From NCBI RefSeq assembly GCF_050873505.1, contig NZ_JBNMIY010000002.1, positions 138,930 to 202,929 on the forward strand: 64,000 nucleotides of DNA. The letters are read 5' to 3'. Position 1 is the first letter of the stretch; every line of letters begins with the position of its first letter. The stretch is from Candidatus Avelusimicrobium sp. (lineage in GTDB: Bacteria; Elusimicrobiota; Elusimicrobia; Elusimicrobiales; Elusimicrobiaceae). Shown one piece after another: positions 1 through 64,000 of this stretch. Position numbers and translations under genes: made by a program. Below the pieces are notes generated by a model that saw only the letters and a list, made by a program, of their open reading frames with translations, did not search any database and had not been told where the DNA came from.

Positions 1-579
1 GCCCAAGGCATCGCAGGAGTCTTCAATCAGCCACAGATTGTGCTTTTTGCAGATATCCATAATGGCGTCCATATCAAACATATTCCCTAACGTGTGCGCC
101 AGAAAAATAGCCTTGGTTTTGGGCGAAAGGGCCGCTTCAATTTGTTTGACGTCAATGTTATAGGTGCCGATTTCGCAGTCCACAAACACGGGGATTAACC
201 CCTGCTGGATAATCGGGTTGACCGTAGTCGGAAAGCCTGCGGCCACGGAAATCACTTCGTCGCCCTTTTTAAGCCGTCTTTCACCCAGTTTATAAGAGGT
301 AAGGGCGGATAAGGCCAGCAAATTGGCCGAGGAGCCAGAGTTGGTGGATAAGGCAAATTTTACGCCTAAAAAGGCGGCAAAATCCTTTTCAAACTGGTCA
401 TTAAAGCGTCCCGCCGTCAGCCACATATCAAGCGTGGCGTCAATCATATTGGCCAGGTCCTGTTTGTCCAACAATTTGCCCGAAGCCGGGATATAAGATA
501 AATCCTTTTTAGCGCCGTAAATTTCGTCAAAATACTTGGCCGCCGCCGCTTGGACGGCTGCTCTTAATTCTTTTTCCAT
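1..579 (-). CDS. rfbH: RfbH/DdhC-like PLP-dependent CDP-4-keto-6-deoxyglucose 3-dehydrase (DegT/DnrJ/EryC1 family); first 193 codons only, 3' end lies beyond the window edge
   Basis: Absent from the ORF track because it is truncated. Manual translation from the ATG at 579 gives MEKELRAAVQAAAAKYFDEIYGAKKDLSYIPASGKLLD...WLTAGRFNDQFEKDF...STNSGSSANLLALSALTSYKLGERRLKKGDEVISVAAGFPTTVNPIIQQGLIPVFVD...HNLWLIEDSCDALG. This is collinear with Salmonella RfbH as I recall it. The start overlaps the rfbG stop. Confidence 0.85.
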   Translation of the reverse strand, partial: MEKELRAAVQAAAAKYFDEIYGAKKDLSYIPASGKLLDKQDLANMIDATLDMWLTAGRFNDQFEKDFAAFLGVKFALSTNSGSSANLLALSALTSYKLGERRLKKGDEVISVAAGFPTTVNPIIQQGLIPVFVDCEIGTYNIDVKQIEAALSPKTKAIFLAHTLGNMFDMDAIMDICKKHNLWLIEDSCDALG

Positions 580-1631
580 TGCATCTTCTCCATATATTCG
601 TTAATCTGGTGTAAGGTAAAATCGTACATCGGTTTACCTTCGTAAAATTGTTTGTACCAAATCACGCTCTTTTCCACGGCTTCTTCCGCCGTATAGGTGG
701 GCGTCCAGCCCAGGCGTTCCTTGGCCTTGGTAATGTCCAGCATCAGCAGGTTGGCTTCGTGCAAGTTATCCTTTTTATGCACCACCACTTCGCCTTTGCC
801 GTAATACTTTACCGCCAACTTGGCTACTTCGGCCACGGTCAAAACGCTGTCCGCCTTCGGGCCAAAGTTAAAGCCTTCGGCATATTCACGCCCCTTGGTA
901 TAGAGCAAATGCCCCAGTAATAAATAACCGGAAAGCGGTTCCAAAACGTGCTGCCACGGGCGCGTGGCGTGCGGGTTGCGTATTTCTATGGTCTTTCCCG
1001 CTTCTATGGAGCGCACACAATCGGGCAGTAAACGGTCTGCCGCCCAATCGCCCCCGCCGATTACGTTTCCCGCGCGGGCGGTAGCCAAGGCGTAGCCGTC
1101 CTGCAAGAAACTGCGGCGGTAAGACGAGGATAAAATTTCCACGCATCCCTTAGAGGAAGAATACATATCATATCCCCCCATCGGTTCGTCTTCTTTGTAG
1201 CCGCGGGCAACTTCTTTATTCTCGTAGCATTTATCGGTAGTAATGTTTACAAAGGCTTTTACCGAGGCGGTTTTGCGCGCCGCTTCCAATACGTTTAAGG
1301 AGCCCATTACGTTTGTTTCGTAGGTAAGCACCGGCTCCGCGTACGACAGACGCACCAAGGGCTGGGCTGCCAAGTGGAAAACGATTTCCGGCTGAAATTC
1401 CTCAAAGGTTTTATTCAAAAGGGTTCTATCCAAAATATCGCCAAAGACATTTTTGGCAATTTTATGCTCAATATCCAGCGCCGTAAACATAGAGGGCGTG
1501 GTGTTGGGTTTTAAGGCATACCCGCACACTTGGGCCCCCAGTTGGGTAAGCCACAAGGCAAGCCACGAACCCTTAAAGCCCGTGTGCCCGGTGAGTAAAA
1601 CGCGTTTGCCCTTATAGGTATCGCTCCACAT
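564..1631 (-). CDS. rfbG: CDP-glucose 4,6-dehydratase
   Basis: Contains the Rossmann motif VLLTGHTGFKGSWL and the SDR-type YSSSK. I prefer the ATG at 1631 (MWSDTYKGKR), which abuts the rfbF stop, over the longer track ORF running to 1676. Confidence 0.9.
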   Translation of the reverse strand: MWSDTYKGKRVLLTGHTGFKGSWLALWLTQLGAQVCGYALKPNTTPSMFTALDIEHKIAKNVFGDILDRTLLNKTFEEFQPEIVFHLAAQPLVRLSYAEPVLTYETNVMGSLNVLEAARKTASVKAFVNITTDKCYENKEVARGYKEDEPMGGYDMYSSSKGCVEILSSSYRRSFLQDGYALATARAGNVIGGGDWAADRLLPDCVRSIEAGKTIEIRNPHATRPWQHVLEPLSGYLLLGHLLYTKGREYAEGFNFGPKADSVLTVAEVAKLAVKYYGKGEVVVHKKDNLHEANLLMLDITKAKERLGWTPTYTAEEAVEKSVIWYKQFYEGKPMYDFTLHQINEYMEKMQWKKN

Positions 1632-1633
1632 AG

Positions 1634-2413
1634 TTAATCCTCCCACACCTTCCACGGAGCCTTTCCGTTGGTCCATTGTTCGTTAAGTTCAATTTTATCG
1701 CGCAGGGTGTCCATCGGGTGCCAAAAGCCGTAGTGCTTATAGGCGTTTAATTGGCTTTCTTTGGCCAGTTGCGTGAGCGGTTCGCGCTCCCACATAATAT
1801 TGTCCCCTTCCGGGATGTAGTCAAACGCCTGGGGCTCACAGACAAAGAAGCCGCCGTTTACCCAAGCACCATCCCCTACCGGCTTTTCCTGAAAGCGGGA
1901 AATGGTACCGCTGGGCTCAATATTAAGTGCGCCAAAGCGGCCTGTGGGCTGGACGGCCGTTAAGGTTACCAATTTGCCCGATTTTTTATGGCAGTCTAAC
2001 AACTTATTAATATCCACATCGGACACTCCGTCCCCGTACGTCAGCATAAAGGGTTCGTCGCCCACAAACTTGCGCGCCTGCTTAATACGGGAGCCCGTCA
2101 GCGCGTTGCGCCCCGTATATAACAAGGTAACCTTCCACGGTTCACAGCGGTTCATATGCACGTCAATTTTATTGGTTTGAAAGTCTATCGTAACATCGGA
2201 GTTGTTAGTATAGTAATTTACAAAGTATTCTTTGATGACTTCGCTCTTGTACCCGCACAAAATGACAAAATCCGTCAGGCCGTAGTGCGTGTATAATTTC
2301 ATAATATGCCAAATAATGGGATAACCGCCGATTTCTACCATTGGTTTGGGGCGGATAGAGGTTTCTTCACCCAGTCTGGTACCAAGGCCACCTGCCAACA
2401 AAAGAACTTTCAT
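1634..2413 (-). CDS. rfbF: Glucose-1-phosphate cytidylyltransferase
   Basis: The N-terminus MKVLLLAGGLGTRLGEETSIRPKPMVEIGG is typical of RfbF-type nucleotidyltransferases. It lies in an operon with rfbG and rfbH. Confidence 0.9.
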   Translation of the reverse strand: MKVLLLAGGLGTRLGEETSIRPKPMVEIGGYPIIWHIMKLYTHYGLTDFVILCGYKSEVIKEYFVNYYTNNSDVTIDFQTNKIDVHMNRCEPWKVTLLYTGRNALTGSRIKQARKFVGDEPFMLTYGDGVSDVDINKLLDCHKKSGKLVTLTAVQPTGRFGALNIEPSGTISRFQEKPVGDGAWVNGGFFVCEPQAFDYIPEGDNIMWEREPLTQLAKESQLNAYKHYGFWHPMDTLRDKIELNEQWTNGKAPWKVWED

Positions 2414-2695
2414 AGCAAACTCCTATATAAAAATGTTAAACGGGCACGCCCGTAAGTGTATTGTACGAAATTAAGAATTTATAACAAGCCCCTCAAAAGG
2501 GCTACGTTATGAAACAGTTGGTAGAGAGATTGGATAAACGAGAAAATGAGGGTTGTTCCCCTCAATAGGACTATTCTCCGCCAAGAGTTTATAGTACCCT
2601 TTTATTATAACACATAACAGCGGGACTTTGCATTGTGCAAAAAGCCCCTCCATAAACCTTATATTTGTATTATAATATAAAAGATAAAGAGTACC

Positions 2696-2779
2696 GGGCC
2701 TATAAAAGATATAGGTCCTTTGGTCCCCGTCCGGGTGGGCCCTTTGCCCCCTGGAAAAAACACAAAAAAGCGGTACAAT
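2696..2779 (+). promoter_or_regulatory. Control region of large paralog A. It contains the hairpin GGGCCTATA-aaaga-TATAGGTCC, two direct AGGYCCTTTGSYCCC-like motifs (2713-2728 and 2737-2751), and a candidate -10 TACAAT (2774-2779).
   Basis: Read directly from the sequence. The same layout recurs at 6931-7012, with an identical 37-nt offset from the second motif to TACAAT. An AAGGAG Shine-Dalgarno sits at 2799-2804. Confidence 0.4.
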
Positions 2780-2810
2780 ATAACTAGGCCTATTATATAA
2801 GGAGCGTCCT

Positions 2811-5800
2811 ATGCAATCTTTTCTCTGCCGTGTACTTGCCGTAGTATTTGCTTTAAATTGTATCCTCCCCACCCCCTCGGCGTGGGCGCAGGCTCGCCGT
2901 ACTTCTGCCCAAAAGGCTAAAACGGGTACGTCCTCCCGCCCTAACGTAGGGGCGGCGGTCTCCCAAGCGGCTGATAAGCAACTGCCTACGCAGATTAATC
3001 AGGCGGAAAAACGTTTTGACGACAGAAATCGCACATATTATCAGCGCTACCAAGATTTGGATAAATTGCACCAATTAAAAAAGAAAGAGGCCACGCAAGA
3101 AGAGGCCAGAGAGAAAAAAGCGGCGCAAGAGGCGGCCAGACAAGCGGCAGAGACCTACCAGCAAGATCTGCGCTCCGGCAGAGTGGTAGCGCGGGATGCT
3201 ACTTATGTGGCTCCGCAAATACAGGCTACTCCGATAAAAGCCCCTAAAAACGATGTCTTGGTGCTTCTGTCCAAAGATGAACTGACACTCCAAAATATGG
3301 GTGATTTTATTGACCCGATGGGCAACCCCAACGATAACTATTTGATGAATACCGTCTATGCTTCCGAGGCCTTGGGCAACACGGTAGATTATATGTTGCA
3401 AATGGTGCAAAGCGGCAACGCGGACCCGACCGCCTTGGAAGAATTTAACAGCGACTTGGAAAGCGTTTATATGCGTATGGCGTACCGTGAGGGGATGCTT
3501 TCCTCTATGGCGCACGATTCTATGATTCGCACAATGGCGGTAGGTTCGTTGCGTATTGCTATGCTCAAAGCGCACAACTACTTGGTTGCCGTAAAAAAAC
3601 AGGACCCGCTTTTAACGCAACAGCAAATTCCCGGTCCTGGTAAAAAAATGACCATTACCACCTATGATACGGTTATGGTCAAACTGCCGGGTACGGACGG
3701 AAAAATGTCCTTTAAGACCAAAAGAGTTCCCAAAAAAGTTACCCAATATGTAAAACAATCGGGCTCGGTGCTTCCGGCTGACCATTTTACTTCGGCGCAA
3801 AACAAATATATTGCCGAAATGGCGGCTGCCGCCAAAAAAGGCCTTAAATCCGACGATGAAAAATTCCAAGATGTTTTGGCCTTGGCGGATTATGCCACCA
3901 AATATACCTTGCTTAATGATCCCTCTTTGGTGGGCGTCTTGGTAAAAACTTTTGACAGCGGCGCCAAAGACAGCGATTTTAAAGCGGACAACGCCCCTGT
4001 GGTAAACCAAATTCTTGCGGGTATAGTGGATGATGCCCGCCAGGAAGCCCGCGGGTCCCAAAAGTGGAACAATGCGATGCAGTTCTTCAAAAACTTTTCC
4101 GACCCGAAGGTTTACTCTCTTTCCACGCGTGTAATCGCGCTGGAAGCGGCGTCCGTGTTAATGGGCAATCAAGCCGGAAACGAAATGAGCAAGGGCGAAT
4201 TTGCTTTGCGCAAAACTCTTGCCCGCCGCGCGGCTGATTTGTATGAACCGTTACAAGGTTCCTATTATAAGGATTACGGCTTGGATTCCAAACAGATGCA
4301 GGCGTTGTCCGACAAGTTGGCGGGTATTTACAACCAATTTGCTACGGAACCTTTAAAACTGGTGGAATACATCAATACCGGGTCCGAACCCGTTGCCGGA
4401 ATTAAAGGACTCATTTCCCCCGGCGAAAAAGGTTTAATTGTCGCCAACGACCCCAATACCTCTATTCCGGCTATTGCGCCTGCTAACAGCGGCTATATGG
4501 TGGAAAACCCGGACGGCTCTCTCCGTACGATTTACGGGTATGTATATACGTCCAAAGGTCGCTGGGTGGAAATTGCCCAACACAACGGTTTAAACCGTGC
4601 TAAGGTGGATAAAGAAAACGCCACGGCGTTCTTCTGGTTTGTGGGCGAAGCCGTCCTGTGGGTATATGGCGGCGCTATTTTGGAAACGGCCTGCCAAGCC
4701 TTCCGCTTTGCGCGCGGGGCAATGCTGGCGATGCCGAAAGCCCTTAACGCGGCCGCCAAATCCAATAAAGGCCGTGCTCTTTTGACCTTCCGCGTGGAAC
4801 TGACCAAAGCGGGGCGGTTATCCTCTTATACTGCAAAAGCCGTTGATAATAACGTCATTATGGCTGTGCGCTATATTGACAAAGGCAAGGCTCCGGCTAC
4901 TACGCTCCCGTCCAAAATGGGCGAAGGGCTTGCCCCTGTCGTCAAAACAAAGGTAATTGCCCAGCCGGGCCGCTCCTCTATGCGCTTTTTGCAGAACGAA
5001 TACTCCCGCCTGAATCCGAAACGCTGGGTGGGTATGACGCCCAACCGTGAAATTGTCGGCGTAGATTTTTACCAGGTATTGCCCGGTGGCGTACAAAATG
5101 CGGGCTCGGTAAACTTTACGGGCAGATTGGCCTCGCTCCAAGGCGGTGTGAAGGATTACGATATGCTGCGCTTAATGAACCACGGCGTGCAAGGGATGCA
5201 AAAATCCGAGTGGATGTATCCTTGGCTTAAATTGTCGGTGCCGCAACTGCGCGAAGCGCGGGCTTATTCCCGTATGATGGGTATGTCCGAAGATGCGGCA
5301 AAATCCGGCGCGTTTGACGGCTGGGTAGAGGTTAAAATGCCGGTGTACGGTTCGGACAAAATGCCGGTACTGGCCAGCCAACCGGGTGCCACGGGCGTAA
5401 CGATGGAAAATTCGTGGTGGAACTTAACCAAGTTGGGCAAGCCGGGCAACGAACTGGCCGGAACAGATGTGGTAATAGCCCCGGCAATGGGCCGTGCTTC
5501 TGCCTTGACCACCTTTGACCCGCTTTCTATTCCGGGGGCTGTCAAATTCCCGGCGCAAATGCTTGCCAACGGGCAATGGGCGGAACAAGTCAGCCAGCAA
5601 TATTTTAGAATTGCCAACTATAATAATAAATTCTTGGATTCGTTTATGCCGCGCCTGGTGCCGACGAAAGCCTTTGCCACGGAATTTTTGACCAACCCGC
5701 GCTTTGCGTGGAGTATGGGCAAGGCTTGGCTGAAAACCAGTTCCTTTACGCAAGGCGTAGCCGGAAACCTGATCTTCTTCGGCGCCTTAGCCGGAGCGGA

Positions 5801-6845
5801 CTATGGGACCTATCCGTTAGTAATGGGCCACATTACGGGTAAAGGCGAGCAAGAGGTAAAAGCAGAAATGGCTAAACCCAAATACGGGGGCGCCTACGAC
5901 CCGGCTAAACTCAAAGAGGACGAGAAAAACCAAGAAGAAGTTTTGGCACAACTCAAAGCCGAAGGCCAGGACTATAACACCAAGCAAATGGACACCTATG
6001 AAACGGTAACCGGAGCGGAAAAGGAGTCCCGTGAAGGTATGTTTATGGGGTCTCCGATTATCTTCGGGCGCGAAGCCTTAGGCAACTTGGGCGTAATGGA
6101 AAATATGTATGTTACCACGCCCTTAAAGAAACGCTTGCAGTATCAGGCGGCCAGCGTGAACTTTAACCGCGCGTCCGGCGAGGGCAACAAAGTAAAGAAC
6201 CAAAAAGCCCTTGATAACATTATTAAGGCGCAAACTGAGATGATAGCGGTGCAAAAACGCGTTACCTTGGAAAGTTACAAACCGTATGTTTCCGCCGCCG
6301 AACTGAAACAAATGGGCGCTTGGTACGATGAGTATTTAAACACGGTGATTGCTTCCTTGCGCAGCAATGCTCCGTCTGCTGTCAAGCAGAAACAGCAGGA
6401 AGATGCGGCAAACTTGCTGAATTCCCGTTTGTTTGAAGTAAAAGACAAAGTAGAGCGGAAAATGGAACTCTTGGGCGAAGAAGCCACCGACCAAGCAAAG
6501 GCCCAAGATGAAATGATGTTGGCTTCGGAAAAATCGGGCTGGATTACCGCCTTTGAGCAGTATGGCTTGGCAGATAAATCTGCCGAAGTAACAGTGTTCT
6601 TTGATTCCTTTATCCCGCGCTTTTTGAAGGCGTATGATATCAAGGATGCAACCGCCAGAAACGCGGCTCTTGATAAATTGGTTAGCGAATATGAAAACAA
6701 GTGCACGGAGTGGAATAGCCTTCTCCAACCTGAGGCCACTAAACGCCAAGAGATGGTAAGAACCGAGAAGGGCGAACCGGATTTTTCAACGGATGACGAC
6801 CAACTCCAAAACTTCCAAGTAGAAAAGCCGGCAACTGCGCAATAA
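2811..6845 (+). CDS. Large (1344 aa) signal-peptide protein of unknown function, paralog A; two internal hydrophobic segments and K/E/Q/A-rich coiled-coil-like ends
   Basis: A 4-kb uninterrupted ORF with a strong SD and the signal peptide MQSFLCRVLAVVFALNCILPTPSAWA|Q. Hydrophobic segments are FFWFVGEAVLWVYGGAILETA and GNLIFFGALAGADYGTYPLVMG. I recognise no known domain. Confidence 0.85.
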   Translation: MQSFLCRVLAVVFALNCILPTPSAWAQARRTSAQKAKTGTSSRPNVGAAVSQAADKQLPTQINQAEKRFDDRNRTYYQRYQDLDKLHQLKKKEATQEEAREKKAAQEAARQAAETYQQDLRSGRVVARDATYVAPQIQATPIKAPKNDVLVLLSKDELTLQNMGDFIDPMGNPNDNYLMNTVYASEALGNTVDYMLQMVQSGNADPTALEEFNSDLESVYMRMAYREGMLSSMAHDSMIRTMAVGSLRIAMLKAHNYLVAVKKQDPLLTQQQIPGPGKKMTITTYDTVMVKLPGTDGKMSFKTKRVPKKVTQYVKQSGSVLPADHFTSAQNKYIAEMAAAAKKGLKSDDEKFQDVLALADYATKYTLLNDPSLVGVLVKTFDSGAKDSDFKADNAPVVNQILAGIVDDARQEARGSQKWNNAMQFFKNFSDPKVYSLSTRVIALEAASVLMGNQAGNEMSKGEFALRKTLARRAADLYEPLQGSYYKDYGLDSKQMQALSDKLAGIYNQFATEPLKLVEYINTGSEPVAGIKGLISPGEKGLIVANDPNTSIPAIAPANSGYMVENPDGSLRTIYGYVYTSKGRWVEIAQHNGLNRAKVDKENATAFFWFVGEAVLWVYGGAILETACQAFRFARGAMLAMPKALNAAAKSNKGRALLTFRVELTKAGRLSSYTAKAVDNNVIMAVRYIDKGKAPATTLPSKMGEGLAPVVKTKVIAQPGRSSMRFLQNEYSRLNPKRWVGMTPNREIVGVDFYQVLPGGVQNAGSVNFTGRLASLQGGVKDYDMLRLMNHGVQGMQKSEWMYPWLKLSVPQLREARAYSRMMGMSEDAAKSGAFDGWVEVKMPVYGSDKMPVLASQPGATGVTMENSWWNLTKLGKPGNELAGTDVVIAPAMGRASALTTFDPLSIPGAVKFPAQMLANGQWAEQVSQQYFRIANYNNKFLDSFMPRLVPTKAFATEFLTNPRFAWSMGKAWLKTSSFTQGVAGNLIFFGALAGADYGTYPLVMGHITGKGEQEVKAEMAKPKYGGAYDPAKLKEDEKNQEEVLAQLKAEGQDYNTKQMDTYETVTGAEKESREGMFMGSPIIFGREALGNLGVMENMYVTTPLKKRLQYQAASVNFNRASGEGNKVKNQKALDNIIKAQTEMIAVQKRVTLESYKPYVSAAELKQMGAWYDEYLNTVIASLRSNAPSAVKQKQQEDAANLLNSRLFEVKDKVERKMELLGEEATDQAKAQDEMMLASEKSGWITAFEQYGLADKSAEVTVFFDSFIPRFLKAYDIKDATARNAALDKLVSEYENKCTEWNSLLQPEATKRQEMVRTEKGEPDFSTDDDQLQNFQVEKPATAQ

Positions 6846-6864
6846 CAAGTCTGTATAAGATAAA

Positions 6865-6904
6865 ACACCCCGGGGTAACCAAATATCCCGGGGTGTTTTT
6901 TTTG
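6865..6904 (+). terminator. Intrinsic terminator of paralog A
   Basis: A perfect 10-bp stem ACACCCCGGG/CCCGGGGTGT is followed by T8. Confidence 0.75.
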
Positions 6905-6930
6905 CGGGTTGCGCAAGATTGTTCCCCAAA

Positions 6931-7012
6931 GGACCTATAATAATATAGGCCCTTTGCCCTCTTAAAAATAGGCCTTTTGCTCCCTGGCAAAAACGTCAAA
7001 AAGCGGTACAAT
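6931..7012 (+). promoter_or_regulatory. Control region of large paralog B. It contains the hairpin GGACCTATA-ataa-TATAGGCCC, direct motifs at 6947-6961 and 6970-6984, and a candidate -10 TACAAT (7007-7012).
   Basis: This is a duplicate of the 2696-2779 region. The last ~50 nt before the ATG are nearly identical between the two copies. Confidence 0.4.
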
Positions 7013-7043
7013 ATAACTAGGTCTATTATATAAGGAGCGTCCT

Positions 7044-10000
7044 ATGCAATCTTTTCTCTGCCGTGTACTTGCCGTAGTATTTGCTTTAAATTGTATCCTC
7101 CCCACCCCCTCGGCGTGGGCGCAGGTTCGCCGTGCGCCTGCCCAAAAGGCTAAAACGGGTACATCCTCCCGCACTAATGTAGGGGCGGCGGTCTCCCAAG
7201 CGGCGGACAAGCAACTTCAAACCAAGATTAACAACGCCACCAAACGTTACGAAAACAGAAAGTTGACGTGGGTGCAACGCAAAAACGCGTTGGTGGAATT
7301 ACACCGTTTAAAAGACCAACAGGCCACGCAAGAAGAGGCCAGAGCGAAAAAAGCGGCGCAAGAGGCGGCCAGACAAGCGGCAGAGGCTTACCAGCAAGAT
7401 CTGCGCTCCGGCAGAGTGGTCGCGCGGGATGCTACTTATGTGGCCCCCAGACCCGTTACCCTGCCCATAAAAGCCCCCAAAAATGATGTTCTGGAACTGT
7501 TGGCCAACGATGAACTGACGCTCCAAAATATGGGTGAGTTTATTGACCCGATGGGCAACCCCAACGATAACTATTTAATGAATACCGTCTATGCTTCCGA
7601 AGCCTTGGGCAACACGCTAGATTATATGCAGGAAATGGCAAAAAACGGCAGTATGGACGGGGCTGCCTTGGCGCAGTTCAACCAAGATTTAAAGGATGTT
7701 TATCTTCGTATGGCCTACCGCGAAATATCTCTCTCCGCCAAACCGCACGATAGTATGGTGCGTACTATGGCGGTGGGGTCTTTGCGTATTGCTATGCTTA
7801 AAACGCATAACTATTTTACGGCTATGGGCATAAAGGACCCGCTCCTTACCAAGCAAAACCAACCTGTGGCCACCACCGGCAAAGGCTCTACCAAGCCATA
7901 TACAGAATTGGACGGAAAGCGCATCTTTTATCCTACTCCCAATGCCCAGTCTGTACTGCCACCTAACTATTTTGAGGCTCTTCAAAACAAATATATTAAC
8001 GAAATGACCGCCGCAGCCAAGTTGGGCGTGAAAACCTCCGACGAAAAATTCCAAGATGTTTTGGCATTGGCGGACTATGCCACCAAATATACCTTGCTTA
8101 ATGACCCACTTTCCGTGGCTGTATTAGTCAAAAAATTTGACAGCAGTGCCAAAGATACCGATTTTAAAGCGGATAATGCCCCAGTAGTAAACCAGATTAT
8201 TGCGGGCGTAGTAGATGAGGCCCGCCAGGAAGCCCGCGGGTCCCAAAAATGGAATAACGCGATGCAGTTTTTCGCAAATTTCTCCGATCCAAAGTCTTAC
8301 TCCCTGTCCACACGCGTAATTGCTCTGGAAGCGGCTTCCGTGTTAATGGGTAACCAGGCTGGCGATAAAATGGGCCAAGGCGAATTTGCTTTGCGCCAAA
8401 CCTTTGCCCGCAGAGCGGCTGATTTGTATGAACCGTTGCAAGGTTCCTACTATAAAGATTATGGCTTGGATTCCAAACAAATGCAAGCACTGTCCGACAA
8501 ACTGTCCAACATTTACAACCAATTTGCTACGGAACCCTTAAAACTGGTGGAAATTACCAATAATGGGACTACGGCTATTCCGGGCGTGAAAGGGCTTATT
8601 GAGCCCGGAGAAAAAGGTATCGTTATTGCTAACGACCCCAAGACCTCTATTCCCGCCATTGCGCCTGCCAACAGCGGCAATATGGTGCAAAACCCGGATG
8701 GCTCCGTCCGTACGATTTACGGGTATGTATATACCTCCAAGGGCCGCTGGGTGGAAATTGCCCAACATAACAATTTAAATAGGGCCAAAGTGGATAAGGA
8801 AAACGCCACGGCGTTCTTTAAATTCGTGGGCGATGTGTTTTTGTGGGTATATGCCGGTGCCATTTTGCAAACGGCGTGCCAAGCATTTAGTTTTGCCCGC
8901 GGCGCAATGCTGGCCTTGCCGAAAGCCCTTAATGTGGCCGCCAAATCCAATAAAGGGCGCAAACTCTTAGCGTTCCGCGTGGAACTGACCAAAGCCGGGC
9001 GTTTGGCTTCTTATACCGCAAAGGCCGCTGGTAATAATGTTACGCTAACCGTGCGTTATATTGAAACAGGCAAAGCCCCCACCACTACCCTTCCGGCTAA
9101 GATGGGCGAAGGCGTTGCCCCGGTGGTCAAGAAAGTGGAACAGCCGTCTATGCGTGTTTTACAGAACAAATACCCCCTCTGGAACCCGAACCGCTGGTTG
9201 GGGCTGCCCCGCAACCGCCAAATTATCGGGTTAGATGCTTCCCAAGTGTTACCTGGTGGGGTTGTAAATAATTGGTCTTTGGATTTTACGGGTAGATTGG
9301 CCTCCTTGCAGGACGGCGTGAAGAATTACGAGATGTTGCGCTTAATAAACCACAGTATCCAAGGTGCACAAAAATCTGTTGGGATTTATCCTTGGCGGCT
9401 TTTGACCTTTGCAGAACTGCGCGAAGCACAGGCCTATTCCCGTATGTATGCTATAAGCCAAAATGTAGCCCAATCAGGCGGGTTTGACGGCTGGGTAAAT
9501 GTTAAAATACCGGTGTACGGTTCGGACAAAATGCCGGTATTGGCCAGCCAACCGGGTGCCACGGGTGTAACGATGGAAACTTCGTGGTTTAACGTTACCA
9601 AATTGGGCAAACCTGCCAATGAACTGGCGAGTACCGATGTGGTAATTGCCCCGGCAATGGGCCGTGCTTCCGCCTTGACTACCTTTGACCCGCTTTCTAT
9701 CCCGGGGGCTGTCAAATTCCCGGCGCAAATGTTAAAAGACGGCCAATGGGTGCGCCAAGTAGGGGAGCAATATTTTAGCGTTGCCACCTATAATAATAAA
9801 TTAGGAAATTTGTTTATGCCTCACCTTATTCCGACAAAAGCCTTTGCGCAGGAATTTGTTACCAACCCGCGCTTTGCTTGGACTATGGGCAAGGCTTGGC
9901 TGAAAAACAGTGCCTTCGCTCAGAATCTTAAATTCTTCGGCTGGTGGGCTCTGGCGGACTATGCAGTCTATCCGTTCGTAATGGGCCACGTTACGGGTAA

Positions 10001-11036
10001 AGGCGAACAAGAAGTAAAAACAGAATTGGCTAAACCCAAATACGAGGGTGCCTACGACCCGGCCAAAGTCAAAGAGGACGAGAAAAACCAAGAAGAAGTT
10101 TTGGCCAAACTCAAAGCCGAAGGCCAGGACTATAACACCAAGCCTATGGACACCTACGAAACGGTAACCGGGGCGGAAAAGGAATCCCCTGAAGGAATGC
10201 TTTTGGGGTCTGCGTATCTCTTCGGGCGCGAAACATTGGGCAACTTGGGCGTAACTGAGAGTATGTATGTTCCCGCCTCTTTACAGAATCGCTTGCAATA
10301 TCAAGCGGCCAGCGTGAACTTTAACCGTGCATCCGGCGAGGGTAACAAGGTAAAGAACCAAAAGGCCCTTGATAACATTATTAAGGCGCAAACCGAGAAT
10401 GTTGCGGTGCAAAAACGCGTTACCTTGGAAAGTTATAAACCGTATGTTTCCGCGGCCGAACTGAAACAAATGGGCGCTTGGTATGACGAGTATTTAAACA
10501 TGGTGATTGCTTCCTTGCGCAGCAATGCTTCGTCTGCCACCAAGCAGAAACAGCAGGAAGATGCGGCAAAATTGCTTACCTCACGCCTTCACCCAGTGGA
10601 AGAGCGGGTCCAACGTCAACAGGAACTCTTAGGTGAGGCATTTTCCTGGCAAGAAAAAGCCAGAAATGAAATTCTCTTGTCTGCTGAAAAAACCTATTGG
10701 ATTATAAAGTTTGCTCAATATGGCTTGTCGGACAAATCCGGCGAAGCGCGGGCGTTCTTTGAGTCCTTTATTCCCCGCTTTTTGAGTGTGAGTGATATCA
10801 AGGATAATAATGCAAAAATGGCGGCCGCTGAAAAGTTGAATCAAGAATTGACGAACAAATATACCGAGTGGGAAACTAAATATATTGAACCCGCAAAGAA
10901 CAAGCACAACCAACAGGTAAAAACGGAAAAGGCGGAGCCGTTTGCTTCGGGCTCTTCCCAGCAAACCATACAGGTTGATAGCACGGATAATCCGCTGAAA
11001 AACTTCCACTTGGACAAGCCGGCGACCGCGCAATAA
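7044..11036 (+). CDS. Large (1330 aa) signal-peptide protein of unknown function, paralog B
   Basis: The signal peptide is identical to paralog A. Long near-identical blocks alternate with replaced patches, and both proteins end in KPATAQ. Confidence 0.85.
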   Translation: MQSFLCRVLAVVFALNCILPTPSAWAQVRRAPAQKAKTGTSSRTNVGAAVSQAADKQLQTKINNATKRYENRKLTWVQRKNALVELHRLKDQQATQEEARAKKAAQEAARQAAEAYQQDLRSGRVVARDATYVAPRPVTLPIKAPKNDVLELLANDELTLQNMGEFIDPMGNPNDNYLMNTVYASEALGNTLDYMQEMAKNGSMDGAALAQFNQDLKDVYLRMAYREISLSAKPHDSMVRTMAVGSLRIAMLKTHNYFTAMGIKDPLLTKQNQPVATTGKGSTKPYTELDGKRIFYPTPNAQSVLPPNYFEALQNKYINEMTAAAKLGVKTSDEKFQDVLALADYATKYTLLNDPLSVAVLVKKFDSSAKDTDFKADNAPVVNQIIAGVVDEARQEARGSQKWNNAMQFFANFSDPKSYSLSTRVIALEAASVLMGNQAGDKMGQGEFALRQTFARRAADLYEPLQGSYYKDYGLDSKQMQALSDKLSNIYNQFATEPLKLVEITNNGTTAIPGVKGLIEPGEKGIVIANDPKTSIPAIAPANSGNMVQNPDGSVRTIYGYVYTSKGRWVEIAQHNNLNRAKVDKENATAFFKFVGDVFLWVYAGAILQTACQAFSFARGAMLALPKALNVAAKSNKGRKLLAFRVELTKAGRLASYTAKAAGNNVTLTVRYIETGKAPTTTLPAKMGEGVAPVVKKVEQPSMRVLQNKYPLWNPNRWLGLPRNRQIIGLDASQVLPGGVVNNWSLDFTGRLASLQDGVKNYEMLRLINHSIQGAQKSVGIYPWRLLTFAELREAQAYSRMYAISQNVAQSGGFDGWVNVKIPVYGSDKMPVLASQPGATGVTMETSWFNVTKLGKPANELASTDVVIAPAMGRASALTTFDPLSIPGAVKFPAQMLKDGQWVRQVGEQYFSVATYNNKLGNLFMPHLIPTKAFAQEFVTNPRFAWTMGKAWLKNSAFAQNLKFFGWWALADYAVYPFVMGHVTGKGEQEVKTELAKPKYEGAYDPAKVKEDEKNQEEVLAKLKAEGQDYNTKPMDTYETVTGAEKESPEGMLLGSAYLFGRETLGNLGVTESMYVPASLQNRLQYQAASVNFNRASGEGNKVKNQKALDNIIKAQTENVAVQKRVTLESYKPYVSAAELKQMGAWYDEYLNMVIASLRSNASSATKQKQQEDAAKLLTSRLHPVEERVQRQQELLGEAFSWQEKARNEILLSAEKTYWIIKFAQYGLSDKSGEARAFFESFIPRFLSVSDIKDNNAKMAAAEKLNQELTNKYTEWETKYIEPAKNKHNQQVKTEKAEPFASGSSQQTIQVDSTDNPLKNFHLDKPATAQ

Positions 11037-11054
11037 CAAGTCTGTACAATATAA

Positions 11055-11095
11055 AACACCCTGGGATATTTAGTTACCCCGGGGCGTTTTTGTGA
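11055..11095 (+). terminator. Intrinsic terminator of paralog B
   Basis: An imperfect hairpin ACACCCTGGG...CCCCGGGGCGT is followed by T5. Confidence 0.55.
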
Positions 11096-11121
11096 TAGTT
11101 TAGTAGCCGTTTATTAATGGG

Positions 11122-12066
11122 TTACTTGAAATTAATACGCTCCTTTTCTATCACCAGCGGACGCTTCAACACTTGGGTTAAAATAGCCCCGATGTACTCG
11201 CCGATGATACCAATAAAAAAGAGTTGCACGGAAGAAAAGAACAGCACCCCCAGTAAGATAGGAGCCGTGCCCATAGGGAATTTGTCCCAATACAAAAGTT
11301 TTAACACCAAATAGACAAACGCCAAGGCTAAACTAATCCCCCCTAATAAAAAACCGCCCATTGCGGCCAGGCGCAGGGGCACCTTAGAGTGATTGGTAAA
11401 TCCAATCATCGCGTTGTCATAGAGTGTGTAAAAATTATTTTTGGTAAATCCGCGCGTGCGGGTAGGCTGTACAAACGGCACTAATGCGCGCTTATAGCCC
11501 AGTTCGCACACGAGCCCGCGCAAATACGGGTACGGGTCATTTAAGCGGCGCAGTTCCTCTACCACGCATTTGTCGTACAGACCGAAGCCCGTGCAGTTGG
11601 CGGGCAGTTGCGCGCCGGAATCGTTAAGCAGATTAAGCAGCCAATAATAAAAACGCCGCACCGTAAAAAACAAAACGGATTCCTTGCTCTGCGTTTTCTG
11701 CGCCAGCACTACTTTAAACCCCTCTTCCCATTTGGCTAAAAATTGCCCGATGAGCGCGGGCGGGTCCTGCAAGTCGGACGCCATATAAATAACCGCGTCC
11801 CCGTGGCATTGCAAAATGCCGTAATAGGGCGAACGGATGTGCCCAAAGTTGCGGGCGTTGGCAATGACCTTAAAATGCGGGTCCTGCGCGGCAATTTTGC
11901 GCAGTTCGTCCAATGTGCCGTCGGTAGAGGCGTTATCCAGCACCAACTGCTCGTAGTCGTATTTATCCGCGTATTTGGCCATTTCGGCCTTTACCTGCTT
12001 GTAGAGTTCCCACACGTTTTCCTGCTCGTTAAACGCGCTGGAAATAATAGAAATTTTCTTCTTCAT
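11122..12066 (-). CDS. Family 2 glycosyltransferase, polyprenyl-phosphate sugar transferase type (GtrB/ArnC-like)
   Basis: The N-terminus ISIISSAFNEQENV...LDNASTDGT is typical of GT2, and there are two C-terminal TM helices as in GtrB-like enzymes. It overlaps the upstream gene by 4 nt. Confidence 0.8.
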   Translation of the reverse strand: MKKKISIISSAFNEQENVWELYKQVKAEMAKYADKYDYEQLVLDNASTDGTLDELRKIAAQDPHFKVIANARNFGHIRSPYYGILQCHGDAVIYMASDLQDPPALIGQFLAKWEEGFKVVLAQKTQSKESVLFFTVRRFYYWLLNLLNDSGAQLPANCTGFGLYDKCVVEELRRLNDPYPYLRGLVCELGYKRALVPFVQPTRTRGFTKNNFYTLYDNAMIGFTNHSKVPLRLAAMGGFLLGGISLALAFVYLVLKLLYWDKFPMGTAPILLGVLFFSSVQLFFIGIIGEYIGAILTQVLKRPLVIEKERINFK

Positions 12067-12485
12067 TTATGAAACACCAACTTTTTATTAAGTATAAAGC
12101 CAAGCATTGCAAGCGGCAATATCAAAATTGCCCCCGCCACATATAAGTTAAGCCCCAGGGCGGACAGTATTTTAAGCCCCGCCACATTGCACAAATAAAC
12201 CACCCCATACACGCCAAAAAACTTACCTAACAGTGCGTTATTGTGGCTTTGGAATACAATTCCGCCAATGGTTTTAAAATTGAACAGCACCCCCAAAACG
12301 GTGGAGCAAAGCGGCGCGAAAATATAGTTAAACCCAATCCACACAAAAAGCACATACAGGCTGTACGCAAATGCCGTATTTAAGGTGCCCACATATAAAA
12401 AGCAGACGAACTGCTCCGGCAGGTGCAAAATTCGCGCCGTCAGCCGGACAATTTCTTTAAAAGCGGCGGCTATAAAAGTTTTCAT
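12063..12485 (-). CDS. GtrA-family small membrane protein (putative polyprenyl-sugar flippase)
   Basis: 140 aa with four hydrophobic helices and the typical position next to a GtrB-like GT2. ATGA-type overlaps occur at both ends. Confidence 0.7.
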   Translation of the reverse strand: MKTFIAAAFKEIVRLTARILHLPEQFVCFLYVGTLNTAFAYSLYVLFVWIGFNYIFAPLCSTVLGVLFNFKTIGGIVFQSHNNALLGKFFGVYGVVYLCNVAGLKILSALGLNLYVAGAILILPLAMLGFILNKKLVFHK

Positions 12486-13054
12486 TGGGTGGTTTCCCCC
12501 TTATAAAGCCGCGCGGCCCATTTGGCCAAAAAGTAGCCTAAAAGGGCCCCCAGCGCGTTATTTAGCACATCGTCTATATCGCACACGCCCAAACGCGTAT
12601 AAGCCTGTAAACCTTCAATTAAGCAGGAAACCAGCGTGCCGAGGATAAGCGTTTTCCACCAAGTGCATTTTTTCCACAAAAACGGCAGTAAAAACCCAAG
12701 AGGCAAGAAGAAAACGATGTTTAAAACCATATCTTGCAACGGGGCGTTTTGGGAGATTTTAAATACATTGTTCCGCGTTTGCAAGACATTGTTGCACACA
12801 TTGGCGGAAACAGTTCCGTCTTTTAGCAAGCAATGCGCCGCCAAGCGGTAAATTTTCAGCACTTCCATACGAAGTACCAAGCCCGGCTTGGGGGTGCGGC
12901 ACAAAAAGGCTAAATAGACTACACTTCCCGCATATAAAAACGTCCAAACGGGATAGTACCAGTTGCGGTAGCGTTTCCCCCCAAACTTCCGCCCCCAAGG
13001 CAAAAGAAGCAGGGAAACAACGATAAATAAAATAAAAATAATGGTGGCTGTCAT
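12482..13054 (-). CDS. VanZ-like membrane protein
   Basis: 190 aa. The motifs NIVFFLPLGFLLPF and DIDDVLNNALGALLGY resemble VanZ-family signatures. Confidence 0.65.
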   Translation of the reverse strand: MTATIIFILFIVVSLLLLPWGRKFGGKRYRNWYYPVWTFLYAGSVVYLAFLCRTPKPGLVLRMEVLKIYRLAAHCLLKDGTVSANVCNNVLQTRNNVFKISQNAPLQDMVLNIVFFLPLGFLLPFLWKKCTWWKTLILGTLVSCLIEGLQAYTRLGVCDIDDVLNNALGALLGYFLAKWAARLYKGETTQ

Positions 13055-13177
13055 CGTTTTACGCGGCGCTTCTTACACGGAGCGCCGTATAAAACATTGT
13101 AAGTAAACGGGAGTTGCTTGTCAATGTAAATAGAATACCCCGCGCGGGAAAGGCGCGGGGCGGTGTCATAAAGGCGG

Positions 13178-14419
13178 CTAGTTTAAGGCCGGGCCGTTAC
13201 CCGTATCAGCGGGTTTATCGGCGGCTAAATCCGCGAACTTTTGCGCCATTGTCGGGTTCTTTTTTACCAGTTTTTTAACGGTTAAATCTTGCGCCTTGTC
13301 ATTGGCCAAGCGCAGGTTATTTTCCGAAGATAACAGCGCATCTTTGGTCTTTTGCAGGTGGTCAATGGTTTTATCAATTTCCTCAATGGCTTTTTTGAAC
13401 TTGTCGCTGGCTAACTGGTAATTGCGCCCGAATTTGGCCTTGAACTCGTTGATATCGTCCTCAAAGTGCGAAATATCCAAATTTTGGTTCTTTACTTCGG
13501 CCAGTTGGCGGCGGTAATCCGCCGAGTTCAGCGCCGCGTTGCGCAGCAGCGTAATCATCGGGATAAAAAATTGCGGGCGGATGACGTACATTTTGGGATA
13601 TTTGTAAGACACATCCACAATGCCCGTGTTGTACAGTTCGTTGTCGGCCTCCAACAGCGAAACCAGCACCGCATATTCGCACCCCTTTTCGTTGCGGTCC
13701 TTGTCCAATTCCTTGAAAAAATCCTCGTTTTTATGCTTAGTGGCGGTGGTGTCCATTTCGTTCTTCATTTCAAACATAATGGAGATAAATTCCACCCCAT
13801 CGGCGGTTTGCTCGCGGAAGATATAGTCGCCCTTGCTGCCGGTGCGGGCGTCGTTGTCCTTTTCAAAATACGCATTTTGAAAGCCCGTCGCGCGCAGGCG
13901 GTTGAACTCAATCTCGCAATGTTTTTCCAGCGTTTCGCCCAGCATTTTGGTTGACATTTTGGCCTTTAAATCCTTGTAGAACGCAATTTCCTGGTCCTTG
14001 GCTTTCAGTTGCACTTCGTAATTGTCCTTTAAGGATTGGGTTTGCAACTGGATTTGGTTTTGGGCGTCGTTCAGTTGCGCGCGGAGCGATAAGAGTTCTT
14101 TTTCCTTATCGTTCAAGCGGTCCTTTTCCCCCGCCACCGCACGGTTGACGGCCAACTCCTGTGCGGTTTGCGCGGCGGAAATTTGCGCCTTTAAGGCGGT
14201 TATTTTCTGCTCGTAGGCCGAGGCGGCCTCCTGCTTATCGGCCTGCGCCTGGGTCTTTAAAACGGCAATTTCGCTGGCTTGTTCCTTGGCCAGTTGCGCG
14301 GAGCGCGCTTCCAACTCTTTATGAAATTCAGCCGTGCGTACTTGGCTTAACAAATCGGCATAGCCGGACTGGTCCACTTGAAAAACTTGTCCGCAATGCG
14401 GGCACTTGATTTCTGGCAT
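13178..14419 (-). CDS. DUF2130-like protein: N-terminal zinc ribbon, long coiled coil, and a C-terminal PD-(D/E)xK-like region
   Basis: Contains [13 protein letters not shown], a Q/A/K/E-rich coiled coil, and GDYIF...IMFEMKNE. I prefer the ATG at 14419 because AAGGAG lies 9 nt upstream; the track start at 14428 is TTG. Confidence 0.75.
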
Positions 14420-14498
14420 ATTGTACAACTCCTTAAAAAATTCCTTCTTCTATTATACCAAGTAGGCGTTATACCGTGTTTAATCCGTCCGTGAAAAT

Positions 14499-14507
14499 TG
14501 CTACAAT
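14499..14507 (+). promoter_or_regulatory. Candidate extended -10 promoter TGcTACAAT for ppa
   Basis: The sequence AAATTGCTACAATA lies 33 nt upstream of the ppa ATG. The same 14-mer core occurs at 60858-60871. Confidence 0.4.
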
Positions 14508-14539
14508 AGATAAGTAAATTACTGATTAAAGAGGAAAAA

Positions 14540-15118
14540 ATGTTTGCAAATTTCAATCCGTGGCACCACGTTTCGCCCGGCGATAAAGATTCTTTACCTT
14601 ATGTTGTAAACGGAATTATTGAAATTCCGAAAGGCACCCGCGCCAAATACGAACTGGACAAGGCCAGCGGCCTTTTGCGCTTGGACCGCGTACTCTATTC
14701 GTCCGTGTATTATCCGGCCAACTACGGCTTTATCCCGCGCACGTACGGGGCGGATAAGGACCCGTTGGATATTTTAATTTTATCCCAGGCCGAAGTAGTT
14801 CCGCTGTGCATTGTACCGGCGCGCATTATCGGCGTAATGCGGATGCTTGATAACGGCGAGGCGGATGATAAAATCATCGGCGTAGCACAGGGCGATCCGA
14901 ACGTTAGCCATTATACCGATATTTCCCAACTGCCGGAACACTTAATTTCGGAAACGATGAGTTTCTTTGAAGATTATAAAAAGTTGGAAAACAAAACGGT
15001 AGTGGTGGAAAAGATTTTTGATAAGCAAACGGCTATCAAAATTTTGAAGGAAGCCTTTATTGCGTACGAAGAAAAATTTGTAACGTACAGCAACTTTACC
15101 CGTAACTTGGATAAATAA
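14540..15118 (+). CDS. ppa: Inorganic pyrophosphatase, family I
   Basis: The segments [16 protein letters not shown] and [24 protein letters not shown] match family I PPase signatures. Confidence 0.92.
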
Positions 15119-15141
15119 TTAAAGGTAAACTTTGTCCTTTT

Positions 15142-15168
15142 AGTGCCCGGTAATAGCCGGGCACTTTT
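15142..15168 (+). terminator. Intrinsic terminator after ppa
   Basis: A 9-bp stem AGTGCCCGG/CCGGGCACT is followed by T4. Confidence 0.6.
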
Positions 15169-15180
15169 GGTAATATAACG

Positions 15181-15951
15181 ATGCTAAAACCCGCGATTCT
15201 TGTAAAAGCCTGCCTGCAAATTTTCTTTTCTGGACTAATGGTCTTAATTTGCCTGCTTATGCCGATGCTAGCAGATATTGAGTTTGGGAATTTGCGTTCG
15301 GTATTTGCGGGCATTTTATTTTGGAGCAACCTTTTTCTGCTGGGAGTTTTTGGGATATACCGGGCCATCACCGATTTAAAAACTCTTTCCCCCAATAAAA
15401 AATTACTGGTAACACCGCTTGCTATTTTGCACAGTTCCACCCGCCTTTTGGGTGTTTCCCGCGGACGTTTTTTATGGGCGGCCTGCTTAAACCCGCTGGA
15501 TATGAACATTTCCACGGCTTACACCCTTTGGGCGCTAGTAATGACGGTAGGTTTATTATGCTTGCTTCCTGCGGCGGGTTCGTTGCGGGCCAAACTTCTT
15601 TTTATTACTTTTTTTCTTGTACTTCGCTTGGGCGTAAAAGTTACCGTTTTGCTCCAATATAGCCGTTTGTACACCCAACTGGCAGATGTGCAAACAACTA
15701 TTGACGAGCACGGTATTGGGTGGACTTTGCTTGATAAAAGCGAGGAAGAATTGAGCGATGAGTTTACCCCGCAGGACGAATATATCGCCTTTACTCCTTG
15801 GGAAAAAGTAAAAGCCATACGCTATCATAAAAATTATGTAATCTTATATAGTGCCGACAGAGATTACATTTATTTCGTAAACTCCCCCCTAGAAAAGAAA
15901 ATCATAAACACCTATTTTGCTTTTTCTAAACCGTACAAAACATCAAACTAA
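15181..15951 (+). CDS. Hypothetical multi-pass membrane protein
   Basis: A 256-aa ORF with about 5 hydrophobic segments in the N-terminal two thirds. I recognise no motif. Confidence 0.55.
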   Translation: MLKPAILVKACLQIFFSGLMVLICLLMPMLADIEFGNLRSVFAGILFWSNLFLLGVFGIYRAITDLKTLSPNKKLLVTPLAILHSSTRLLGVSRGRFLWAACLNPLDMNISTAYTLWALVMTVGLLCLLPAAGSLRAKLLFITFFLVLRLGVKVTVLLQYSRLYTQLADVQTTIDEHGIGWTLLDKSEEELSDEFTPQDEYIAFTPWEKVKAIRYHKNYVILYSADRDYIYFVNSPLEKKIINTYFAFSKPYKTSN

Positions 15952-15958
15952 TAAGTTT

Positions 15959-16645
15959 TCATCCCAACACCTTGCGTTCCAATTCTATTTTAAGAGCCTT
16001 ATAATGTGGGCATTTCTGTTCCAACAGGGCAAAAAAATCCTTGTTATGCGCTTTATGGCGGTGGTGGCACAATTCGTGCAAAATAACATAATCAATACAC
16101 CGTTTAGGGGCTTTAATTAGGTCTATGTTTAGTGCGATAGTTCCCCCTTTTAGATAACTCCCCCACCGCTTCTTCATTTGGCGTATTTTTAAAGAAAATT
16201 TTTCACCCACATAATCGGGGAACAGTTTTAAACACACTTGCAACCGTTCCGCAAAAACCCGTTCGGCCCGGGCTTTCATAAACGCAATTAAAAGGGCTTG
16301 AACATTTTTTTCTCCGCCAATAATTAACGTACTTCCGGCAAAGGAAATTTTTTCTTCTTTGCCAGTGTTTACAATTAGTTGGTATCTCCTTCCTAAATAA
16401 AGCACATCGCTGCCACTGGTGAAGCACTGGCTTTTCGGCCTAAACTGCTTAAAAAACTGCTGTTGTCGTTGCACCCAAGGGTATTTTTTAAGCAAAAAGG
16501 CTTGGCGTTCTGCCGTTGGAGCCTTTTTAGGGGTTTTAAAAACCACCTGCCCGGACGGAAAGACCGTAAGCCCGAAACTTTTACGCTCTTCCTCCAACTC
16601 CTCGTACTTAAATTGTGTGGTGCCTGATATAATTGTTTTAGTCAT
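15959..16645 (-). CDS. DUF45/YgjP-like zinc metallopeptidase (M48-type HExxH)
   Basis: The motif HELCHHRHKAHNKDFFALL is typical of YgjP/WLM-like proteins. It overlaps the hsdR stop by 8 nt, a common accessory position in type I R-M operons. Confidence 0.8.
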   Translation of the reverse strand: MTKTIISGTTQFKYEELEEERKSFGLTVFPSGQVVFKTPKKAPTAERQAFLLKKYPWVQRQQQFFKQFRPKSQCFTSGSDVLYLGRRYQLIVNTGKEEKISFAGSTLIIGGEKNVQALLIAFMKARAERVFAERLQVCLKLFPDYVGEKFSLKIRQMKKRWGSYLKGGTIALNIDLIKAPKRCIDYVILHELCHHRHKAHNKDFFALLEQKCPHYKALKIELERKVLG

Positions 16646-19600
16646 TTTTAATGGCCAGGTTCCAAGTATTCTCTATAAAACTTTCAATAAATTCTACCGT
16701 TAGCGGGACATTCATTTTGCCTTTGATTTCATCAAAGAAATAGTCTTCCATTTGGTCGCGCACGGTGCGTTTTACCTCAATACTGTCCTTCCAATCCACT
16801 TTGCGTTCTTTATTGATAATATCCACCAAATGCGTGGCAATTTGTATCAATTCCGCTTCTCCCAAATGCGCCTTTAATTCTTTTTTTAACAGACGGTAAT
16901 AAGGATGGACCTCTTTCCTTTCTTGGATAGATAACGGAATGTCTTTATCCTCATAATTTTCCACTTCGCCCTGTAAGTTTTTGGTTCTATCCAGCAAGGC
17001 TTGCAGGTCTTCTTGCTTTGCAGTGCGTAAATCTGCCAATAAAACCTGCACTTGGCGGCTAAACCTGTCGTAGAAAATAGGGTCCTGGTCCCAGCGTTCA
17101 GAAATTGTTTTTTGCGTTTGTGCGGCAATGGCCTCAGCCTTGGAGCGGTCCGAAAGGCCGTTCTTATCATCCTCAATAAAGCGGTTGAATTCCATTGCGT
17201 CGCTCAAATTAATGGGCTTTGAAAGGAGTTCCACCTCTTGTGCCGCTACATACTTATCCAAGATTTTGCGGATTTGGTCTTGGTATTTAGAAAAATCTAC
17301 CTTTTCTGCCATTACCGTTTGGGCTATTTTTTTAATTTCTATAAACCGCTTTAAGTCTTGGGTAATTGTGTCCAGACGCTTCGGGCATTTTTCATAAAAA
17401 TCCGGTAGCATCCGGCACACATTTAATTCGTTAATTAAGGTATTTACCTGTTCATAAAATTTTTTGCGGCGTTCTTCATTTTCTTTTAATAAGGCAATGT
17501 ACTCCTCGTAATTATCCTTATCTTTTACCGTTTTAAAAGTATCCAACAGGGCTTGATAAACCTGTTCCAAATATGCTATTTTTTCCTCGGTATTTAGCAG
17601 TGCTTTGGCCACATCTTTCTCGTCAAAATTGGAAAACAATTCAAGCGCGTTTTTTAGGTTTTTTGCATTTTTTGAATAATCAAAAATAAAACCGTTTACC
17701 TTTATTTGCTTACCCGGGCGGCCTTCGTAAATACGGTTTACGCGCGCAATGGCTTGCAGTAAATTATGGTCTTTTAACTGTTTAGCCAAATAAAGCGCCG
17801 TATTTACCGGGGCATCAAACCCAGTCAGCAGTTTATCTACCACAATCAACAGTTCACACCCGTCCGGATCCTTTTTAAAGGAATTAATTTGCGTCTGCTC
17901 GTAGCGCTCCAAAGAGCCAAACATATGTTTTTGTTTATCCAAAAACTGCGCTATTGCCCGTTTGTGTTCGGGCAAACTGTCGTCGTCCTCGGCGTTGGGC
18001 GTATCGGAAATAATTACCGCACTTTTTATGCCGCCGAGCAAATCCAACGCTTCCTTAAAGCAGATAGCCGCATATTTGGAGGGCAAAACAGCCTGTGCTT
18101 TTAGGCCGGTTCCTTGGAAATTTTTTATAAAATGCTTACGCACATCCAGAGCAATCATTTCAATACGCTGGGAGGTCTCCTCAATGATTTTGGAATTAAC
18201 AAACTTGCGCGCCAGTTGGGCCTTTTGTTCTTTGGTTAGCGGCTCAACAATTTGGTTGAAAAAAGCATCCATTGCTTCACTGGCCTGTTGCTCTACAAAA
18301 AGCCCCTGGTAAATAAGCGGCAGAACGGCGCCGTCCGCCTGTGCTTCGGAAATAGTGTAAGCATCAATTAATCCGCCAAATTGGGCGATAGAGGTGGGTT
18401 TGTCCTTTTTAAGCAAAGGTGTACCCGTAAAGCCCAAAACACACGCATTAGGTAGCATTTGTATCATTTTTTCGCGTCCAATACCGCCTTGGGTTCGGTG
18501 GGCCTCGTCCACCAAAACAAAAATGTCCGGGTCATTATCCACATACAAGGGCTTTTTCATTTCGGCAAATTTATGGATAAGCGTGGTAATTACGTGCGGG
18601 CTTTTTTCTTTAATTAGCCGCTTTAAATGGTCGGCGGAAGAAGCCTGCACGACATCTTTTTTGATGTTGCAAGCGGCAAAGGTATCACGGATTTGCTCGT
18701 CTAATTGCGTGCGGTCCGTTACTACGATAATGCGCGGGTGCTGGATAATTTCAATCAGGTTTTTAACCAGCATTACCATTGTTAAACTTTTGCCGGAGCC
18801 CTGTGTGTGCCAAATCAGCCCGCCCTTGCGTTTACCGTCTTGTATGGTTTTAATGCGCGATAATGTACTTTTTATGGCGTAATATTGCTGGTAGCGTGCG
18901 ATTTTTTTAATGTTGTTGTCATATACAATAAAATTTTTGACAATATCCAACAGGTGAACTGGTTCCAGCAACGCATAAAGGCCTGTGTTTTGGGCATTTA
19001 GCGGAATTTCCGTTTGCTTAAAATGGCTCCGCAGCAAATCTTGTCCGATAGTAGCCAATGTAGCGGTATCTACCGCGTGGTTTTGGCTGGCAAAGGCATT
19101 ATTGCGGACTTCCTGCACCTGCTCGTCCGTACCGCGCAATTTCCACTCGGAATAAAACGACGCCGGGGTAAGCATTGTGCCATATTTAAAATCCTCCCGG
19201 TTGGTGGCAATGAGGATTTGCGGGTAAAGGAAGAACTTAGGCACTTGGCTGCCTTGTTGGTTGCGCAGCATTTGCACAACGGCTTCTTTTACGGGGACGG
19301 ACGGCTTTTTGTTTTCTATTACCGCCAGTGGAATTCCGTTTACAAACAGCACGATGTCCGGGCGGCGGTTGCTTCCTTCGGTAATTTCAAACTCGGCCGC
19401 CACGTGGAAAGCGTTATTTTGCGGGTGTTCAAAATCAATAAATTTAAGTTGCGGGGATTGGGTCTTGCCGTTGATGAACTCCTGCACGCCACACCCGGCC
19501 ACCAAAGTAGTGTAAATATATTCCGAGGCTTTAATTACACCGTCATCCAAGCGGGGTTTTTCCAAATCCGCTAGTGCTTTATAGATGCTCTGGTCAGAAA

Positions 19601-19793
19601 TGGTGTTATTATTCAAGCGACGCAAAGCCTTAAAGGCAATATCCGTAAGGATGTACTGGTTCAAATTATGCTGGCGCAGGGCCCGCACATCATTGCAGGA
19701 AAGATAAGTATAACCCATATTCACCAGTTGAATAAGGGCAGGTATTTGGCTGGAATTAGCCTCGTCCAAGTCCGGCAAGTGATAAAAGTTCAT
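16638..19793 (-). CDS. hsdR: Type I restriction enzyme, R subunit
   Basis: 1051 aa with helicase motifs TQGSGKSLTM and VLVDEAHRTQ, and an N-terminal nuclease-type region. Confidence 0.92.
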   Translation of the reverse strand: MNFYHLPDLDEANSSQIPALIQLVNMGYTYLSCNDVRALRQHNLNQYILTDIAFKALRRLNNNTISDQSIYKALADLEKPRLDDGVIKASEYIYTTLVAGCGVQEFINGKTQSPQLKFIDFEHPQNNAFHVAAEFEITEGSNRRPDIVLFVNGIPLAVIENKKPSVPVKEAVVQMLRNQQGSQVPKFFLYPQILIATNREDFKYGTMLTPASFYSEWKLRGTDEQVQEVRNNAFASQNHAVDTATLATIGQDLLRSHFKQTEIPLNAQNTGLYALLEPVHLLDIVKNFIVYDNNIKKIARYQQYYAIKSTLSRIKTIQDGKRKGGLIWHTQGSGKSLTMVMLVKNLIEIIQHPRIIVVTDRTQLDEQIRDTFAACNIKKDVVQASSADHLKRLIKEKSPHVITTLIHKFAEMKKPLYVDNDPDIFVLVDEAHRTQGGIGREKMIQMLPNACVLGFTGTPLLKKDKPTSIAQFGGLIDAYTISEAQADGAVLPLIYQGLFVEQQASEAMDAFFNQIVEPLTKEQKAQLARKFVNSKIIEETSQRIEMIALDVRKHFIKNFQGTGLKAQAVLPSKYAAICFKEALDLLGGIKSAVIISDTPNAEDDDSLPEHKRAIAQFLDKQKHMFGSLERYEQTQINSFKKDPDGCELLIVVDKLLTGFDAPVNTALYLAKQLKDHNLLQAIARVNRIYEGRPGKQIKVNGFIFDYSKNAKNLKNALELFSNFDEKDVAKALLNTEEKIAYLEQVYQALLDTFKTVKDKDNYEEYIALLKENEERRKKFYEQVNTLINELNVCRMLPDFYEKCPKRLDTITQDLKRFIEIKKIAQTVMAEKVDFSKYQDQIRKILDKYVAAQEVELLSKPINLSDAMEFNRFIEDDKNGLSDRSKAEAIAAQTQKTISERWDQDPIFYDRFSRQVQVLLADLRTAKQEDLQALLDRTKNLQGEVENYEDKDIPLSIQERKEVHPYYRLLKKELKAHLGEAELIQIATHLVDIINKERKVDWKDSIEVKRTVRDQMEDYFFDEIKGKMNVPLTVEFIESFIENTWNLAIKND

Positions 19794-19810
19794 AGTTATT
19801 TTTTCCCCCC

Positions 19811-21067
19811 TTATTTTAATCTTATTTTTCCGGTTAGAAGCACCTGCATAAGGCCTTTTTTCTGCGCTTCCAACTTGGCTTGTTTTTGTTTGAGTAAATC
19901 TATTTCCTTATCCGCCGAAGACAAAACTGCTGCTATGGCTTGTTGTTCTCTTTTACTTGATGGAAATTTTATTTTTATACTCGATAAAATTTCAAAATCA
20001 ACAGTAGAACGAACACTGCCTTGGGCAGAGTTAGCAACTTTTGTAAGAAATGTTGTATCTTGGATGAGAAATTTAAAATAAAGTAAATCTATTTCTTGAC
20101 TACATTTAAAAACAACATACATCGGACTCAAAAGTCCTGCGATATAAGCATCTAATAAGGCAATTGACCCTACATTTATTCTTGAAGGATTGTAGGCAAA
20201 ATTCCCTTTATGTACAATTTTATAATTAGAAAGGTCTTTTCCTGCTACTCGTTTTGAAAAATGTTCATCGGCTCGTACAATGCCACGAGTATTTGTTACA
20301 CTTAAAATTGGGTAACAGTTTTCTCCTCGGTTGCGCTCATTTATTTGTATTAACAAATTTTCTAATTTTTTTATTATCCACTTATCAGTAAAACCTTTAA
20401 GACGGCGGTTGCCGGACAAAAGTTGCTGCATAAGATACTTCTTTTGCAGTTCTTTTTGTTCAATTAATTTTTTTACCAACTCTATGCCCTTATCCCAGCA
20501 CTCCAACACCTCCACAATCCGCCGTTGTTCCTCCATCGGCGGAAGAAAGAACTTTACTTTTTCGATAAGTGGGAAATTAATAGAAAAAACTTTTGTTCCC
20601 TGAGATATTGCCCGTAACCTTTTAATAACTACTGGGTGTTTAAACAGATAAGGGCCAAATTTAGACACAATACTATTTTTATTAAGTGGACGTAAGGCTA
20701 TGGTATGCAGTCCTGCTACTATTTTTTTATTTTTAATGCTATTTATTTCAATAGCCTTTGCTACTCCGTCATAGTCCTCCGATGCATCCACTACAATAAT
20801 ATCGCCCTGTTGTAAAAAATAATTTTCAATATTAGAAATTTTTTTTGTATTTAATAAGTAAGATATTGGTGTATCTGAATTAATTATTTCTGGCAACATC
20901 TGGGTATGAATATCCCCATAGTGGATATATCCATAATTCTGCTCTTTTTTTGTCAAAAACTCCCGTGGTAAACTTAAATTACCCACTACAGAATAAAACT
21001 CCTTTAATGGATACAAACGCCAACCATTAGATATATTATTTGTTTTGGTATTCATATTAAAAGCCAT
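19811..21067 (-). CDS. hsdS: Type I R-M specificity subunit with two target-recognition domains
   Basis: The central helix LPPMEEQRRIVEVLE and the C-terminal helix EQQAIAAVLSSADKEIDLLKQKQAKLEAQKKGLMQVLLTGKIRL are conserved. The start is uncertain: TTG at 21079, ATG at 21067 or ATG at 21055. The gene looks AT-rich by eye. Confidence 0.85.
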   Translation of the reverse strand: MAFNMNTKTNNISNGWRLYPLKEFYSVVGNLSLPREFLTKKEQNYGYIHYGDIHTQMLPEIINSDTPISYLLNTKKISNIENYFLQQGDIIVVDASEDYDGVAKAIEINSIKNKKIVAGLHTIALRPLNKNSIVSKFGPYLFKHPVVIKRLRAISQGTKVFSINFPLIEKVKFFLPPMEEQRRIVEVLECWDKGIELVKKLIEQKELQKKYLMQQLLSGNRRLKGFTDKWIIKKLENLLIQINERNRGENCYPILSVTNTRGIVRADEHFSKRVAGKDLSNYKIVHKGNFAYNPSRINVGSIALLDAYIAGLLSPMYVVFKCSQEIDLLYFKFLIQDTTFLTKVANSAQGSVRSTVDFEILSSIKIKFPSSKREQQAIAAVLSSADKEIDLLKQKQAKLEAQKKGLMQVLLTGKIRLK

Positions 21068-21782
21068 TTTTTTGAGCAAATTTATACCAACCAGTAAAGC
21101 GATAGTCTAATTCACACAACTTTACAAAACTTATAACAAAAAGTATAGCCATAAACCAAGGGAAAACGCATAAATATTGCAAAAAGCCCGCTTTCTCACA
21201 GAGTTCTAATCCAATTACAATAAGAATAGCACAAACCATAAAATGTACAAATAGCAAAAAAGCAATTTCCCACCAAGGATGGCACAAAATAGAAATTCTT
21301 TTAGTATTAGTAATTCCGGCACCACAACAACTACACTGAATATCTTGTGAATACTGAGATGTATGGAATATTTGAAAAAGCCAAGAGTCTCCAGGATTTA
21401 AATAATGAAATTTAATAAAGACCTTTTCTTGATTTTCAGAAATAGATAAATTATATATATTTTTGGTATCAGTATTATTAATGCAGTCTATACGTAAAAT
21501 TTTATTTCCTTTACTAATAGATATATAAAATTCATTTTTAGCAATATCAGATTTTTTTACTATATGTTGACTGTTATTTACTAGTAATAATTTAGAAACA
21601 GATAAAGTACTTATCGGTTGTTTCTTGTACAAAATTTGTATATCTTGGATTCCTATTTTAACAGGCAGGACTAAAGTTTCCGTTCGGCAAAGATAGAGAA
21701 TTTCTCCCCGATACTTATTTTGTATAGTGGTTATAATACATCCAATAATCAATGTTCCAATATATGAAATGAGTTGTAACAT
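21057..21782 (-). CDS. Hypothetical AT-rich membrane protein embedded between hsdM and hsdS
   Basis: A 241-aa ORF lying 13 nt after hsdM and abutting or overlapping the hsdS start. It has an N-terminal TM helix and 2-3 C-terminal TM helices. I recognise no family. Confidence 0.65.
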   Translation of the reverse strand: MLQLISYIGTLIIGCIITTIQNKYRGEILYLCRTETLVLPVKIGIQDIQILYKKQPISTLSVSKLLLVNNSQHIVKKSDIAKNEFYISISKGNKILRIDCINNTDTKNIYNLSISENQEKVFIKFHYLNPGDSWLFQIFHTSQYSQDIQCSCCGAGITNTKRISILCHPWWEIAFLLFVHFMVCAILIVIGLELCEKAGFLQYLCVFPWFMAILFVISFVKLCELDYRFTGWYKFAQKNGF

Positions 21783-21795
21783 TCTTCTTTTCCTA

Positions 21796-23292
21796 TTATT
21801 TCAAAATTTCCTTCAAATACTTTTGCATTTGGGCTTCCACCGTTTTTAGTTCGCCGTCTATGCGGGCAATTTCCTTTTGCACTGCGGCAATATCCACGGG
21901 TGGCTCTTCTTCAAAGGTATCCACATAGCGCGGAATATTGAGGTTAAAGTCGTTCTCTTCTATCTCTTTTAAGGTAGCCAAGTGGGAATATTTTTCTATC
22001 TCTTGGCGTTTTACATAGGTATTAAAAATCTTGCTGATGTTTTCATCCGTCAGTTCGTTTTGCGCCTTAGCAGGCTTAAACTCCCGGCTCGCATCAATAA
22101 ACAGCACATCCCGGCGGGCTTCGTTTTTTCCCCCCGGCTCGCGACTACGGTCAAAAATCAAAATGGCTACGGGAATACTGGTAGTTGTAAACAAATTGGC
22201 TGGCAGGCCGATTACGGCGTCTAACAGGTTTTCTTTAATAAGTGCGGTGCGGATGATGCCCTCTTTCCCGCCTCGGAACAAAACTCCGTGGGGCACAATC
22301 ACCGCCACGCGGCCGGATTTGGGCTTAGCGGTTTCCACCATATGGCTGATAAAGGCATAATCGCCCTTGCTGGCGGGCGGCATTCCACGGAAAAAACGGT
22401 TGTATTTATCGTTTTCCAGGTGTTTTTCCCCCCATTTATCCAAACTGAAAGGCGGATTGGCTACCACTACATCAAACTTCATTAATTGGTCATTTTCCAG
22501 GAGTAGCGGGTTATTTAGCGTGTCGCCCCACTCCAAGCGTGCCGAGTCCTTTCCGTGCAAATACATATTGATGCGGGCCAAGTTGTAGGTAGAACCTGTT
22601 TTTTCTTGCCCGTAAAGGGCGTAATCTTTGGAACCTTGGGCTTCCACCTCTTCCCCTGCCAGCAGCAAGAGCGAGCCGGAACCCATTGCCGGGTCGCAAA
22701 TGCGGTCGCCGGGCTTGGGCTGGGCCAGTTTGGCCAGTAATTTAGCCACTTGGCGCACGGTAAAAAATTCCCCCGCCTTTTTGCCTGCATCACTGCCAAA
22801 GCGCTCAATCAAAAACATATAAGAGTTGCCCAAAATATCATCCTGCACATCTGTTAAATCCAAGGTGTAAAAATCTTGGATTAGCAGGCGGAGCATTTTA
22901 TTCTTTTGGGTCAAATCGCCCAGTGATTGGGAATTGAAATCCGCTAAGAAGAGGTTATCCAAACGGCCTTGGTTGGCGGTTTCAATGGCGTGCAAGGCTT
23001 GGTTAATAATCTCGCCAATGTTATCTTTATTTTGTTGCTCGTAAATATCGTAAAAACTGGCTCCGTCCGGGATACAAAAGCGGGAGTTCTTCATTTTCAG
23101 GGCAATGCGTTCTTTGTCATTGCCATAGCGGGCAATCAGTTTTTCGCGCTCTTGTTTGTGCAAGTCGCTGATGTATTTATAGAACAAGAAGGCCAAAATA
23201 TAATCCTTAAAAACACTACTGTCCACCGTACCGCGCGACGAATTTGCCGCCGCCCAAAGTTTATCGTTTATTTCCTGTTGCGTGTATTTCAT
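21796..23292 (-). CDS. hsdM: Type I R-M N6-adenine DNA methyltransferase subunit
   Basis: Contains the AdoMet motif DPAMGSGSLLL and the catalytic motif VVANPPFS. Confidence 0.93.
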   Translation of the reverse strand: MKYTQQEINDKLWAAANSSRGTVDSSVFKDYILAFLFYKYISDLHKQEREKLIARYGNDKERIALKMKNSRFCIPDGASFYDIYEQQNKDNIGEIINQALHAIETANQGRLDNLFLADFNSQSLGDLTQKNKMLRLLIQDFYTLDLTDVQDDILGNSYMFLIERFGSDAGKKAGEFFTVRQVAKLLAKLAQPKPGDRICDPAMGSGSLLLLAGEEVEAQGSKDYALYGQEKTGSTYNLARINMYLHGKDSARLEWGDTLNNPLLLENDQLMKFDVVVANPPFSLDKWGEKHLENDKYNRFFRGMPPASKGDYAFISHMVETAKPKSGRVAVIVPHGVLFRGGKEGIIRTALIKENLLDAVIGLPANLFTTTSIPVAILIFDRSREPGGKNEARRDVLFIDASREFKPAKAQNELTDENISKIFNTYVKRQEIEKYSHLATLKEIEENDFNLNIPRYVDTFEEEPPVDIAAVQKEIARIDGELKTVEAQMQKYLKEILK

Positions 23293-23301
23293 TAAAAACT
23301 C

Positions 23302-23871
23302 CTATAAATGGGTAGATAAGGCCTCTAATAATTTTAACTGCAAATTAAATTTTTTTGTCTGCAAGTTATGCTGCGTTATACAACAAGTGTACAAATTTGC
23401 TAACTGCTTTTGTTGCTCAATCGGCGGCAACGGAATAGCAAGAGTGGCTAAATCCTCTTTTTTAAGGGATTTGAGCGTGGAAAAGGCGTTCGTTCGCTCT
23501 TGCAAGGCCCGCTGCCCGGCTGATGAGTTTAGCCAAAAGGTCAAAAACGGAGCATATAATTGGCTGGATTTTACACGGATTATCCATATAGCCGAGGATG
23601 CCAAACAGGGTGTGGTTGGCAGGCCAGCGCAAGTGGCGGCCTTAAAATGGACGCGGTTTGTCAGCAAAATATCTTGTTCCCGTAAAAGGGTGATACTTTT
23701 GGATAATTTTATGTTAAGGCGTTGCAAAGCGGTAAAGTCCTGCACCCACACATTTTGCGGCTGAACCCAATAAATCTTCCCGGCGGTGCCCACTTTTGAG
23801 ACATCCCGCAAAGAATAGCCGCTATAAATATCAGCCAGTTTAGAAAGGTAAATTTTATTTTCGTTATCCAT
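23302..23871 (-). CDS. Half-size HsdS-like specificity protein (single TRD plus one conserved helix)
   Basis: 189 aa. The C-terminal PLPPIEQQKQLANLY...LQLKLLEAL resembles an HsdS conserved region. It ends 9 nt upstream of hsdM. Confidence 0.7.
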   Translation of the reverse strand: MDNENKIYLSKLADIYSGYSLRDVSKVGTAGKIYWVQPQNVWVQDFTALQRLNIKLSKSITLLREQDILLTNRVHFKAATCAGLPTTPCLASSAIWIIRVKSSQLYAPFLTFWLNSSAGQRALQERTNAFSTLKSLKKEDLATLAIPLPPIEQQKQLANLYTCCITQHNLQTKKFNLQLKLLEALSTHL

Positions 23872-23879
23872 TATTAAAT

Positions 23880-23908
23880 AATGTAATAATTAAACTAGAA
23901 ATTGTCAA
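23880..23908 (-). promoter_or_regulatory. Candidate promoter of the R-M operon: TTGACA, 17-nt spacer, TACATT
   Basis: On the minus strand, TTGACA occupies 23908-23903 and TACATT occupies 23885-23880. The -10 lies only ~8 nt from the ATG at 23871, so the mRNA would be near-leaderless. Confidence 0.3.
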
Positions 23909-24009
23909 GGCCTAGGATTTGTATAGGTCTTTTGTGTAGAGGGATAACTTTGGCAAATTGGTTGTTTAAAGAGAAAAAACGGAGAAAATCGGGGCTTAAA
24001 TGTCTTATT

Positions 24010-24049
24010 TGCAAAACTCCCCGTTAGCATTTTCACACTAACGGGGAGT
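24010..24049 (-). terminator. Intrinsic terminator after the 24071-24709 gene
   Basis: A 12-bp stem ACTCCCCGTTAG/CTAACGGGGAGT is followed by a T-run on the minus strand. Confidence 0.7.
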
Positions 24050-24070
24050 TTCATAAATACCAATTTAATT

Positions 24071-24709
24071 TTACCGTACCGCCAAGGGTACATAAGACCC
24101 TTGCAACAGCGGGCTGTATTGCAAATTAGCAGGTTTGTTGTAATTGAGGAACAAGACCTGGCTTTCCGTATCTACCACAATAGACAAGGTGCGGTTGCGT
24201 TCGTCCTTGGGGTTTTTTAAGGTAAGCAAAATGGCTCTTTTGTATTGGGCCGCCTGATATGGATAGGCCTTGCCTTTAAAAAACTCAATAAAATACGCCA
24301 CGGCGTCTTTGGGCATATAGCAAAAATCGCGCACGTCAATCGCGGTTAATTTATAGTGATGAAAGATTTTATTTTCTCTGGCCGCGCGGGTAAGCACCGT
24401 ATAAGAGGTACGGCAAGCCTGCGTAAAGACAGAGGGGCGCGTAGCGGCCAATTTGGAAAAGAAATCCGATAAACGGTTTTCCTCGTAAGAGTTGGCGCGT
24501 GCCTTTACGATAGCGCGAGAAACGGAAGCCCCCAGCGGGCCGTTGGCTCTATTCATATTTTGGTGAGCCTTTAAAATGGCATTTTGCCAAGAAATATAAT
24601 GAAGATGTTGTTTAGCCACGCGCTTAGGTGCGTGGCTGGCATTGGCTACTCCGGCCATACAAAGCGATAAAACCAGCAGGCATACAGCAGATATTTTCTT
24701 ATAATTCAT
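24071..24709 (-). CDS. Secreted hypothetical protein, paralog of 29649-30242
   Basis: The ATG at 24709 is preceded by GGAGAAAAAA. The signal peptide is MNYKKISAVCLLVLSLCMAGVANA. It shares blocks with the other copy (RDFC, Y/QYxxAILL, C-terminal PL.VR/LPLR). Confidence 0.7.
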   Translation of the reverse strand: MNYKKISAVCLLVLSLCMAGVANASHAPKRVAKQHLHYISWQNAILKAHQNMNRANGPLGASVSRAIVKARANSYEENRLSDFFSKLAATRPSVFTQACRTSYTVLTRAARENKIFHHYKLTAIDVRDFCYMPKDAVAYFIEFFKGKAYPYQAAQYKRAILLTLKNPKDERNRTLSIVVDTESQVLFLNYNKPANLQYSPLLQGSYVPLAVR

Positions 24710-24763
24710 TTTTTTCTCCTTAAAATCCATTGTACTAATTGAAATGCTTTACGGCAAGGTGTT

Positions 24764-25465
24764 TTAATGGACCGGGTGCAAAACGAGTTCTTCCAGTTCG
24801 GCTTGGTCCTCGTCCGCCAGCGGGGCGGGCTCGTTTAGCCCGAAGTTTTTTAGCATATTTAGCGGATAGGTTAGATATTGGTTTAAGAATCGGCGGCAAA
24901 CACTGTTGCACTTGGATAGAGAAAGCAAATCTTCCGGCTCCGAAAACACGAGCGAGGAAAGTTCGTCCTCGTGCATACGCCGCCAAAATTCGGCCGAAAT
25001 TTTAAGCACAGGTCTTTCCAACCCAAAGCCCGCCAAGGTCATTAAGCGCAAGGTAAACGCCGCCGCAAAGGCGGAATTGACCTCGCCATATTCCAACTCG
25101 GTCAGGGCGGAAAGTAAGAGTTCATACTTATCTTCACTCGGCTGGTGCAAGGGGGTTAAACGCTGCATCAGTTCGCAAAAGTGCATTGCAAGCGTAGTGC
25201 GCTTTAAATCTTGGCGGATATGCGGGAAAATAGAGTTGATTTTACCGCCCGTAACCGTGCCAATCGTCCCGCCACGGCGTACATAAAAGCGGTAGTCGGC
25301 ACAGGCAAAGGGTTCGCTAATGGCCTTTAATTTGCCCGTTGCACGCAAAACCCCGGGCAGGCGCGCGTTTAGACGCCCGTGTTCGCGGGTATAGAGCGAA
25401 ACAATGCGGTCCGCTTCCCTAAATTCCTGGCGGAAGAGAATAATGCCCGAGTCGGTAAATATCAT
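24764..25465 (-). CDS. recO: DNA repair protein RecO
   Basis: The N-terminus MIFTDSGIILFRQEFREADRIVSLYTREHGRL aligns with the RecO N-terminus as recalled from B. subtilis. An alternative ATG lies at 25477. Confidence 0.85.
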   Translation of the reverse strand: MIFTDSGIILFRQEFREADRIVSLYTREHGRLNARLPGVLRATGKLKAISEPFACADYRFYVRRGGTIGTVTGGKINSIFPHIRQDLKRTTLAMHFCELMQRLTPLHQPSEDKYELLLSALTELEYGEVNSAFAAAFTLRLMTLAGFGLERPVLKISAEFWRRMHEDELSSLVFSEPEDLLSLSKCNSVCRRFLNQYLTYPLNMLKNFGLNEPAPLADEDQAELEELVLHPVH

Positions 25466-25555
25466 TATGTACAGCATAGCATTTTTTTAGGGGTTGCATA
25501 CAGCCCTAGGATATGGGATAATATAAAAGGTCCGGCCGGAAAATTTTATAAACGG

Positions 25556-25585
25556 TTGGAAAAATTTTGCAATAAAAGATATAAT
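25556..25585 (+). promoter_or_regulatory. Candidate sigma70 promoter of the rpmH operon: TTGGAA, 18-nt spacer, TATAAT
   Basis: TTGGAA at 25556-25561 and TATAAT at 25580-25585. The leader to rpmH would be ~95 nt. Confidence 0.45.
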
Positions 25586-25682
25586 ATCTGTAAGTTTCAT
25601 ACAGAAACGATTTTAAATTAATAACAGGAGATACGTTTTTTCCAGTTCGGTTTCCGGGCCAGAATTAACGTATAAGATAAAA

Positions 25683-25823
25683 ATGTTACCGACATACAGA
25701 CCTAATAAAAGAAGACGTGCCAAACACATCGGATTCCGCGCCAGAATGGCTACCGCCGGTGGTAGAAAAGTATTAAGCGCCCGCAGAGCCAAAGGCCGCC
25801 ACGAATTAATCAGAGCCGCCTAA
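25683..25823 (+). CDS. rpmH: 50S ribosomal protein L34
   Basis: Too short for the ORF track. Manual translation gives [46 protein letters not shown]. Confidence 0.93.
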
Positions 25824-25828
25824 GCGCT

Positions 25829-26206
25829 ATGACGCCTTACGGTCTGCCGCGAAGTAGCCGCCTGCACCTTAAAAGAGATTTTAAGGCTGTTATCCAAGGC
25901 GGCGCAAAATTGCAGTACCCAGGATTGGTACTGTGGTGGCGGTCCGGCCCGGAGAATACCCGGCCGGCCCGTTTTGCGGTAGTGGTATCCCGTAAATTGG
26001 GGCCTGCGGTTGTGCGCAACCGTACCAAAAGACTGTTAAGAGAAGCGTTCAGACTGAGTAGAAAAGACATCAAGCCGGGGACGGATATTGTCGTCAGCCC
26101 CCGCAACAGCGAAAAATTACCAACTGTACAAGCAGCGCAAGACGCGCTCACGTTACTATGCGGCAAGGCCGCTTTACTTTTGTCCTCTTCAGATAATTTG
26201 CCGTAA
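25829..26206 (+). CDS. rnpA: Ribonuclease P protein component
   Basis: Lies directly after rpmH. The segment [25 protein letters not shown] is the RnpA signature region. Confidence 0.9.
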
Positions 26207-26222
26207 TCCTATTGAGGGACAT

Positions 26223-26459
26223 ATGAATCAGTTTTCGCTCGTGTGTAAAAAATTTTTACTTTTACTGCTCAATTTGTTTATGTTGCTGGTGCGGCCTTTT
26301 TTGGGTCCGCGCGGGGTGTGCCGTTTCACACCCACTTGCAGCCAATACGCAAAGCAGGCGATTGTGAAATATGGCGCGTTTAAAGGTGGCTATTTAGCAC
26401 TCAAACGGGTGCTCAAATGCCATCCCTTGCATCCGGGCGGCTACGACCCGATTCCTTAA
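26223..26459 (+). CDS. yidD: Membrane protein insertion efficiency factor YidD
   Basis: The internal ATG at 26223 gives MNQFS...[46 protein letters not shown]. Confidence 0.9.
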
Positions 26460-26537
26460 ACGCGGTTTTCTACCTATCACGCTTCCTCTTATCCGGCCGT
26501 CCGGCGCGCCGGGCGGTTTTGCCACAAGAGGAGTTTT

Positions 26538-28145
26538 ATGAATAACAGACAGTTCTTAATTACCGTAATGCTGTTTTTACTGGTAATTACCGGCTACAAC
26601 CAGTTTGTCGCCCTCCCCAAAGCCCGCGCGGCTAAGGAAGCCGCCGAGGCGCAACTGAAAAAATCCGTACAGGAGGCCCAGCAAGCAAACGGTGCCCAAA
26701 CCGTGCTGGCGGCTCCTATTTCCGTATCCAAAGAAAAAAAATCCGCTCCCAAGCCCGAGGAATTAATCACGCTTAATTTGCCGCAGGCGGACGTTACGTT
26801 TTCGTCCAAAGGGGCGGGTATCAAAACCTATTTGTTTAAAGACGTCATCGGCGACGTGGACCTGACTCCATATAAAGGAGAAGGGTATTTCTCCACGATG
26901 CCGCAGGTGGACTTTGCCGAATTTGCCCGCACGCAGGATTCCATTACCTTTGTGGGCGACATTGTCCCCGGGTTTAGCGTCTATAAAACGTTCCGCTTTA
27001 ACGAAAACGGAATTAATAACGTTAATGTTACGTTTGAAAACAAAACCTCGCAAAATTTAGCCGTCGCCCCGTGGAGTTGGAACTTTGGCCCCGGTTTGGC
27101 TACGGTAAAAAGCGAGATGAACGACAACGAACGCGAATCCAAAGCCGTTTATTTGGTGCAAGAAGAAGGTAAGAAAAAGCCGACCTTGGAAACCTTCGCC
27201 AAAGGGGACAAACAGCCCACCTTGGCTTGGACGTGGGCCGGTATCCAAAACCGCTATTTCCTTTCCGTCTTAATTCCGCAGAACTGGAAAGGCGGCGATT
27301 TTACCGCCTCTTCCGAGAAAATCGGCACCCAAAAACGGATGTGGGGCTTAGCCGGAGAAGGCGATTTGAAGGGCCCGCAATTTTCTATTGCCGTAGCGGG
27401 AACCACGGTAGAAGCCAAATCCAAAGTAGAATATAATTCCGATTTTTACTTTGGCCCCAAGGATTACAAGGCGTTTTTGACCTTGCCCTACCATTTGGAC
27501 CGCTCCATTGCGTTCGGTTTCTTTGGCGCCTTGGGCAAAATCGCGCGCAACGTGCTGGAAACCTTCTACGGGTGGACGGGCAACTACGGTGTGGCTATTA
27601 TTATGCTTACCGTATTGTTGCAGGCCATTTTGTTCAAGTTTACAATTATGCAGTTAAAATCGGCCGCCCAAATGAAGAAGGTCCAGCCCGAAATGAAACG
27701 CATCCAGGAAAAATACAAGGGCAACCCCGAAGCCTTAAACCGCGAAACCTTGAACTTGTATAAAAAGTACAATGTCAATCCGCTCGCAGGCTGCTTGCCG
27801 CTTCTTATCCAGTTGCCGATTTTCTTGGCGCTGTTTAACGCGCTTCGCACCTCGTGGTCTTTGCACGGGGCAAAATTCGTGTTTTGGATTACGGACTTGT
27901 CGTCCAAAGACCCATACTACCTGTTGCCTATTTTGATGGGTGCCGTGATGTTCTTCCAGCAAAAGGGCAATATCCCCGCTGGGACGGACCCGTCCCAGGC
28001 GGCTATGTTCAAGTATATGCCGCTTATTTTTACCTTGCTGTTTATGAATTTCCCGTCCGGATTGGTGCTCTATTGGTTGACCAACAGCCTGCTCACTTAC
28101 GGGATTCAAACGCTTATTAACCGCAAAATTGCGAAAGCAAATTAA
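26538..28145 (+). CDS. yidC: Membrane protein insertase YidC (long periplasmic domain type)
   Basis: 535 aa. The C-terminal core PLAGCLPLLIQLPIFLALF...LYWLTNSLLTYGIQ matches YidC. The gene follows yidD in conserved order. Confidence 0.93.
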   Translation: MNNRQFLITVMLFLLVITGYNQFVALPKARAAKEAAEAQLKKSVQEAQQANGAQTVLAAPISVSKEKKSAPKPEELITLNLPQADVTFSSKGAGIKTYLFKDVIGDVDLTPYKGEGYFSTMPQVDFAEFARTQDSITFVGDIVPGFSVYKTFRFNENGINNVNVTFENKTSQNLAVAPWSWNFGPGLATVKSEMNDNERESKAVYLVQEEGKKKPTLETFAKGDKQPTLAWTWAGIQNRYFLSVLIPQNWKGGDFTASSEKIGTQKRMWGLAGEGDLKGPQFSIAVAGTTVEAKSKVEYNSDFYFGPKDYKAFLTLPYHLDRSIAFGFFGALGKIARNVLETFYGWTGNYGVAIIMLTVLLQAILFKFTIMQLKSAAQMKKVQPEMKRIQEKYKGNPEALNRETLNLYKKYNVNPLAGCLPLLIQLPIFLALFNALRTSWSLHGAKFVFWITDLSSKDPYYLLPILMGAVMFFQQKGNIPAGTDPSQAAMFKYMPLIFTLLFMNFPSGLVLYWLTNSLLTYGIQTLINRKIAKAN

Positions 28146-28157
28146 GGAGTCATTTTT

Positions 28158-29468
28158 ATGCCGAATAAAATTAAAGTACAAGCAAAAGACGTATCCGAGG
28201 CTATCGCCAAGGGTTTAAAAGAATTAGGATTAAGACGCGACCAAGTGGAAGTAACCGTGTTGGAAACGCCTAAAAAAGGTTTCTTGGGCATCGGTTCCCG
28301 CCCGGCGGTAGTGGAACTTCGCCAGAAACGCTGGTCCACCGCCAATTTGGATGCGCAAATTTATATGGACGTTCCGAAAAAACGCCCCTCCAAATCCCGC
28401 AACGGGCGCAACAACCGCAAGGAAGCCCACGGCAACCGCCGCAATAACCGCAGAAGCGAACGCGTGTTAGACGTGCGCGAACCGCGCGAAAAGGCTCCTA
28501 AGGCTAACGAGCCCCAAATGCTCCCCTGCGAGGCTATCCGCAACGCCGTCATCCCGGAAAATTTGAAAGCCCCTATGGCCGAAGCCAAGGAATACTTGGA
28601 GAAAGTGCTTACCCATATGGGTATTAAGGTGGAAAATTTGAACGTCTGGTGGGACGACAAACAACAGCGTATTTTGCTGACGTTTGACTGCGATCACCCG
28701 GCTATTGTTATTGGCAAAGAGGGCAAAACCTTGGAAGCCATCCAATACCTGTGCACCTTGGCGTTGAGCCGCCACTTTGACAAGCCGATTTCCGTCATTA
28801 CCGATACGCAAAACTATTGGAGAAAGGCCGAAGACAAAATCAATGCCGAAATTGAAAAAGGTATTGATATGATTAAACGCGGCAACAGTGTGTTCCGCTT
28901 CCGCCCGATGAGCGCGCAACTGCGCCGCTACATCCACCGCGCGGTAGAAGGAAACGAATTTGTAACCACCGCCAGCGAAGGCGAAGGTAAATGGCGCAAA
29001 GTAACCCTGCGCCCGACCGAGAAAGCGTTGGAAGCCGCCCGCGCCAACACCGCGCCTGCGGACTTTGTGCCCGGCGTAATCGGCGAGGACATCCCCGAAG
29101 AAGCCAAAACTGAAACGGTGCAGGAAGAAGTAGTTGTAACCGTGGAAAACGGTGCCGAAAAGGAAACCTGCGCGGTAGAAGCAGTGGAAGAATGCCCCTG
29201 CTGCCACCACGAGGAAGAAGCGCACGAAACCTGCTCCTGCTGTGAAGGCGAACACGATTCTTGCGCGTGTGAATCTTCTGCCAAGGCCGAAGAGCCCGCC
29301 CAAGCACAAGCCCCGGCGGAAGAAAATAAGCCCGAAGCGGCTCCGGCTGATCAAGCGGAAAAGCCTGCCACCGAAGAGAAAAAGGAATCCTGCGGCGGAT
29401 GCTGTGATTCTTGCAACTGCGGCCCGCTGTTTGAAACCCCGGCCGACAAACCCGCCGAAACCAAATAA
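28158..29468 (+). CDS. jag: Jag/KhpB-type RNA-binding protein (Jag_N, KH, R3H) with a basic insert and a long acidic Cys/His-rich C-terminal tail
   Basis: The N-terminus KVQAKDVSEAIAKGLKELGLRRDQVEVTVLETPKKGFLGIG is Jag_N-like. A KH-like VIGKEGKTLEAIQYL is followed by an R3H-like region. The position after yidC is conserved. Confidence 0.85.
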   Translation: MPNKIKVQAKDVSEAIAKGLKELGLRRDQVEVTVLETPKKGFLGIGSRPAVVELRQKRWSTANLDAQIYMDVPKKRPSKSRNGRNNRKEAHGNRRNNRRSERVLDVREPREKAPKANEPQMLPCEAIRNAVIPENLKAPMAEAKEYLEKVLTHMGIKVENLNVWWDDKQQRILLTFDCDHPAIVIGKEGKTLEAIQYLCTLALSRHFDKPISVITDTQNYWRKAEDKINAEIEKGIDMIKRGNSVFRFRPMSAQLRRYIHRAVEGNEFVTTASEGEGKWRKVTLRPTEKALEAARANTAPADFVPGVIGEDIPEEAKTETVQEEVVVTVENGAEKETCAVEAVEECPCCHHEEEAHETCSCCEGEHDSCACESSAKAEEPAQAQAPAEENKPEAAPADQAEKPATEEKKESCGGCCDSCNCGPLFETPADKPAETK

Positions 29469-29508
29469 CCAATCATTTGGTAATTTATAATAAATACTCC
29501 TCACAATA

Positions 29509-29543
29509 CCCCCTCCTAGGCTATACGGCCCGGGAGGGGTTTT
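29509..29543 (+). terminator. Intrinsic terminator after jag
   Basis: The stem CCCCTCC/GGAGGGG is followed by T4. Confidence 0.55.
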
Positions 29544-29648
29544 GGTATATAAGGCCCATAGCGTTTATAGGTCCAAAGACCCTTGTTCGGAGGGGGCGTA
29601 ATTTTGGAAAATAATATGAAGGATGATTTAAATGATTAAGGAGAAAAA

Positions 29649-30242
29649 ATGAATTTTAAGACTTTTTTTACTGCTGCTGTATTGTGTATTACGCTCTTTT
29701 CTGTAACGATGGAGTCTAAGGCTCAGACATTTTTGATTAATAAACCTGTTACTTGGCAAAACACGCTCCGCCGAATAAATATGCAAGACGGTTATTCCGT
29801 ATTGGGCGTAAAGGTTGGCAAAGCCATAGACCGTATTAGAATACATCACCAAGAACAAAAGGAATTGGACCGTTTTTTTGCGTCGTTACCCGTTAAAAAG
29901 GCTTCTGCCTGCAAAATGCAGTACACGCTGCTTAAAAGAGCCGTTGCGCAGAACCCGGTATTAGGTGAGTATCTACTGACGGCCCGTCCATTAAGAGATT
30001 TTTGTACTCTTTCCGCACAAGACCGTAATCAGATTATCAAAATGTTTCAAAATAAAATTACCGTCTCGTCCGCTACCCAATACCAAAATGCAATCTTGCT
30101 GAGGCTGGATGTTCCCGGGGCGAATTTGTGGTTTGTGATTCTGCCTAACAAAAAATTAATCAGTTACACTTTTAATGATCCGGCTGATTTTTACTTTTTA
30201 CCAGAATTGGCTGGACCTTCGCGCAACTTACCCTTACGATAA
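29649..30242 (+). CDS. Secreted hypothetical protein, paralog of 24071-24709
   Basis: SD AAGGAGAAAAAATG, and the signal peptide MNFKTFFTAAVLCITLFSVTMESKA. Confidence 0.7.
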   Translation: MNFKTFFTAAVLCITLFSVTMESKAQTFLINKPVTWQNTLRRINMQDGYSVLGVKVGKAIDRIRIHHQEQKELDRFFASLPVKKASACKMQYTLLKRAVAQNPVLGEYLLTARPLRDFCTLSAQDRNQIIKMFQNKITVSSATQYQNAILLRLDVPGANLWFVILPNKKLISYTFNDPADFYFLPELAGPSRNLPLR

Positions 30243-30256
30243 GAGAACTATTTGAT

Positions 30257-30296
30257 AAAAAAATACCCCCTCGGACAAACCGAAGGGGTATTTTTT
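30257..30296. terminator. Bidirectional hairpin terminator between convergent genes
   Basis: The hairpin TACCCCCTCGG/CCGAAGGGGTA has an A-run on one side and a T-run on the other. Confidence 0.6.
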
Positions 30297-30308
30297 AAGG
30301 ATTTTTTA

Positions 30309-30968
30309 TTATCCCAGCAACTCGTCCATATCCGGGTAAATGTCCGCCAGGGATTTGTAAATCTTAAAGGCGTTTTCGCGTACAAAGGTATTGGGGTGTT
30401 TGATTTGCGGCACCACGCAGGTACGCATCCCCGCCGAAATAGCCGCCGTCGCCCCGGCCACGGAATCCTCAAACACCAAACATTGCGATACGTCCGCGTG
30501 CAATTTGTGGGCCGTTTTTAAATACACTTCCGGGTCCGGCTTGGGCTTGGTTACGTCGTCGGTAGTAGTAATGGCGGAAAAGTATTTAATAATGCCCTTT
30601 TGGGTCAAAAAGTGGCGCGCCCATTTGCTAATGTTGGAGGAGGCAAGCCCTATTTTAAGCCCCCGGTTGTAAAAATATTCCACCGCTTCCTTGGCGCCGG
30701 GGCGGAAGTTAATTTCCCCGTCCTCCGCCAAATATTCCTCTACAATTTCCATCGTGCGGGAATTAATCCGCGCAATATCCGCCTGCGGGCCGAAATGCTG
30801 GCGCATAAAGCGGGCGGCTTCCTCGCGGCTGATGCCTACGCACGATTCAAACAGTTCAAACGGAAAGGTCTTTCCGTCCTCTTGGGCGGCCTTTTTATAA
30901 CACTCAAAATAGATAAGTTCGGTGTCAAACAACAACCCGTCCATATCAAAAATAACGGTGGTAATCAT
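30309..30968 (-). CDS. HAD-superfamily hydrolase (beta-phosphoglucomutase-like subfamily IA)
   Basis: Motif I is VIFDMDGLLFDTE, and the C-terminal motif is VFEDSVAG. Confidence 0.85.
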   Translation of the reverse strand: MITTVIFDMDGLLFDTELIYFECYKKAAQEDGKTFPFELFESCVGISREEAARFMRQHFGPQADIARINSRTMEIVEEYLAEDGEINFRPGAKEAVEYFYNRGLKIGLASSNISKWARHFLTQKGIIKYFSAITTTDDVTKPKPDPEVYLKTAHKLHADVSQCLVFEDSVAGATAAISAGMRTCVVPQIKHPNTFVRENAFKIYKSLADIYPDMDELLG

Positions 30969-31045
30969 ATTTTTATTATACCAGTTTTTGCCTTTTCCCC
31001 CGCACGGCTATATTTTATATAATGTATTTACATATGAAATACGGT

Positions 31046-31912
31046 ATGAATTTTCAGGATATGATATCCGCTTTGAACCATTACTGGACTAAACAAGGCT
31101 GCGTTCTTGTTCAGCCCTACGACGTGGAAAAAGGCGCCGGAACGTACAACCCGGAAACCTTTTTCGGCTCGCTTACCAAAAAGCCCGTCAAACGCGCCTA
31201 TGTGGAACCCTGCCGCCGCCCTGCCGACGGCCGCTATGGCGAAAACCCCAACCGCTTGGGCAAATATTACCAATACCAGGTAATTATGAAGCCCGCCCCG
31301 GCCAATGTGCAGGAAATGTATTTAAATTCCTTAAAAGCCATTGGTTTGGACCCCAAACAGCACGACGTGCGCTGGATTGAGGACGATTGGCAATCCCCCA
31401 CCTTGGGCGCTTCCGGCGTCGGCTGGGAAATTTGGCTGGACGGAATGGAAATTACGCAGTTTACCTACTTTCAAAATATGGCCGGCTATGCGTTAAACCC
31501 CATTACGGTAGAAATTACCTACGGGCTTGAACGTATTGCGATGTACTGCCAAAAGGTGGATAATGTATTTGATATCCGCTGGAACGATGAAATTACCTAC
31601 CGCGACGTGCACCACGAGGGCGAACGCCAATTCTCCCATTATTATTTTGAAGAATCCAATGTGGAACACCTGCGCCGCTATATCCAAGAGTGCGAAGAAG
31701 AGTGCTTTGCCTTGTGCAAAAAAGGGCTCTATCTGCCGGCGTATGACGACGCGATGAAACTTTCGCATTACTTTAATATGTTGGAAGCGCGCGGGGCGAT
31801 TTCCGTGTCCGACCGCACCAACAACATTACCAAAATCCGCAATTTAGCCAAGGCCTGCGCCAAAGCCTATGTGGAAAGTGTAGAAAAACAAGAAGAGGAG
31901 GCCGCTAAATGA
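31046..31912 (+). CDS. glyQ: Glycine--tRNA ligase alpha subunit
   Basis: The N-terminus MNFQDMISALNHYWTKQGCVLVQPYDVEKGAGT matches the GlyQ N-terminus as recalled from B. subtilis. The track ORF starts earlier, at 31022. Confidence 0.93.
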   Translation: MNFQDMISALNHYWTKQGCVLVQPYDVEKGAGTYNPETFFGSLTKKPVKRAYVEPCRRPADGRYGENPNRLGKYYQYQVIMKPAPANVQEMYLNSLKAIGLDPKQHDVRWIEDDWQSPTLGASGVGWEIWLDGMEITQFTYFQNMAGYALNPITVEITYGLERIAMYCQKVDNVFDIRWNDEITYRDVHHEGERQFSHYYFEESNVEHLRRYIQECEEECFALCKKGLYLPAYDDAMKLSHYFNMLEARGAISVSDRTNNITKIRNLAKACAKAYVESVEKQEEEAAK

Positions 31913-33987
31913 ACGCGCTTTTGGAAATCGGCGTAGAGCATTTGCCTGCCCGCTTTATGGCCCCGGCTTTAAAGCAATTAAAAACCTTAACCGCCCAGGT
32001 TTTGGACGAAAAAAGACTGACCTATAAATCCGTTGACTCCTTCGGCACTTACCGCCGTTTGGTGGTGGTCATTGAAGATTTGGCCGAAAAATCGTTAGAC
32101 GTACAAAAAGAAGTAAAGGGGCCGCCTGCCAAACTGTTAAAGGACGCAAACGGCAACTTTACCCCCCAAAGCGCGGGCTTTGCGCAGAAAAACGGCCTGC
32201 TGCCTGAAAAATTAACCGTAAAAGAAACCGAAAAGGGACCGTTTATTTATGCCATCGTTAAAATCAAAGGCGAAAAAACGGTCAAACTGTTGCCCGAAAT
32301 TTTCACCCGCATTGTAACCGGACTTGAATTTGCCAAAAATATGATTTGGGAAGAATCCGGCCTGCGCTACGGCCGCCCGATCCGCTCCCTTATCGGCCTG
32401 TATGGGCATAAGGTAATCAAATTTACCGTGGCGGGCGTTACGGCGGACCGCAACACCTATCCGCTGTCCTCTTTCGGCCGCAAACCGATTAAAGTGGAAC
32501 AAGCGGATAAAGCCTACTATGCTGATCTCCTGCGCGCCCAGCCGCAACCTATTTTGGTATTGCCGGAAGAGCGCAAGGAAGCCCTTATCAAAACCGTTAC
32601 CAACGAAGCCACCGTACGCGGTTATCACGCGGATTTGGACCCGGAACTCATTGAAGAAACCGTCTGGTGCACCGAACATCCGGTGGCCGTGGGCGGAGAC
32701 TTTGAACTTAAATTTTTAACCTTGCCCAAAGAACTGATTACTACCGTTCTTAAAAAGCAGATTAAAATGTTCCCCGTAACCAACGACAAGGGCGAATTGC
32801 AACCGTATTTTATCGCCGTGCGCGACGGTATTTCCGTCAACCAAAACGAAGTGCGCGACGGGTTTAAAAAAGTAATGTCCGCGCGCTTGTCCGATGCCGT
32901 ATTCTTCTTTGAAAACGACAAAAAGGCCGGCTTAAATACCTTTAAAGAAAAACTCAAAAATGTCCTGTTCCTGGAAGGCTTGGGCTCTATGTACGAAAAG
33001 TCCGCAAGAACCCAGCAACTGGCGGATTGGCTGTGCGACAAATTAGGCCAAACCCAGTTAAAAAACACCGTGGATTATGCGGCTTCTCACGCGTATGCGG
33101 ATTTAGCCAGCCACGTGGTGTATGAATTTCCGGAATTGCAGGGCTATATGGGCGGGCAATACGCCGCCTTGGAAGGCCGCAAGGACGCCGCCAAAGCGAT
33201 GGAAGAGTTTTACTTCCCGCTTACGTCCTCTTCCGCCTTGCCGTCCACCGAAGAAGGCAACATCGTTTCCCTCGCCGGGAAAATGGACACCTTGGTCGGA
33301 AACTTTTTAATCGGCCAAATCCCCACCGGGAGCGAAGACCCCTTCGCCTTGCGCCGCCAGGCCTTTGGCGCGGTGCGTATGCTTTTGGAAAAGGATATGC
33401 AAATTTCGCTCAAAGAATTGGTGGAAAAATCCGCTTCCTTATACCCCGCCGGAACCCCGGACAAGGGCTTAAAGGAATTGCCGAATTTCTTGTTCCAGCG
33501 TTTAGCCTTGGTGCTTGAACAGCGCGGGCATAATGCCGCTACGTTAAACGCCGTTTCCAACTGGTACGAACTCCCCCTCACGCAGGTGGAAGCCCTCGTC
33601 AGCGCATTGGAAACCGTCAAAACGGGCGAAGAATTTGCCGCCGTGCTGGAATCGGCCAAGCGTGTGTGCAACATCCTTAAAAAAGCCGGAAACGTAACCG
33701 AAGCGGTGGACGAAAAACTGTTTGAACTCCCCGCCGAAAAAGCGTTATACGACAAAATCCACGAAGTGGATTCCACCTTGGGCTGTGCGGTAAATACCGC
33801 CAAAACCAAGGACGGATATTTAAACGTGCTGAAAACCTATGGCGCGTTTAAAGAACCGTTGGAAAATTTCTTTAAGGATGTAATGGTAAACGCCGAAAAC
33901 CCCGCCGTGCGGCAAAACCGCTTGGCGCTTTTGGCCCGCGTGCGCCGCTACCTCACGCAGACGGTAGCCGACATTACGAGCCTGTAA
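31909..33987 (+). CDS. glyS: Glycine--tRNA ligase beta subunit
   Basis: 692 aa, with an ATGA overlap with glyQ. The N-terminus LLEIGVEHLPARF is typical of GlyS. Confidence 0.92.
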   Translation: MNALLEIGVEHLPARFMAPALKQLKTLTAQVLDEKRLTYKSVDSFGTYRRLVVVIEDLAEKSLDVQKEVKGPPAKLLKDANGNFTPQSAGFAQKNGLLPEKLTVKETEKGPFIYAIVKIKGEKTVKLLPEIFTRIVTGLEFAKNMIWEESGLRYGRPIRSLIGLYGHKVIKFTVAGVTADRNTYPLSSFGRKPIKVEQADKAYYADLLRAQPQPILVLPEERKEALIKTVTNEATVRGYHADLDPELIEETVWCTEHPVAVGGDFELKFLTLPKELITTVLKKQIKMFPVTNDKGELQPYFIAVRDGISVNQNEVRDGFKKVMSARLSDAVFFFENDKKAGLNTFKEKLKNVLFLEGLGSMYEKSARTQQLADWLCDKLGQTQLKNTVDYAASHAYADLASHVVYEFPELQGYMGGQYAALEGRKDAAKAMEEFYFPLTSSSALPSTEEGNIVSLAGKMDTLVGNFLIGQIPTGSEDPFALRRQAFGAVRMLLEKDMQISLKELVEKSASLYPAGTPDKGLKELPNFLFQRLALVLEQRGHNAATLNAVSNWYELPLTQVEALVSALETVKTGEEFAAVLESAKRVCNILKKAGNVTEAVDEKLFELPAEKALYDKIHEVDSTLGCAVNTAKTKDGYLNVLKTYGAFKEPLENFFKDVMVNAENPAVRQNRLALLARVRRYLTQTVADITSL

Positions 33988-34004
33988 ATTAGTTTTCTAA
34001 AAAG

Positions 34005-34039
34005 TCCGCGCCGGAGCAAAATCCGGTGCGGATTTTTTT
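34005..34039 (+). terminator. Intrinsic terminator after glyS
   Basis: An 11-bp stem TCCGCGCCGGA/TCCGGTGCGGA (one G-U pair) is followed by T7. Confidence 0.7.
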
Positions 34040-34088
34040 GTCTTTTTGAGTGGATTTCCGACGGGAAAAATAAGAAAAAAATCACCCC

Positions 34089-34116
34089 TTGACAAAACGC
34101 CCAATCCGCTTATACT
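34089..34116 (+). promoter_or_regulatory. Sigma70-like promoter TTGACA, 16-nt spacer, TATACT driving the orphan RNA
   Basis: A perfect -35 at 34089-34094 and a -10 at 34111-34116. No ORF lies downstream. Confidence 0.55.
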
Positions 34117-34122
34117 ATCCAT

Positions 34123-34565
34123 ACGGGAAGCAATTCCCACCAAGCCGGGAGCCGCAAAAAGCGGATGAGGCGCCGGTGTAGTAAAGGTACAGAAGCAATG
34201 GTGCCGTAGGCCGGAAGGAGTTGGGCCTGTGCGCTTGGAAAGGCTAGGACGGTTGGGTTACATAACTGTCCGGGTGCCTGGTAGGCACAGAGCAGGACGT
34301 ATCTGGCGACCAGTTGGGCAGTCCGTTAAGGGCGGTTTGATTGGGGTGTTATGGGACGGGGCTGTTGCGGTGGATGAAGCGGCGCGGTAGCAGTAGAGTA
34401 GTGTTTCCGTTGGTTGATGTACTTGCTTCGGCCCGCGGGAAAAGCGGAGCGGCGTAAGACCCGGCAGTTGGCGTGTAAAACGCGGAAAGCAGTGTAGTAA
34501 AGGAGTTGAAATGAACAGCAGTAATTAAACCCCTCGGTTTTAGGTAAACCGGGGGGCTCTTTTTT
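34123..34565 (+). ncRNA. Candidate ~440-nt structured non-coding RNA of unknown class
   Basis: The interval runs from a promoter to a terminator, and the track shows no ORF of 60 or more codons in any frame. It contains many short perfect hairpins, including GNRA and UUCG-type loops, and ends in an 11-bp hairpin plus T6 at 34530-34565. I find no hallmark of RNase P, tmRNA, SRP or 6S RNA. Confidence 0.55.
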
Positions 34566-34574
34566 GTGGTTAAA

Positions 34575-34931
34575 TTATTCTAACACGCTGGGTGGCGGAA
34601 GCGCGCTGCCCGCACTCCCGGACGGGGTAATATCCATTGTATTTTGGGGTTCCTCGGGCGTTTTGTTGGCCGGGTCCTCGGTTTCCTCGTCCTGTAAGGG
34701 CGTTAAAATCATTTCCTCGTAACTTTCATCCGGAAGCGGCGTTAAATTTTCCTCGGCAGGCGGAAGCGTTTGCTCCTCGTTTTGGGGTACTACTTTAACC
34801 GTCTTAGGCGCAGTTTTACGCACTTGGGGCTCCCCATTATACGCGTTGGACGGGTTCCACCAGGCAGGCGGATTACCCGCGCAGGCGGCCATAAAGAAAG
34901 AAATAAAAAAAGAGAATACAATCTTCTTCAT
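34575..34931 (-). CDS. Small putative lipoprotein, acidic and Pro-rich
   Basis: The N-terminus MKKIVFSFFISFFMAAC has a lipobox-like MAAC. The remainder is low complexity. Confidence 0.6.
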   Translation of the reverse strand: MKKIVFSFFISFFMAACAGNPPAWWNPSNAYNGEPQVRKTAPKTVKVVPQNEEQTLPPAEENLTPLPDESYEEMILTPLQDEETEDPANKTPEEPQNTMDITPSGSAGSALPPPSVLE

Positions 34932-34943
34932 AATCTTATTATA

Positions 34944-35837
34944 CTATTTTACGCTTTGCCCCGCCAAGGCGCGGCGGTATAACGCCCCGGCCCGGTAACT
35001 GCTGCGCACCAAGGGCCCGCTGGCAACGCCCTTAAAACCCAAGGATAGCGCGTATTCTTCCCAAGCCTTATATTCCTGCGGGTCGGGGTAGCGCGCCACC
35101 GGGTAATGCGCGACGGAAGGGGCCAAATACTGCCCAATCGTCAGCAAATCAACTCCCACGGAGCGCAAATCCTTCATTAAGGTTTTTAACTGTTCTTCCG
35201 TCTCGCCAAGGCCCACCATAAAGCCCGTTTTGGTAAAAATTTCAGGCGCCAGTTTTTTGGAATTTTCCAAGAGCGTAAGCGTCCTTTTATAATCAGCACC
35301 GATACGCACCGCGCTATACAATTCTTGCACTGTTTCCACATTGTGCGCCAGTACCGCCGGGCGTGCGTCCAAAACGGTTTTAAGCGCCTGTTTATCCCCC
35401 TTTAAATCGGAAATTAAGGGTTCCACCAGCACCCCGGGCATCAGTTGGTGGATAGCGTTTATCACGCGCGCAAAATGCGCGGCTCCGCCGTCTGGTAAAT
35501 CGTCGCGTGTGGGCATTGTCAGCACCGCATAGCGGATGCCCCACTCCTTTACGGCTTCGGCCACCCGCCGGGGCTCGTTTTCGTCCGGCGGCAAGGGGCG
35601 CGCCTTGGTTACCGCACAAAAGCGGCAGCCGCGCGTGCATAAATCGCCCAGCACCATAAAGGTAGCATCGCCACAGTTAAAGCACTCCCCCCTATTGGGG
35701 CAATGCGCCGCGTGGCAAACGGTGTGCAAAACGTGTTTATCAATAGAAGCCTGCGCCGAGAGCGCGGCCGAAGTACGCAGGGCGGCTTTGTTGCGCCCGG
35801 CCAAATCTTTGAGCCATTGGGGTATCGGAATCGTCAT
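34944..35837 (-). CDS. lipA: Lipoyl synthase
   Basis: Contains the radical-SAM motif CTRGCRFCAV and the auxiliary cluster CPNRGECFNCG. Confidence 0.93.
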   Translation of the reverse strand: MTIPIPQWLKDLAGRNKAALRTSAALSAQASIDKHVLHTVCHAAHCPNRGECFNCGDATFMVLGDLCTRGCRFCAVTKARPLPPDENEPRRVAEAVKEWGIRYAVLTMPTRDDLPDGGAAHFARVINAIHQLMPGVLVEPLISDLKGDKQALKTVLDARPAVLAHNVETVQELYSAVRIGADYKRTLTLLENSKKLAPEIFTKTGFMVGLGETEEQLKTLMKDLRSVGVDLLTIGQYLAPSVAHYPVARYPDPQEYKAWEEYALSLGFKGVASGPLVRSSYRAGALYRRALAGQSVK

Positions 35838-35915
35838 AAAAATTATTATACAAAAACAGGCGCGTTTCCCGCCGAAAACGATATAATATAAGAAATAGTA
35901 ACCTTGGGGTATTTT

Positions 35916-38003
35916 GTGAAATATTTTATTTTTCTGATTAGTTTTCTCTTTCTGTTTACGGCCGCGTGGGCGGACGAAGCCCCCAAAACCGAGGCCGAAC
36001 GCTTAAAAGAGGCGGGCGAGTTGTACTTTGCCTACAAGCCCGATGACGCCTTTGACGAATACATACAACTTTCAAAAGATACCAAAAACCGCCAAGCCTT
36101 TTTAAATGCGGCTTTTATCGCTATGGAAAAGAACGAGCCCAAAAAAGCCGTGGACATTGCCCAAGCCGCCTATAAAATTTATCCCAAAGACCGCGAAGTA
36201 ATAGAAATGGCCGCCGAAGCCTTTTTGGCGGACGGACAATACGCCTCTGCCGAAAAACTGCTCGCCCAACTGCCTGAGGACAAGGACCGCTCCGGCTTTT
36301 TATACATCAATTTAGCCCGCGCGCAAATCGGCCTTGGGGATAAAAAACTGGCCAAGTATAACCTGCAACTGGCCGCCCGCGCCGGCACTCATCCGGCCCT
36401 TGCCAACTACCTGCTGGGAACTTTGTACGAACAAGATAAAGAATATAAAAAAGCCGCCGAAGTGTTTGAAAAGGCTTCTACCTATGACCACCAATTTATT
36501 GAAGCCAAAAAGCACTACGCCGCCGTGCTTGAAAAACTGGGCAATTACAACGAAGCCTACCGCCAGTACCGTATGATTTACTCGTCCGACAAAAGCAATA
36601 GCGAGGTCAACCAGGCACTAGAAAGGCTCCGCCCGCGCATTACCCGCACAGAAAAACAACTTACGGGCGGAAAGGAAATTTTAAAGCACACCTTTGTAAA
36701 GCCCTTTGCCTTGCCGGACGGCGTAAAAACGCGCGAAATAAAAATAGGTATCGGGATGCGCCAAAACGGCCGCCCGCCCGAACGCCACGCCTTGCATTTT
36801 ATTCCGTCCCACGCCTTTACGGTTACCGATGCTAAAACAGGCAAACTGTTGGGTAAAGGCAACGCGCGGGAAAGTTGGGTGGCCCTTTTGCAAAACGGCA
36901 AAGCGCATTTATCTTCCCCCGCGGGCAAAAAAATATCGTTTTCCGGCTCTGTAATGATTACCCCCACCTCCAAAACGCAAGGCGAAGGGGCCACCATTAT
37001 CGTAAAAAACGTAATGAGCGGCGCTGGGATGACTTGGGCCAGCGTGGACGATAAAGAATACCGCGGCAAGTTGCAAATTACGCACAATACCAAAAACAAT
37101 ACGCTGGTGCCGATAAACATTGTAACCATAGAGGAATATTTGCAGGGCGTTATTTCGTCCGAAATGCCGACTAAATTTCCGATGAACGCCTTGCGTGCGC
37201 AGGCCGTTTTGGCCCGTACTTACGCCCTAAAACACTTGGGCAAACATAAGTCCTACGGGTATGATTTGTGCGACACGCAAAACTGCCAGGTTTATGGCGG
37301 GGTAAGTGCCGAAAGCGAACGCGGAAACGCCGCCGTGGAATCCACCGTAGGCGAAGTGTTGGAATACAAAAACAAACCGATTGAGAGTGTGTTTTCGGCC
37401 AACTGCGGCGGCATTACGCAAAGCGCCAAGGAAGCAGGGTGGAGCGAAACGCCCTATTTAAACCCGGTGTCCGACTACAAGGATTTTAATTTTGATACGT
37501 TACAACCTTACCAGTTTAAGGAACTGTTGCAATACCCGCACGATGCGTACAGCCGCTACGACAAAAACGTCAGTTTGGCGGCCTACCGCTGGACGCGCGT
37601 AGTGGACGAAAAAGACCTGCGCCAAGTGATTAAACGCCAGAAGAAGGATATCGGCCGCATTACGGCCTTAATCCCCTTGCGGCGCGGACGCTCGGGCTAC
37701 GTAAGCCGCTTGCTTGTACGGGGAACCAAGGGCACTGTTACGTTAAATAAAGAAAACGTCATCCGCAATAATTTAAGTTTGGGGATGCTTAGGAGCAGTT
37801 ACTTTATTGTGGAGCCCAATTACGAAAACCGCGAACTGAAATTCTTTGTATTTTACGGCGGCGGTTGGGGGCACGGCGTGGGATTTTGCCAAACGGGCGC
37901 CGCCGGGCGCGCCGATGCGGGGCAGGATTACAAAACGATTTTAAACCACTATTTTCCGCTGGCGGATTTCATTTCCGCACACGCGGACACCCCGGATAAA
38001 TAA
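35916..38003 (+). CDS. TPR-repeat / SpoIID-LytB domain protein
   Basis: The N-terminal half looks like TPR repeats. The C-terminal half (ALRAQAVLARTYAL, CDTQNCQVYGG, FSANCGG) matches SpoIID/LytB signatures. I prefer the GTG at 35916 (MKYFIFLISFLFLFTAAWA) over the TTG at 35904. Confidence 0.85.
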   Translation: MKYFIFLISFLFLFTAAWADEAPKTEAERLKEAGELYFAYKPDDAFDEYIQLSKDTKNRQAFLNAAFIAMEKNEPKKAVDIAQAAYKIYPKDREVIEMAAEAFLADGQYASAEKLLAQLPEDKDRSGFLYINLARAQIGLGDKKLAKYNLQLAARAGTHPALANYLLGTLYEQDKEYKKAAEVFEKASTYDHQFIEAKKHYAAVLEKLGNYNEAYRQYRMIYSSDKSNSEVNQALERLRPRITRTEKQLTGGKEILKHTFVKPFALPDGVKTREIKIGIGMRQNGRPPERHALHFIPSHAFTVTDAKTGKLLGKGNARESWVALLQNGKAHLSSPAGKKISFSGSVMITPTSKTQGEGATIIVKNVMSGAGMTWASVDDKEYRGKLQITHNTKNNTLVPINIVTIEEYLQGVISSEMPTKFPMNALRAQAVLARTYALKHLGKHKSYGYDLCDTQNCQVYGGVSAESERGNAAVESTVGEVLEYKNKPIESVFSANCGGITQSAKEAGWSETPYLNPVSDYKDFNFDTLQPYQFKELLQYPHDAYSRYDKNVSLAAYRWTRVVDEKDLRQVIKRQKKDIGRITALIPLRRGRSGYVSRLLVRGTKGTVTLNKENVIRNNLSLGMLRSSYFIVEPNYENRELKFFVFYGGGWGHGVGFCQTGAAGRADAGQDYKTILNHYFPLADFISAHADTPDK

Positions 38004-38016
38004 TCTGATATATATG

Positions 38017-38052
38017 AAAAACCCCCAGGAAAATCTCCCGGGGGCTGTTTTT
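38017..38052. terminator. Bidirectional hairpin terminator between convergent genes
   Basis: A hairpin based on CCCCC..GGGGG is flanked by A5 and T5. Confidence 0.55.
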
Positions 38053-38068
38053 CATCACTTCTAAAAAC

Positions 38069-39835
38069 TTATTGGCCGGAAAGTTGGCGCTGTGCCTCGG
38101 CCTGCGCCTGCTGGATTTGCTTTTGCTTTTCGGCGTTGGAAAGATTGGAAGCGTTAATCTTATCAATCTTTTCAAACGTCGCGGCCAGCACATCGTGCGC
38201 GTGGGAGCGCAACGCCTGTTTTTGTTCGGCGGGCAACTGCGCTACCGACGGGTCGCGCATAATGGCGTCCACCTGCTTATTTACGCGGGCTTCCTTCATT
38301 TGCGGGGAATCTTGGCGCGCTTGGATGTCTTGGTTTACCTTCAAGCGCAGTTCCATTGCTTTTTTATCAAATTCCGCGGCGGAAATTTCCTGATTGTTCG
38401 CCAGTTCCATATAATCCTGCTGGTATTTTTGCAAGAGGGCGTCAATTTCCCTAGCCCCGGCCTCGCCGTAAATCTGTTGGGCGTTGCCTACCAAACTGCT
38501 GCGCTGTTGCTGTAAATCTCCGCGGACGGCGTTTAATTGCGCGTCCGTCATTTTGTGCTTGCGCGGAAGGACTTTTCCCCCCTCTTCGTCGGCCAGTTGT
38601 CTTTGAACTTCTTCCATTTGCATACCGTCTTCAATCTTGCGCAAACCGTCCAAGGGCATTTGGTGCTGGTGGATGACCTTTTCAATTTCACCGCGGCGCA
38701 CGCGCTGGTTTTCCAGTTGCTGTTTATAATATTCCTCGGCGGGCAACCCTTGGCGCGCCAGTTGCATATCTTTGGCACGGGCCGCATCAATGGCTTGTGC
38801 GGCTTCGCCCGCAATTTGGGAGCCGTACTGTTTGGCAAGGGCTTCCTTTAACTGGTTATCCTTGGTTAAACGCTCTTGTTCAAATTGTCTAAAACCGTTG
38901 TCTTGGCTCATTTTTTCCAACTTTTGTTGGTATTTATTAGCCACTTCGCGCACTTTGTTAGCAATTTGCTGTTGCGTTTGTCCGGGTGCGTTGACGGCGG
39001 AAGCCATTTCCTTTTGGAAGGAATCCATCATCCGGCCCGCTTGGGCTCCGGCCTGCTTGCCATAAGCCTGCGTCATACTCTGCACCACGCTGTCCTTTTG
39101 CGCGGCCACTTGGTCCAACACCGGGGCAAAGGGCCCGGCGGAAACGCCGCGAGAAGAATTGCGTTGGAGGTATTTTTCAATATTGGCGTCTTTTTTGCTT
39201 TTGGGCAAAAGGGCCTTAGCAATCGCTCTATCCAATCCGGAGGAAAGCGTTTCCAACTGTTTGCTTAACTGTTTTTGTTTGTCCTTATTGGCTCCGGCCA
39301 AATAGGGAGCAAAGGCGTTGGCGCGTTCGCGGCGGAGGGCTTCCTCCCGAGTGGGCTGGTAAACACCCGGCGCAGCGGAATTATTAGTCCCCCCGGAAAC
39401 GGTATTGCCGGGCACGCCCGCACGGTATGAGCCGTAATTGGCGGGCATTGTCTGCCCCATATAAGGAGCCCCGGAACCGCTGTAAGAGCCTGAATAAGGC
39501 TTATTTACGGTAGGGGCGCGCAAAGTATAGTCCCCTTGGTTTAAACCCGTTTGCGGGGCATTTGAGGCGGGATAATATGTATTTCCTTGGCGGTGCGTTT
39601 TTTGTTGCGGAGCGTTTTGATACCGCCCGGCGACTTGCCCGGACGGGGCCACGCCCAAAAATTCTTCGTTTTTCAGTTCCTCCAAGGTAGGCTGACGGGG
39701 AACCGCCGCTTGGCGCGTACCCGCTGTCCGGCGGGAAGCGGAACCCGCCCCCGTCGTCTTCATAAACGCCAGGCCTAACGCCAAGAGTACAATGATAATA
39801 AATCCCAGTTGGAGTAGTTTTTTATTTTTTTCCAT
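38069..39835 (-). CDS. Membrane-anchored Q/A-rich coiled-coil protein of unknown function
   Basis: The ATG at 39835 gives MEKNKKLLQLGFIIIVLLALGLAF (a TM anchor). A G/S/Y/N/P-rich low-complexity stretch follows, then a long Q/A/E/K coiled-coil-like region. The track start at 39883 is TTG. Confidence 0.7.
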   Translation of the reverse strand: MEKNKKLLQLGFIIIVLLALGLAFMKTTGAGSASRRTAGTRQAAVPRQPTLEELKNEEFLGVAPSGQVAGRYQNAPQQKTHRQGNTYYPASNAPQTGLNQGDYTLRAPTVNKPYSGSYSGSGAPYMGQTMPANYGSYRAGVPGNTVSGGTNNSAAPGVYQPTREEALRRERANAFAPYLAGANKDKQKQLSKQLETLSSGLDRAIAKALLPKSKKDANIEKYLQRNSSRGVSAGPFAPVLDQVAAQKDSVVQSMTQAYGKQAGAQAGRMMDSFQKEMASAVNAPGQTQQQIANKVREVANKYQQKLEKMSQDNGFRQFEQERLTKDNQLKEALAKQYGSQIAGEAAQAIDAARAKDMQLARQGLPAEEYYKQQLENQRVRRGEIEKVIHQHQMPLDGLRKIEDGMQMEEVQRQLADEEGGKVLPRKHKMTDAQLNAVRGDLQQQRSSLVGNAQQIYGEAGAREIDALLQKYQQDYMELANNQEISAAEFDKKAMELRLKVNQDIQARQDSPQMKEARVNKQVDAIMRDPSVAQLPAEQKQALRSHAHDVLAATFEKIDKINASNLSNAEKQKQIQQAQAEAQRQLSGQ

Positions 39836-39881
39836 AATTACCCGCCGATATGTGATACTCTTATTATAATGCAAAAACGGC

Positions 39882-39912
39882 AAAAAAAGAAGCCCCGCTT
39901 TGCGGCGGGGCT
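39882..39912 (-). terminator. Intrinsic terminator after aspS
   Basis: The stem AGCCCCGC/GCGGGGCT is followed by T8 on the minus strand. Confidence 0.7.
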
Positions 39913-39919
39913 CTTTAAA

Positions 39920-41668
39920 TTACTCTTTGGTAATGCTGATGCCCAATTCTTTGAGTTGGATATCATCCACCGTATTGGGCGAATCCGTCAACGGGCAGAC
40001 AGCCTGCGCCGTTTTCGGGAAAGCGATTACCTCGCGGATGGACTCTTCCCCGGCGAGGAGCGCGGTAATGCGGTCCAAGCCCAGGCCGATACCTCCGTGT
40101 GGAGGCGCACCCGCTTCCAGCGCGTTTAACAGCATACCGAAGCGGCGGGCGGCTTCTTCCTTGGAGTGTTTCATCAAGGCCAAAATACGTTCCTGCACCT
40201 CGCGGCGGCAGTTGCGCACGGAGCCGGAAGCCAATTCGTTGCCGTTTAACACGAGGTCAAACTGGTAGGAGCGGATAGAACCGGGGTCCTTTTCCAAATT
40301 GGGCAAGTCCTCTTCCACCGGGGCGGTAAAGGGGTTATGCGCCGCATCCCAGCGGTTTTCCTCGGGGATGTATTCCAAGAGCGGGAAGTTGGTAATCCAC
40401 ACAAAAGCCCAGTCGCTTAATTGCGGCAACTCTTTGACGAGTTCTTTGCGTAAAGCGCCCATAAAGGTTTGGCAGGTGTGGAGTTTGGCGTCGCTACCGA
40501 TAAAGATAATGTCGCCTTCCTGCGCGGCCACGGAGGCCTGCACGGCTTTTAATTCGTCTTCGGTAAAGAACTTGGCGGACGGACCCTCAAACTTGCCGTC
40601 TTTTACTTTAATCCACACGAGGCCCTTGGCACCGTTCTTTTTGACGAGTTCGGTCAGTTTATCCAAGTGTCCGCGGGAATAGGCGGCGCCTTTTTCGCCA
40701 CGGATGGCGCGGATGGCACCGTTAGCGGCCAAGATATCTTTAAATACTTTAAAGCCTGTATTTTTGAAGATTTCGTTTACGTTCTTCATTTCCAACGTAT
40801 AGCGCAAATCCGGCTTATCGGAGCCGTATTTTTCCATAGCGTCGTGGTAGGAAAGTTTGGGGAACGGGGTCTTTAATTCTTTGCCCGCCGTTTTAAAGAT
40901 TTCCTTCATCAGCCCTTCTACAATTTCGTGGATATCGTCAATCGTTACGAAGGACATTTCCATATCAATCTGCGTATGTTCGGGCTGGCGGTCGGCGCGG
41001 AGATCTTCGTCGCGGAAGCAGCGGGCCAACTGGAAGTAGCGGTCAATACCGCTGGCCATTAAGGTTTGTTTGAACATCTGGGGGCTCTGCGGCAAAGCGT
41101 AAAATTCGCCGTGGTGTACGCGGGACGGAACCAAATAATCGCGCGCGCCTTCGGGCGTGGAACGCGTTAAAATAGGGGTTTCCACTTCCAAAAATCCGTT
41201 GGCGTCCAAATAGCGGCGGGCAGCCTGCGCAATGCGGTGGCGCAGGAGCAAATTGGCAAACATTTTGGGGTTGCGCAAGTCCAAATAGCGGTATTTCAAG
41301 CGGATTTCTTCGGCTACCGAGCGGGATTTATCCACATCAAACGGAAGCGGGATAGAGGTGTTTAACACCTTAAAATCTTCCGCCAACACTTCAATTTCCC
41401 CGGTCTTCATATTTTTGTTTACAGCCCCTTCAATACGGCGCTGTACGGTGCCGGTTACCTGCAAAACATATTCGTTGCGCACAGCGGAAGCCTCGTTGAA
41501 AAAGGGTTTAGAGGGTTCCACCACCACTTGGCAAACGCCGGTGCGGTCGCGCAAGTCAATAAACAGCACCCCCCCGTGGTTGCGGTAACTGTTTACCCAG
41601 CCGCACAGGGTTTGTTTGGTGCCTAACAGGGACGCGGTTACATCCCCGCAGTAATTGGTTCTTTTCAT
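39920..41668 (-). CDS. aspS: Aspartate--tRNA ligase (bacterial type)
   Basis: 582 aa. Contains FIDLRDRTG and the class II motif FRDEDLRADRQPE. Confidence 0.93.
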   Translation of the reverse strand: MKRTNYCGDVTASLLGTKQTLCGWVNSYRNHGGVLFIDLRDRTGVCQVVVEPSKPFFNEASAVRNEYVLQVTGTVQRRIEGAVNKNMKTGEIEVLAEDFKVLNTSIPLPFDVDKSRSVAEEIRLKYRYLDLRNPKMFANLLLRHRIAQAARRYLDANGFLEVETPILTRSTPEGARDYLVPSRVHHGEFYALPQSPQMFKQTLMASGIDRYFQLARCFRDEDLRADRQPEHTQIDMEMSFVTIDDIHEIVEGLMKEIFKTAGKELKTPFPKLSYHDAMEKYGSDKPDLRYTLEMKNVNEIFKNTGFKVFKDILAANGAIRAIRGEKGAAYSRGHLDKLTELVKKNGAKGLVWIKVKDGKFEGPSAKFFTEDELKAVQASVAAQEGDIIFIGSDAKLHTCQTFMGALRKELVKELPQLSDWAFVWITNFPLLEYIPEENRWDAAHNPFTAPVEEDLPNLEKDPGSIRSYQFDLVLNGNELASGSVRNCRREVQERILALMKHSKEEAARRFGMLLNALEAGAPPHGGIGLGLDRITALLAGEESIREVIAFPKTAQAVCPLTDSPNTVDDIQLKELGISITKE

Positions 41669-42894
41669 ATCCGTTTTTTTACCTCGTCAGTTAAAACGTC
41701 AAAAGCAATTTGGGTTTGTTCACCCGTTTGCAAATCTTTCAAAGTGGCTACTTTTTTAGCCAGTTCATCCCCGCCTAAAATAAGCGCGTAGGACGCCCCG
41801 CAGCGGTCGGCCTGCTTCATTTGGCCCTTTACATTTTTTTCAAAAAGGCCGCCTTCGGTGCGCACGCCCGCTTCGCGCAGGGCCTGCATTAAATTAAAGG
41901 CCGTTTCGTTGCAATCTTTTTCAAGCGACACCACGCAAACGCTCTTTTCCTTGGCTCTTTCCACCTCGCCGCGCGATAAAATCACGCGTTCGGCGCCCAT
42001 TGCCCAGCCGATAGCCGGAGTCGCCGGGCCACCCATATTTTTGATGAGCGTATCGTAGCGTCCGCCTGCGGCAATAGCGTTTTGGGAAGCGTCGCCCGCC
42101 TGAAATTCAAACACCGTGCGGGAATAGTAATCCAGCCCGCGCACGAGCATCGGGTCCACTTCAAAATCAATTTTACCCTTTAATAAGCGTTGCACTTCGT
42201 CAAAGTGGGCTTGGCACTCGGGGCACAGGTGCATAGTCGGCACGCGGCCCGCAAAACGGGCGCCGTCAATTTTGCAGTCCAATACGCGCAAGGGGTTCTT
42301 TTCCAAACGCGTTTGGCAGTTTTCGCACAGCGTGTCTTTTTCCTTAGACAAGAAATCAATGAGTTCCTGGCGGTAGAGCGGGCGGCATTTGTCGCACCCT
42401 AAACTATTAATTTTTACTTTATAGTTTTTGGCGCCAAATTTAGCCACGATGTCCTTTAACATCAAAATCACTTCCGCATCGGCAGCCGGAGCGGCGTTGC
42501 CGATGTATTCCGCGCCGATTTGTTCAAACTCGCGGTAGCGGCCCGCCTGCGGGCGTTCCGCGCGGAACATATTGCCAATGTAATAAAATTTTTGCACGGG
42601 TGCGTTTTGCGTAAAATTATTTTCCAAATACGCACGCACCACGCCGGGGGTGCCTTCGGGGCGGATAGCCAACTGGCGGTGCCCGGCATCTTCAAACGCG
42701 TACATTTCCTTTTGGACAATGTCGGTCGTTTCGCCGGTGGATTTAATAAAAAGTTCCTTTAATTCCACGGTGGGCAGGCGCAATTCGCCAAACCCATAAA
42801 GGGAAAATACGCCGCGGGCGCAGTTTTCCAGTTCAGTAAAATTTTTAGATTGGGGTTCAAAGATATCTCTAAACCCGCGTACAAGTTTAGCCAT
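41665..42894 (-). CDS. hisS: Histidine--tRNA ligase
   Basis: Contains GFRDIFEPQS and LAIRPEGTPGVVRAY. It overlaps aspS by 4 nt. Confidence 0.92.
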   Translation of the reverse strand: MAKLVRGFRDIFEPQSKNFTELENCARGVFSLYGFGELRLPTVELKELFIKSTGETTDIVQKEMYAFEDAGHRQLAIRPEGTPGVVRAYLENNFTQNAPVQKFYYIGNMFRAERPQAGRYREFEQIGAEYIGNAAPAADAEVILMLKDIVAKFGAKNYKVKINSLGCDKCRPLYRQELIDFLSKEKDTLCENCQTRLEKNPLRVLDCKIDGARFAGRVPTMHLCPECQAHFDEVQRLLKGKIDFEVDPMLVRGLDYYSRTVFEFQAGDASQNAIAAGGRYDTLIKNMGGPATPAIGWAMGAERVILSRGEVERAKEKSVCVVSLEKDCNETAFNLMQALREAGVRTEGGLFEKNVKGQMKQADRCGASYALILGGDELAKKVATLKDLQTGEQTQIAFDVLTDEVKKRI

Positions 42895-42941
42895 ATAAGT
42901 AATTTTAGCATTTTAGAGGGAAATAAGAATAGCCATATGCC

Positions 42942-42969
42942 AAAAAAGCCCCGGTTTCCCGGGGCTTTT
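42942..42969 (-). terminator. Intrinsic terminator after the 828-aa metalloprotease-like gene
   Basis: The stem AGCCCCGG/CCGGGGCT is flanked by A6 and T4. Confidence 0.65.
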
Positions 42970-42980
42970 GACAGATTGTT

Positions 42981-45467
42981 TTAGCCTTTGCACGCTTCCG
43001 TCAACGCCAAATTGTCTTTTAATTGCTTGTAATAGCGCTTAACGGCGGCTTCTTTCTTGGAAAGCGGACGTCCGCCTGCTTCCTTTTGCGCAATACGGGC
43101 GAGCACGGCTTTATTTTCCTTTTCGTATGTTTGCACGTCCGCAGGCGTTACCTGCACTACCAAGCGGCATTTTTCGGCCTTGGCTTGTGCTTGCGCTTTG
43201 GCTGCTTTTTCTGCTTCCAAGGATTTTTTAAATTCGTCAGCAGAAGCCTCTTCCTGCGCGCGGTAGCGGCGGATATCGGCAAACGTCAAATCCAGTTTGC
43301 GCATATCGGCTTTGGCCTGCACCACATCGTTGGGCATACTGAAAAAGTAATAGTCCGAGTAGCGGGTTAAACTGTCCTCATCCGTTTTGTGGAAACGCTT
43401 AAAGAAGCGGTACGCACACAACGAGTGCTTATGCACCGTACGGCCTACGGAATCGGTGTAAAAAGAGCCGTCCGCCATTTCCTGCTTGCACACCACGCAT
43501 TTTGCCTTAGGTGCCGTAGTAGCAACCGTTTGAACAGGTTTTGCTGGCACGTTCGCCGCAGTGAGAACCTGTTTGACGGGTGCCGTTTTTTGTCCATCCG
43601 AAACAGGCTTTTGGGAAACCGCCGCTGGCGTAGTCTTTTTAGCCGTTGCCCCGGCAGGCTTAACAGGCGTAGCCGCAGGAGTAGTTTTGCGCGGAGTAGC
43701 CGTACTGCCCTTTGTGGCAACCGGGCTTGCAAGCGCTACGGGTGCCGTCTTTCTGGCGGGTGTAAATTCCGTGCCTAACTGCGCCAACAAGGGATTATGA
43801 TTTCCCTGCGGTTGCGTCAGTTGGGCCCATGTCGGTACTGCGCGTTTGGTGGCATTATGTTGGTAAGTCTTGCCCAATTTGGACCAGTTTGCCTGTGCTT
43901 GCTCTTCACAAGCCATATGGATATGATACGGGCGGATACGTCCATTTACCTTTACATCTTGGCACAAATACCCGTTTTCCTTTCCCACGGGTTTTCCACA
44001 TACCAAGCACGGATAAGTAACAGACGAAAAATCACTATCCATAGGTTTGGCCGTCAAAATGCCTTTGGCATCCAATATTTCAGAACCGGGGGCATATTGC
44101 CCTTTGTACTGGTTTAAATCTTGCACAAGTTTGGCTATCTGCTGGGAAGAGGCATTTCCTTTACTGTTGGCTACTTGAACAGGCTCTATTTGCTGTTTTA
44201 TAATCTCGCTGATTTTATCCGCCTTTTGCGTTAAATATTGGCACTCGGCAGACAGGGCCAGCCCTTGGTTATCCAAACTCACGCCCACTCCGCGCTTGGA
44301 TTGCAAGGATTCACAACGAGCATCACGCGCTTGTTCTACTTTGCCCAAATAGGCGTTCCAATCTTGGGCAATTTGCACGAGTTGCCCGGCCGCCCCGGCA
44401 TTTTGTTTCCAACTTTTCAAATAGGCCTGAACTTTGGCCAAGTCGGCGGAATCTTTGGCGGGAATTCCTTGCAAATAGGTATAAGGTTTACCACAAAGGC
44501 TCTTCCAGCCGTTTTGCACGCGAGGAGAGTTTTTCCCCTCCATACCCCAAATAAAGTCCACCGCGTTGATAAAACCTTCCAAGTCGTCGCAAGTAAGGAT
44601 GTCTTTATCATTACCCATAATAGAGGACACGCCCTTAAAAACCATTTCGTGCGGTTCCACCCGGAGCAAGGAGTGAACCTTATCCATATTTTGTTTATCC
44701 GCGTACAGGTCCGCTAATCCAAAGAAATGCCCTAATTCGTGCAGAGTAACCCCTTTCATAGAATAGTCCATAACATAACCACCCGCAAAAATCCGGTTAT
44801 TTTTCTCGGCTTCCCGAGACGCCACTTCGTTCGCGGAATAATCGTCGTTGCCCGGCAAAGAAAGTTTCCAAATCGTTTTGTCTTTATCGTACACGCCTTT
44901 TATTCCGCCCGCCGTTCCGCGATGTTTGAAATATTGCTGTTTGATGGAACCATATTGAAAATTTCCCAACGATTTAATACGCAAATCATACTTGCCTTTC
45001 ATCGCTTTGTCGCAATCCTCGCCATTGGGATTAATTACTTGCAATTCAATACGGCGCGGCAGAGCGGCCAAAATATCGGCAAACTCCGCCTTGCGCGCAA
45101 ATTCTGACGCAGGTGCGACAGGCTGCTGTTTTTTGGCTTTCTTTTTACCCTTGGTAGGAGCCGTTTGGACCGGTTGTGCTTCACCCAGTTGTGTGCGGAT
45201 AAAGGCTAACCAAGTATCAAGCGCTTCTTGTGTGGAGCGAACAAAATAATCCCGCGTGATTTTTTGGCGGACCGGGTCGGTACTGGTGCCCTCGGTACTG
45301 ACGCATACGCGAACCTTGGGGTTTTGCGTAGTCAGCACATAATACAAAAAACTGTTTTTGTAGATATAGGGGTTCCCGTTATGGGAAACCAAAGACTGTA
45401 ATATCCCCCACGCGCTTGCAGAGGAAGCAAATACCAAACAAGCAAAAAATAAAAGAAGTTTTTTCAT
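42981..45467 (-). CDS. Secreted zinc-metalloprotease-like protein (HExxHxxGxxD plus SIM Met-turn) with a P/T/A-rich linker, two CxxC...HxHxxC modules and a coiled-coil tail
   Basis: Signal peptide MKKLLLFFACLVFASSASA. HELGHFFGLAD at residues 243-253, SSIMG at 281-285, CLVCG...HIHMAC at 487-520, and CVVCK...HKHSLC at 657-684. Confidence 0.7.
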   Translation of the reverse strand: MKKLLLFFACLVFASSASAWGILQSLVSHNGNPYIYKNSFLYYVLTTQNPKVRVCVSTEGTSTDPVRQKITRDYFVRSTQEALDTWLAFIRTQLGEAQPVQTAPTKGKKKAKKQQPVAPASEFARKAEFADILAALPRRIELQVINPNGEDCDKAMKGKYDLRIKSLGNFQYGSIKQQYFKHRGTAGGIKGVYDKDKTIWKLSLPGNDDYSANEVASREAEKNNRIFAGGYVMDYSMKGVTLHELGHFFGLADLYADKQNMDKVHSLLRVEPHEMVFKGVSSIMGNDKDILTCDDLEGFINAVDFIWGMEGKNSPRVQNGWKSLCGKPYTYLQGIPAKDSADLAKVQAYLKSWKQNAGAAGQLVQIAQDWNAYLGKVEQARDARCESLQSKRGVGVSLDNQGLALSAECQYLTQKADKISEIIKQQIEPVQVANSKGNASSQQIAKLVQDLNQYKGQYAPGSEILDAKGILTAKPMDSDFSSVTYPCLVCGKPVGKENGYLCQDVKVNGRIRPYHIHMACEEQAQANWSKLGKTYQHNATKRAVPTWAQLTQPQGNHNPLLAQLGTEFTPARKTAPVALASPVATKGSTATPRKTTPAATPVKPAGATAKKTTPAAVSQKPVSDGQKTAPVKQVLTAANVPAKPVQTVATTAPKAKCVVCKQEMADGSFYTDSVGRTVHKHSLCAYRFFKRFHKTDEDSLTRYSDYYFFSMPNDVVQAKADMRKLDLTFADIRRYRAQEEASADEFKKSLEAEKAAKAQAQAKAEKCRLVVQVTPADVQTYEKENKAVLARIAQKEAGGRPLSKKEAAVKRYYKQLKDNLALTEACKG

Positions 45468-45594
45468 ATATTATTATCCAAATATAAGAATTTCCGCTCT
45501 AAAACCTGCTTTAAAAAGCACTTTTATTGCGGATAACTATATTTATAGTATAGCCCTTATGGGTGGAGTTTTCAAGGACGTTTTAGTTTCCACC

Positions 45595-45621
45595 AAAAAA
45601 CCCCGGGTTCCCGGGGCTTTT
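45595..45621 (-). terminator. Intrinsic terminator after the 650-aa paralog
   Basis: The stem CCCCGG/CCGGGG is followed by T6 on the minus strand. Confidence 0.6.
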
Positions 45622-45623
45622 TA

Positions 45624-47576
45624 TTAAAGCGCTTTTAGTTGGGCAGACAAGTTTTGGCACCAAGGAGTGCTTTGCACCTGTTTTAAACGCTGGCTGTATG
45701 CGTTCCACAACGAGGCCTGCCGCTGGTTCAATTTCTGCCCTTTATTCAGGCGTTTGCGGATCGGAGTAAGTTCCTTTTCGTACTTTTGCTCAAAACTGGA
45801 CAAGGTACATTGTGCCTTATATTTATCTTCCAATTCCTTGCGTTTAGCCGCATTATCGGCTTTTTTACCGGTCTTGGGGGCGGCTTTCGTTTCCGCCTTG
45901 GCTGGGGCTGGCGTATTTACGGCAGCGGAAGCCACTACCGTTTTGGGAGCATCCCCATTTTTGTATGCATCAAACAAGGCTTGATATTCCTGCACCTCGC
46001 GCGCTTGCGTGGGCAAAGCAGTACCCGTACGGACGGCTAATAAAGAATCCCGCAAACCGGGGTGCGCGGCAATATAGCGGTCCAAGGCCGCCTTGGGGCT
46101 GTTATCCACCTTTACAGGCTGGCTAACAGGTGCCGCAACAGGTGCGGAACTACTCGGTTTAGGAGTCGCCACCGGGGCAGGTTTCGCCGCCGTGGGCACT
46201 GCCGCCGGGGCAGAAGTTTGCGGTTTAGACGTAGCCGCCACCACTTGCGCCCCTTTCGGGCCCACGTAGTTACCGCTAATCACGGGCGTGGATTTGGACG
46301 GCGTTTGCGTTCTGCCCTTATTCTCCGAGCCTGCAACGGCCACCGCCGGAGTATCCTTTTTGGCAAGTTCCGGGAATTTCCCGGTCGCTATATTGTTTTC
46401 CAGTTGTGCAATATCCTGCGCTACTTTATCGCGCTCCGCTTCCAACTTTTTCAATTTGGCCTGTTCAGCCTTTACTTGGCGGGGCGTCCATTTATAAAAT
46501 TTGGCATTTTGAATTTCATACTTTTTAGAAGTAATCAGCCCATCCAATTCCGTTTTTCTATCCTTCAAGGCGGACAAGTTCTTGGTAGCACCTGCAAGGC
46601 GGGCTGCCAAATCGCGCTGGACTTCAAGCGCTTTGGAAGCAAACGCAGGCTTATCCGCGGCTTTATAGCCGTTAGCGGCCCATTTTACAAAAGAGTCGTG
46701 CTCCTGCTTGGCCTGCGCGGGGTCCGCGTTGCGCTGGGGAACGCCGTCCATATAAATATAATTGCGCCCGCAGAGGTCCGCCCAACCGTGCTGTAAGCGG
46801 TTAGAGGTTTTGCCGTCCTGACGCATAATAAAGTCCATTGCGTTGATAAACCCTTCCGCATCGTCGCAAGTCAAATTTCTTCTTTTGTCCATAGAAGAGC
46901 CCTGCATAATGGACTCTATTTTTGTTAATTCTTCAAAAGCCCGCAAAGAATAGGTCTTGTCGGCTGAAAAATTGGAATATTGGTCAGCCAATCCAAACAA
47001 ATGGGAAACCTCGTGCATAGCAATTTCTACACGCGCTTCTTTAAGTGGGTGGTCCGTGGATAGCATTATGGACCACGAAAAAGTTTTAGGGTCTTGCACG
47101 GGCAACGCGTGGCCTTGTTTCCCGTAGGTAACGCTAAAACCCGTATCAATGGGGATACGCGTTTTCTGCCCTTTTATTTCAAGGTCAAACTGCCCGGATA
47201 TGGCCTTGCAGTTTTTACCCGCAGGGTAAGTCATACGGTGCAATTTAAAGTTTTTCGGCCAGACCGCCAAGAAGTCCGCAAATTCCGCAGAACGTCCGCT
47301 TTGTTCAATTTCTTGCCGGACAAAGGCAAATATAGACGAAAAAGCCGTCTGTATATTTTCAAACATTTCGTCTTCGGTTGCCTTGTCATAAGGATTTATG
47401 CATACGCGCAATTCCGGGCGGCCCTCGTAAATATCGTGCAATAAAAATTTGCGGTAGCCGTTATTTTGTTTATATTGCTCGGGTTGTATTTTAACAAATT
47501 CCGGAATCAGCCCCCACGCTCCGGCGGTGCTGGCGGAAAACAAACAGGCACTAAGTAAAAATAAAAATTTCTTCAT
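45624..47576 (-). CDS. Secreted zinc-metalloprotease-like protein, paralog of 42981-45467
   Basis: The ATG at 47576 follows GGAGAG. Signal peptide MKKFLFLLSACLFSASTAGA. It has HEVSHLFGLAD and ESIMQG, and shares the blocks LTCDD.EGFINA.DFI and GW..LCG with its paralog. Confidence 0.7.
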   Translation of the reverse strand: MKKFLFLLSACLFSASTAGAWGLIPEFVKIQPEQYKQNNGYRKFLLHDIYEGRPELRVCINPYDKATEDEMFENIQTAFSSIFAFVRQEIEQSGRSAEFADFLAVWPKNFKLHRMTYPAGKNCKAISGQFDLEIKGQKTRIPIDTGFSVTYGKQGHALPVQDPKTFSWSIMLSTDHPLKEARVEIAMHEVSHLFGLADQYSNFSADKTYSLRAFEELTKIESIMQGSSMDKRRNLTCDDAEGFINAMDFIMRQDGKTSNRLQHGWADLCGRNYIYMDGVPQRNADPAQAKQEHDSFVKWAANGYKAADKPAFASKALEVQRDLAARLAGATKNLSALKDRKTELDGLITSKKYEIQNAKFYKWTPRQVKAEQAKLKKLEAERDKVAQDIAQLENNIATGKFPELAKKDTPAVAVAGSENKGRTQTPSKSTPVISGNYVGPKGAQVVAATSKPQTSAPAAVPTAAKPAPVATPKPSSSAPVAAPVSQPVKVDNSPKAALDRYIAAHPGLRDSLLAVRTGTALPTQAREVQEYQALFDAYKNGDAPKTVVASAAVNTPAPAKAETKAAPKTGKKADNAAKRKELEDKYKAQCTLSSFEQKYEKELTPIRKRLNKGQKLNQRQASLWNAYSQRLKQVQSTPWCQNLSAQLKAL

Positions 47577-47743
47577 TTTGCTCTCCAATAAAAAGAGATT
47601 TGAGCCAAACACGGGGACCGTTTTCGCTCAAATTTGCTATAAATATAGTATAGTAGTAAAAAATAATATTTTCAAGTGTCGCTGCTAACGGCTACGGCCC
47701 CGACGGGAAAAAATAAAAATATTTTTATTTTTGTTTCCGTATA

Positions 47744-47752
47744 TGCTATAAT
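47744..47752 (+). promoter_or_regulatory. Candidate extended -10 promoter TGcTATAAT for tRNA-Ala
   Basis: The element lies 35 nt upstream of the mature 5' end of the tRNA. Confidence 0.4.
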
Positions 47753-47786
47753 AAATATGTTGAAAGTAAAGCAGTTGCCGATTTTC

Positions 47787-47862
47787 GGGCGTGTAGCTCA
47801 GCTGGGAGAGCGCCTCGTTCGCAACGAGGAGGTCGTCGGTTCGATCCCGATCACGTCCACCA
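47787..47862 (+). tRNA. tRNA-Ala (anticodon CGC), CCA encoded
   Basis: The cloverleaf folds by hand: acceptor GGGCGTG/CACGTCC with the G3:U70 Ala identity pair, anticodon stem CCTCG/CGAGG with loop TTCGCAA, and T arm GTCGG-TTCGATC-CCGAT. Total length 76 nt. Confidence 0.92.
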
Positions 47863-47870
47863 TTTAAAAA

Positions 47871-47892
47871 CCTCACGAAAGTGAGGTTTTTT
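47871..47892 (+). terminator. Terminator after tRNA-Ala
   Basis: The hairpin CCTCAC-GAAA-GTGAGG is followed by T6. Confidence 0.7.
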
Positions 47893-48023
47893 ATTGGGGG
47901 AAAGAGCCCTACTCTTTATACAAAGAGGCGCGGTTCGCTTCCGAGGTGAGCCGAGAAGGTCCTGCCGAGTTTCATCCCCCCCCCACGTCCACCATTTAAA
48001 ACCACGCGCAAGCGTGGTTTTTT
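47893..48023 (+). repeat. 130-nt unit 1: degenerate copy of the tRNA-Ala 3' two-thirds ending in CACGTCCACCA, with its own terminator
   Basis: GAGGCGCGGTTCGCTTCCGAGG resembles the tRNA D-stem and anticodon arm. CACGTCCACCATTTAAAA at 47984-48001 is identical to the tRNA 3' end plus its trailer. The terminator is CCACGC-GCAA-GCGTGG followed by T6 (48002-48023). Confidence 0.7.
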
Positions 48024-48150
48024 ATTTGGGGATGTGCCCCCCACACTATACAAAGAGGCGCGGTTCGCTTCCGAAGTGAGCCGAGAAGGTCCTGCCGAGT
48101 TTTATCCCCGCACGTCCACCATTTAAAAACCTCACGAAAGTGAGGTTTTT
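48024..48150 (+). repeat. 130-nt unit 2: second copy of the tRNA-derived unit, with its own terminator
   Basis: The core is near-identical to unit 1, offset by 130 nt. CACGTCCACCA lies at 48111-48121. The terminator CCTCAC-GAAA-GTGAGG (48130-48150) is identical to the terminator after the tRNA. Confidence 0.7.
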
Positions 48151-48377
48151 AAATATACAATAATTTATATTATTCATACTTTTTGTACCGACAAAAACTT
48201 TTCCTTTCTTTTTCTCGTGGGAGAAAAAGAACCAAAAAGACCAGCGGGTCGGTGCCCATAAAAGGCAGTAACGGCGGGTATTTTTACAACTCGCCTTAAC
48301 AGGCTCAAACAAGTAAAAATACTTCTCCGCCTTATACGCCTTTTATAATCGGGCCAAGACCCGCGAAATCATAGGAG

Positions 48378-48500
48378 ATCATCCTGAACGGGCGGCCCGC
48401 CAGGGTTTCAGGATCTACCATTTGAGTTGTGGGCTTTTTGCCGTCAGCCCCGAGTGTTTGGTGGCCCGCTAGTGTGCGGCCCGCAGGGGTACAGGATCTG
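48378..48500. repeat. Hairpin-repeat block of the GTCATCC...GGATCTG family
   Basis: ATCATCCTGAA-N18-TTCAGGATCTACC at 48378-48420 is followed by GTCAGCCCCGAG...ACAGGATCTG. The block is homologous to 51256-51390. Confidence 0.65.
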
Positions 48501-48605
48501 TTGTTACTAAAAAAGAGGCAAACACCTATTTCTTTTCCCGTCGCTTTTCCCCGCTAAAAAAGATAAAATATGTAAGTACCCTATTTCTTTATTACAGAGG
48601 AATAT

Positions 48606-49904
48606 ATGTCTAGTAAAATTCGTGTTAAAGATGTCGGCCAATATCTCGGCCAAGAAATCACTTTAAAAGGCTGGCTGTATAACAAGCGTTCCAGCGGCAA
48701 ACTGCACTTTTTGCAACTGCGCGACGGCAGCGGCATTATCCAATGCGTAATGTTCAAGGGCGAAGTGTCCCCCGAACTTTTTGAACTGGGCGACAAAGTT
48801 ACCCAGGAATCTTCCATTATCGTTACCGGCACCGTGCGCGAGGACAAACGCTCTCCGCTGGGCTACGAACTGGGCGTAAAGAATTTGGAAGTTGTGCAAA
48901 TGGCAAAGGATTACCCCATTTCCCCCAAAGAGCACGGCCCGGAATTTTTGATGCACTACCGCCACTTGTGGCTGCGTTCCGCGCGCCAAACGGCTATTTT
49001 ACGCATCCGAGACGAAATCATTTTTTCTATCCGCGAATATTTCCACAAAAATGGTTTTATCTTGTCCGACTCCCCGATTTTGACCCCCGCCGCCTGCGAG
49101 GGCACCAGTACGCTTTTTGAAACCGACTACTTTGGCGAAAAGGCGTTCTTATCCCAGAGCGGGCAGTTGTACGGCGAAGCCTCGGCGATGGCCTTGGGCC
49201 GCACCTACTGCTTCGGCCCGACCTTCCGCGCCGAAAAAAGCAAAACCCGCCGCCATTTGACCGAATTTTGGATGGTGGAACCCGAAGTGGCCTACAACGA
49301 TTTGGACGACAATATGGACTTGGCCGAAGACTTTATCAAATACATTGTGGCCCAAGTGTTAAAGAACCGCGCCGACGATTTGAAAACGCTCGGCCGCGAT
49401 ACGTCCAAACTGCAAGCCACCGTGGAAAAGAAATTCCCGCGTATTGACTACACAGACGCGATTGAAGTTCTGCACAAAAAGGGCAACAACACGCCTTGGG
49501 GCGGAGACATCGGCGGCGATGAGGAAACCTTGCTCGGCGAGGATTACGACACCCCGATTATGATTCACCACTATCCCACCGAAATTAAGGCCTTCTATAT
49601 GAAGCGCGACCCCAAGAACCCCAAAACGGTTTTGGCGGTGGACGTCATCGGCCCCGAAGGCGCGGGCGAAATCATCGGCGGCAGCGAAAGAGAAGCCGAT
49701 TATGATGCCTTGTTGCAACGCATTAAAGAACAAGGTTTGGACCCCAAAGGCTACGAGTGGTATTTGGACCTGCGCAAATATGGCAGCGTGCCGCACTCCG
49801 GCTTTGGTATGGGTATTGAACGTATGGTCCGCTGGGTATGCGGATTACAGCACGTGCGCGAAACGATTCCGTTCCCGCGTATGATGGATAAAATTCATCC
49901 TTAA
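48606..49904 (+). CDS. asnS: Asparagine--tRNA ligase
   Basis: 432 aa. Contains [22 protein letters not shown] and [23 protein letters not shown]. Confidence 0.93.
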
Positions 49905-49922
49905 CCGTTACTAGATATAAGC

Positions 49923-49959
49923 GCACCCCGCGGAATTTATTTTCTGCGGGGTGCTTTTT
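49923..49959 (+). terminator. Intrinsic terminator after asnS
   Basis: The stem GCACCCCGC/GCGGGGTGC is followed by T5. Confidence 0.7.
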
Positions 49960-49970
49960 ATCTTACTGAA

Positions 49971-50543
49971 TTAAGGTAAAATATAGCGAGTACAACCACC
50001 ATTAGTAGTACAAGAAAAATGTGAAACAGTTGGGCCGACAACTCCCCCTAAACTCTTACAAAAACTAGCCCCCTCTTCATCTTGCGTGCGGGCCCAACAC
50101 TCGCGTTGAGCAGGATAAGGCGAATTATCCAACCATTGTATGTACCCTACTTTTAAAATACCATTTACGGAATAAAACCCCACTAAATTTTGATTATTGG
50201 CATCAAAAAAATCAAAACTTAACTGATTTTTTTTACAATACATCCAACCTCTATCCGTTCCAGTATTAAGACTACACCCTGCGGGTAAATCTAAGTCCGT
50301 ATCCTCCCAACTATGAGGATAATCGCCATTAGCCATATAATAAACCTCAGAAGCATTTTTAAAGGCAAAAATAGTAGTTTGCAATTCTGTATAACGGGCT
50401 TTAAGGACAGCCTTAGTGTATTGAGGAACGGCCACCCCAGCCAAAATACCGATAATGAGAACAACAACCAACAGTTCAATTAAAGTAAAACCACGGCCTT
50501 GCAGGCGGCAGATTGTCCGCGCTCTTTTGATTAATGGAGCCAC
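49971..50543 (-). CDS. Type IV pilin-like protein (prepilin-type N-terminal cleavage/methylation domain); start codon uncertain
   Basis: Contains G|FTLIELLVVVLIIGILAGVAVPQY followed by a Cys-containing globular part. There is no in-frame ATG near the leader. Candidate starts are GTG at 50543 and CTG at 50504. The track ORF extends to 50942 only by reading through hairpin repeats. Confidence 0.7.
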   Translation of the reverse strand: MAPLIKRARTICRLQGRGFTLIELLVVVLIIGILAGVAVPQYTKAVLKARYTELQTTIFAFKNASEVYYMANGDYPHSWEDTDLDLPAGCSLNTGTDRGWMYCKKNQLSFDFFDANNQNLVGFYSVNGILKVGYIQWLDNSPYPAQRECWARTQDEEGASFCKSLGGVVGPTVSHFSCTTNGGCTRYILP

Positions 50544-50610
50544 ACTGTTTTTGTAATGTCGCAATTCACCGAAACGGCAACAAGAAACAATACATTTTTT
50601 GTCGTCATCC
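50497..50610 (-). repeat. Pilin leader/upstream segment, copy 1 (attached to the pilin gene)
   Basis: About 55 nt are near-identical to 51137-51250, and a further ~60 nt are weakly similar. Confidence 0.65.
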
Positions 50611-50784
50611 CGTAGTGTTTGGCGGCCCGCAGGGTTCGGAAATGACAAAATAGAAGTATTAAATGTGCGGCCACCCATAGCAATGTTATTGCCGTCATCC
50701 CCGAGGAATTTAGTCGGGGATCCGTTGTTGTCGTTGTCTTTTTTAAATAACGACAGATTCCCGACTACGGCACTCGGGAATGAC
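50604..50784. repeat. Hairpin repeats A-C of the GTCATCC-stem-loop-stem-GGATC family, including a 91-bp unit with inverted termini (50694-50784)
   Basis: GTCATCCCCGAGG-aatttag-TCGGGGATCCG lies at 50694-50724, and CAGATTCCCGACTACGGCACTCGGGAATGAC lies at 50754-50784. Confidence 0.7.
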
Positions 50785-50980
50785 AAAATAAATCCTTTCA
50801 TTTTTTCTCCTTTTAAGGCCTTTATATTTGGGCAAAACGGCCTTTTATACGCATTTTTATACAGCGGATACATCCGGGTATATCCGACGAGCAATATCAA
50901 AATTTTAGCAAAAAAAAAACGATACAAGCCCTTTATGAACAACTGCCAAAAAGCAATAGTAAAAACTACATTGTTTAGTC

Positions 50981-51110
50981 GTCATCCCCGAGGGTTTCTG
51001 TCGGGGATCTGTCGTTTCAAAAGAGACCAACCACGGCAAAAACAGATTCCCGACTACAACACTCGGGAATGACAACAATGAGATCCCGTATAAAGACACT
51101 ACGGGATGAC
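50981..51110. repeat. Hairpin repeats D-F, including a 93-bp unit with inverted termini (50981-51073)
   Basis: GTCATCCCCGAGGGTTTCTGTCGGGGATCTG at 50981-51011, CAGATTCCCGACTACAACACTCGGGAATGAC at 51043-51073, and AGATCCCGTATAAAGACACTACGGGATGAC at 51081-51110. Confidence 0.7.
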
Positions 51111-51136
51111 GCCTCCCCACTCCCTGTGGGCCGCAC

Positions 51137-51250
51137 CTTGCAGGCCGCAGATTTTCCGCACTCTTTTGATTAATGGAGCCACACTGTTTTGGCAATGTAT
51201 CGGACAAATAAAACAGCAATAATAAAAAATACATCTTTTGCCGTTATAAA
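51137..51250 (-). repeat. Pilin leader/upstream segment, copy 2 (orphan, no pilin body attached)
   Basis: CCTTGCAGGCCGCAGATTTTCCGCACTCTTTTGATTAATGGAGCCACACTGTTTT matches copy 1. The position where GFTLIELL should follow is occupied by repeat sequence. Confidence 0.6.
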
Positions 51251-51258
51251 AATTTGAG

Positions 51259-51468
51259 GTCATCCTGAATTTAGTTCAGGATCTACCTTTTGGGTTGTTG
51301 GTCGTTTTCATTGTTGTTGTCGTCATCCTGGGAAGTTAGCCGGCACGGAGCGTTCCAGGATCTGTTGTTATAAAAAGCGGAAAACAACAGATACTGGACA
51401 GAAACCTTCCAGTATGACCTTTTAGATAACATCCCATAAGGTAGATTCTGAAACAAGTTCAGAATGAC
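51259..51468. repeat. Hairpin repeats G-I of the same family
   Basis: GTCATCCTGAATTTAGTTCAGGATCTA at 51259-51285, GTCATCCTGG-N23-CCAGGATCTG at 51322-51364, and TAGATTCTGAAACAAGTTCAGAATGAC at 51442-51468. Confidence 0.7.
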
Positions 51469-51480
51469 CCCTAATTTATA

Positions 51481-51512
51481 ATGACGCCTCCCCACTCTCT
51501 GCGGGCCGTACG
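51481..51512. repeat. Short repeat ATGACGCCTCCCCACTCYCTGYGGGCCG, copy 2 (copy 1 at 51106-51137)
   Basis: The two copies are seen directly in the sequence, in the same orientation. Confidence 0.6.
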
Positions 51513-51530
51513 CCGCGCCTACTAGCGCAT

Positions 51531-51562
51531 AAAAAAACTCCCGGGGAGAGTTCCCTGGGAGT
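51531..51562 (-). terminator. Intrinsic terminator after the ankyrin gene
   Basis: An 11-bp stem ACTCCCGGGGA/TCCCTGGGAGT (one G-U pair) is followed by T6 on the minus strand. Confidence 0.7.
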
Positions 51563-51585
51563 TATAAAAATCAGCCACTAAAAAA

Positions 51586-53379
51586 TTATCTGCGGCGGCG
51601 GGGTTGGGTTTGTGCCGCTCTTTGGATAGACTGTTTCGCCTGCGGAGTGGGCGTAAGTTGCTTGGCCTGCGTAACTTTGGCCTTGCACTGCGCCATTAGG
51701 TCCGCCGGAGTTACATAACCAAGCATATTGGGCGTCGTCGTCAAATTGCCCGGCTTGGCCCCTACGGACACCAAATAATTGTAAATCTCTTGGTTGCAGG
51801 CAATCGCGGCAAAGGCCAGCGGCGTCATCGCCTGCTTATAGCCAGCGGGCACAGCCTTATATTCAAGCATCATCGCTAAGCGCCCTTCGCGGCGGGCCAG
51901 CACAACAAGGTGCTTTAACATATCCACATTTTGAGACAAAACCGCCAAGTGCAAAATATTCCCTTTGGGCGAGGCTTCAAACAACAGGCCACCCTTGGTA
52001 ATCAAAAAATCCACCATTTCAATTTGACCGTTTTCCACCGCCAAATGCAGGGGCGTAAAGCCGGCCTTGTTCTTGTTAAACACCACGGCCTTATTCATAT
52101 CTAGCACGCGTTTGGCTAAGTCCATATCGCCCTGCGCGGCCGCCGTAAAAATATCATCATCCGTCAGCGGTTTTTCCGCCGGGGTGGCGTTCGGGTCCGG
52201 CAGTTCGCGCCCTTCGGCCTTGGCCTGTGCGATTAAGGCCTTGTTGTCCTCTTCAATCACGCTGTTTTTTACTTCGCGCAAATCTTTATTGAACCATTTC
52301 AAAATCTGCCCGCGGCCGTTCTTCTGTGCGGCAATATAAGGAACCACCCCATTGTTATCGGCCAAGGTCGGGTCCGCATCGGCGGCTAATAAGCGGCGGA
52401 CGACATCTTCAAAGCCCTTAGAAGCCCCCCAATAAAGCGCGGTTTGCCCCAAATTGTTCTGCATATTTACGTCAATAGGCGTTTGCATTGTCTGCGGTTT
52501 TAAGAGTTCGCGGATAGTGTCCGGGTGGTTGTAGCGGGCTGCGTAAATAAGCGCGGTGTTGCCGTCGTTATTAGCGGCATTTACGTCAGCGCGATAAGCC
52601 ATTAACGAACGAACACTCGGCAAATCACCCAGCGAGGCTGAAATGATTAGCGGCGTATTGCCTTTGTCATTTTTTACGTTCGGGTCCACCCCACCTTTTA
52701 GCATTGCCAGCACGCCCATTGCGTTTTTAGTGGCACAAGCGCGGAACAAATAATCACTATTTAGCCCCTCACTTACACCGCTGGAAAGGAACAAGTCAAT
52801 AAACTCGCCTTGGCGTTTTTCCAACGCCAAATACATAGGAGAGTGGTTATAGTTATTTTTCGCGTTGATATCCGCGCCGGAATAGACCAAAAAGCGTGTA
52901 ATCTCCGGGAAGTTGCCATACAAACTGCGCAAAAGTGCCGTATCCTTGGAAAAGGAATTGGCCTTATTCACATCCGCGCCAGCCAGCACCAAATCCTGCA
53001 CCGCCTGCAAATTGCCAAAGGTGGCCGCCATTACGATAAGCGGATCGCCCTTGCTGTTGACGATATTTACATCGTTTTTGATTTTATTTTGTAGCAGATC
53101 GGAAAAAGTTTGATAATCGTTTTTTTGCAGCGCCTCGGTGGCATCGTCTGCCACTTCGGTATCGGTCTGAACGGAAACGATTTTATCAAACTTTCCATTT
53201 TTGGAAGAGGGTGTATAACCGCTTTTAAAGGTAAAGGCTAAAAGAAGCACGAGGGGCAATCCCGCTATGATTGCCAAAACAAGCCAAGGCTTACCGGCTG
53301 CGCGAGACAACGCCTGCGGCACCTTCCGCTCCGTCGGGGCGGAAACGATGGTCGTGTTCTTCTTTTTACCCGGGAACAT
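51586..53379 (-). CDS. Membrane-anchored ankyrin-repeat protein
   Basis: 597 aa with an N-terminal TM helix WLVLAIIAGLPLVLLLAF, followed by many 33-residue ANK-type repeats (G.TPL..A...G....V..LL..GADVN). Confidence 0.85.
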   Translation of the reverse strand: MFPGKKKNTTIVSAPTERKVPQALSRAAGKPWLVLAIIAGLPLVLLLAFTFKSGYTPSSKNGKFDKIVSVQTDTEVADDATEALQKNDYQTFSDLLQNKIKNDVNIVNSKGDPLIVMAATFGNLQAVQDLVLAGADVNKANSFSKDTALLRSLYGNFPEITRFLVYSGADINAKNNYNHSPMYLALEKRQGEFIDLFLSSGVSEGLNSDYLFRACATKNAMGVLAMLKGGVDPNVKNDKGNTPLIISASLGDLPSVRSLMAYRADVNAANNDGNTALIYAARYNHPDTIRELLKPQTMQTPIDVNMQNNLGQTALYWGASKGFEDVVRRLLAADADPTLADNNGVVPYIAAQKNGRGQILKWFNKDLREVKNSVIEEDNKALIAQAKAEGRELPDPNATPAEKPLTDDDIFTAAAQGDMDLAKRVLDMNKAVVFNKNKAGFTPLHLAVENGQIEMVDFLITKGGLLFEASPKGNILHLAVLSQNVDMLKHLVVLARREGRLAMMLEYKAVPAGYKQAMTPLAFAAIACNQEIYNYLVSVGAKPGNLTTTPNMLGYVTPADLMAQCKAKVTQAKQLTPTPQAKQSIQRAAQTQPRRRR

Positions 53380-53391
53380 CCTCTTCTCCGT

Positions 53392-54057
53392 TTATTTTTT
53401 CAGATGAGAAAAAGCATCCTGCGCGGCGGCTTGTTCGGCCAGTTTTTTGTTATGGCCTTTGCCCACCCCCAGGGCTTTTCCGTCCAGGCTCACGCGCACG
53501 GTAAACACCTTGTTATGCTCGGGGCCGACAGTTTGGATAACTTCGTACTCGGGCGTATGAGGCCCGGATTTTTGCAAGTATTCTTGCAACAAACTTTTGA
53601 AATCTTTTTCGTCCTGCGTGAGTTCCTGCGTTTTTACCCACGGCAAGATAACCGACTCCGCGGCCGGATAGCCGCCATCAATATAAACAGCGCCTAAAAC
53701 GGCTTCCACCGCGTTGGAGATGATGCTGTCGCGCTCTCTGCCGCCGGTAGCCAATTCACCGCGGCCCAGGCTCATATAGCGGCCCAGGTCCAGTTGTTTG
53801 CCCCAAAGATAAAGGTTGCGTCTGGAAACTAAGTTAGACTTAATTTTAGAAAGCACCCCCTCTTCTACGTGCGGACATTGGTTGTAGATGTAATCTGCAA
53901 CAATGGCGCCCAAGATACTGTCCCCCAGGAACTCCAAGCGTTCGTTGTGTTTAACGCTACGGTGCTCCCCGGCGTAAGACTTATGAGTGAGTGCTTCCTT
54001 TAAAACGGCCTTATCTTTAAAGCAATATCCAATGATATGCTCTATGTCCGTGTACAC
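53392..54057 (-). CDS. rnc: Ribonuclease III
   Basis: Contains the signature ERLEFLGDSILG and a C-terminal dsRBD. The start is GTG at 54057. Confidence 0.92.
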   Translation of the reverse strand: MYTDIEHIIGYCFKDKAVLKEALTHKSYAGEHRSVKHNERLEFLGDSILGAIVADYIYNQCPHVEEGVLSKIKSNLVSRRNLYLWGKQLDLGRYMSLGRGELATGGRERDSIISNAVEAVLGAVYIDGGYPAAESVILPWVKTQELTQDEKDFKSLLQEYLQKSGPHTPEYEVIQTVGPEHNKVFTVRVSLDGKALGVGKGHNKKLAEQAAAQDAFSHLKK

Positions 54058-54059
54058 GA

Positions 54060-54305
54060 TTATTTATTGGCGTTCTGCTGAATATAGTCAATCGCTTCGC
54101 CAACCGTTTTGATTTTTTCGGCTTTTTCATCGGGAATTTCAATATCAAATTCTTCTTCCAAAGCCATAATAAGTTCAACAGTATCCAAGGAATCGGCGCC
54201 CAAGTCGTTTACAAACTGCGCTTCCGGTTTCACCTGGTCGGCTTCTACGCCCAACTGTTCCACGATGATATTTTTTACTCTTTCTTGCACATTTTCTACA
54301 GACAT
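54060..54305 (-). CDS. acpP: Acyl carrier protein
   Basis: Contains the [20 protein letters not shown] phosphopantetheine attachment motif. Confidence 0.95.
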
Positions 54306-54354
54306 TTTAGTCCTCCGGTTTTTTAAAAAAGGGGCTTCCCCTTGTACTAATTAA

Positions 54355-55098
54355 TTAAATATAAAGCCCGCCATTGACGGCGAGAACGTGCCCCGTAATA
54401 TACGAGGCGTCTTCGCTGGCCAAAAACATTACTGCTTTGGCGATATCTTGCGTCGTAGCAAATCTTTTGAGCGGTACGGCTTCCAACGCTTTATTTTTTA
54501 CCTCTTCGGGCAAAGCGTCCGTCATAGCCGTTTGAACAAACCCGGGGGCTACCGCATTTACACGGACGTGGCGGGAACCGAATTCCTTTGCCAACGTCTT
54601 CGTCAAACCGATAATGCCCGCCTTGCTGGCCACATAGTTGGCCTGGCCGGGATTGCCCATTTCCCCCACTACGGAAGAAATGTTTACAATGTTGCCGCTT
54701 CTTTTTTTGAACATTACCTTCAAAGCGGCCTTGGACATTAAAAACGTCCCTTTCAAATTGACGGCGATTACGTCGTCCCAATCCTGCTCGCTCATACGTA
54801 CGGTCAGGTTATCTTTGGTAATGCCCGCATTGTTTACCAGCACGTCTAAACCGACCAAGGTTTTTACGGCGTTTTCCACAAAGGACTCACAATTCTTTGC
54901 ATCCGCCACATTTACCTTTTGCGTATAGACTTTTACGCCGTAAGCCCCCAATTTTTGGGCGGCCTCGGCCAAGGCTTCTTCGCGCGTGCCGCACACGGCT
55001 AAATTGGCCCCCGCTTTGGCAAATTCCTCCGCCAAGGCGAATCCGATGCCGCGCGTGGCGCCGGTAATCATTACGTTTTTACCTTTAAAATCCGCCAT
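54355..55098 (-). CDS. fabG: 3-oxoacyl-ACP reductase
   Basis: Contains the SDR motifs TGATRGIG, NNAG and YVASKAG. It lies next to acpP. Confidence 0.9.
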   Translation of the reverse strand: MADFKGKNVMITGATRGIGFALAEEFAKAGANLAVCGTREEALAEAAQKLGAYGVKVYTQKVNVADAKNCESFVENAVKTLVGLDVLVNNAGITKDNLTVRMSEQDWDDVIAVNLKGTFLMSKAALKVMFKKRSGNIVNISSVVGEMGNPGQANYVASKAGIIGLTKTLAKEFGSRHVRVNAVAPGFVQTAMTDALPEEVKNKALEAVPLKRFATTQDIAKAVMFLASEDASYITGHVLAVNGGLYI

Positions 55099-56141
55099 TA
55101 TTTTTCCTCCTGATGAATTTCTTTTTCAATTTCATCAAAAGTCGGTTTCAGCGCGCTCATTTTGGCTGCGATGTCGCCGATAAAATCTTTTTCCACCAAG
55201 CGTTTTGCCGTTTTAATGGCGTTAAAAATAGCAAAATCGTTGGATTTTCCGTGGGAAATAATCGCCACGCCGTTTACCCCCACCAGCGGCGCACCGCCGT
55301 AGCAATCGGGGTTGGTGTGGTCCTTCACTGCCTTAAACGCACCCTTTGACAAAAGCGCGCCCAACAAAGCAAGCGGACGCTTTTTGACTTCGCGTTTAAT
55401 CATATTAATCATTGTTTTAGCCAAGCCTTCGGCCATTTTTAAAACAATGTTTCCCACAAAGCCGTCGCAGACGATAACGTCCGTATCGCCGGTGTTTACG
55501 TCGCGGCCTTCCACGGTTCCTTTAAAGTTCACGCCGATTTCGCGCATATGCGGAATCGTGTGTTTAACCAAAAAGTTGCCTTTGGTTTCCTCTTCGCCGA
55601 TGGACAACACGCCCACGGACGGAGCCGGAATATCAAACACTTTTTGCATATAGGCCGAACCCATTACCGCAAATTGCAGTAAATGAATCGGCTTGCAGTC
55701 GGCATTGGCGCCGCCGTCCAAGAGCAGGCTTACGCCCTTGTAGGTAGGCATCGGGGTAGCAATCGCCGGGCGCTGCACACCCTTAATGCGCCCCATACCG
55801 AACAGGGCCGCAACCATCGCCGCGCCGGAGTGCCCGGCAGAAACAAAAGCGTCAGCAGCCCCCTTGTGAACCAAGTTGGCACAAACGACAATGCTGGCGT
55901 CTTTCTTCTGGCGGCACTCTTTGGCCGGTTCCGCGCCCATATCAATAGTGTTAGGCGCGTGGACGATAGAGATGTTGTTCGGAACGTCCGAATAACCTAA
56001 CGCTTTGAGTTCACGGCGCAAGACGGCTTCGTCTCCCACCAAGATAACCTCAACATCCAGTTTCTTGGCGGCTTTCAAAGCGCCCAACACGTTGGGCTTT
56101 GCGCCGTAATCTCCGCCTAATGCGTCCAGGGCTATTTTCAT
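55098..56141 (-). CDS. plsX: Phosphate acyltransferase PlsX
   Basis: The N-terminus MKIALDALGGDYGAKPNV is typical of PlsX. It lies in the conserved position after rpmF. Confidence 0.92.
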   Translation of the reverse strand: MKIALDALGGDYGAKPNVLGALKAAKKLDVEVILVGDEAVLRRELKALGYSDVPNNISIVHAPNTIDMGAEPAKECRQKKDASIVVCANLVHKGAADAFVSAGHSGAAMVAALFGMGRIKGVQRPAIATPMPTYKGVSLLLDGGANADCKPIHLLQFAVMGSAYMQKVFDIPAPSVGVLSIGEEETKGNFLVKHTIPHMREIGVNFKGTVEGRDVNTGDTDVIVCDGFVGNIVLKMAEGLAKTMINMIKREVKKRPLALLGALLSKGAFKAVKDHTNPDCYGGAPLVGVNGVAIISHGKSNDFAIFNAIKTAKRLVEKDFIGDIAAKMSALKPTFDEIEKEIHQEEK

Positions 56142-56150
56142 AACGGACCG

Positions 56151-56357
56151 TTATTTGGCTTCGGGCTCTTCGGCTTTGGTTTTTTGGGCCACTACCACTC
56201 TGTCCTTATAGAACCCGCAAGTCGGGCAGACATTGTGCGGCAGCCGGGGAGATTTGCAATTCGGGCAGGCCACTAACTGCGGCAATTCTACTCCGGAATT
56301 GTGGGATCTTCTCATATCCCGGCGGGAACGAGTGTGTTTTTTCTTTGGATTGGGCAT
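56151..56357 (-). CDS. rpmF: 50S ribosomal protein L32
   Basis: Contains MPNPKKKHTRSRRDMRRSH and a CPNC...CPTCG zinc ribbon. Confidence 0.93.
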   Translation of the reverse strand: MPNPKKKHTRSRRDMRRSHNSGVELPQLVACPNCKSPRLPHNVCPTCGFYKDRVVVAQKTKAEEPEAK

Positions 56358-56401
56358 TGGTAATACTCCTGTTACTTAATAGTAAAATTCAAAAAGAATT
56401 G

Positions 56402-56896
56402 TTACTTAAATTTTCCTTTCAATGCTGCGAAAGGAGACAAATTTGCTGGTTTACAGCCGCACGGACCGTCGTTCAAATCGTGTCCGCACGTCGGGCACAG
56501 GCCTTTACAATCGGGCTTGCACAGGAAACGGATATCTTCCGTCAACGCCAGCGTTTGCCGTACAACTGATATTATATCAATTATTTCTTGCTTGGTGCTA
56601 TATGTTTCTATAAATTCTTCGGCAAACGGCTGCGTGCTCATTTTCAAACAGCGTGCGCATTGGATAAGTCTTTCCCCCTTCACGGTGCCCCGTACCAAGA
56701 TTTCCTTGGAGGCCACCGAGAACGAAAGCGCCACCGCTACTTTGGTAATTTTATTGGGAGCGGAAAATACATCTTCAAAATATTTTGTGCTTAACTGTGC
56801 GGTGCAGTCTAACCCGCCCATACGCAAAATATCGGCAGTTTTAAACTGCAAGTCCTGCGGAACATCATATTCTTGATAAAAGGAATTTTCGCTCAT
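56402..56896 (-). CDS. yceD: YceD/DUF177 family protein
   Basis: 164 aa, upstream of rpmF as is typical, with the C-terminal motif C.PDC.GLCP.CG. Confidence 0.85.
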   Translation of the reverse strand: MSENSFYQEYDVPQDLQFKTADILRMGGLDCTAQLSTKYFEDVFSAPNKITKVAVALSFSVASKEILVRGTVKGERLIQCARCLKMSTQPFAEEFIETYSTKQEIIDIISVVRQTLALTEDIRFLCKPDCKGLCPTCGHDLNDGPCGCKPANLSPFAALKGKFK

Positions 56897-56921
56897 ATAT
56901 ATATTTTAGCAAAAAGCGCGC

Positions 56922-58280
56922 CTACCGCGTAAAGCCTTTGCTCATCCACTTGCGGCTCTTCCAGCGGCGCTCAAATACCACGGCGCGGATATTTTCATCA
57001 AGCGCCATCGCAAGCCATATCCCGTTGAGCCCCCAGCCCCACCAAATGCCAAGCACATAGGATAGTAAAGTCGCTACCAGCCACATTACAATAATGCCCG
57101 TAATGAACGGGTACATCACGTCGCCCGCGGCTATCAGGGAATCTACCGAGGTAATATTGACCGCACGGCCGATTTCCAGCACCACATCAATATACAAAAC
57201 CATTGCGCCCAAATGAATAACCTCCGGGTTGTTGGAAAGCAATTTAAAGATATCCGTGCCCACCAAGGCCGTTAAAATGGACACGCACACCGTAACCCAC
57301 AGGGCTAGGCGAATAGAATATTTTTCAAGAGAGAAGGCCGCATTGCCTTTATCCGCCCCCACCAAGTGCCCGATAGCAATCGCCGCACCGTTGCCGATAG
57401 CAATGGAAAACACATACGAAAACATCACTATACTCATTGCATACGTTCTGGCCGTCAGGGCGGCGTTACCCATCATTACGGATAAATACGTAATCACCAC
57501 TTGGGATAAATTGTAGGACACCTGTTCCCCCGCCGCAGGCAACCCCACCAAAAGCAGGTTTTTAATTTTATCCCACGGGAACGGTTTAAAATATTTCAAG
57601 GGCGGTACAGGAGCCACCTTGCGGAAGAGCAAATACGTCAGCAAAATAACGGCTACCGAGCGGCTGATAACGGTGGAAATCCCCGCCCCGGTAATCCCCA
57701 AGCGCGGCGCGCCGCAATTACCGAAAATCAAAAAGTAGTTACCCACCACGTTAATAATATTGATAAGGAACGTAACAAACATCGGGTAATAGGCTTTGTT
57801 GTGGCTGCGCAAAATGGCGGAGAGCGTCATCGCCAGCGACTGCAAAAACGAAAACCCGCCGACAAGCGTCATATAAGATACGCCATACCCCACCAAATTA
57901 TCATCCAGCCCCATTAACTTTAAGGACGGCGCGGCGAACACCCACAGCCCCGCGCTGACGAGTCCCCCCATAATCAGGTTCACCAGCAGGGAAACGCCAA
58001 TCACTTGTGCGACGTTTTTCTTTTGTTTGGCCCCCAAATATTGCGAGCACAGCACGGAGGTTCCCAAGGTGGTAATGCCGTACAAAATAAACACGAGGTT
58101 TAAGAGTTGGTTGACCACGCCCCCGGCGGCCACGGTTTCGTCCGAGTAGCGGCTGAGCATAAAAACGTCCGTTGCGCCCGTGAACATAATCAGGAGCGTT
58201 TCAATAAAAATAGGACTGGCCAAATTAAACAGTTGCTTGCGGACTATTTTGCGGGGTCTTTTGGTTTTGGTTTGCGTCAT
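56922..58280 (-). CDS. MATE family efflux transporter
   Basis: 452 aa with about 12 TM helices. The N-terminal region PIFIETLLIMFTGATDVFMLS is typical of MATE proteins. Confidence 0.8.
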   Translation of the reverse strand: MTQTKTKRPRKIVRKQLFNLASPIFIETLLIMFTGATDVFMLSRYSDETVAAGGVVNQLLNLVFILYGITTLGTSVLCSQYLGAKQKKNVAQVIGVSLLVNLIMGGLVSAGLWVFAAPSLKLMGLDDNLVGYGVSYMTLVGGFSFLQSLAMTLSAILRSHNKAYYPMFVTFLINIINVVGNYFLIFGNCGAPRLGITGAGISTVISRSVAVILLTYLLFRKVAPVPPLKYFKPFPWDKIKNLLLVGLPAAGEQVSYNLSQVVITYLSVMMGNAALTARTYAMSIVMFSYVFSIAIGNGAAIAIGHLVGADKGNAAFSLEKYSIRLALWVTVCVSILTALVGTDIFKLLSNNPEVIHLGAMVLYIDVVLEIGRAVNITSVDSLIAAGDVMYPFITGIIVMWLVATLLSYVLGIWWGWGLNGIWLAMALDENIRAVVFERRWKSRKWMSKGFTR

Positions 58281-59281
58281 TTGGTTACACTAAATTGTTT
58301 TTCCAACTTACTGATATCAATCATCCCGTTGCCTTGGGCGACATCGGGCAGGCCGGGGATTTTGACGGCGGCCTTTTTTAAGGAGTCCTTTACCTCGTCG
58401 GCGGTTGGATAGCGGCCCAGTTTCTTTTTAAGGCCTTCTACTGCCAAGGCGGCCGCCCCGCTGACAAATCCGGCCGCGGCGGAGGTGCCGCTCATCAGCG
58501 TATAATCGCCGTCAGCCGCCGCCGTAAACACCTTGTCGCCGGGCGCGATAAAATCCACCTCGGGGCCGTAGGACGATTGGTGATAAATGGTTTTGCCGTC
58601 CGAAGACAGCGCACTTACCGCAATGACCGTAGATAATTTCCCCGGATAAAACACGCCGGGGAACGGATAATTCCCCGCCGGGCACACAATGGTTACGCCG
58701 GAATCGTGCGCTTGGTTAATGGCGTTAGTCAGCGGGATAGAACCGCCCGCGGAAACGCCGTAACTTAAATTTAAAACGGTAATTTTATCCTCAGGATTTT
58801 CCTTATTATAAGAAAGCAAGGTATTTACGGCAGAGGTTACCGCCTGCGGACCGATTAAGCGGCTGCCGTCGTCAATCTTATACACCACCAGCGAAGCCTG
58901 CGGGGCAATGCCCGTAAACTCCACGCCGCGCGCGCCGATAATGCCGGCTACGCCCGTGCCGTGGTTCTTGATATCGGTAAACGAGCCGGACATTGTAAAA
59001 TCCTGGCCCATAATATGCTTGCCGTTAAATTCCGGGTGCGAAACTATCCCGCTGTCCGCCACCGCTACTTTTACGCCCTTACCCGTCAAAATTTTATGGG
59101 GCGGATACAAGCGGTACGCCCAAAAATTATCAAAGGGGTCTTCGGGCTTTTGCTCTTTGGGCGCGGCGGAAAATTCCCCGTCGTCGCTAATGCGCAAGTT
59201 GGTCGGGCCCAACAGCATCGGGTCCGCCGTTGCGGATACGGATAAAACTAATAAAGCCAAAAGTAAAAAAAAGCGTTTCAT
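58277..59281 (-). CDS. Secreted S8 (subtilisin-like) serine peptidase
   Basis: The triad context is VAVADSGI, HGTGVAGII and SGTSAAAGFVSG. It has a signal peptide and overlaps the MATE gene by 4 nt. Confidence 0.85.
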   Translation of the reverse strand: MKRFFLLLALLVLSVSATADPMLLGPTNLRISDDGEFSAAPKEQKPEDPFDNFWAYRLYPPHKILTGKGVKVAVADSGIVSHPEFNGKHIMGQDFTMSGSFTDIKNHGTGVAGIIGARGVEFTGIAPQASLVVYKIDDGSRLIGPQAVTSAVNTLLSYNKENPEDKITVLNLSYGVSAGGSIPLTNAINQAHDSGVTIVCPAGNYPFPGVFYPGKLSTVIAVSALSSDGKTIYHQSSYGPEVDFIAPGDKVFTAAADGDYTLMSGTSAAAGFVSGAAALAVEGLKKKLGRYPTADEVKDSLKKAAVKIPGLPDVAQGNGMIDISKLEKQFSVTK

Positions 59282-59282
59282 A

Positions 59283-60791
59283 TTATAGGTTAATTTTCTT
59301 AATCACGGGCCAACGCACGCCGCTAATGGGGTGTGCGCTCACTTCCAAGGCGGGCGCCGTTTGACTGCGTTTTAAATCCGCCGCATTAATACGCGTTAAA
59401 ACATCCTCGGCGGTTTCCAATTTAATATGGCACTTTTTGGCAATTTCCGCCGCCGTCAGTTGGTCCTCAAAATACAGGCGCAGAATTTTATCCAACGCCG
59501 CATAGGGCGGGAGTTGGTCCTCATCCTTTTGGTTGGGGCGCAATTCGGATGTCGGCGCACGCTCTATAATTCCCTGCGGAATCAGCGGTTGGGTTTGGTT
59601 CAAATAGGCGGCCAGTTCGTAAATTTCGCTCTTGTACAAATCCCCAATCGGCCGGAGTGCACCGCCCGCATCGCCGTACAGCACAAACGAGCCTACCGCG
59701 GATTCGCTTTTATCGTCCGTGGATAGGAGCATTGCATTATATTCGGTGGCCAGCGCGCACAAAATGGTCGTGCGCAAACGGGATTGGAGTTCCTGTTCCG
59801 TCGCATCCTTGGGGTGAGAAACGATATGCGCAAACGATTCTTTCAGCGCATTTAAGCCGGGCATTACGCCGATTTCTTCCAAATTTACGCCGAGTGAACG
59901 CGCCAACTGGCCCGCCAAACTTTTGCTTAAATCACTCGTGCAGTAGGACGGCAGAGAAACGCAATATACACTTTCCCCGCCCAAAGCCTTGGCCGCCAGC
60001 GCGGCCGTAAAGGCGGAATCAATCCCGCCGCTAAGGCCAAAAACCACCTTATCCATACCGCTTTTATGCACATAATCACGCAAGCCAAATACAAGCGCGT
60101 TAATGAGTTCGGCCTGCCAAGCGGTTTCATAAGATACGGGCTTATAAGCGGCCTCGGTATCGTAGGTAAGCACCTGCTCTTTAAAGGGTTCACCCAGCAA
60201 AACGAGGTTGCCTTTTTTATCGGTAGCGGCGGTTACGCCGTCAAAAATCATCCCGTCCCCACCGCCTAACAAATTGCACATCAGGCACGGCTGGGCGTGC
60301 TTTTTGGAATATTTTTTAAGCGCGTCCAAACGCGGGACAAGGTTCCCCTTTAAATAAGGTCGGGCCATTAAAAACAGTACGATATCCGCATCCGGGTCCG
60401 GCGAAAAGGTATCGTCCGTAGGTGCGCCTAACACAAATTGCAGGTTAAGGCCTTTAAATGCTACCGTTTCGCAATCGTAAATTTTGGTAATTTTACCTTT
60501 ATATATAAAAGCCAGCGCGGTGGCGGCTTCTTTATTCACGCGGTCCGCTATGCCCAGCACAACAGCGGTATCTTTGGTTTCTTTGGCGATATTTTTAAGC
60601 GCCGGGGCCGTTTGCGCCAGCAAACGCTTATCGTCAAACAAATCAAAGAGCGGACAGCCGCACAGGGCGGCTTCCGGCAGGACGAGCAAATCCGCCTTGG
60701 GGGCGGGAGCGCGGAGCAAATCTATAATTGCTTGGGCATTGGCGGCAAGGTCCGCCGCTAACGGGTTAAAGGAAGCCAAATTTATCTGCAT
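59283..60791 (-). CDS. nadE: NAD+ synthase with an N-terminal CN-hydrolase-like domain
   Basis: Contains the PP-loop GLSGGIDSA. The ATG at 60791 follows AGAGGTG; the track start at 60851 is TTG. Confidence 0.85.
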   Translation of the reverse strand: MQINLASFNPLAADLAANAQAIIDLLRAPAPKADLLVLPEAALCGCPLFDLFDDKRLLAQTAPALKNIAKETKDTAVVLGIADRVNKEAATALAFIYKGKITKIYDCETVAFKGLNLQFVLGAPTDDTFSPDPDADIVLFLMARPYLKGNLVPRLDALKKYSKKHAQPCLMCNLLGGGDGMIFDGVTAATDKKGNLVLLGEPFKEQVLTYDTEAAYKPVSYETAWQAELINALVFGLRDYVHKSGMDKVVFGLSGGIDSAFTAALAAKALGGESVYCVSLPSYCTSDLSKSLAGQLARSLGVNLEEIGVMPGLNALKESFAHIVSHPKDATEQELQSRLRTTILCALATEYNAMLLSTDDKSESAVGSFVLYGDAGGALRPIGDLYKSEIYELAAYLNQTQPLIPQGIIERAPTSELRPNQKDEDQLPPYAALDKILRLYFEDQLTAAEIAKKCHIKLETAEDVLTRINAADLKRSQTAPALEVSAHPISGVRWPVIKKINL

Positions 60792-60861
60792 AATAAAAGC
60801 ACCTCTTAAAATATTGTACAATTTTTGCCTAAAATTTAAACTTAAAAACAAGGCTAGAAAT

Positions 60862-60870
60862 TGCTACAAT
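60862..60870 (+). promoter_or_regulatory. Candidate extended -10 promoter TGcTACAAT for the three-gene repeat-protein cluster
   Basis: The AAATTGCTACAATA core is identical to the one upstream of ppa. Confidence 0.4.
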
Positions 60871-60907
60871 AATTAAATTGACGGACACTTTTAATAAGGA
60901 GTAATAA

Positions 60908-61423
60908 ATGAAGAAACTTTTAATTTTAGCGGTGGCTTTACTGTCCACCCTGCCCGCGGCCGCCGAGCCGGGCATTTTTAAATTGTCCCTTTGGGACAAA
61001 ACGGCTATCGCCACCCCGCGCAACACGCACGACATTACAGGGATTGATTTTGGTATCGGTTCCAAAACCGAAACCGTAACCGGGGTGCAAATGGACCTGA
61101 TTTTTGCGCAGACGGAATATGAACTCAAAGGCGCCAGTTTCGCTTGGATTATCAACCTGGCAAACGAAGTATATGGCGCGCAGTTTGGGCTTCTGTCCAA
61201 GGCCGAAAATTCCACGGGTGCGCAGTTGGGCTTTGTAAATATTTCCAACCGGGCGATTTCCGGCGTGCAGTTTGGCCTCTTTAACCAGGCCGAATACGTC
61301 CACGGCGCGCAGGTGGGTTTTGTAAACTACGCGCGCACGATTGAAGGTTTACAGGTAGGTATTTTGAATATAGCCGAAAACGGCTGGTTCCCGGCTATGG
61401 TGTTAGTAAACGGTAGATTTTAA
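60908..61423 (+). CDS. Secreted GxQxGxxN-repeat protein 1 (OMP-like C-terminal Phe)
   Basis: Signal peptide MKKLLILAVALLSTLPAAA, about 7 repeats of 14-15 residues, and a C-terminus NIAENGWFPAMVLVNGRF. Confidence 0.75.
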   Translation: MKKLLILAVALLSTLPAAAEPGIFKLSLWDKTAIATPRNTHDITGIDFGIGSKTETVTGVQMDLIFAQTEYELKGASFAWIINLANEVYGAQFGLLSKAENSTGAQLGFVNISNRAISGVQFGLFNQAEYVHGAQVGFVNYARTIEGLQVGILNIAENGWFPAMVLVNGRF

Positions 61424-61427
61424 ACAT

Positions 61428-61895
61428 ATGAAATATCTTTTTCTGTTATGGGGAATTTTGATGTTTTCCTTACCCAGTTATGCAGAACAAAATGTTCTTA
61501 AATTATCTTGGTGGGGCAAAATATCAGTTTCTTTCCCTTACAATACAAATAAAGTATCTGGTTTATCTTTGGGTATGGGGTCTAATACAACCACCCTAAA
61601 TGGTTTGCAGGCTGATATTCTCTTTTCCAAAGCAGAACAAGTGAGAGGTGTTCAAGCAGCCTTTTTGGGAAAAGCGAACCAATTAGCAGGTATCCAAGCA
61701 AACTTTGTTAATGTATCACATCGGTATGCAGCAGGTATGCAAGTTGGCTTTATCAATAGAGCCAATGAAATAACTGGGTTACAGATAGGGGTTGTTAATA
61801 AAGCAACCATTTTAAAAGGTTTACAACTCGGGATTATTAACATAGCCGAAAACGGCTGGTTTCCGGCTATGGTGTTAGTAAACGGTAGATTTTAA
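61428..61895 (+). CDS. Secreted GxQxGxxN-repeat protein 2
   Basis: It starts 4 nt after paralog 1 and has about 6 repeats. It looks more AT-rich by eye. The last 54 nt are identical to paralog 1 except for 1 nt. Confidence 0.75.
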   Translation: MKYLFLLWGILMFSLPSYAEQNVLKLSWWGKISVSFPYNTNKVSGLSLGMGSNTTTLNGLQADILFSKAEQVRGVQAAFLGKANQLAGIQANFVNVSHRYAAGMQVGFINRANEITGLQIGVVNKATILKGLQLGIINIAENGWFPAMVLVNGRF

Positions 61896-61940
61896 TTTGG
61901 CTTTTTCCGGCAGGAAAAGCCTGTTAAAGGAGAAAAATAA

Positions 61941-62411
61941 ATGAAAAAGTTAGCAGTATTGTTGGCCGCCTTGTTGTGCGCCGCCCCGGTATTTGCGGGT
62001 GAATCCGGCGTCTTAAAACTGTCCCTTTGGGGCACCAAGGCTATCGCCGTACCGCACAATACGCAGGTAATTACGGGTATTGATTTCGGTATCGGTTCCG
62101 CCGCCCGCTCCGTCAAGGGCGTTCAGTTGGATTTGGTCTTCTCCAAAGCCAATGAACTCAAAGGTGTGCAAAGTGCGTTGTTGGGTAAAGCCAACCACGT
62201 AACCGGCGTACAATTCAACGCCATCAACCTTTCCGACGGTTATGTAACCGGTGCGCAGTTCGGTTTCTTCAACAGTGCCGAAGAATTGCACGGCGTACAG
62301 TTGGGCTTCGTCAACAAGGTCAACACCATTAAAGGGTTGCAGGTTGGTTTGGTAAACATTGCGGGCAACGGTTATTTACCGGTAATGGTTATTGTAAACG
62401 GCCGCTTCTAA
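61941..62411 (+). CDS. Secreted GxQxGxxN-repeat protein 3
   Basis: Preceded by an AAGGAG SD, with the signal peptide MKKLAVLLAALLCAAPVFA, about 6 repeats, and a C-terminus VMVIVNGRF. Confidence 0.75.
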   Translation: MKKLAVLLAALLCAAPVFAGESGVLKLSLWGTKAIAVPHNTQVITGIDFGIGSAARSVKGVQLDLVFSKANELKGVQSALLGKANHVTGVQFNAINLSDGYVTGAQFGFFNSAEELHGVQLGFVNKVNTIKGLQVGLVNIAGNGYLPVMVIVNGRF

Positions 62412-62425
62412 TTGTTGTTTTTAGT

Positions 62426-62460
62426 AAACCGCGGGCAAATATTGTCCGCGGTTTTTCTTT
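62426..62460 (+). terminator. Intrinsic terminator after the repeat-protein cluster
   Basis: The stem AAACCGCGG/CCGCGGTTT is followed by a T-run. Confidence 0.65.
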
Positions 62461-62493
62461 TTAAAACGCTTTAAAAAAAATATAATTTTATAT

Positions 62494-63657
62494 ATGTCAT
62501 CCGTATCTCTTCCGCGCCGCACCCAGCGTTTTTACCGCTTGGCGGCCTCGTCTTTTTTCTTTATCCACGGGATTGTCTTTTCCAGTTGGGCAAGCCGCAT
62601 CCCCGATGTTAAATCCGCCTTATCCTTGTCCGATGCGCAGTTGGGCGGCGTACTGTTTTTAATCCCTGCCGGGCAACTATCCGCAATGATGCTCTCCGGC
62701 TGGCTCGTCAACCGTTTTGGCAGCCGCAAAATGCTGACGATTGCTTCCGTCATTTACCCCTTGGCCTTGGTATTACTGGGGTTTGTAACCACCAAATTGC
62801 AGTTAATGGCCGCGCTGTTTATCTTTGGGATAACGTCCAACCTGTCCAACATTTCCGTTAATACGCAAGGCGTAGGCGTGGAAAAACTCTACAACCGCAG
62901 TATTATGGCCTCGTTCCACGGGATGTGGAGCCTGGCCGGGGTCGTGGGCGGCATTTTGGGGGCGTGGATGGCCGCGCATAATATTTCTACGCAGGAACAC
63001 TTTGTGATGACGTTCTTTGTGTGTATGGCCATTTTACTTTCAATGTATTCTTCTATGCTTCCGCGCGACCGCAAAATAAAGGTGGGTGAAGTACGCCAAA
63101 AGGCCTTTGTAATGCCCTCCTTATATATTGCGCTGTTGGGCGCGATGGCCTTCTGCTCTATGTCCTGCGAAGGCACTATGTACGATTGGAGTAGCGTATA
63201 TTTTATGCAGGTAGTCCACCCGGCGGATAATTTAATTCGCGCCGGATATATTGCCTGTATGACGGCTATGACGATAGGCCGCTTTTCGGCCGATTTCTTT
63301 GCCACCCGCTTTGGCTCTACGCAAGTTATTAAGGGTAGCGGCGTTATCCTGTTTACAGGCTTTGTGCTGGCGGTGCTTTTCCCCTCCTTTTATACGGCGT
63401 GTATCGGGTTCTTTTTGGTGGGGCTTGGGTTTTCGTCCATTGTGCCGCTGTGTTACAGTTTGGCCGGAAAGACAACCCGTATGCCGCCCAGTATGGCCGT
63501 GGCGACAGTTTCCACCATCGGTTTCTTTGGCTTTTTGTTTACCCCGCCTTTAATTGGCTTTATCTCGCAGGCTACCAATATGCGCGTGGCGTTTTTTATT
63601 ATGGGGTGTGCGGGGCTGTCGGTCAGTTTTGTGGCCGCCAAAGCCAAGGCCCGCTAG
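62494..63657 (+). CDS. MFS transporter
   Basis: 387 aa with about 12 TM helices and the MFS loop motif GWLVNRFGSRK. Confidence 0.8.
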   Translation: MSSVSLPRRTQRFYRLAASSFFFIHGIVFSSWASRIPDVKSALSLSDAQLGGVLFLIPAGQLSAMMLSGWLVNRFGSRKMLTIASVIYPLALVLLGFVTTKLQLMAALFIFGITSNLSNISVNTQGVGVEKLYNRSIMASFHGMWSLAGVVGGILGAWMAAHNISTQEHFVMTFFVCMAILLSMYSSMLPRDRKIKVGEVRQKAFVMPSLYIALLGAMAFCSMSCEGTMYDWSSVYFMQVVHPADNLIRAGYIACMTAMTIGRFSADFFATRFGSTQVIKGSGVILFTGFVLAVLFPSFYTACIGFFLVGLGFSSIVPLCYSLAGKTTRMPPSMAVATVSTIGFFGFLFTPPLIGFISQATNMRVAFFIMGCAGLSVSFVAAKAKAR

Positions 63658-63812
63658 GCGCGGGTTCCTATTATATGCTATAATAGCCATAGGTGTAATT
63701 TGAGCGGGAGAGCGAAAAAAGTTCGTAAATCAAAGCCTGTCCCGACGACACCCAGGCCAATGCCACCGGGGAGCCCTTCCCTAATTTAGGCAGCGGCCAC
63801 AGGAGAATAATA

Positions 63813-64000
63813 ATGAGCAATGTATCTATGAAGGCTATGCTGGAAGCCGGCGTCCACTTTGGCCACCAAACTTCCCGCTGGAACCCCAAAATGGGACGCT
63901 TTATCTTCGGTGAAAGAAACGGCGTACACATTTTAGACTTGCAAAAAACCGCCAAAGAACTTAAAAAAGCCTGCGCTTTCATCAAAGAAGAAAGCAAAAA
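63813..64000 (+). CDS. rpsB: 30S ribosomal protein S2, N-terminal 62 codons (cut by the window edge)
   Basis: Absent from the ORF track. AGGAGA lies at 63801-63806. Manual translation gives [46 protein letters not shown]. Confidence 0.9.

Follow-up and report, generated by a model that had tools for sequence, protein, structure and literature searches.

A structured RNA gene family in the Elusimicrobiaceae with a conserved ribosome-binding site and mini-ORF beside its terminator

What is encoded in the 587-nt gap between glyS and the convergent gene that faces it, in a stretch of genome where no open reading frame (ORF) of at least 60 codons can be found? The gap lies in a 64,000-nt window, the whole stretch of DNA that was analysed, from Candidatus Avelusimicrobium sp., a gut bacterium of the Elusimicrobiaceae. 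A first-pass annotation of the window, made from the sequence alone, had read the gap as a promoter-to-terminator locus encoding a hairpin-rich RNA of about 440 nt, with no ORF of its own and no gene to regulate. Large structured RNAs with strong covariation are seldom seen in bacteria, and time and again those known have opened up new biochemistry, as with RNase P, tmRNA, OLE, ROOL and GOLLD.

The gene borders claimed in that annotation were borne out by ORF analysis. The glyS gene occupies 31909-33987 on the + strand, with its stop at 33987, and both the alpha and beta parts of GlyRS were confirmed by Pfam. The convergent ORF of 118 aa (34575-34931) has a lipoprotein-type signal and ends at 34575. 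The terminator that had been proposed for glyS itself was found as a stem and T run, and it divides the glyQS transcription unit from the RNA gene; weak Rfam matches to this segment in a permissive scan are terminator look-alikes only. The transcription signals of the gap are as follows.

33999-34038, + strand: intrinsic terminator of glyS, a 17-pair stem followed by a T run
34065-34116, + strand: promoter, comprising an UP-like tract, CCCC, -35 element, spacer and -10 element
34065-34084, + strand: A-rich UP-like tract, upstream of the CCCC and the -35 element
34089-34094, + strand: -35 element TTGACA, with a 16-nt spacer to the -10 element
34111-34116, + strand: -10 element TATACT
34123-34565, + strand: inferred transcript of about 443 nt, its 5' end placed from the -10 spacing and its 3' end from the T run
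34530-34565, + strand: intrinsic terminator, an 11-bp stem (34530-34540 with 34547-34556) and T6 (34560-34565)

The promoter matches the consensus at 11 of 12 positions, in agreement with the first reading of TTGACA, 16 nt and TATACT. It is unique within the 64-kb window in its form CCCCTTGA..TATACT, and this form is kept in 45 full-length family members and in the metagenomic member L091 (see below). The 11-bp hairpin and T6 were also found where they had been claimed, and the sequence of the terminator stem (CCCCUCGG/CCGGGGGG) hardly varies within most subgroups, with 98-100% of its alignment cells paired. The + strand is G-rich, as first noted, with a GC skew that reaches +0.42, and it folds more stably than dinucleotide shuffles (z -2.98), whereas the - strand has no such advantage (z -0.21). 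An independent promoter-to-terminator unit making a structured RNA of about 440 nt is thus supported, and the RNA gene is probably strongly expressed, judged from its promoter.

Homologues were sought by anchoring on GlyS, which yielded 79 loci ranging from 98% to 34% protein identity. All are from Elusimicrobia except three that are Deferribacteres-like, and +/-6 kb around glyS was taken from each. The search of related genomes that had been proposed as a check, carried out by iterated nhmmer, found homologues of 34085-34570 in 56 of the 79 loci. A scan of metagenomes with a composite motif gave mostly chance matches among those listed, including L154, a match inside coding sequence that was rejected as a family member. 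One true new member, L091, was among the metagenome matches listed and lies on a rumen-type contig. The homologues in the 56 loci and L091 carry promoter, body and terminator together, the promoter being preceded by an A-rich tract. In the window the family HMM covers 34085-34568 (E = 1e-117) and finds a single copy. Four full-length loci have no recognisable member within 6 kb of glyS, and those known so far all come from Elusimicrobiaceae of the gut and rumen. The body of the RNA evolves more quickly than glyS: at 88% identity in GlyS, nucleotide identity in the body is about 66-70%. Total RNA lengths vary by lineage from about 355 to about 550 nt, and a form of about 215 nt in L036 and L037 is reduced to the leader, the closing stem with its internal loop, a single arm, the universal hairpin and the 3' tail. 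The locus is a real, single-copy gene and founds a new structured-RNA family. We define the family by the CCCCTTGA..TATACT promoter, a closing stem with a UAAR loop, a GGUUGAU..UUCGGC hairpin with tandem U.G pairs, and an SD-AUG mini-ORF that abuts the terminator, each of which is present in the window.

In the 56 loci the element always lies in a convergent gap adjoining glyS. The whole element is inverted in L036, L037, L055 and L063, and it faces recO in the rearranged loci L026, L032 and L200. The facing gene is the lipoprotein gene with lipA in most loci, and glyS where the element is flipped. No co-oriented gene was seen downstream in any of the 56 loci or in L200. Since no co-oriented gene follows and both orientations occur, the RNA is not a leader, riboswitch, T-box element or glyS 3' UTR, as the first-pass annotation had concluded for riboswitches and leaders; its own promoter and terminator also rule these out. 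No longer ORF that could be a hidden protein gene is kept in position, frame or length on either strand, and L005 has no + strand ORF of at least 25 aa. Origin from a mobile element was rejected, as searches of phages and plasmids found no relatives of the RNA.

The conserved structure was examined in two alignments. Alignment A1 contains 16 sequences and its consensus, obtained with RNAalifold and with one outer helix added by inspection, has 93 pairs in 13 helices. Alignment A2 contains 32 sequences in which the 5' and 3' ends of each member were joined, and tests the long-range stem across subgroups. In A1, 94.1% of cells form a standard pair, compared with 36-47% when partners are slid and 88.1% after shuffling. 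Covariation, another check that had been proposed, is found at 42 pairs changed on both sides, compared with 12-20 for slid partners and 17 ± 3 for shuffles, and in 500 shuffles neither measure once came up to its observed value. An unbiased covariation scan detected no further helix. The main structural features in the window are listed below.

34125-34138, + strand: 5' leader hairpin, GGGAA-GCAA-UUCCC
34140-34143, + strand: closing stem P1, 5' strand, pairing with 34468-34471
34144-34149, + strand: closing stem P2, 5' strand, pairing with 34460-34465
34151-34155, + strand: closing stem P3, 5' strand (GCCGC), pairing with 34449-34453
34225-34293, + strand: interior domain of helices H5, H6 and H7, including the hairpin GGACGGUUGGGUUACAUAACUGUCC
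34310-34344, + strand: interior hairpin H8, of 13 pairs with both-side changes in 8, and with 96% of cells paired
34403-34443, + strand: universal hairpin arm, in which H11 (34403-34408 with 34438-34443) encloses GGUUGA-UGUACUUGCU-UCGGCC (34412-34433)
34449-34471, + strand: 3' strands of the closing stem, in the order P3 (34449-34453), internal loop, P2 (34460-34465) and P1 (34468-34471)
34454-34459, + strand: conserved 6-nt internal loop GUAAGA, for which relatives have AUAAGU or GUAAAU

There is strong support for a body of several helices that is closed by a long-range stem in three parts (P1-P3). The first-pass annotation had raised the possibility of a long-range helix between 34140-34149 and 34460-34471. 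This helix corresponds to P1 plus P2, covaries family-wide and is the best-supported feature of the RNA. P2 is 98% paired in A1 and 85% paired in A2, where 5 of 7 pairs are changed on both sides. P3 is 85% paired in A2 with 6 of 7 pairs changed on both sides (for example CG 9, UA 7, GC 5). The UAA of the internal loop is invariant or nearly so across the 32 sequences. Within the body, both-side changes affect 7 of 10 pairs in H5, 2 of 3 in H6 and 6 of 9 in H7, with 95-100% of cells paired, and the interior arms expand or shrink by lineage. The universal hairpin is present in all subgroups, the minimal forms of about 215 nt included. Its GGUUGAU..UUCGGC is 97% paired and almost invariant in A2, and the two tandem U.G pairs occur in 30/32 and 31/32 sequences. 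Each Elusimicrobiaceae locus that matches has the pattern once, within the RNA, except that L021 has one additional match. Such a near-invariant hairpin with tandem U.G pairs suggests sequence-specific recognition.

The short local hairpins that had been listed from the window sequence were compared with this consensus, and five of the seven overlap helices that covariation favours in their place (H4-H8, H11 and the universal hairpin), so that most of the listed hairpins are not the conserved helices. These five are AGGCC-N11-GGCCT, the nested GTCC..GTGCC-TGGTA-GGCAC..GGAC, CTGG-CGA-CCAG, GC-TTCG-GC and CCGC-GGGAAAA-GCGG. A sixth, CCGC-AAAAA-GCGG, competes with P3; it is 89% paired with no covariation beyond that of shuffles. 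Both can form in the subgroups to which the window belongs, but only P3 is found family-wide, and CCGC-A5-GCGG was rejected in its favour. The seventh, the leader hairpin GGGAA-GCAA-TTCCC, is present in the window sequence, but its equivalent in relatives is a 3-bp GGA/UCC pairing without covariation. Most subgroups share a leader motif, G(G/A)(A/C)AGU, and a UUCC or UCC patch in the leader is a predicted partner of the Shine-Dalgarno (SD) sequence in some members. The 12-mer GTGTAGTAAAGG, reported as a repeat, does occur at both 34176 and 34492, but the repetition is not conserved and the first copy is lost in L003.

Could the gene be a very divergent form of a housekeeping RNA, such as RNase P RNA, tmRNA, SRP RNA or 6S RNA? 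It is a stand-alone gene with a strong promoter, falls in the size range of RNase P RNA and tmRNA, and lies in a housekeeping neighbourhood. The rnpA gene is 8 kb away, inside the window, and because of its presence an RNase P RNA is expected somewhere in the genome. A closing long-range helix and G-richness are further likenesses to class A RNase P RNA, and GUCCG and CCCGG superficially resemble CR-I and P4. Rfam 15 was searched at gathering thresholds with the window and 10 divergent loci (124 kb), and permissively, at E up to 10, with four divergent members (the window, L007, L055 and L044). At gathering thresholds no family was detected in the RNA of the window or the 10 divergent loci, and the permissive scans returned unrelated noise only, which differed between the four members. 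No match to RNase P (RF00010, RF00011 and related models) was obtained at the gathering score or at E up to 10, none to SRP RNA (RF00169, RF01854) or 6S RNA (RF00013) at E up to 10, and none to OLE, ROOL, GOLLD, raiA or HEARO in the Rfam check that had been suggested. ARAGORN identified no tmRNA in 33900-34700, and Rfam gave no match to RF00023 or the permuted forms. The first-pass annotation had cautioned that GUCCGGG and CCCGGC might form a P4-like helix of a divergent rnpB. This is contradicted by covariation, as each strand has a different partner: 34268-34274 pairs in H7 with 34247-34255, and 34460-34465 pairs in P2 with 34144-34149. Class A RNase P RNA is also set apart by CR-I and CR-V, which are absent here. 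The ends of the new RNA are a leader and a terminator and are not paired as a P1 or acceptor stem would be, and the 215-nt minimal form is too small for any of these architectures. A divergent housekeeping RNA is thus extremely improbable. This is a new RNA family without detectable relation to described ones, and the papers searched contain no description of this RNA or of any structured RNA from Elusimicrobia.

The tail beyond the closing stem is mostly single-stranded and purine-rich, with about 50-60 nt between the closing stem and the terminator. The view of the locus as ORF-free holds for ORFs of at least 60 codons, but fails here. A conserved ribosome-binding site (RBS) of canonical form and a 5-codon ORF occupy 34500-34528 and abut the terminator.

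34500-34505, + strand: Shine-Dalgarno sequence AAGGAG, 5 nt before the AUG
34511-34528, + strand: mini-ORF AUG AAC AGC AGU AAU UAA, encoding MNSSN and a stop; the terminator stem starts at 34530

An SD-like element (AAGGAG or GGAAGG) lies 5-8 nt before an AUG in all 45 full-length members, and the same layout of SD, AUG and mini-ORF is seen in L036-L038, L040, L048, L053 and L091. The AUG is invariant. The mini-ORF has 4, 5, 8 or 10 codons and changes by whole codons only, an argument for the frame that draws on only about four independent length changes. Its stop lies 0-3 nt from the terminator stem and no premature in-frame stop was found in the members inspected. Host genes use the same RBS form (UAAGGAG, 5-8 nt, ATG). 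These features could be a by-product of sequence constraints on the tail and terminator of a plain structured non-coding RNA (ncRNA). The stop region (U-R-R-A-CCCC) and the terminator are indeed conserved in sequence, so that some of the ORF features could hitch-hike, and the indels that test the frame independently are few. Subgroups that share little other tail sequence nevertheless keep the SD, its spacing, the AUG, the open frame and the position of the stop, and the RBS is an exact match to the host consensus. This explanation is consequently distinctly unlikely.

The peptides encoded by the mini-ORF are unrelated to each other (METSR, MSNR, MKTQS, MKEEK, MHSCC, MIDTK, MTPCN, MTGNS and MSSTRRVSSW), and the mini-ORF is constrained in length and position, not in sequence. 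It is very improbable, then, that the locus is a micro-peptide gene with a long riboswitch-like 5' UTR, whose output would be either the peptide or control over translation of the ORF, since neither the sequence nor the length (4-10 aa) of the peptide is conserved. Such a gene would account for the closed, aptamer-like domain directly 5' of the RBS, and the UCC patch in the leader and the UCCU patch after P1 can pair with the SD in some members. Against it, there is no conserved anti-SD and no match to an Rfam riboswitch, and L036 and L037 do without most of the interior domain. A conserved switch that sequesters the SD, or a pairing of leader with tail, was considered and rejected; these pairings are predicted in some subgroups only and no extra covarying helix supports them.

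In predicted ensembles the body is less exposed (0.34) than the SD (0.55) and AUG (0.62). For a single subgroup, group B, the prediction is instead that the SD pairs with a UCCU just 3' of P1 (p ~0.9), and translation in this subgroup may be conditional or absent. This pairing is reminiscent of OLE RNA, in which an SD:anti-SD-like duplex binds ribosomal protein bS21 (PMC12054373). By analogy, and not by membership, OLE may be regarded as a precedent for a large ncRNA linked to translation. The pairing also favours a reading in which the RBS-like tail is not productively translated but acts as a decoy or docking site for the 30S subunit or for a protein that binds RNA, such as bS1 or bS21, the RNA being a sponge or scaffold. 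The SD is strong and conserved, the promoter suggests high expression, and the words CGGUUG and AAGCGG recur. A decoy would need neither the invariant AUG, nor length changes that stay in frame, nor a stop fixed at the stem, and the pairing of SD with UCCU is confined to the one subgroup. There is no enrichment of the triplet GGA, with 201 copies in 20 representatives against an expectation of 181.6 +/- 8.7; this speaks against a sponge of the CsrA type and led us to reject CsrB/RsmZ-type RNAs. The decoy reading is therefore unlikely.

The arrangement of SD, short ORF and terminator is also that of pyrBI, a ribosome-mediated attenuator. A ribosome on the mini-ORF might block the hairpin and allow read-through into an RNA antisense to the convergent neighbour, with the large domain serving as the sensor. 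A short ORF with an RBS is found beside an intrinsic terminator, as in the pyrBI, trp, his and leu attenuators where the position of the ribosome relative to the hairpin is key; the stop abuts the stem, and convergent genes always lie downstream. The new RNA differs from these leader-peptide attenuators in having no downstream structural gene, no run of regulatory codons in or common to its peptides, and no conserved antiterminator, anti-SD or additional covarying helix that involves the terminator arm. Also unlike them, it has a closed structured domain of 200-450 nt ahead of the mini-ORF. Weak Rfam matches to His and Leu leaders are far below threshold and are terminator look-alikes. The target downstream is not conserved, being the lipoprotein gene with lipA, glyS or recO. 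The distance from SD to the end of the hairpin is about 57 nt, over which a ribosome would be unlikely to beat the polymerase without a pause. Because the downstream target differs between loci and the SD is so close to the hairpin end, co-transcriptional anti-termination is less likely, and a translation-controlled terminator of this kind appears quite improbable.

We favour, tentatively and at somewhat less than an even chance, a new stand-alone structured-RNA family that is coupled to the ribosome via a 3' mini-cistron. On this reading of the sequence data the structured RNA would act in trans, probably together with proteins specific for the internal loop and for the U.G hairpin, and its 3' tail would be a working mini-cistron for a single ribosome. 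The terminator hairpin would form and protect the 3' end of the RNA. A ribosome loaded at the AUG would fit between the folded body and the hairpin and reach the base of the hairpin, and to arrive at the stop codon it would have to unwind most of the 5' arm. From this geometry, the stability or activity of the RNA could be tied to the supply of initiating ribosomes; alternatively, translation could dock the folded body on the ribosome. Given the lack of conservation in the peptide, it would be translation as such that counts, and the peptide itself would not be the product. A broader proposal is possible but doubtful, namely that these RNAs form a ribosome-engaging class that senses or tunes global translation in Elusimicrobiaceae, in which the mini-cistron docks the domain on a translating ribosome or the lifetime of the RNA reads out free initiating ribosomes.

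Some known RNAs share parts of this design. Like the new RNA, tmRNA (SsrA) is a structured RNA with a very short frame that ends beside a helix, and it works on the ribosome. The new RNA has no tRNA-like domain and its ends are unpaired. It uses a normal SD and AUG in place of trans-translation, and its peptide is no conserved degradation tag. The dual-function RNAs RNAIII/hld, SgrS/SgrT and SR1/SR1P are also structured regulatory RNAs with a small ORF, but in those the ORF lies inside the RNA and its peptide, about 26-45 aa long, is conserved and functional, compared with 4-10 unconserved codons set against a terminator here. The likeness to OLE, ROOL, GOLLD and raiA drawn in the first-pass annotation holds for size and several general features, though not at the level of Rfam models. 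All are several hundred nt long with many covarying helices, are restricted to certain lineages, have their own transcription signals and are not cis-regulators of a downstream gene. The new RNA is distinguished by its phylum, Elusimicrobiota, and by the lack of oapA/B/C genes and of a prophage or tRNA context. To our knowledge, none of these four has been described as ending in a canonical RBS and a mini-ORF that abuts the terminator, and we know of no other large ncRNA with such a 3' architecture of RBS, 4-10 codon frame and terminator.

The family adds an RNA with 13 supported helices to a poorly studied phylum, and its variants, from about 215 to about 550 nt, define a minimal core. If the mini-cistron is functional, it would offer a directly testable case in which the ribosome is wired to the action or stability of a structured RNA. 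For annotation, the family also supplies a model of a gene that callers of protein genes pass over as empty, as in L200, where an uncalled stretch of 560 nt holds the RNA gene.

The 5' strand of P3, one of the long-range helices that close the structured RNA 3' of glyS, has two possible partners, a distal AAGCGG or the adjacent AAGCGG with which the first-pass annotation had drawn a local hairpin. Both options can be placed in A1, the alignment of 16 family sequences.

34151-34164, P3 5' strand with the adjacent AAGCGG (A1 columns 40-45 with 53-58)
34449-34453, distal AAGCGG partner of the P3 5' strand (A1 columns 40-45 with 400-405)

The local hairpin option is 89% paired in the window's subgroups, and AAGCGG is found 33 times across the RNA family against an expected 6.2. 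The dual pairing of this strand may reflect either an internal duplication or a switch between two conformations.

A second element also recurs, in that a 5' arm and loop of the form CGGUUG...(G)AUAA are common to three hairpins, and the same elements are present in all loci.

34251-34266, element in the interior hairpin
34410-34424, element in the universal hairpin, which is found in all subgroups
34535-34549, element in the terminator

CGGUUG was counted 39 times (6.6 expected), and the hairpin element may be a common protein site. The sequence of the terminator stem is conserved far above the needs of termination alone.

Natural minimal versions of the RNA occur at two of the relatives' glyS-anchored loci.

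L036, 3684-3941, reverse strand, minimal RNA
L037, 9453-9715, reverse strand, minimal RNA

These RNAs are about 215 nt from inferred start to terminator and lack most of the interior helices. They retain the universal hairpin, the closing stem with its UAAAG loop, and an ORF of five codons (MTPCN, MTPSN). They would be of use as a minimal construct.

The sequence AAGGAGUUG occurs twice in the window, in the Shine-Dalgarno region and in an interior domain of the RNA, and the interior site reads GGAAGAAGUUGG in relatives. In many relatives, an insertion of additional DNA separates the RNA promoter from the glyS stop.

34215-34223, interior copy of AAGGAGUUG
34500-34508, Shine-Dalgarno region copy
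L009, L013, L015, L016, L022, L035, L059, L074, L075 and others, glyS-to-RNA spacing of 600-1000 nt
L052, spacing of 4.7 kb

Several protein-coding genes in the window were also noted.

28158-29468, forward strand, Jag/KhpB homologue with Jag_N, KH and R3H domains
2811-6845 and 7044-11036, forward strand, tandem genes for proteins of 1344 and 1330 aa
24071-24730, reverse strand, and 29649-30242, forward strand, paralogous small-protein genes
42981-45467, reverse strand, 828-aa protein with a signal-like N-terminus

The Jag/KhpB homologue has a long acidic, Cys/His-rich C-terminal extension (…CPCCHHEEEAHETCSCCEGEHDSCACE…CGGCCDSCNCG), which resembles a metal-binding tail attached to a protein that binds RNA. 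The small paralogues (30% identity, E = 9e-26) have signal-like N-termini and flank the recO-rnpA-yidD-yidC-jag block; a Pfam scan of one of them (29649-30239) found zero domains. The tandem large proteins are 72% identical; each begins with a signal-like N-terminus, and the RBS regions upstream of the two genes are identical. The one gene scanned (2811-6842) gave zero Pfam domains. The 828-aa protein had zero matches to Pfam; it carries a zinc-metalloprotease-like HELGHxxGL motif, Cys-rich segments and a long Pro/Ala/Thr-rich linker.
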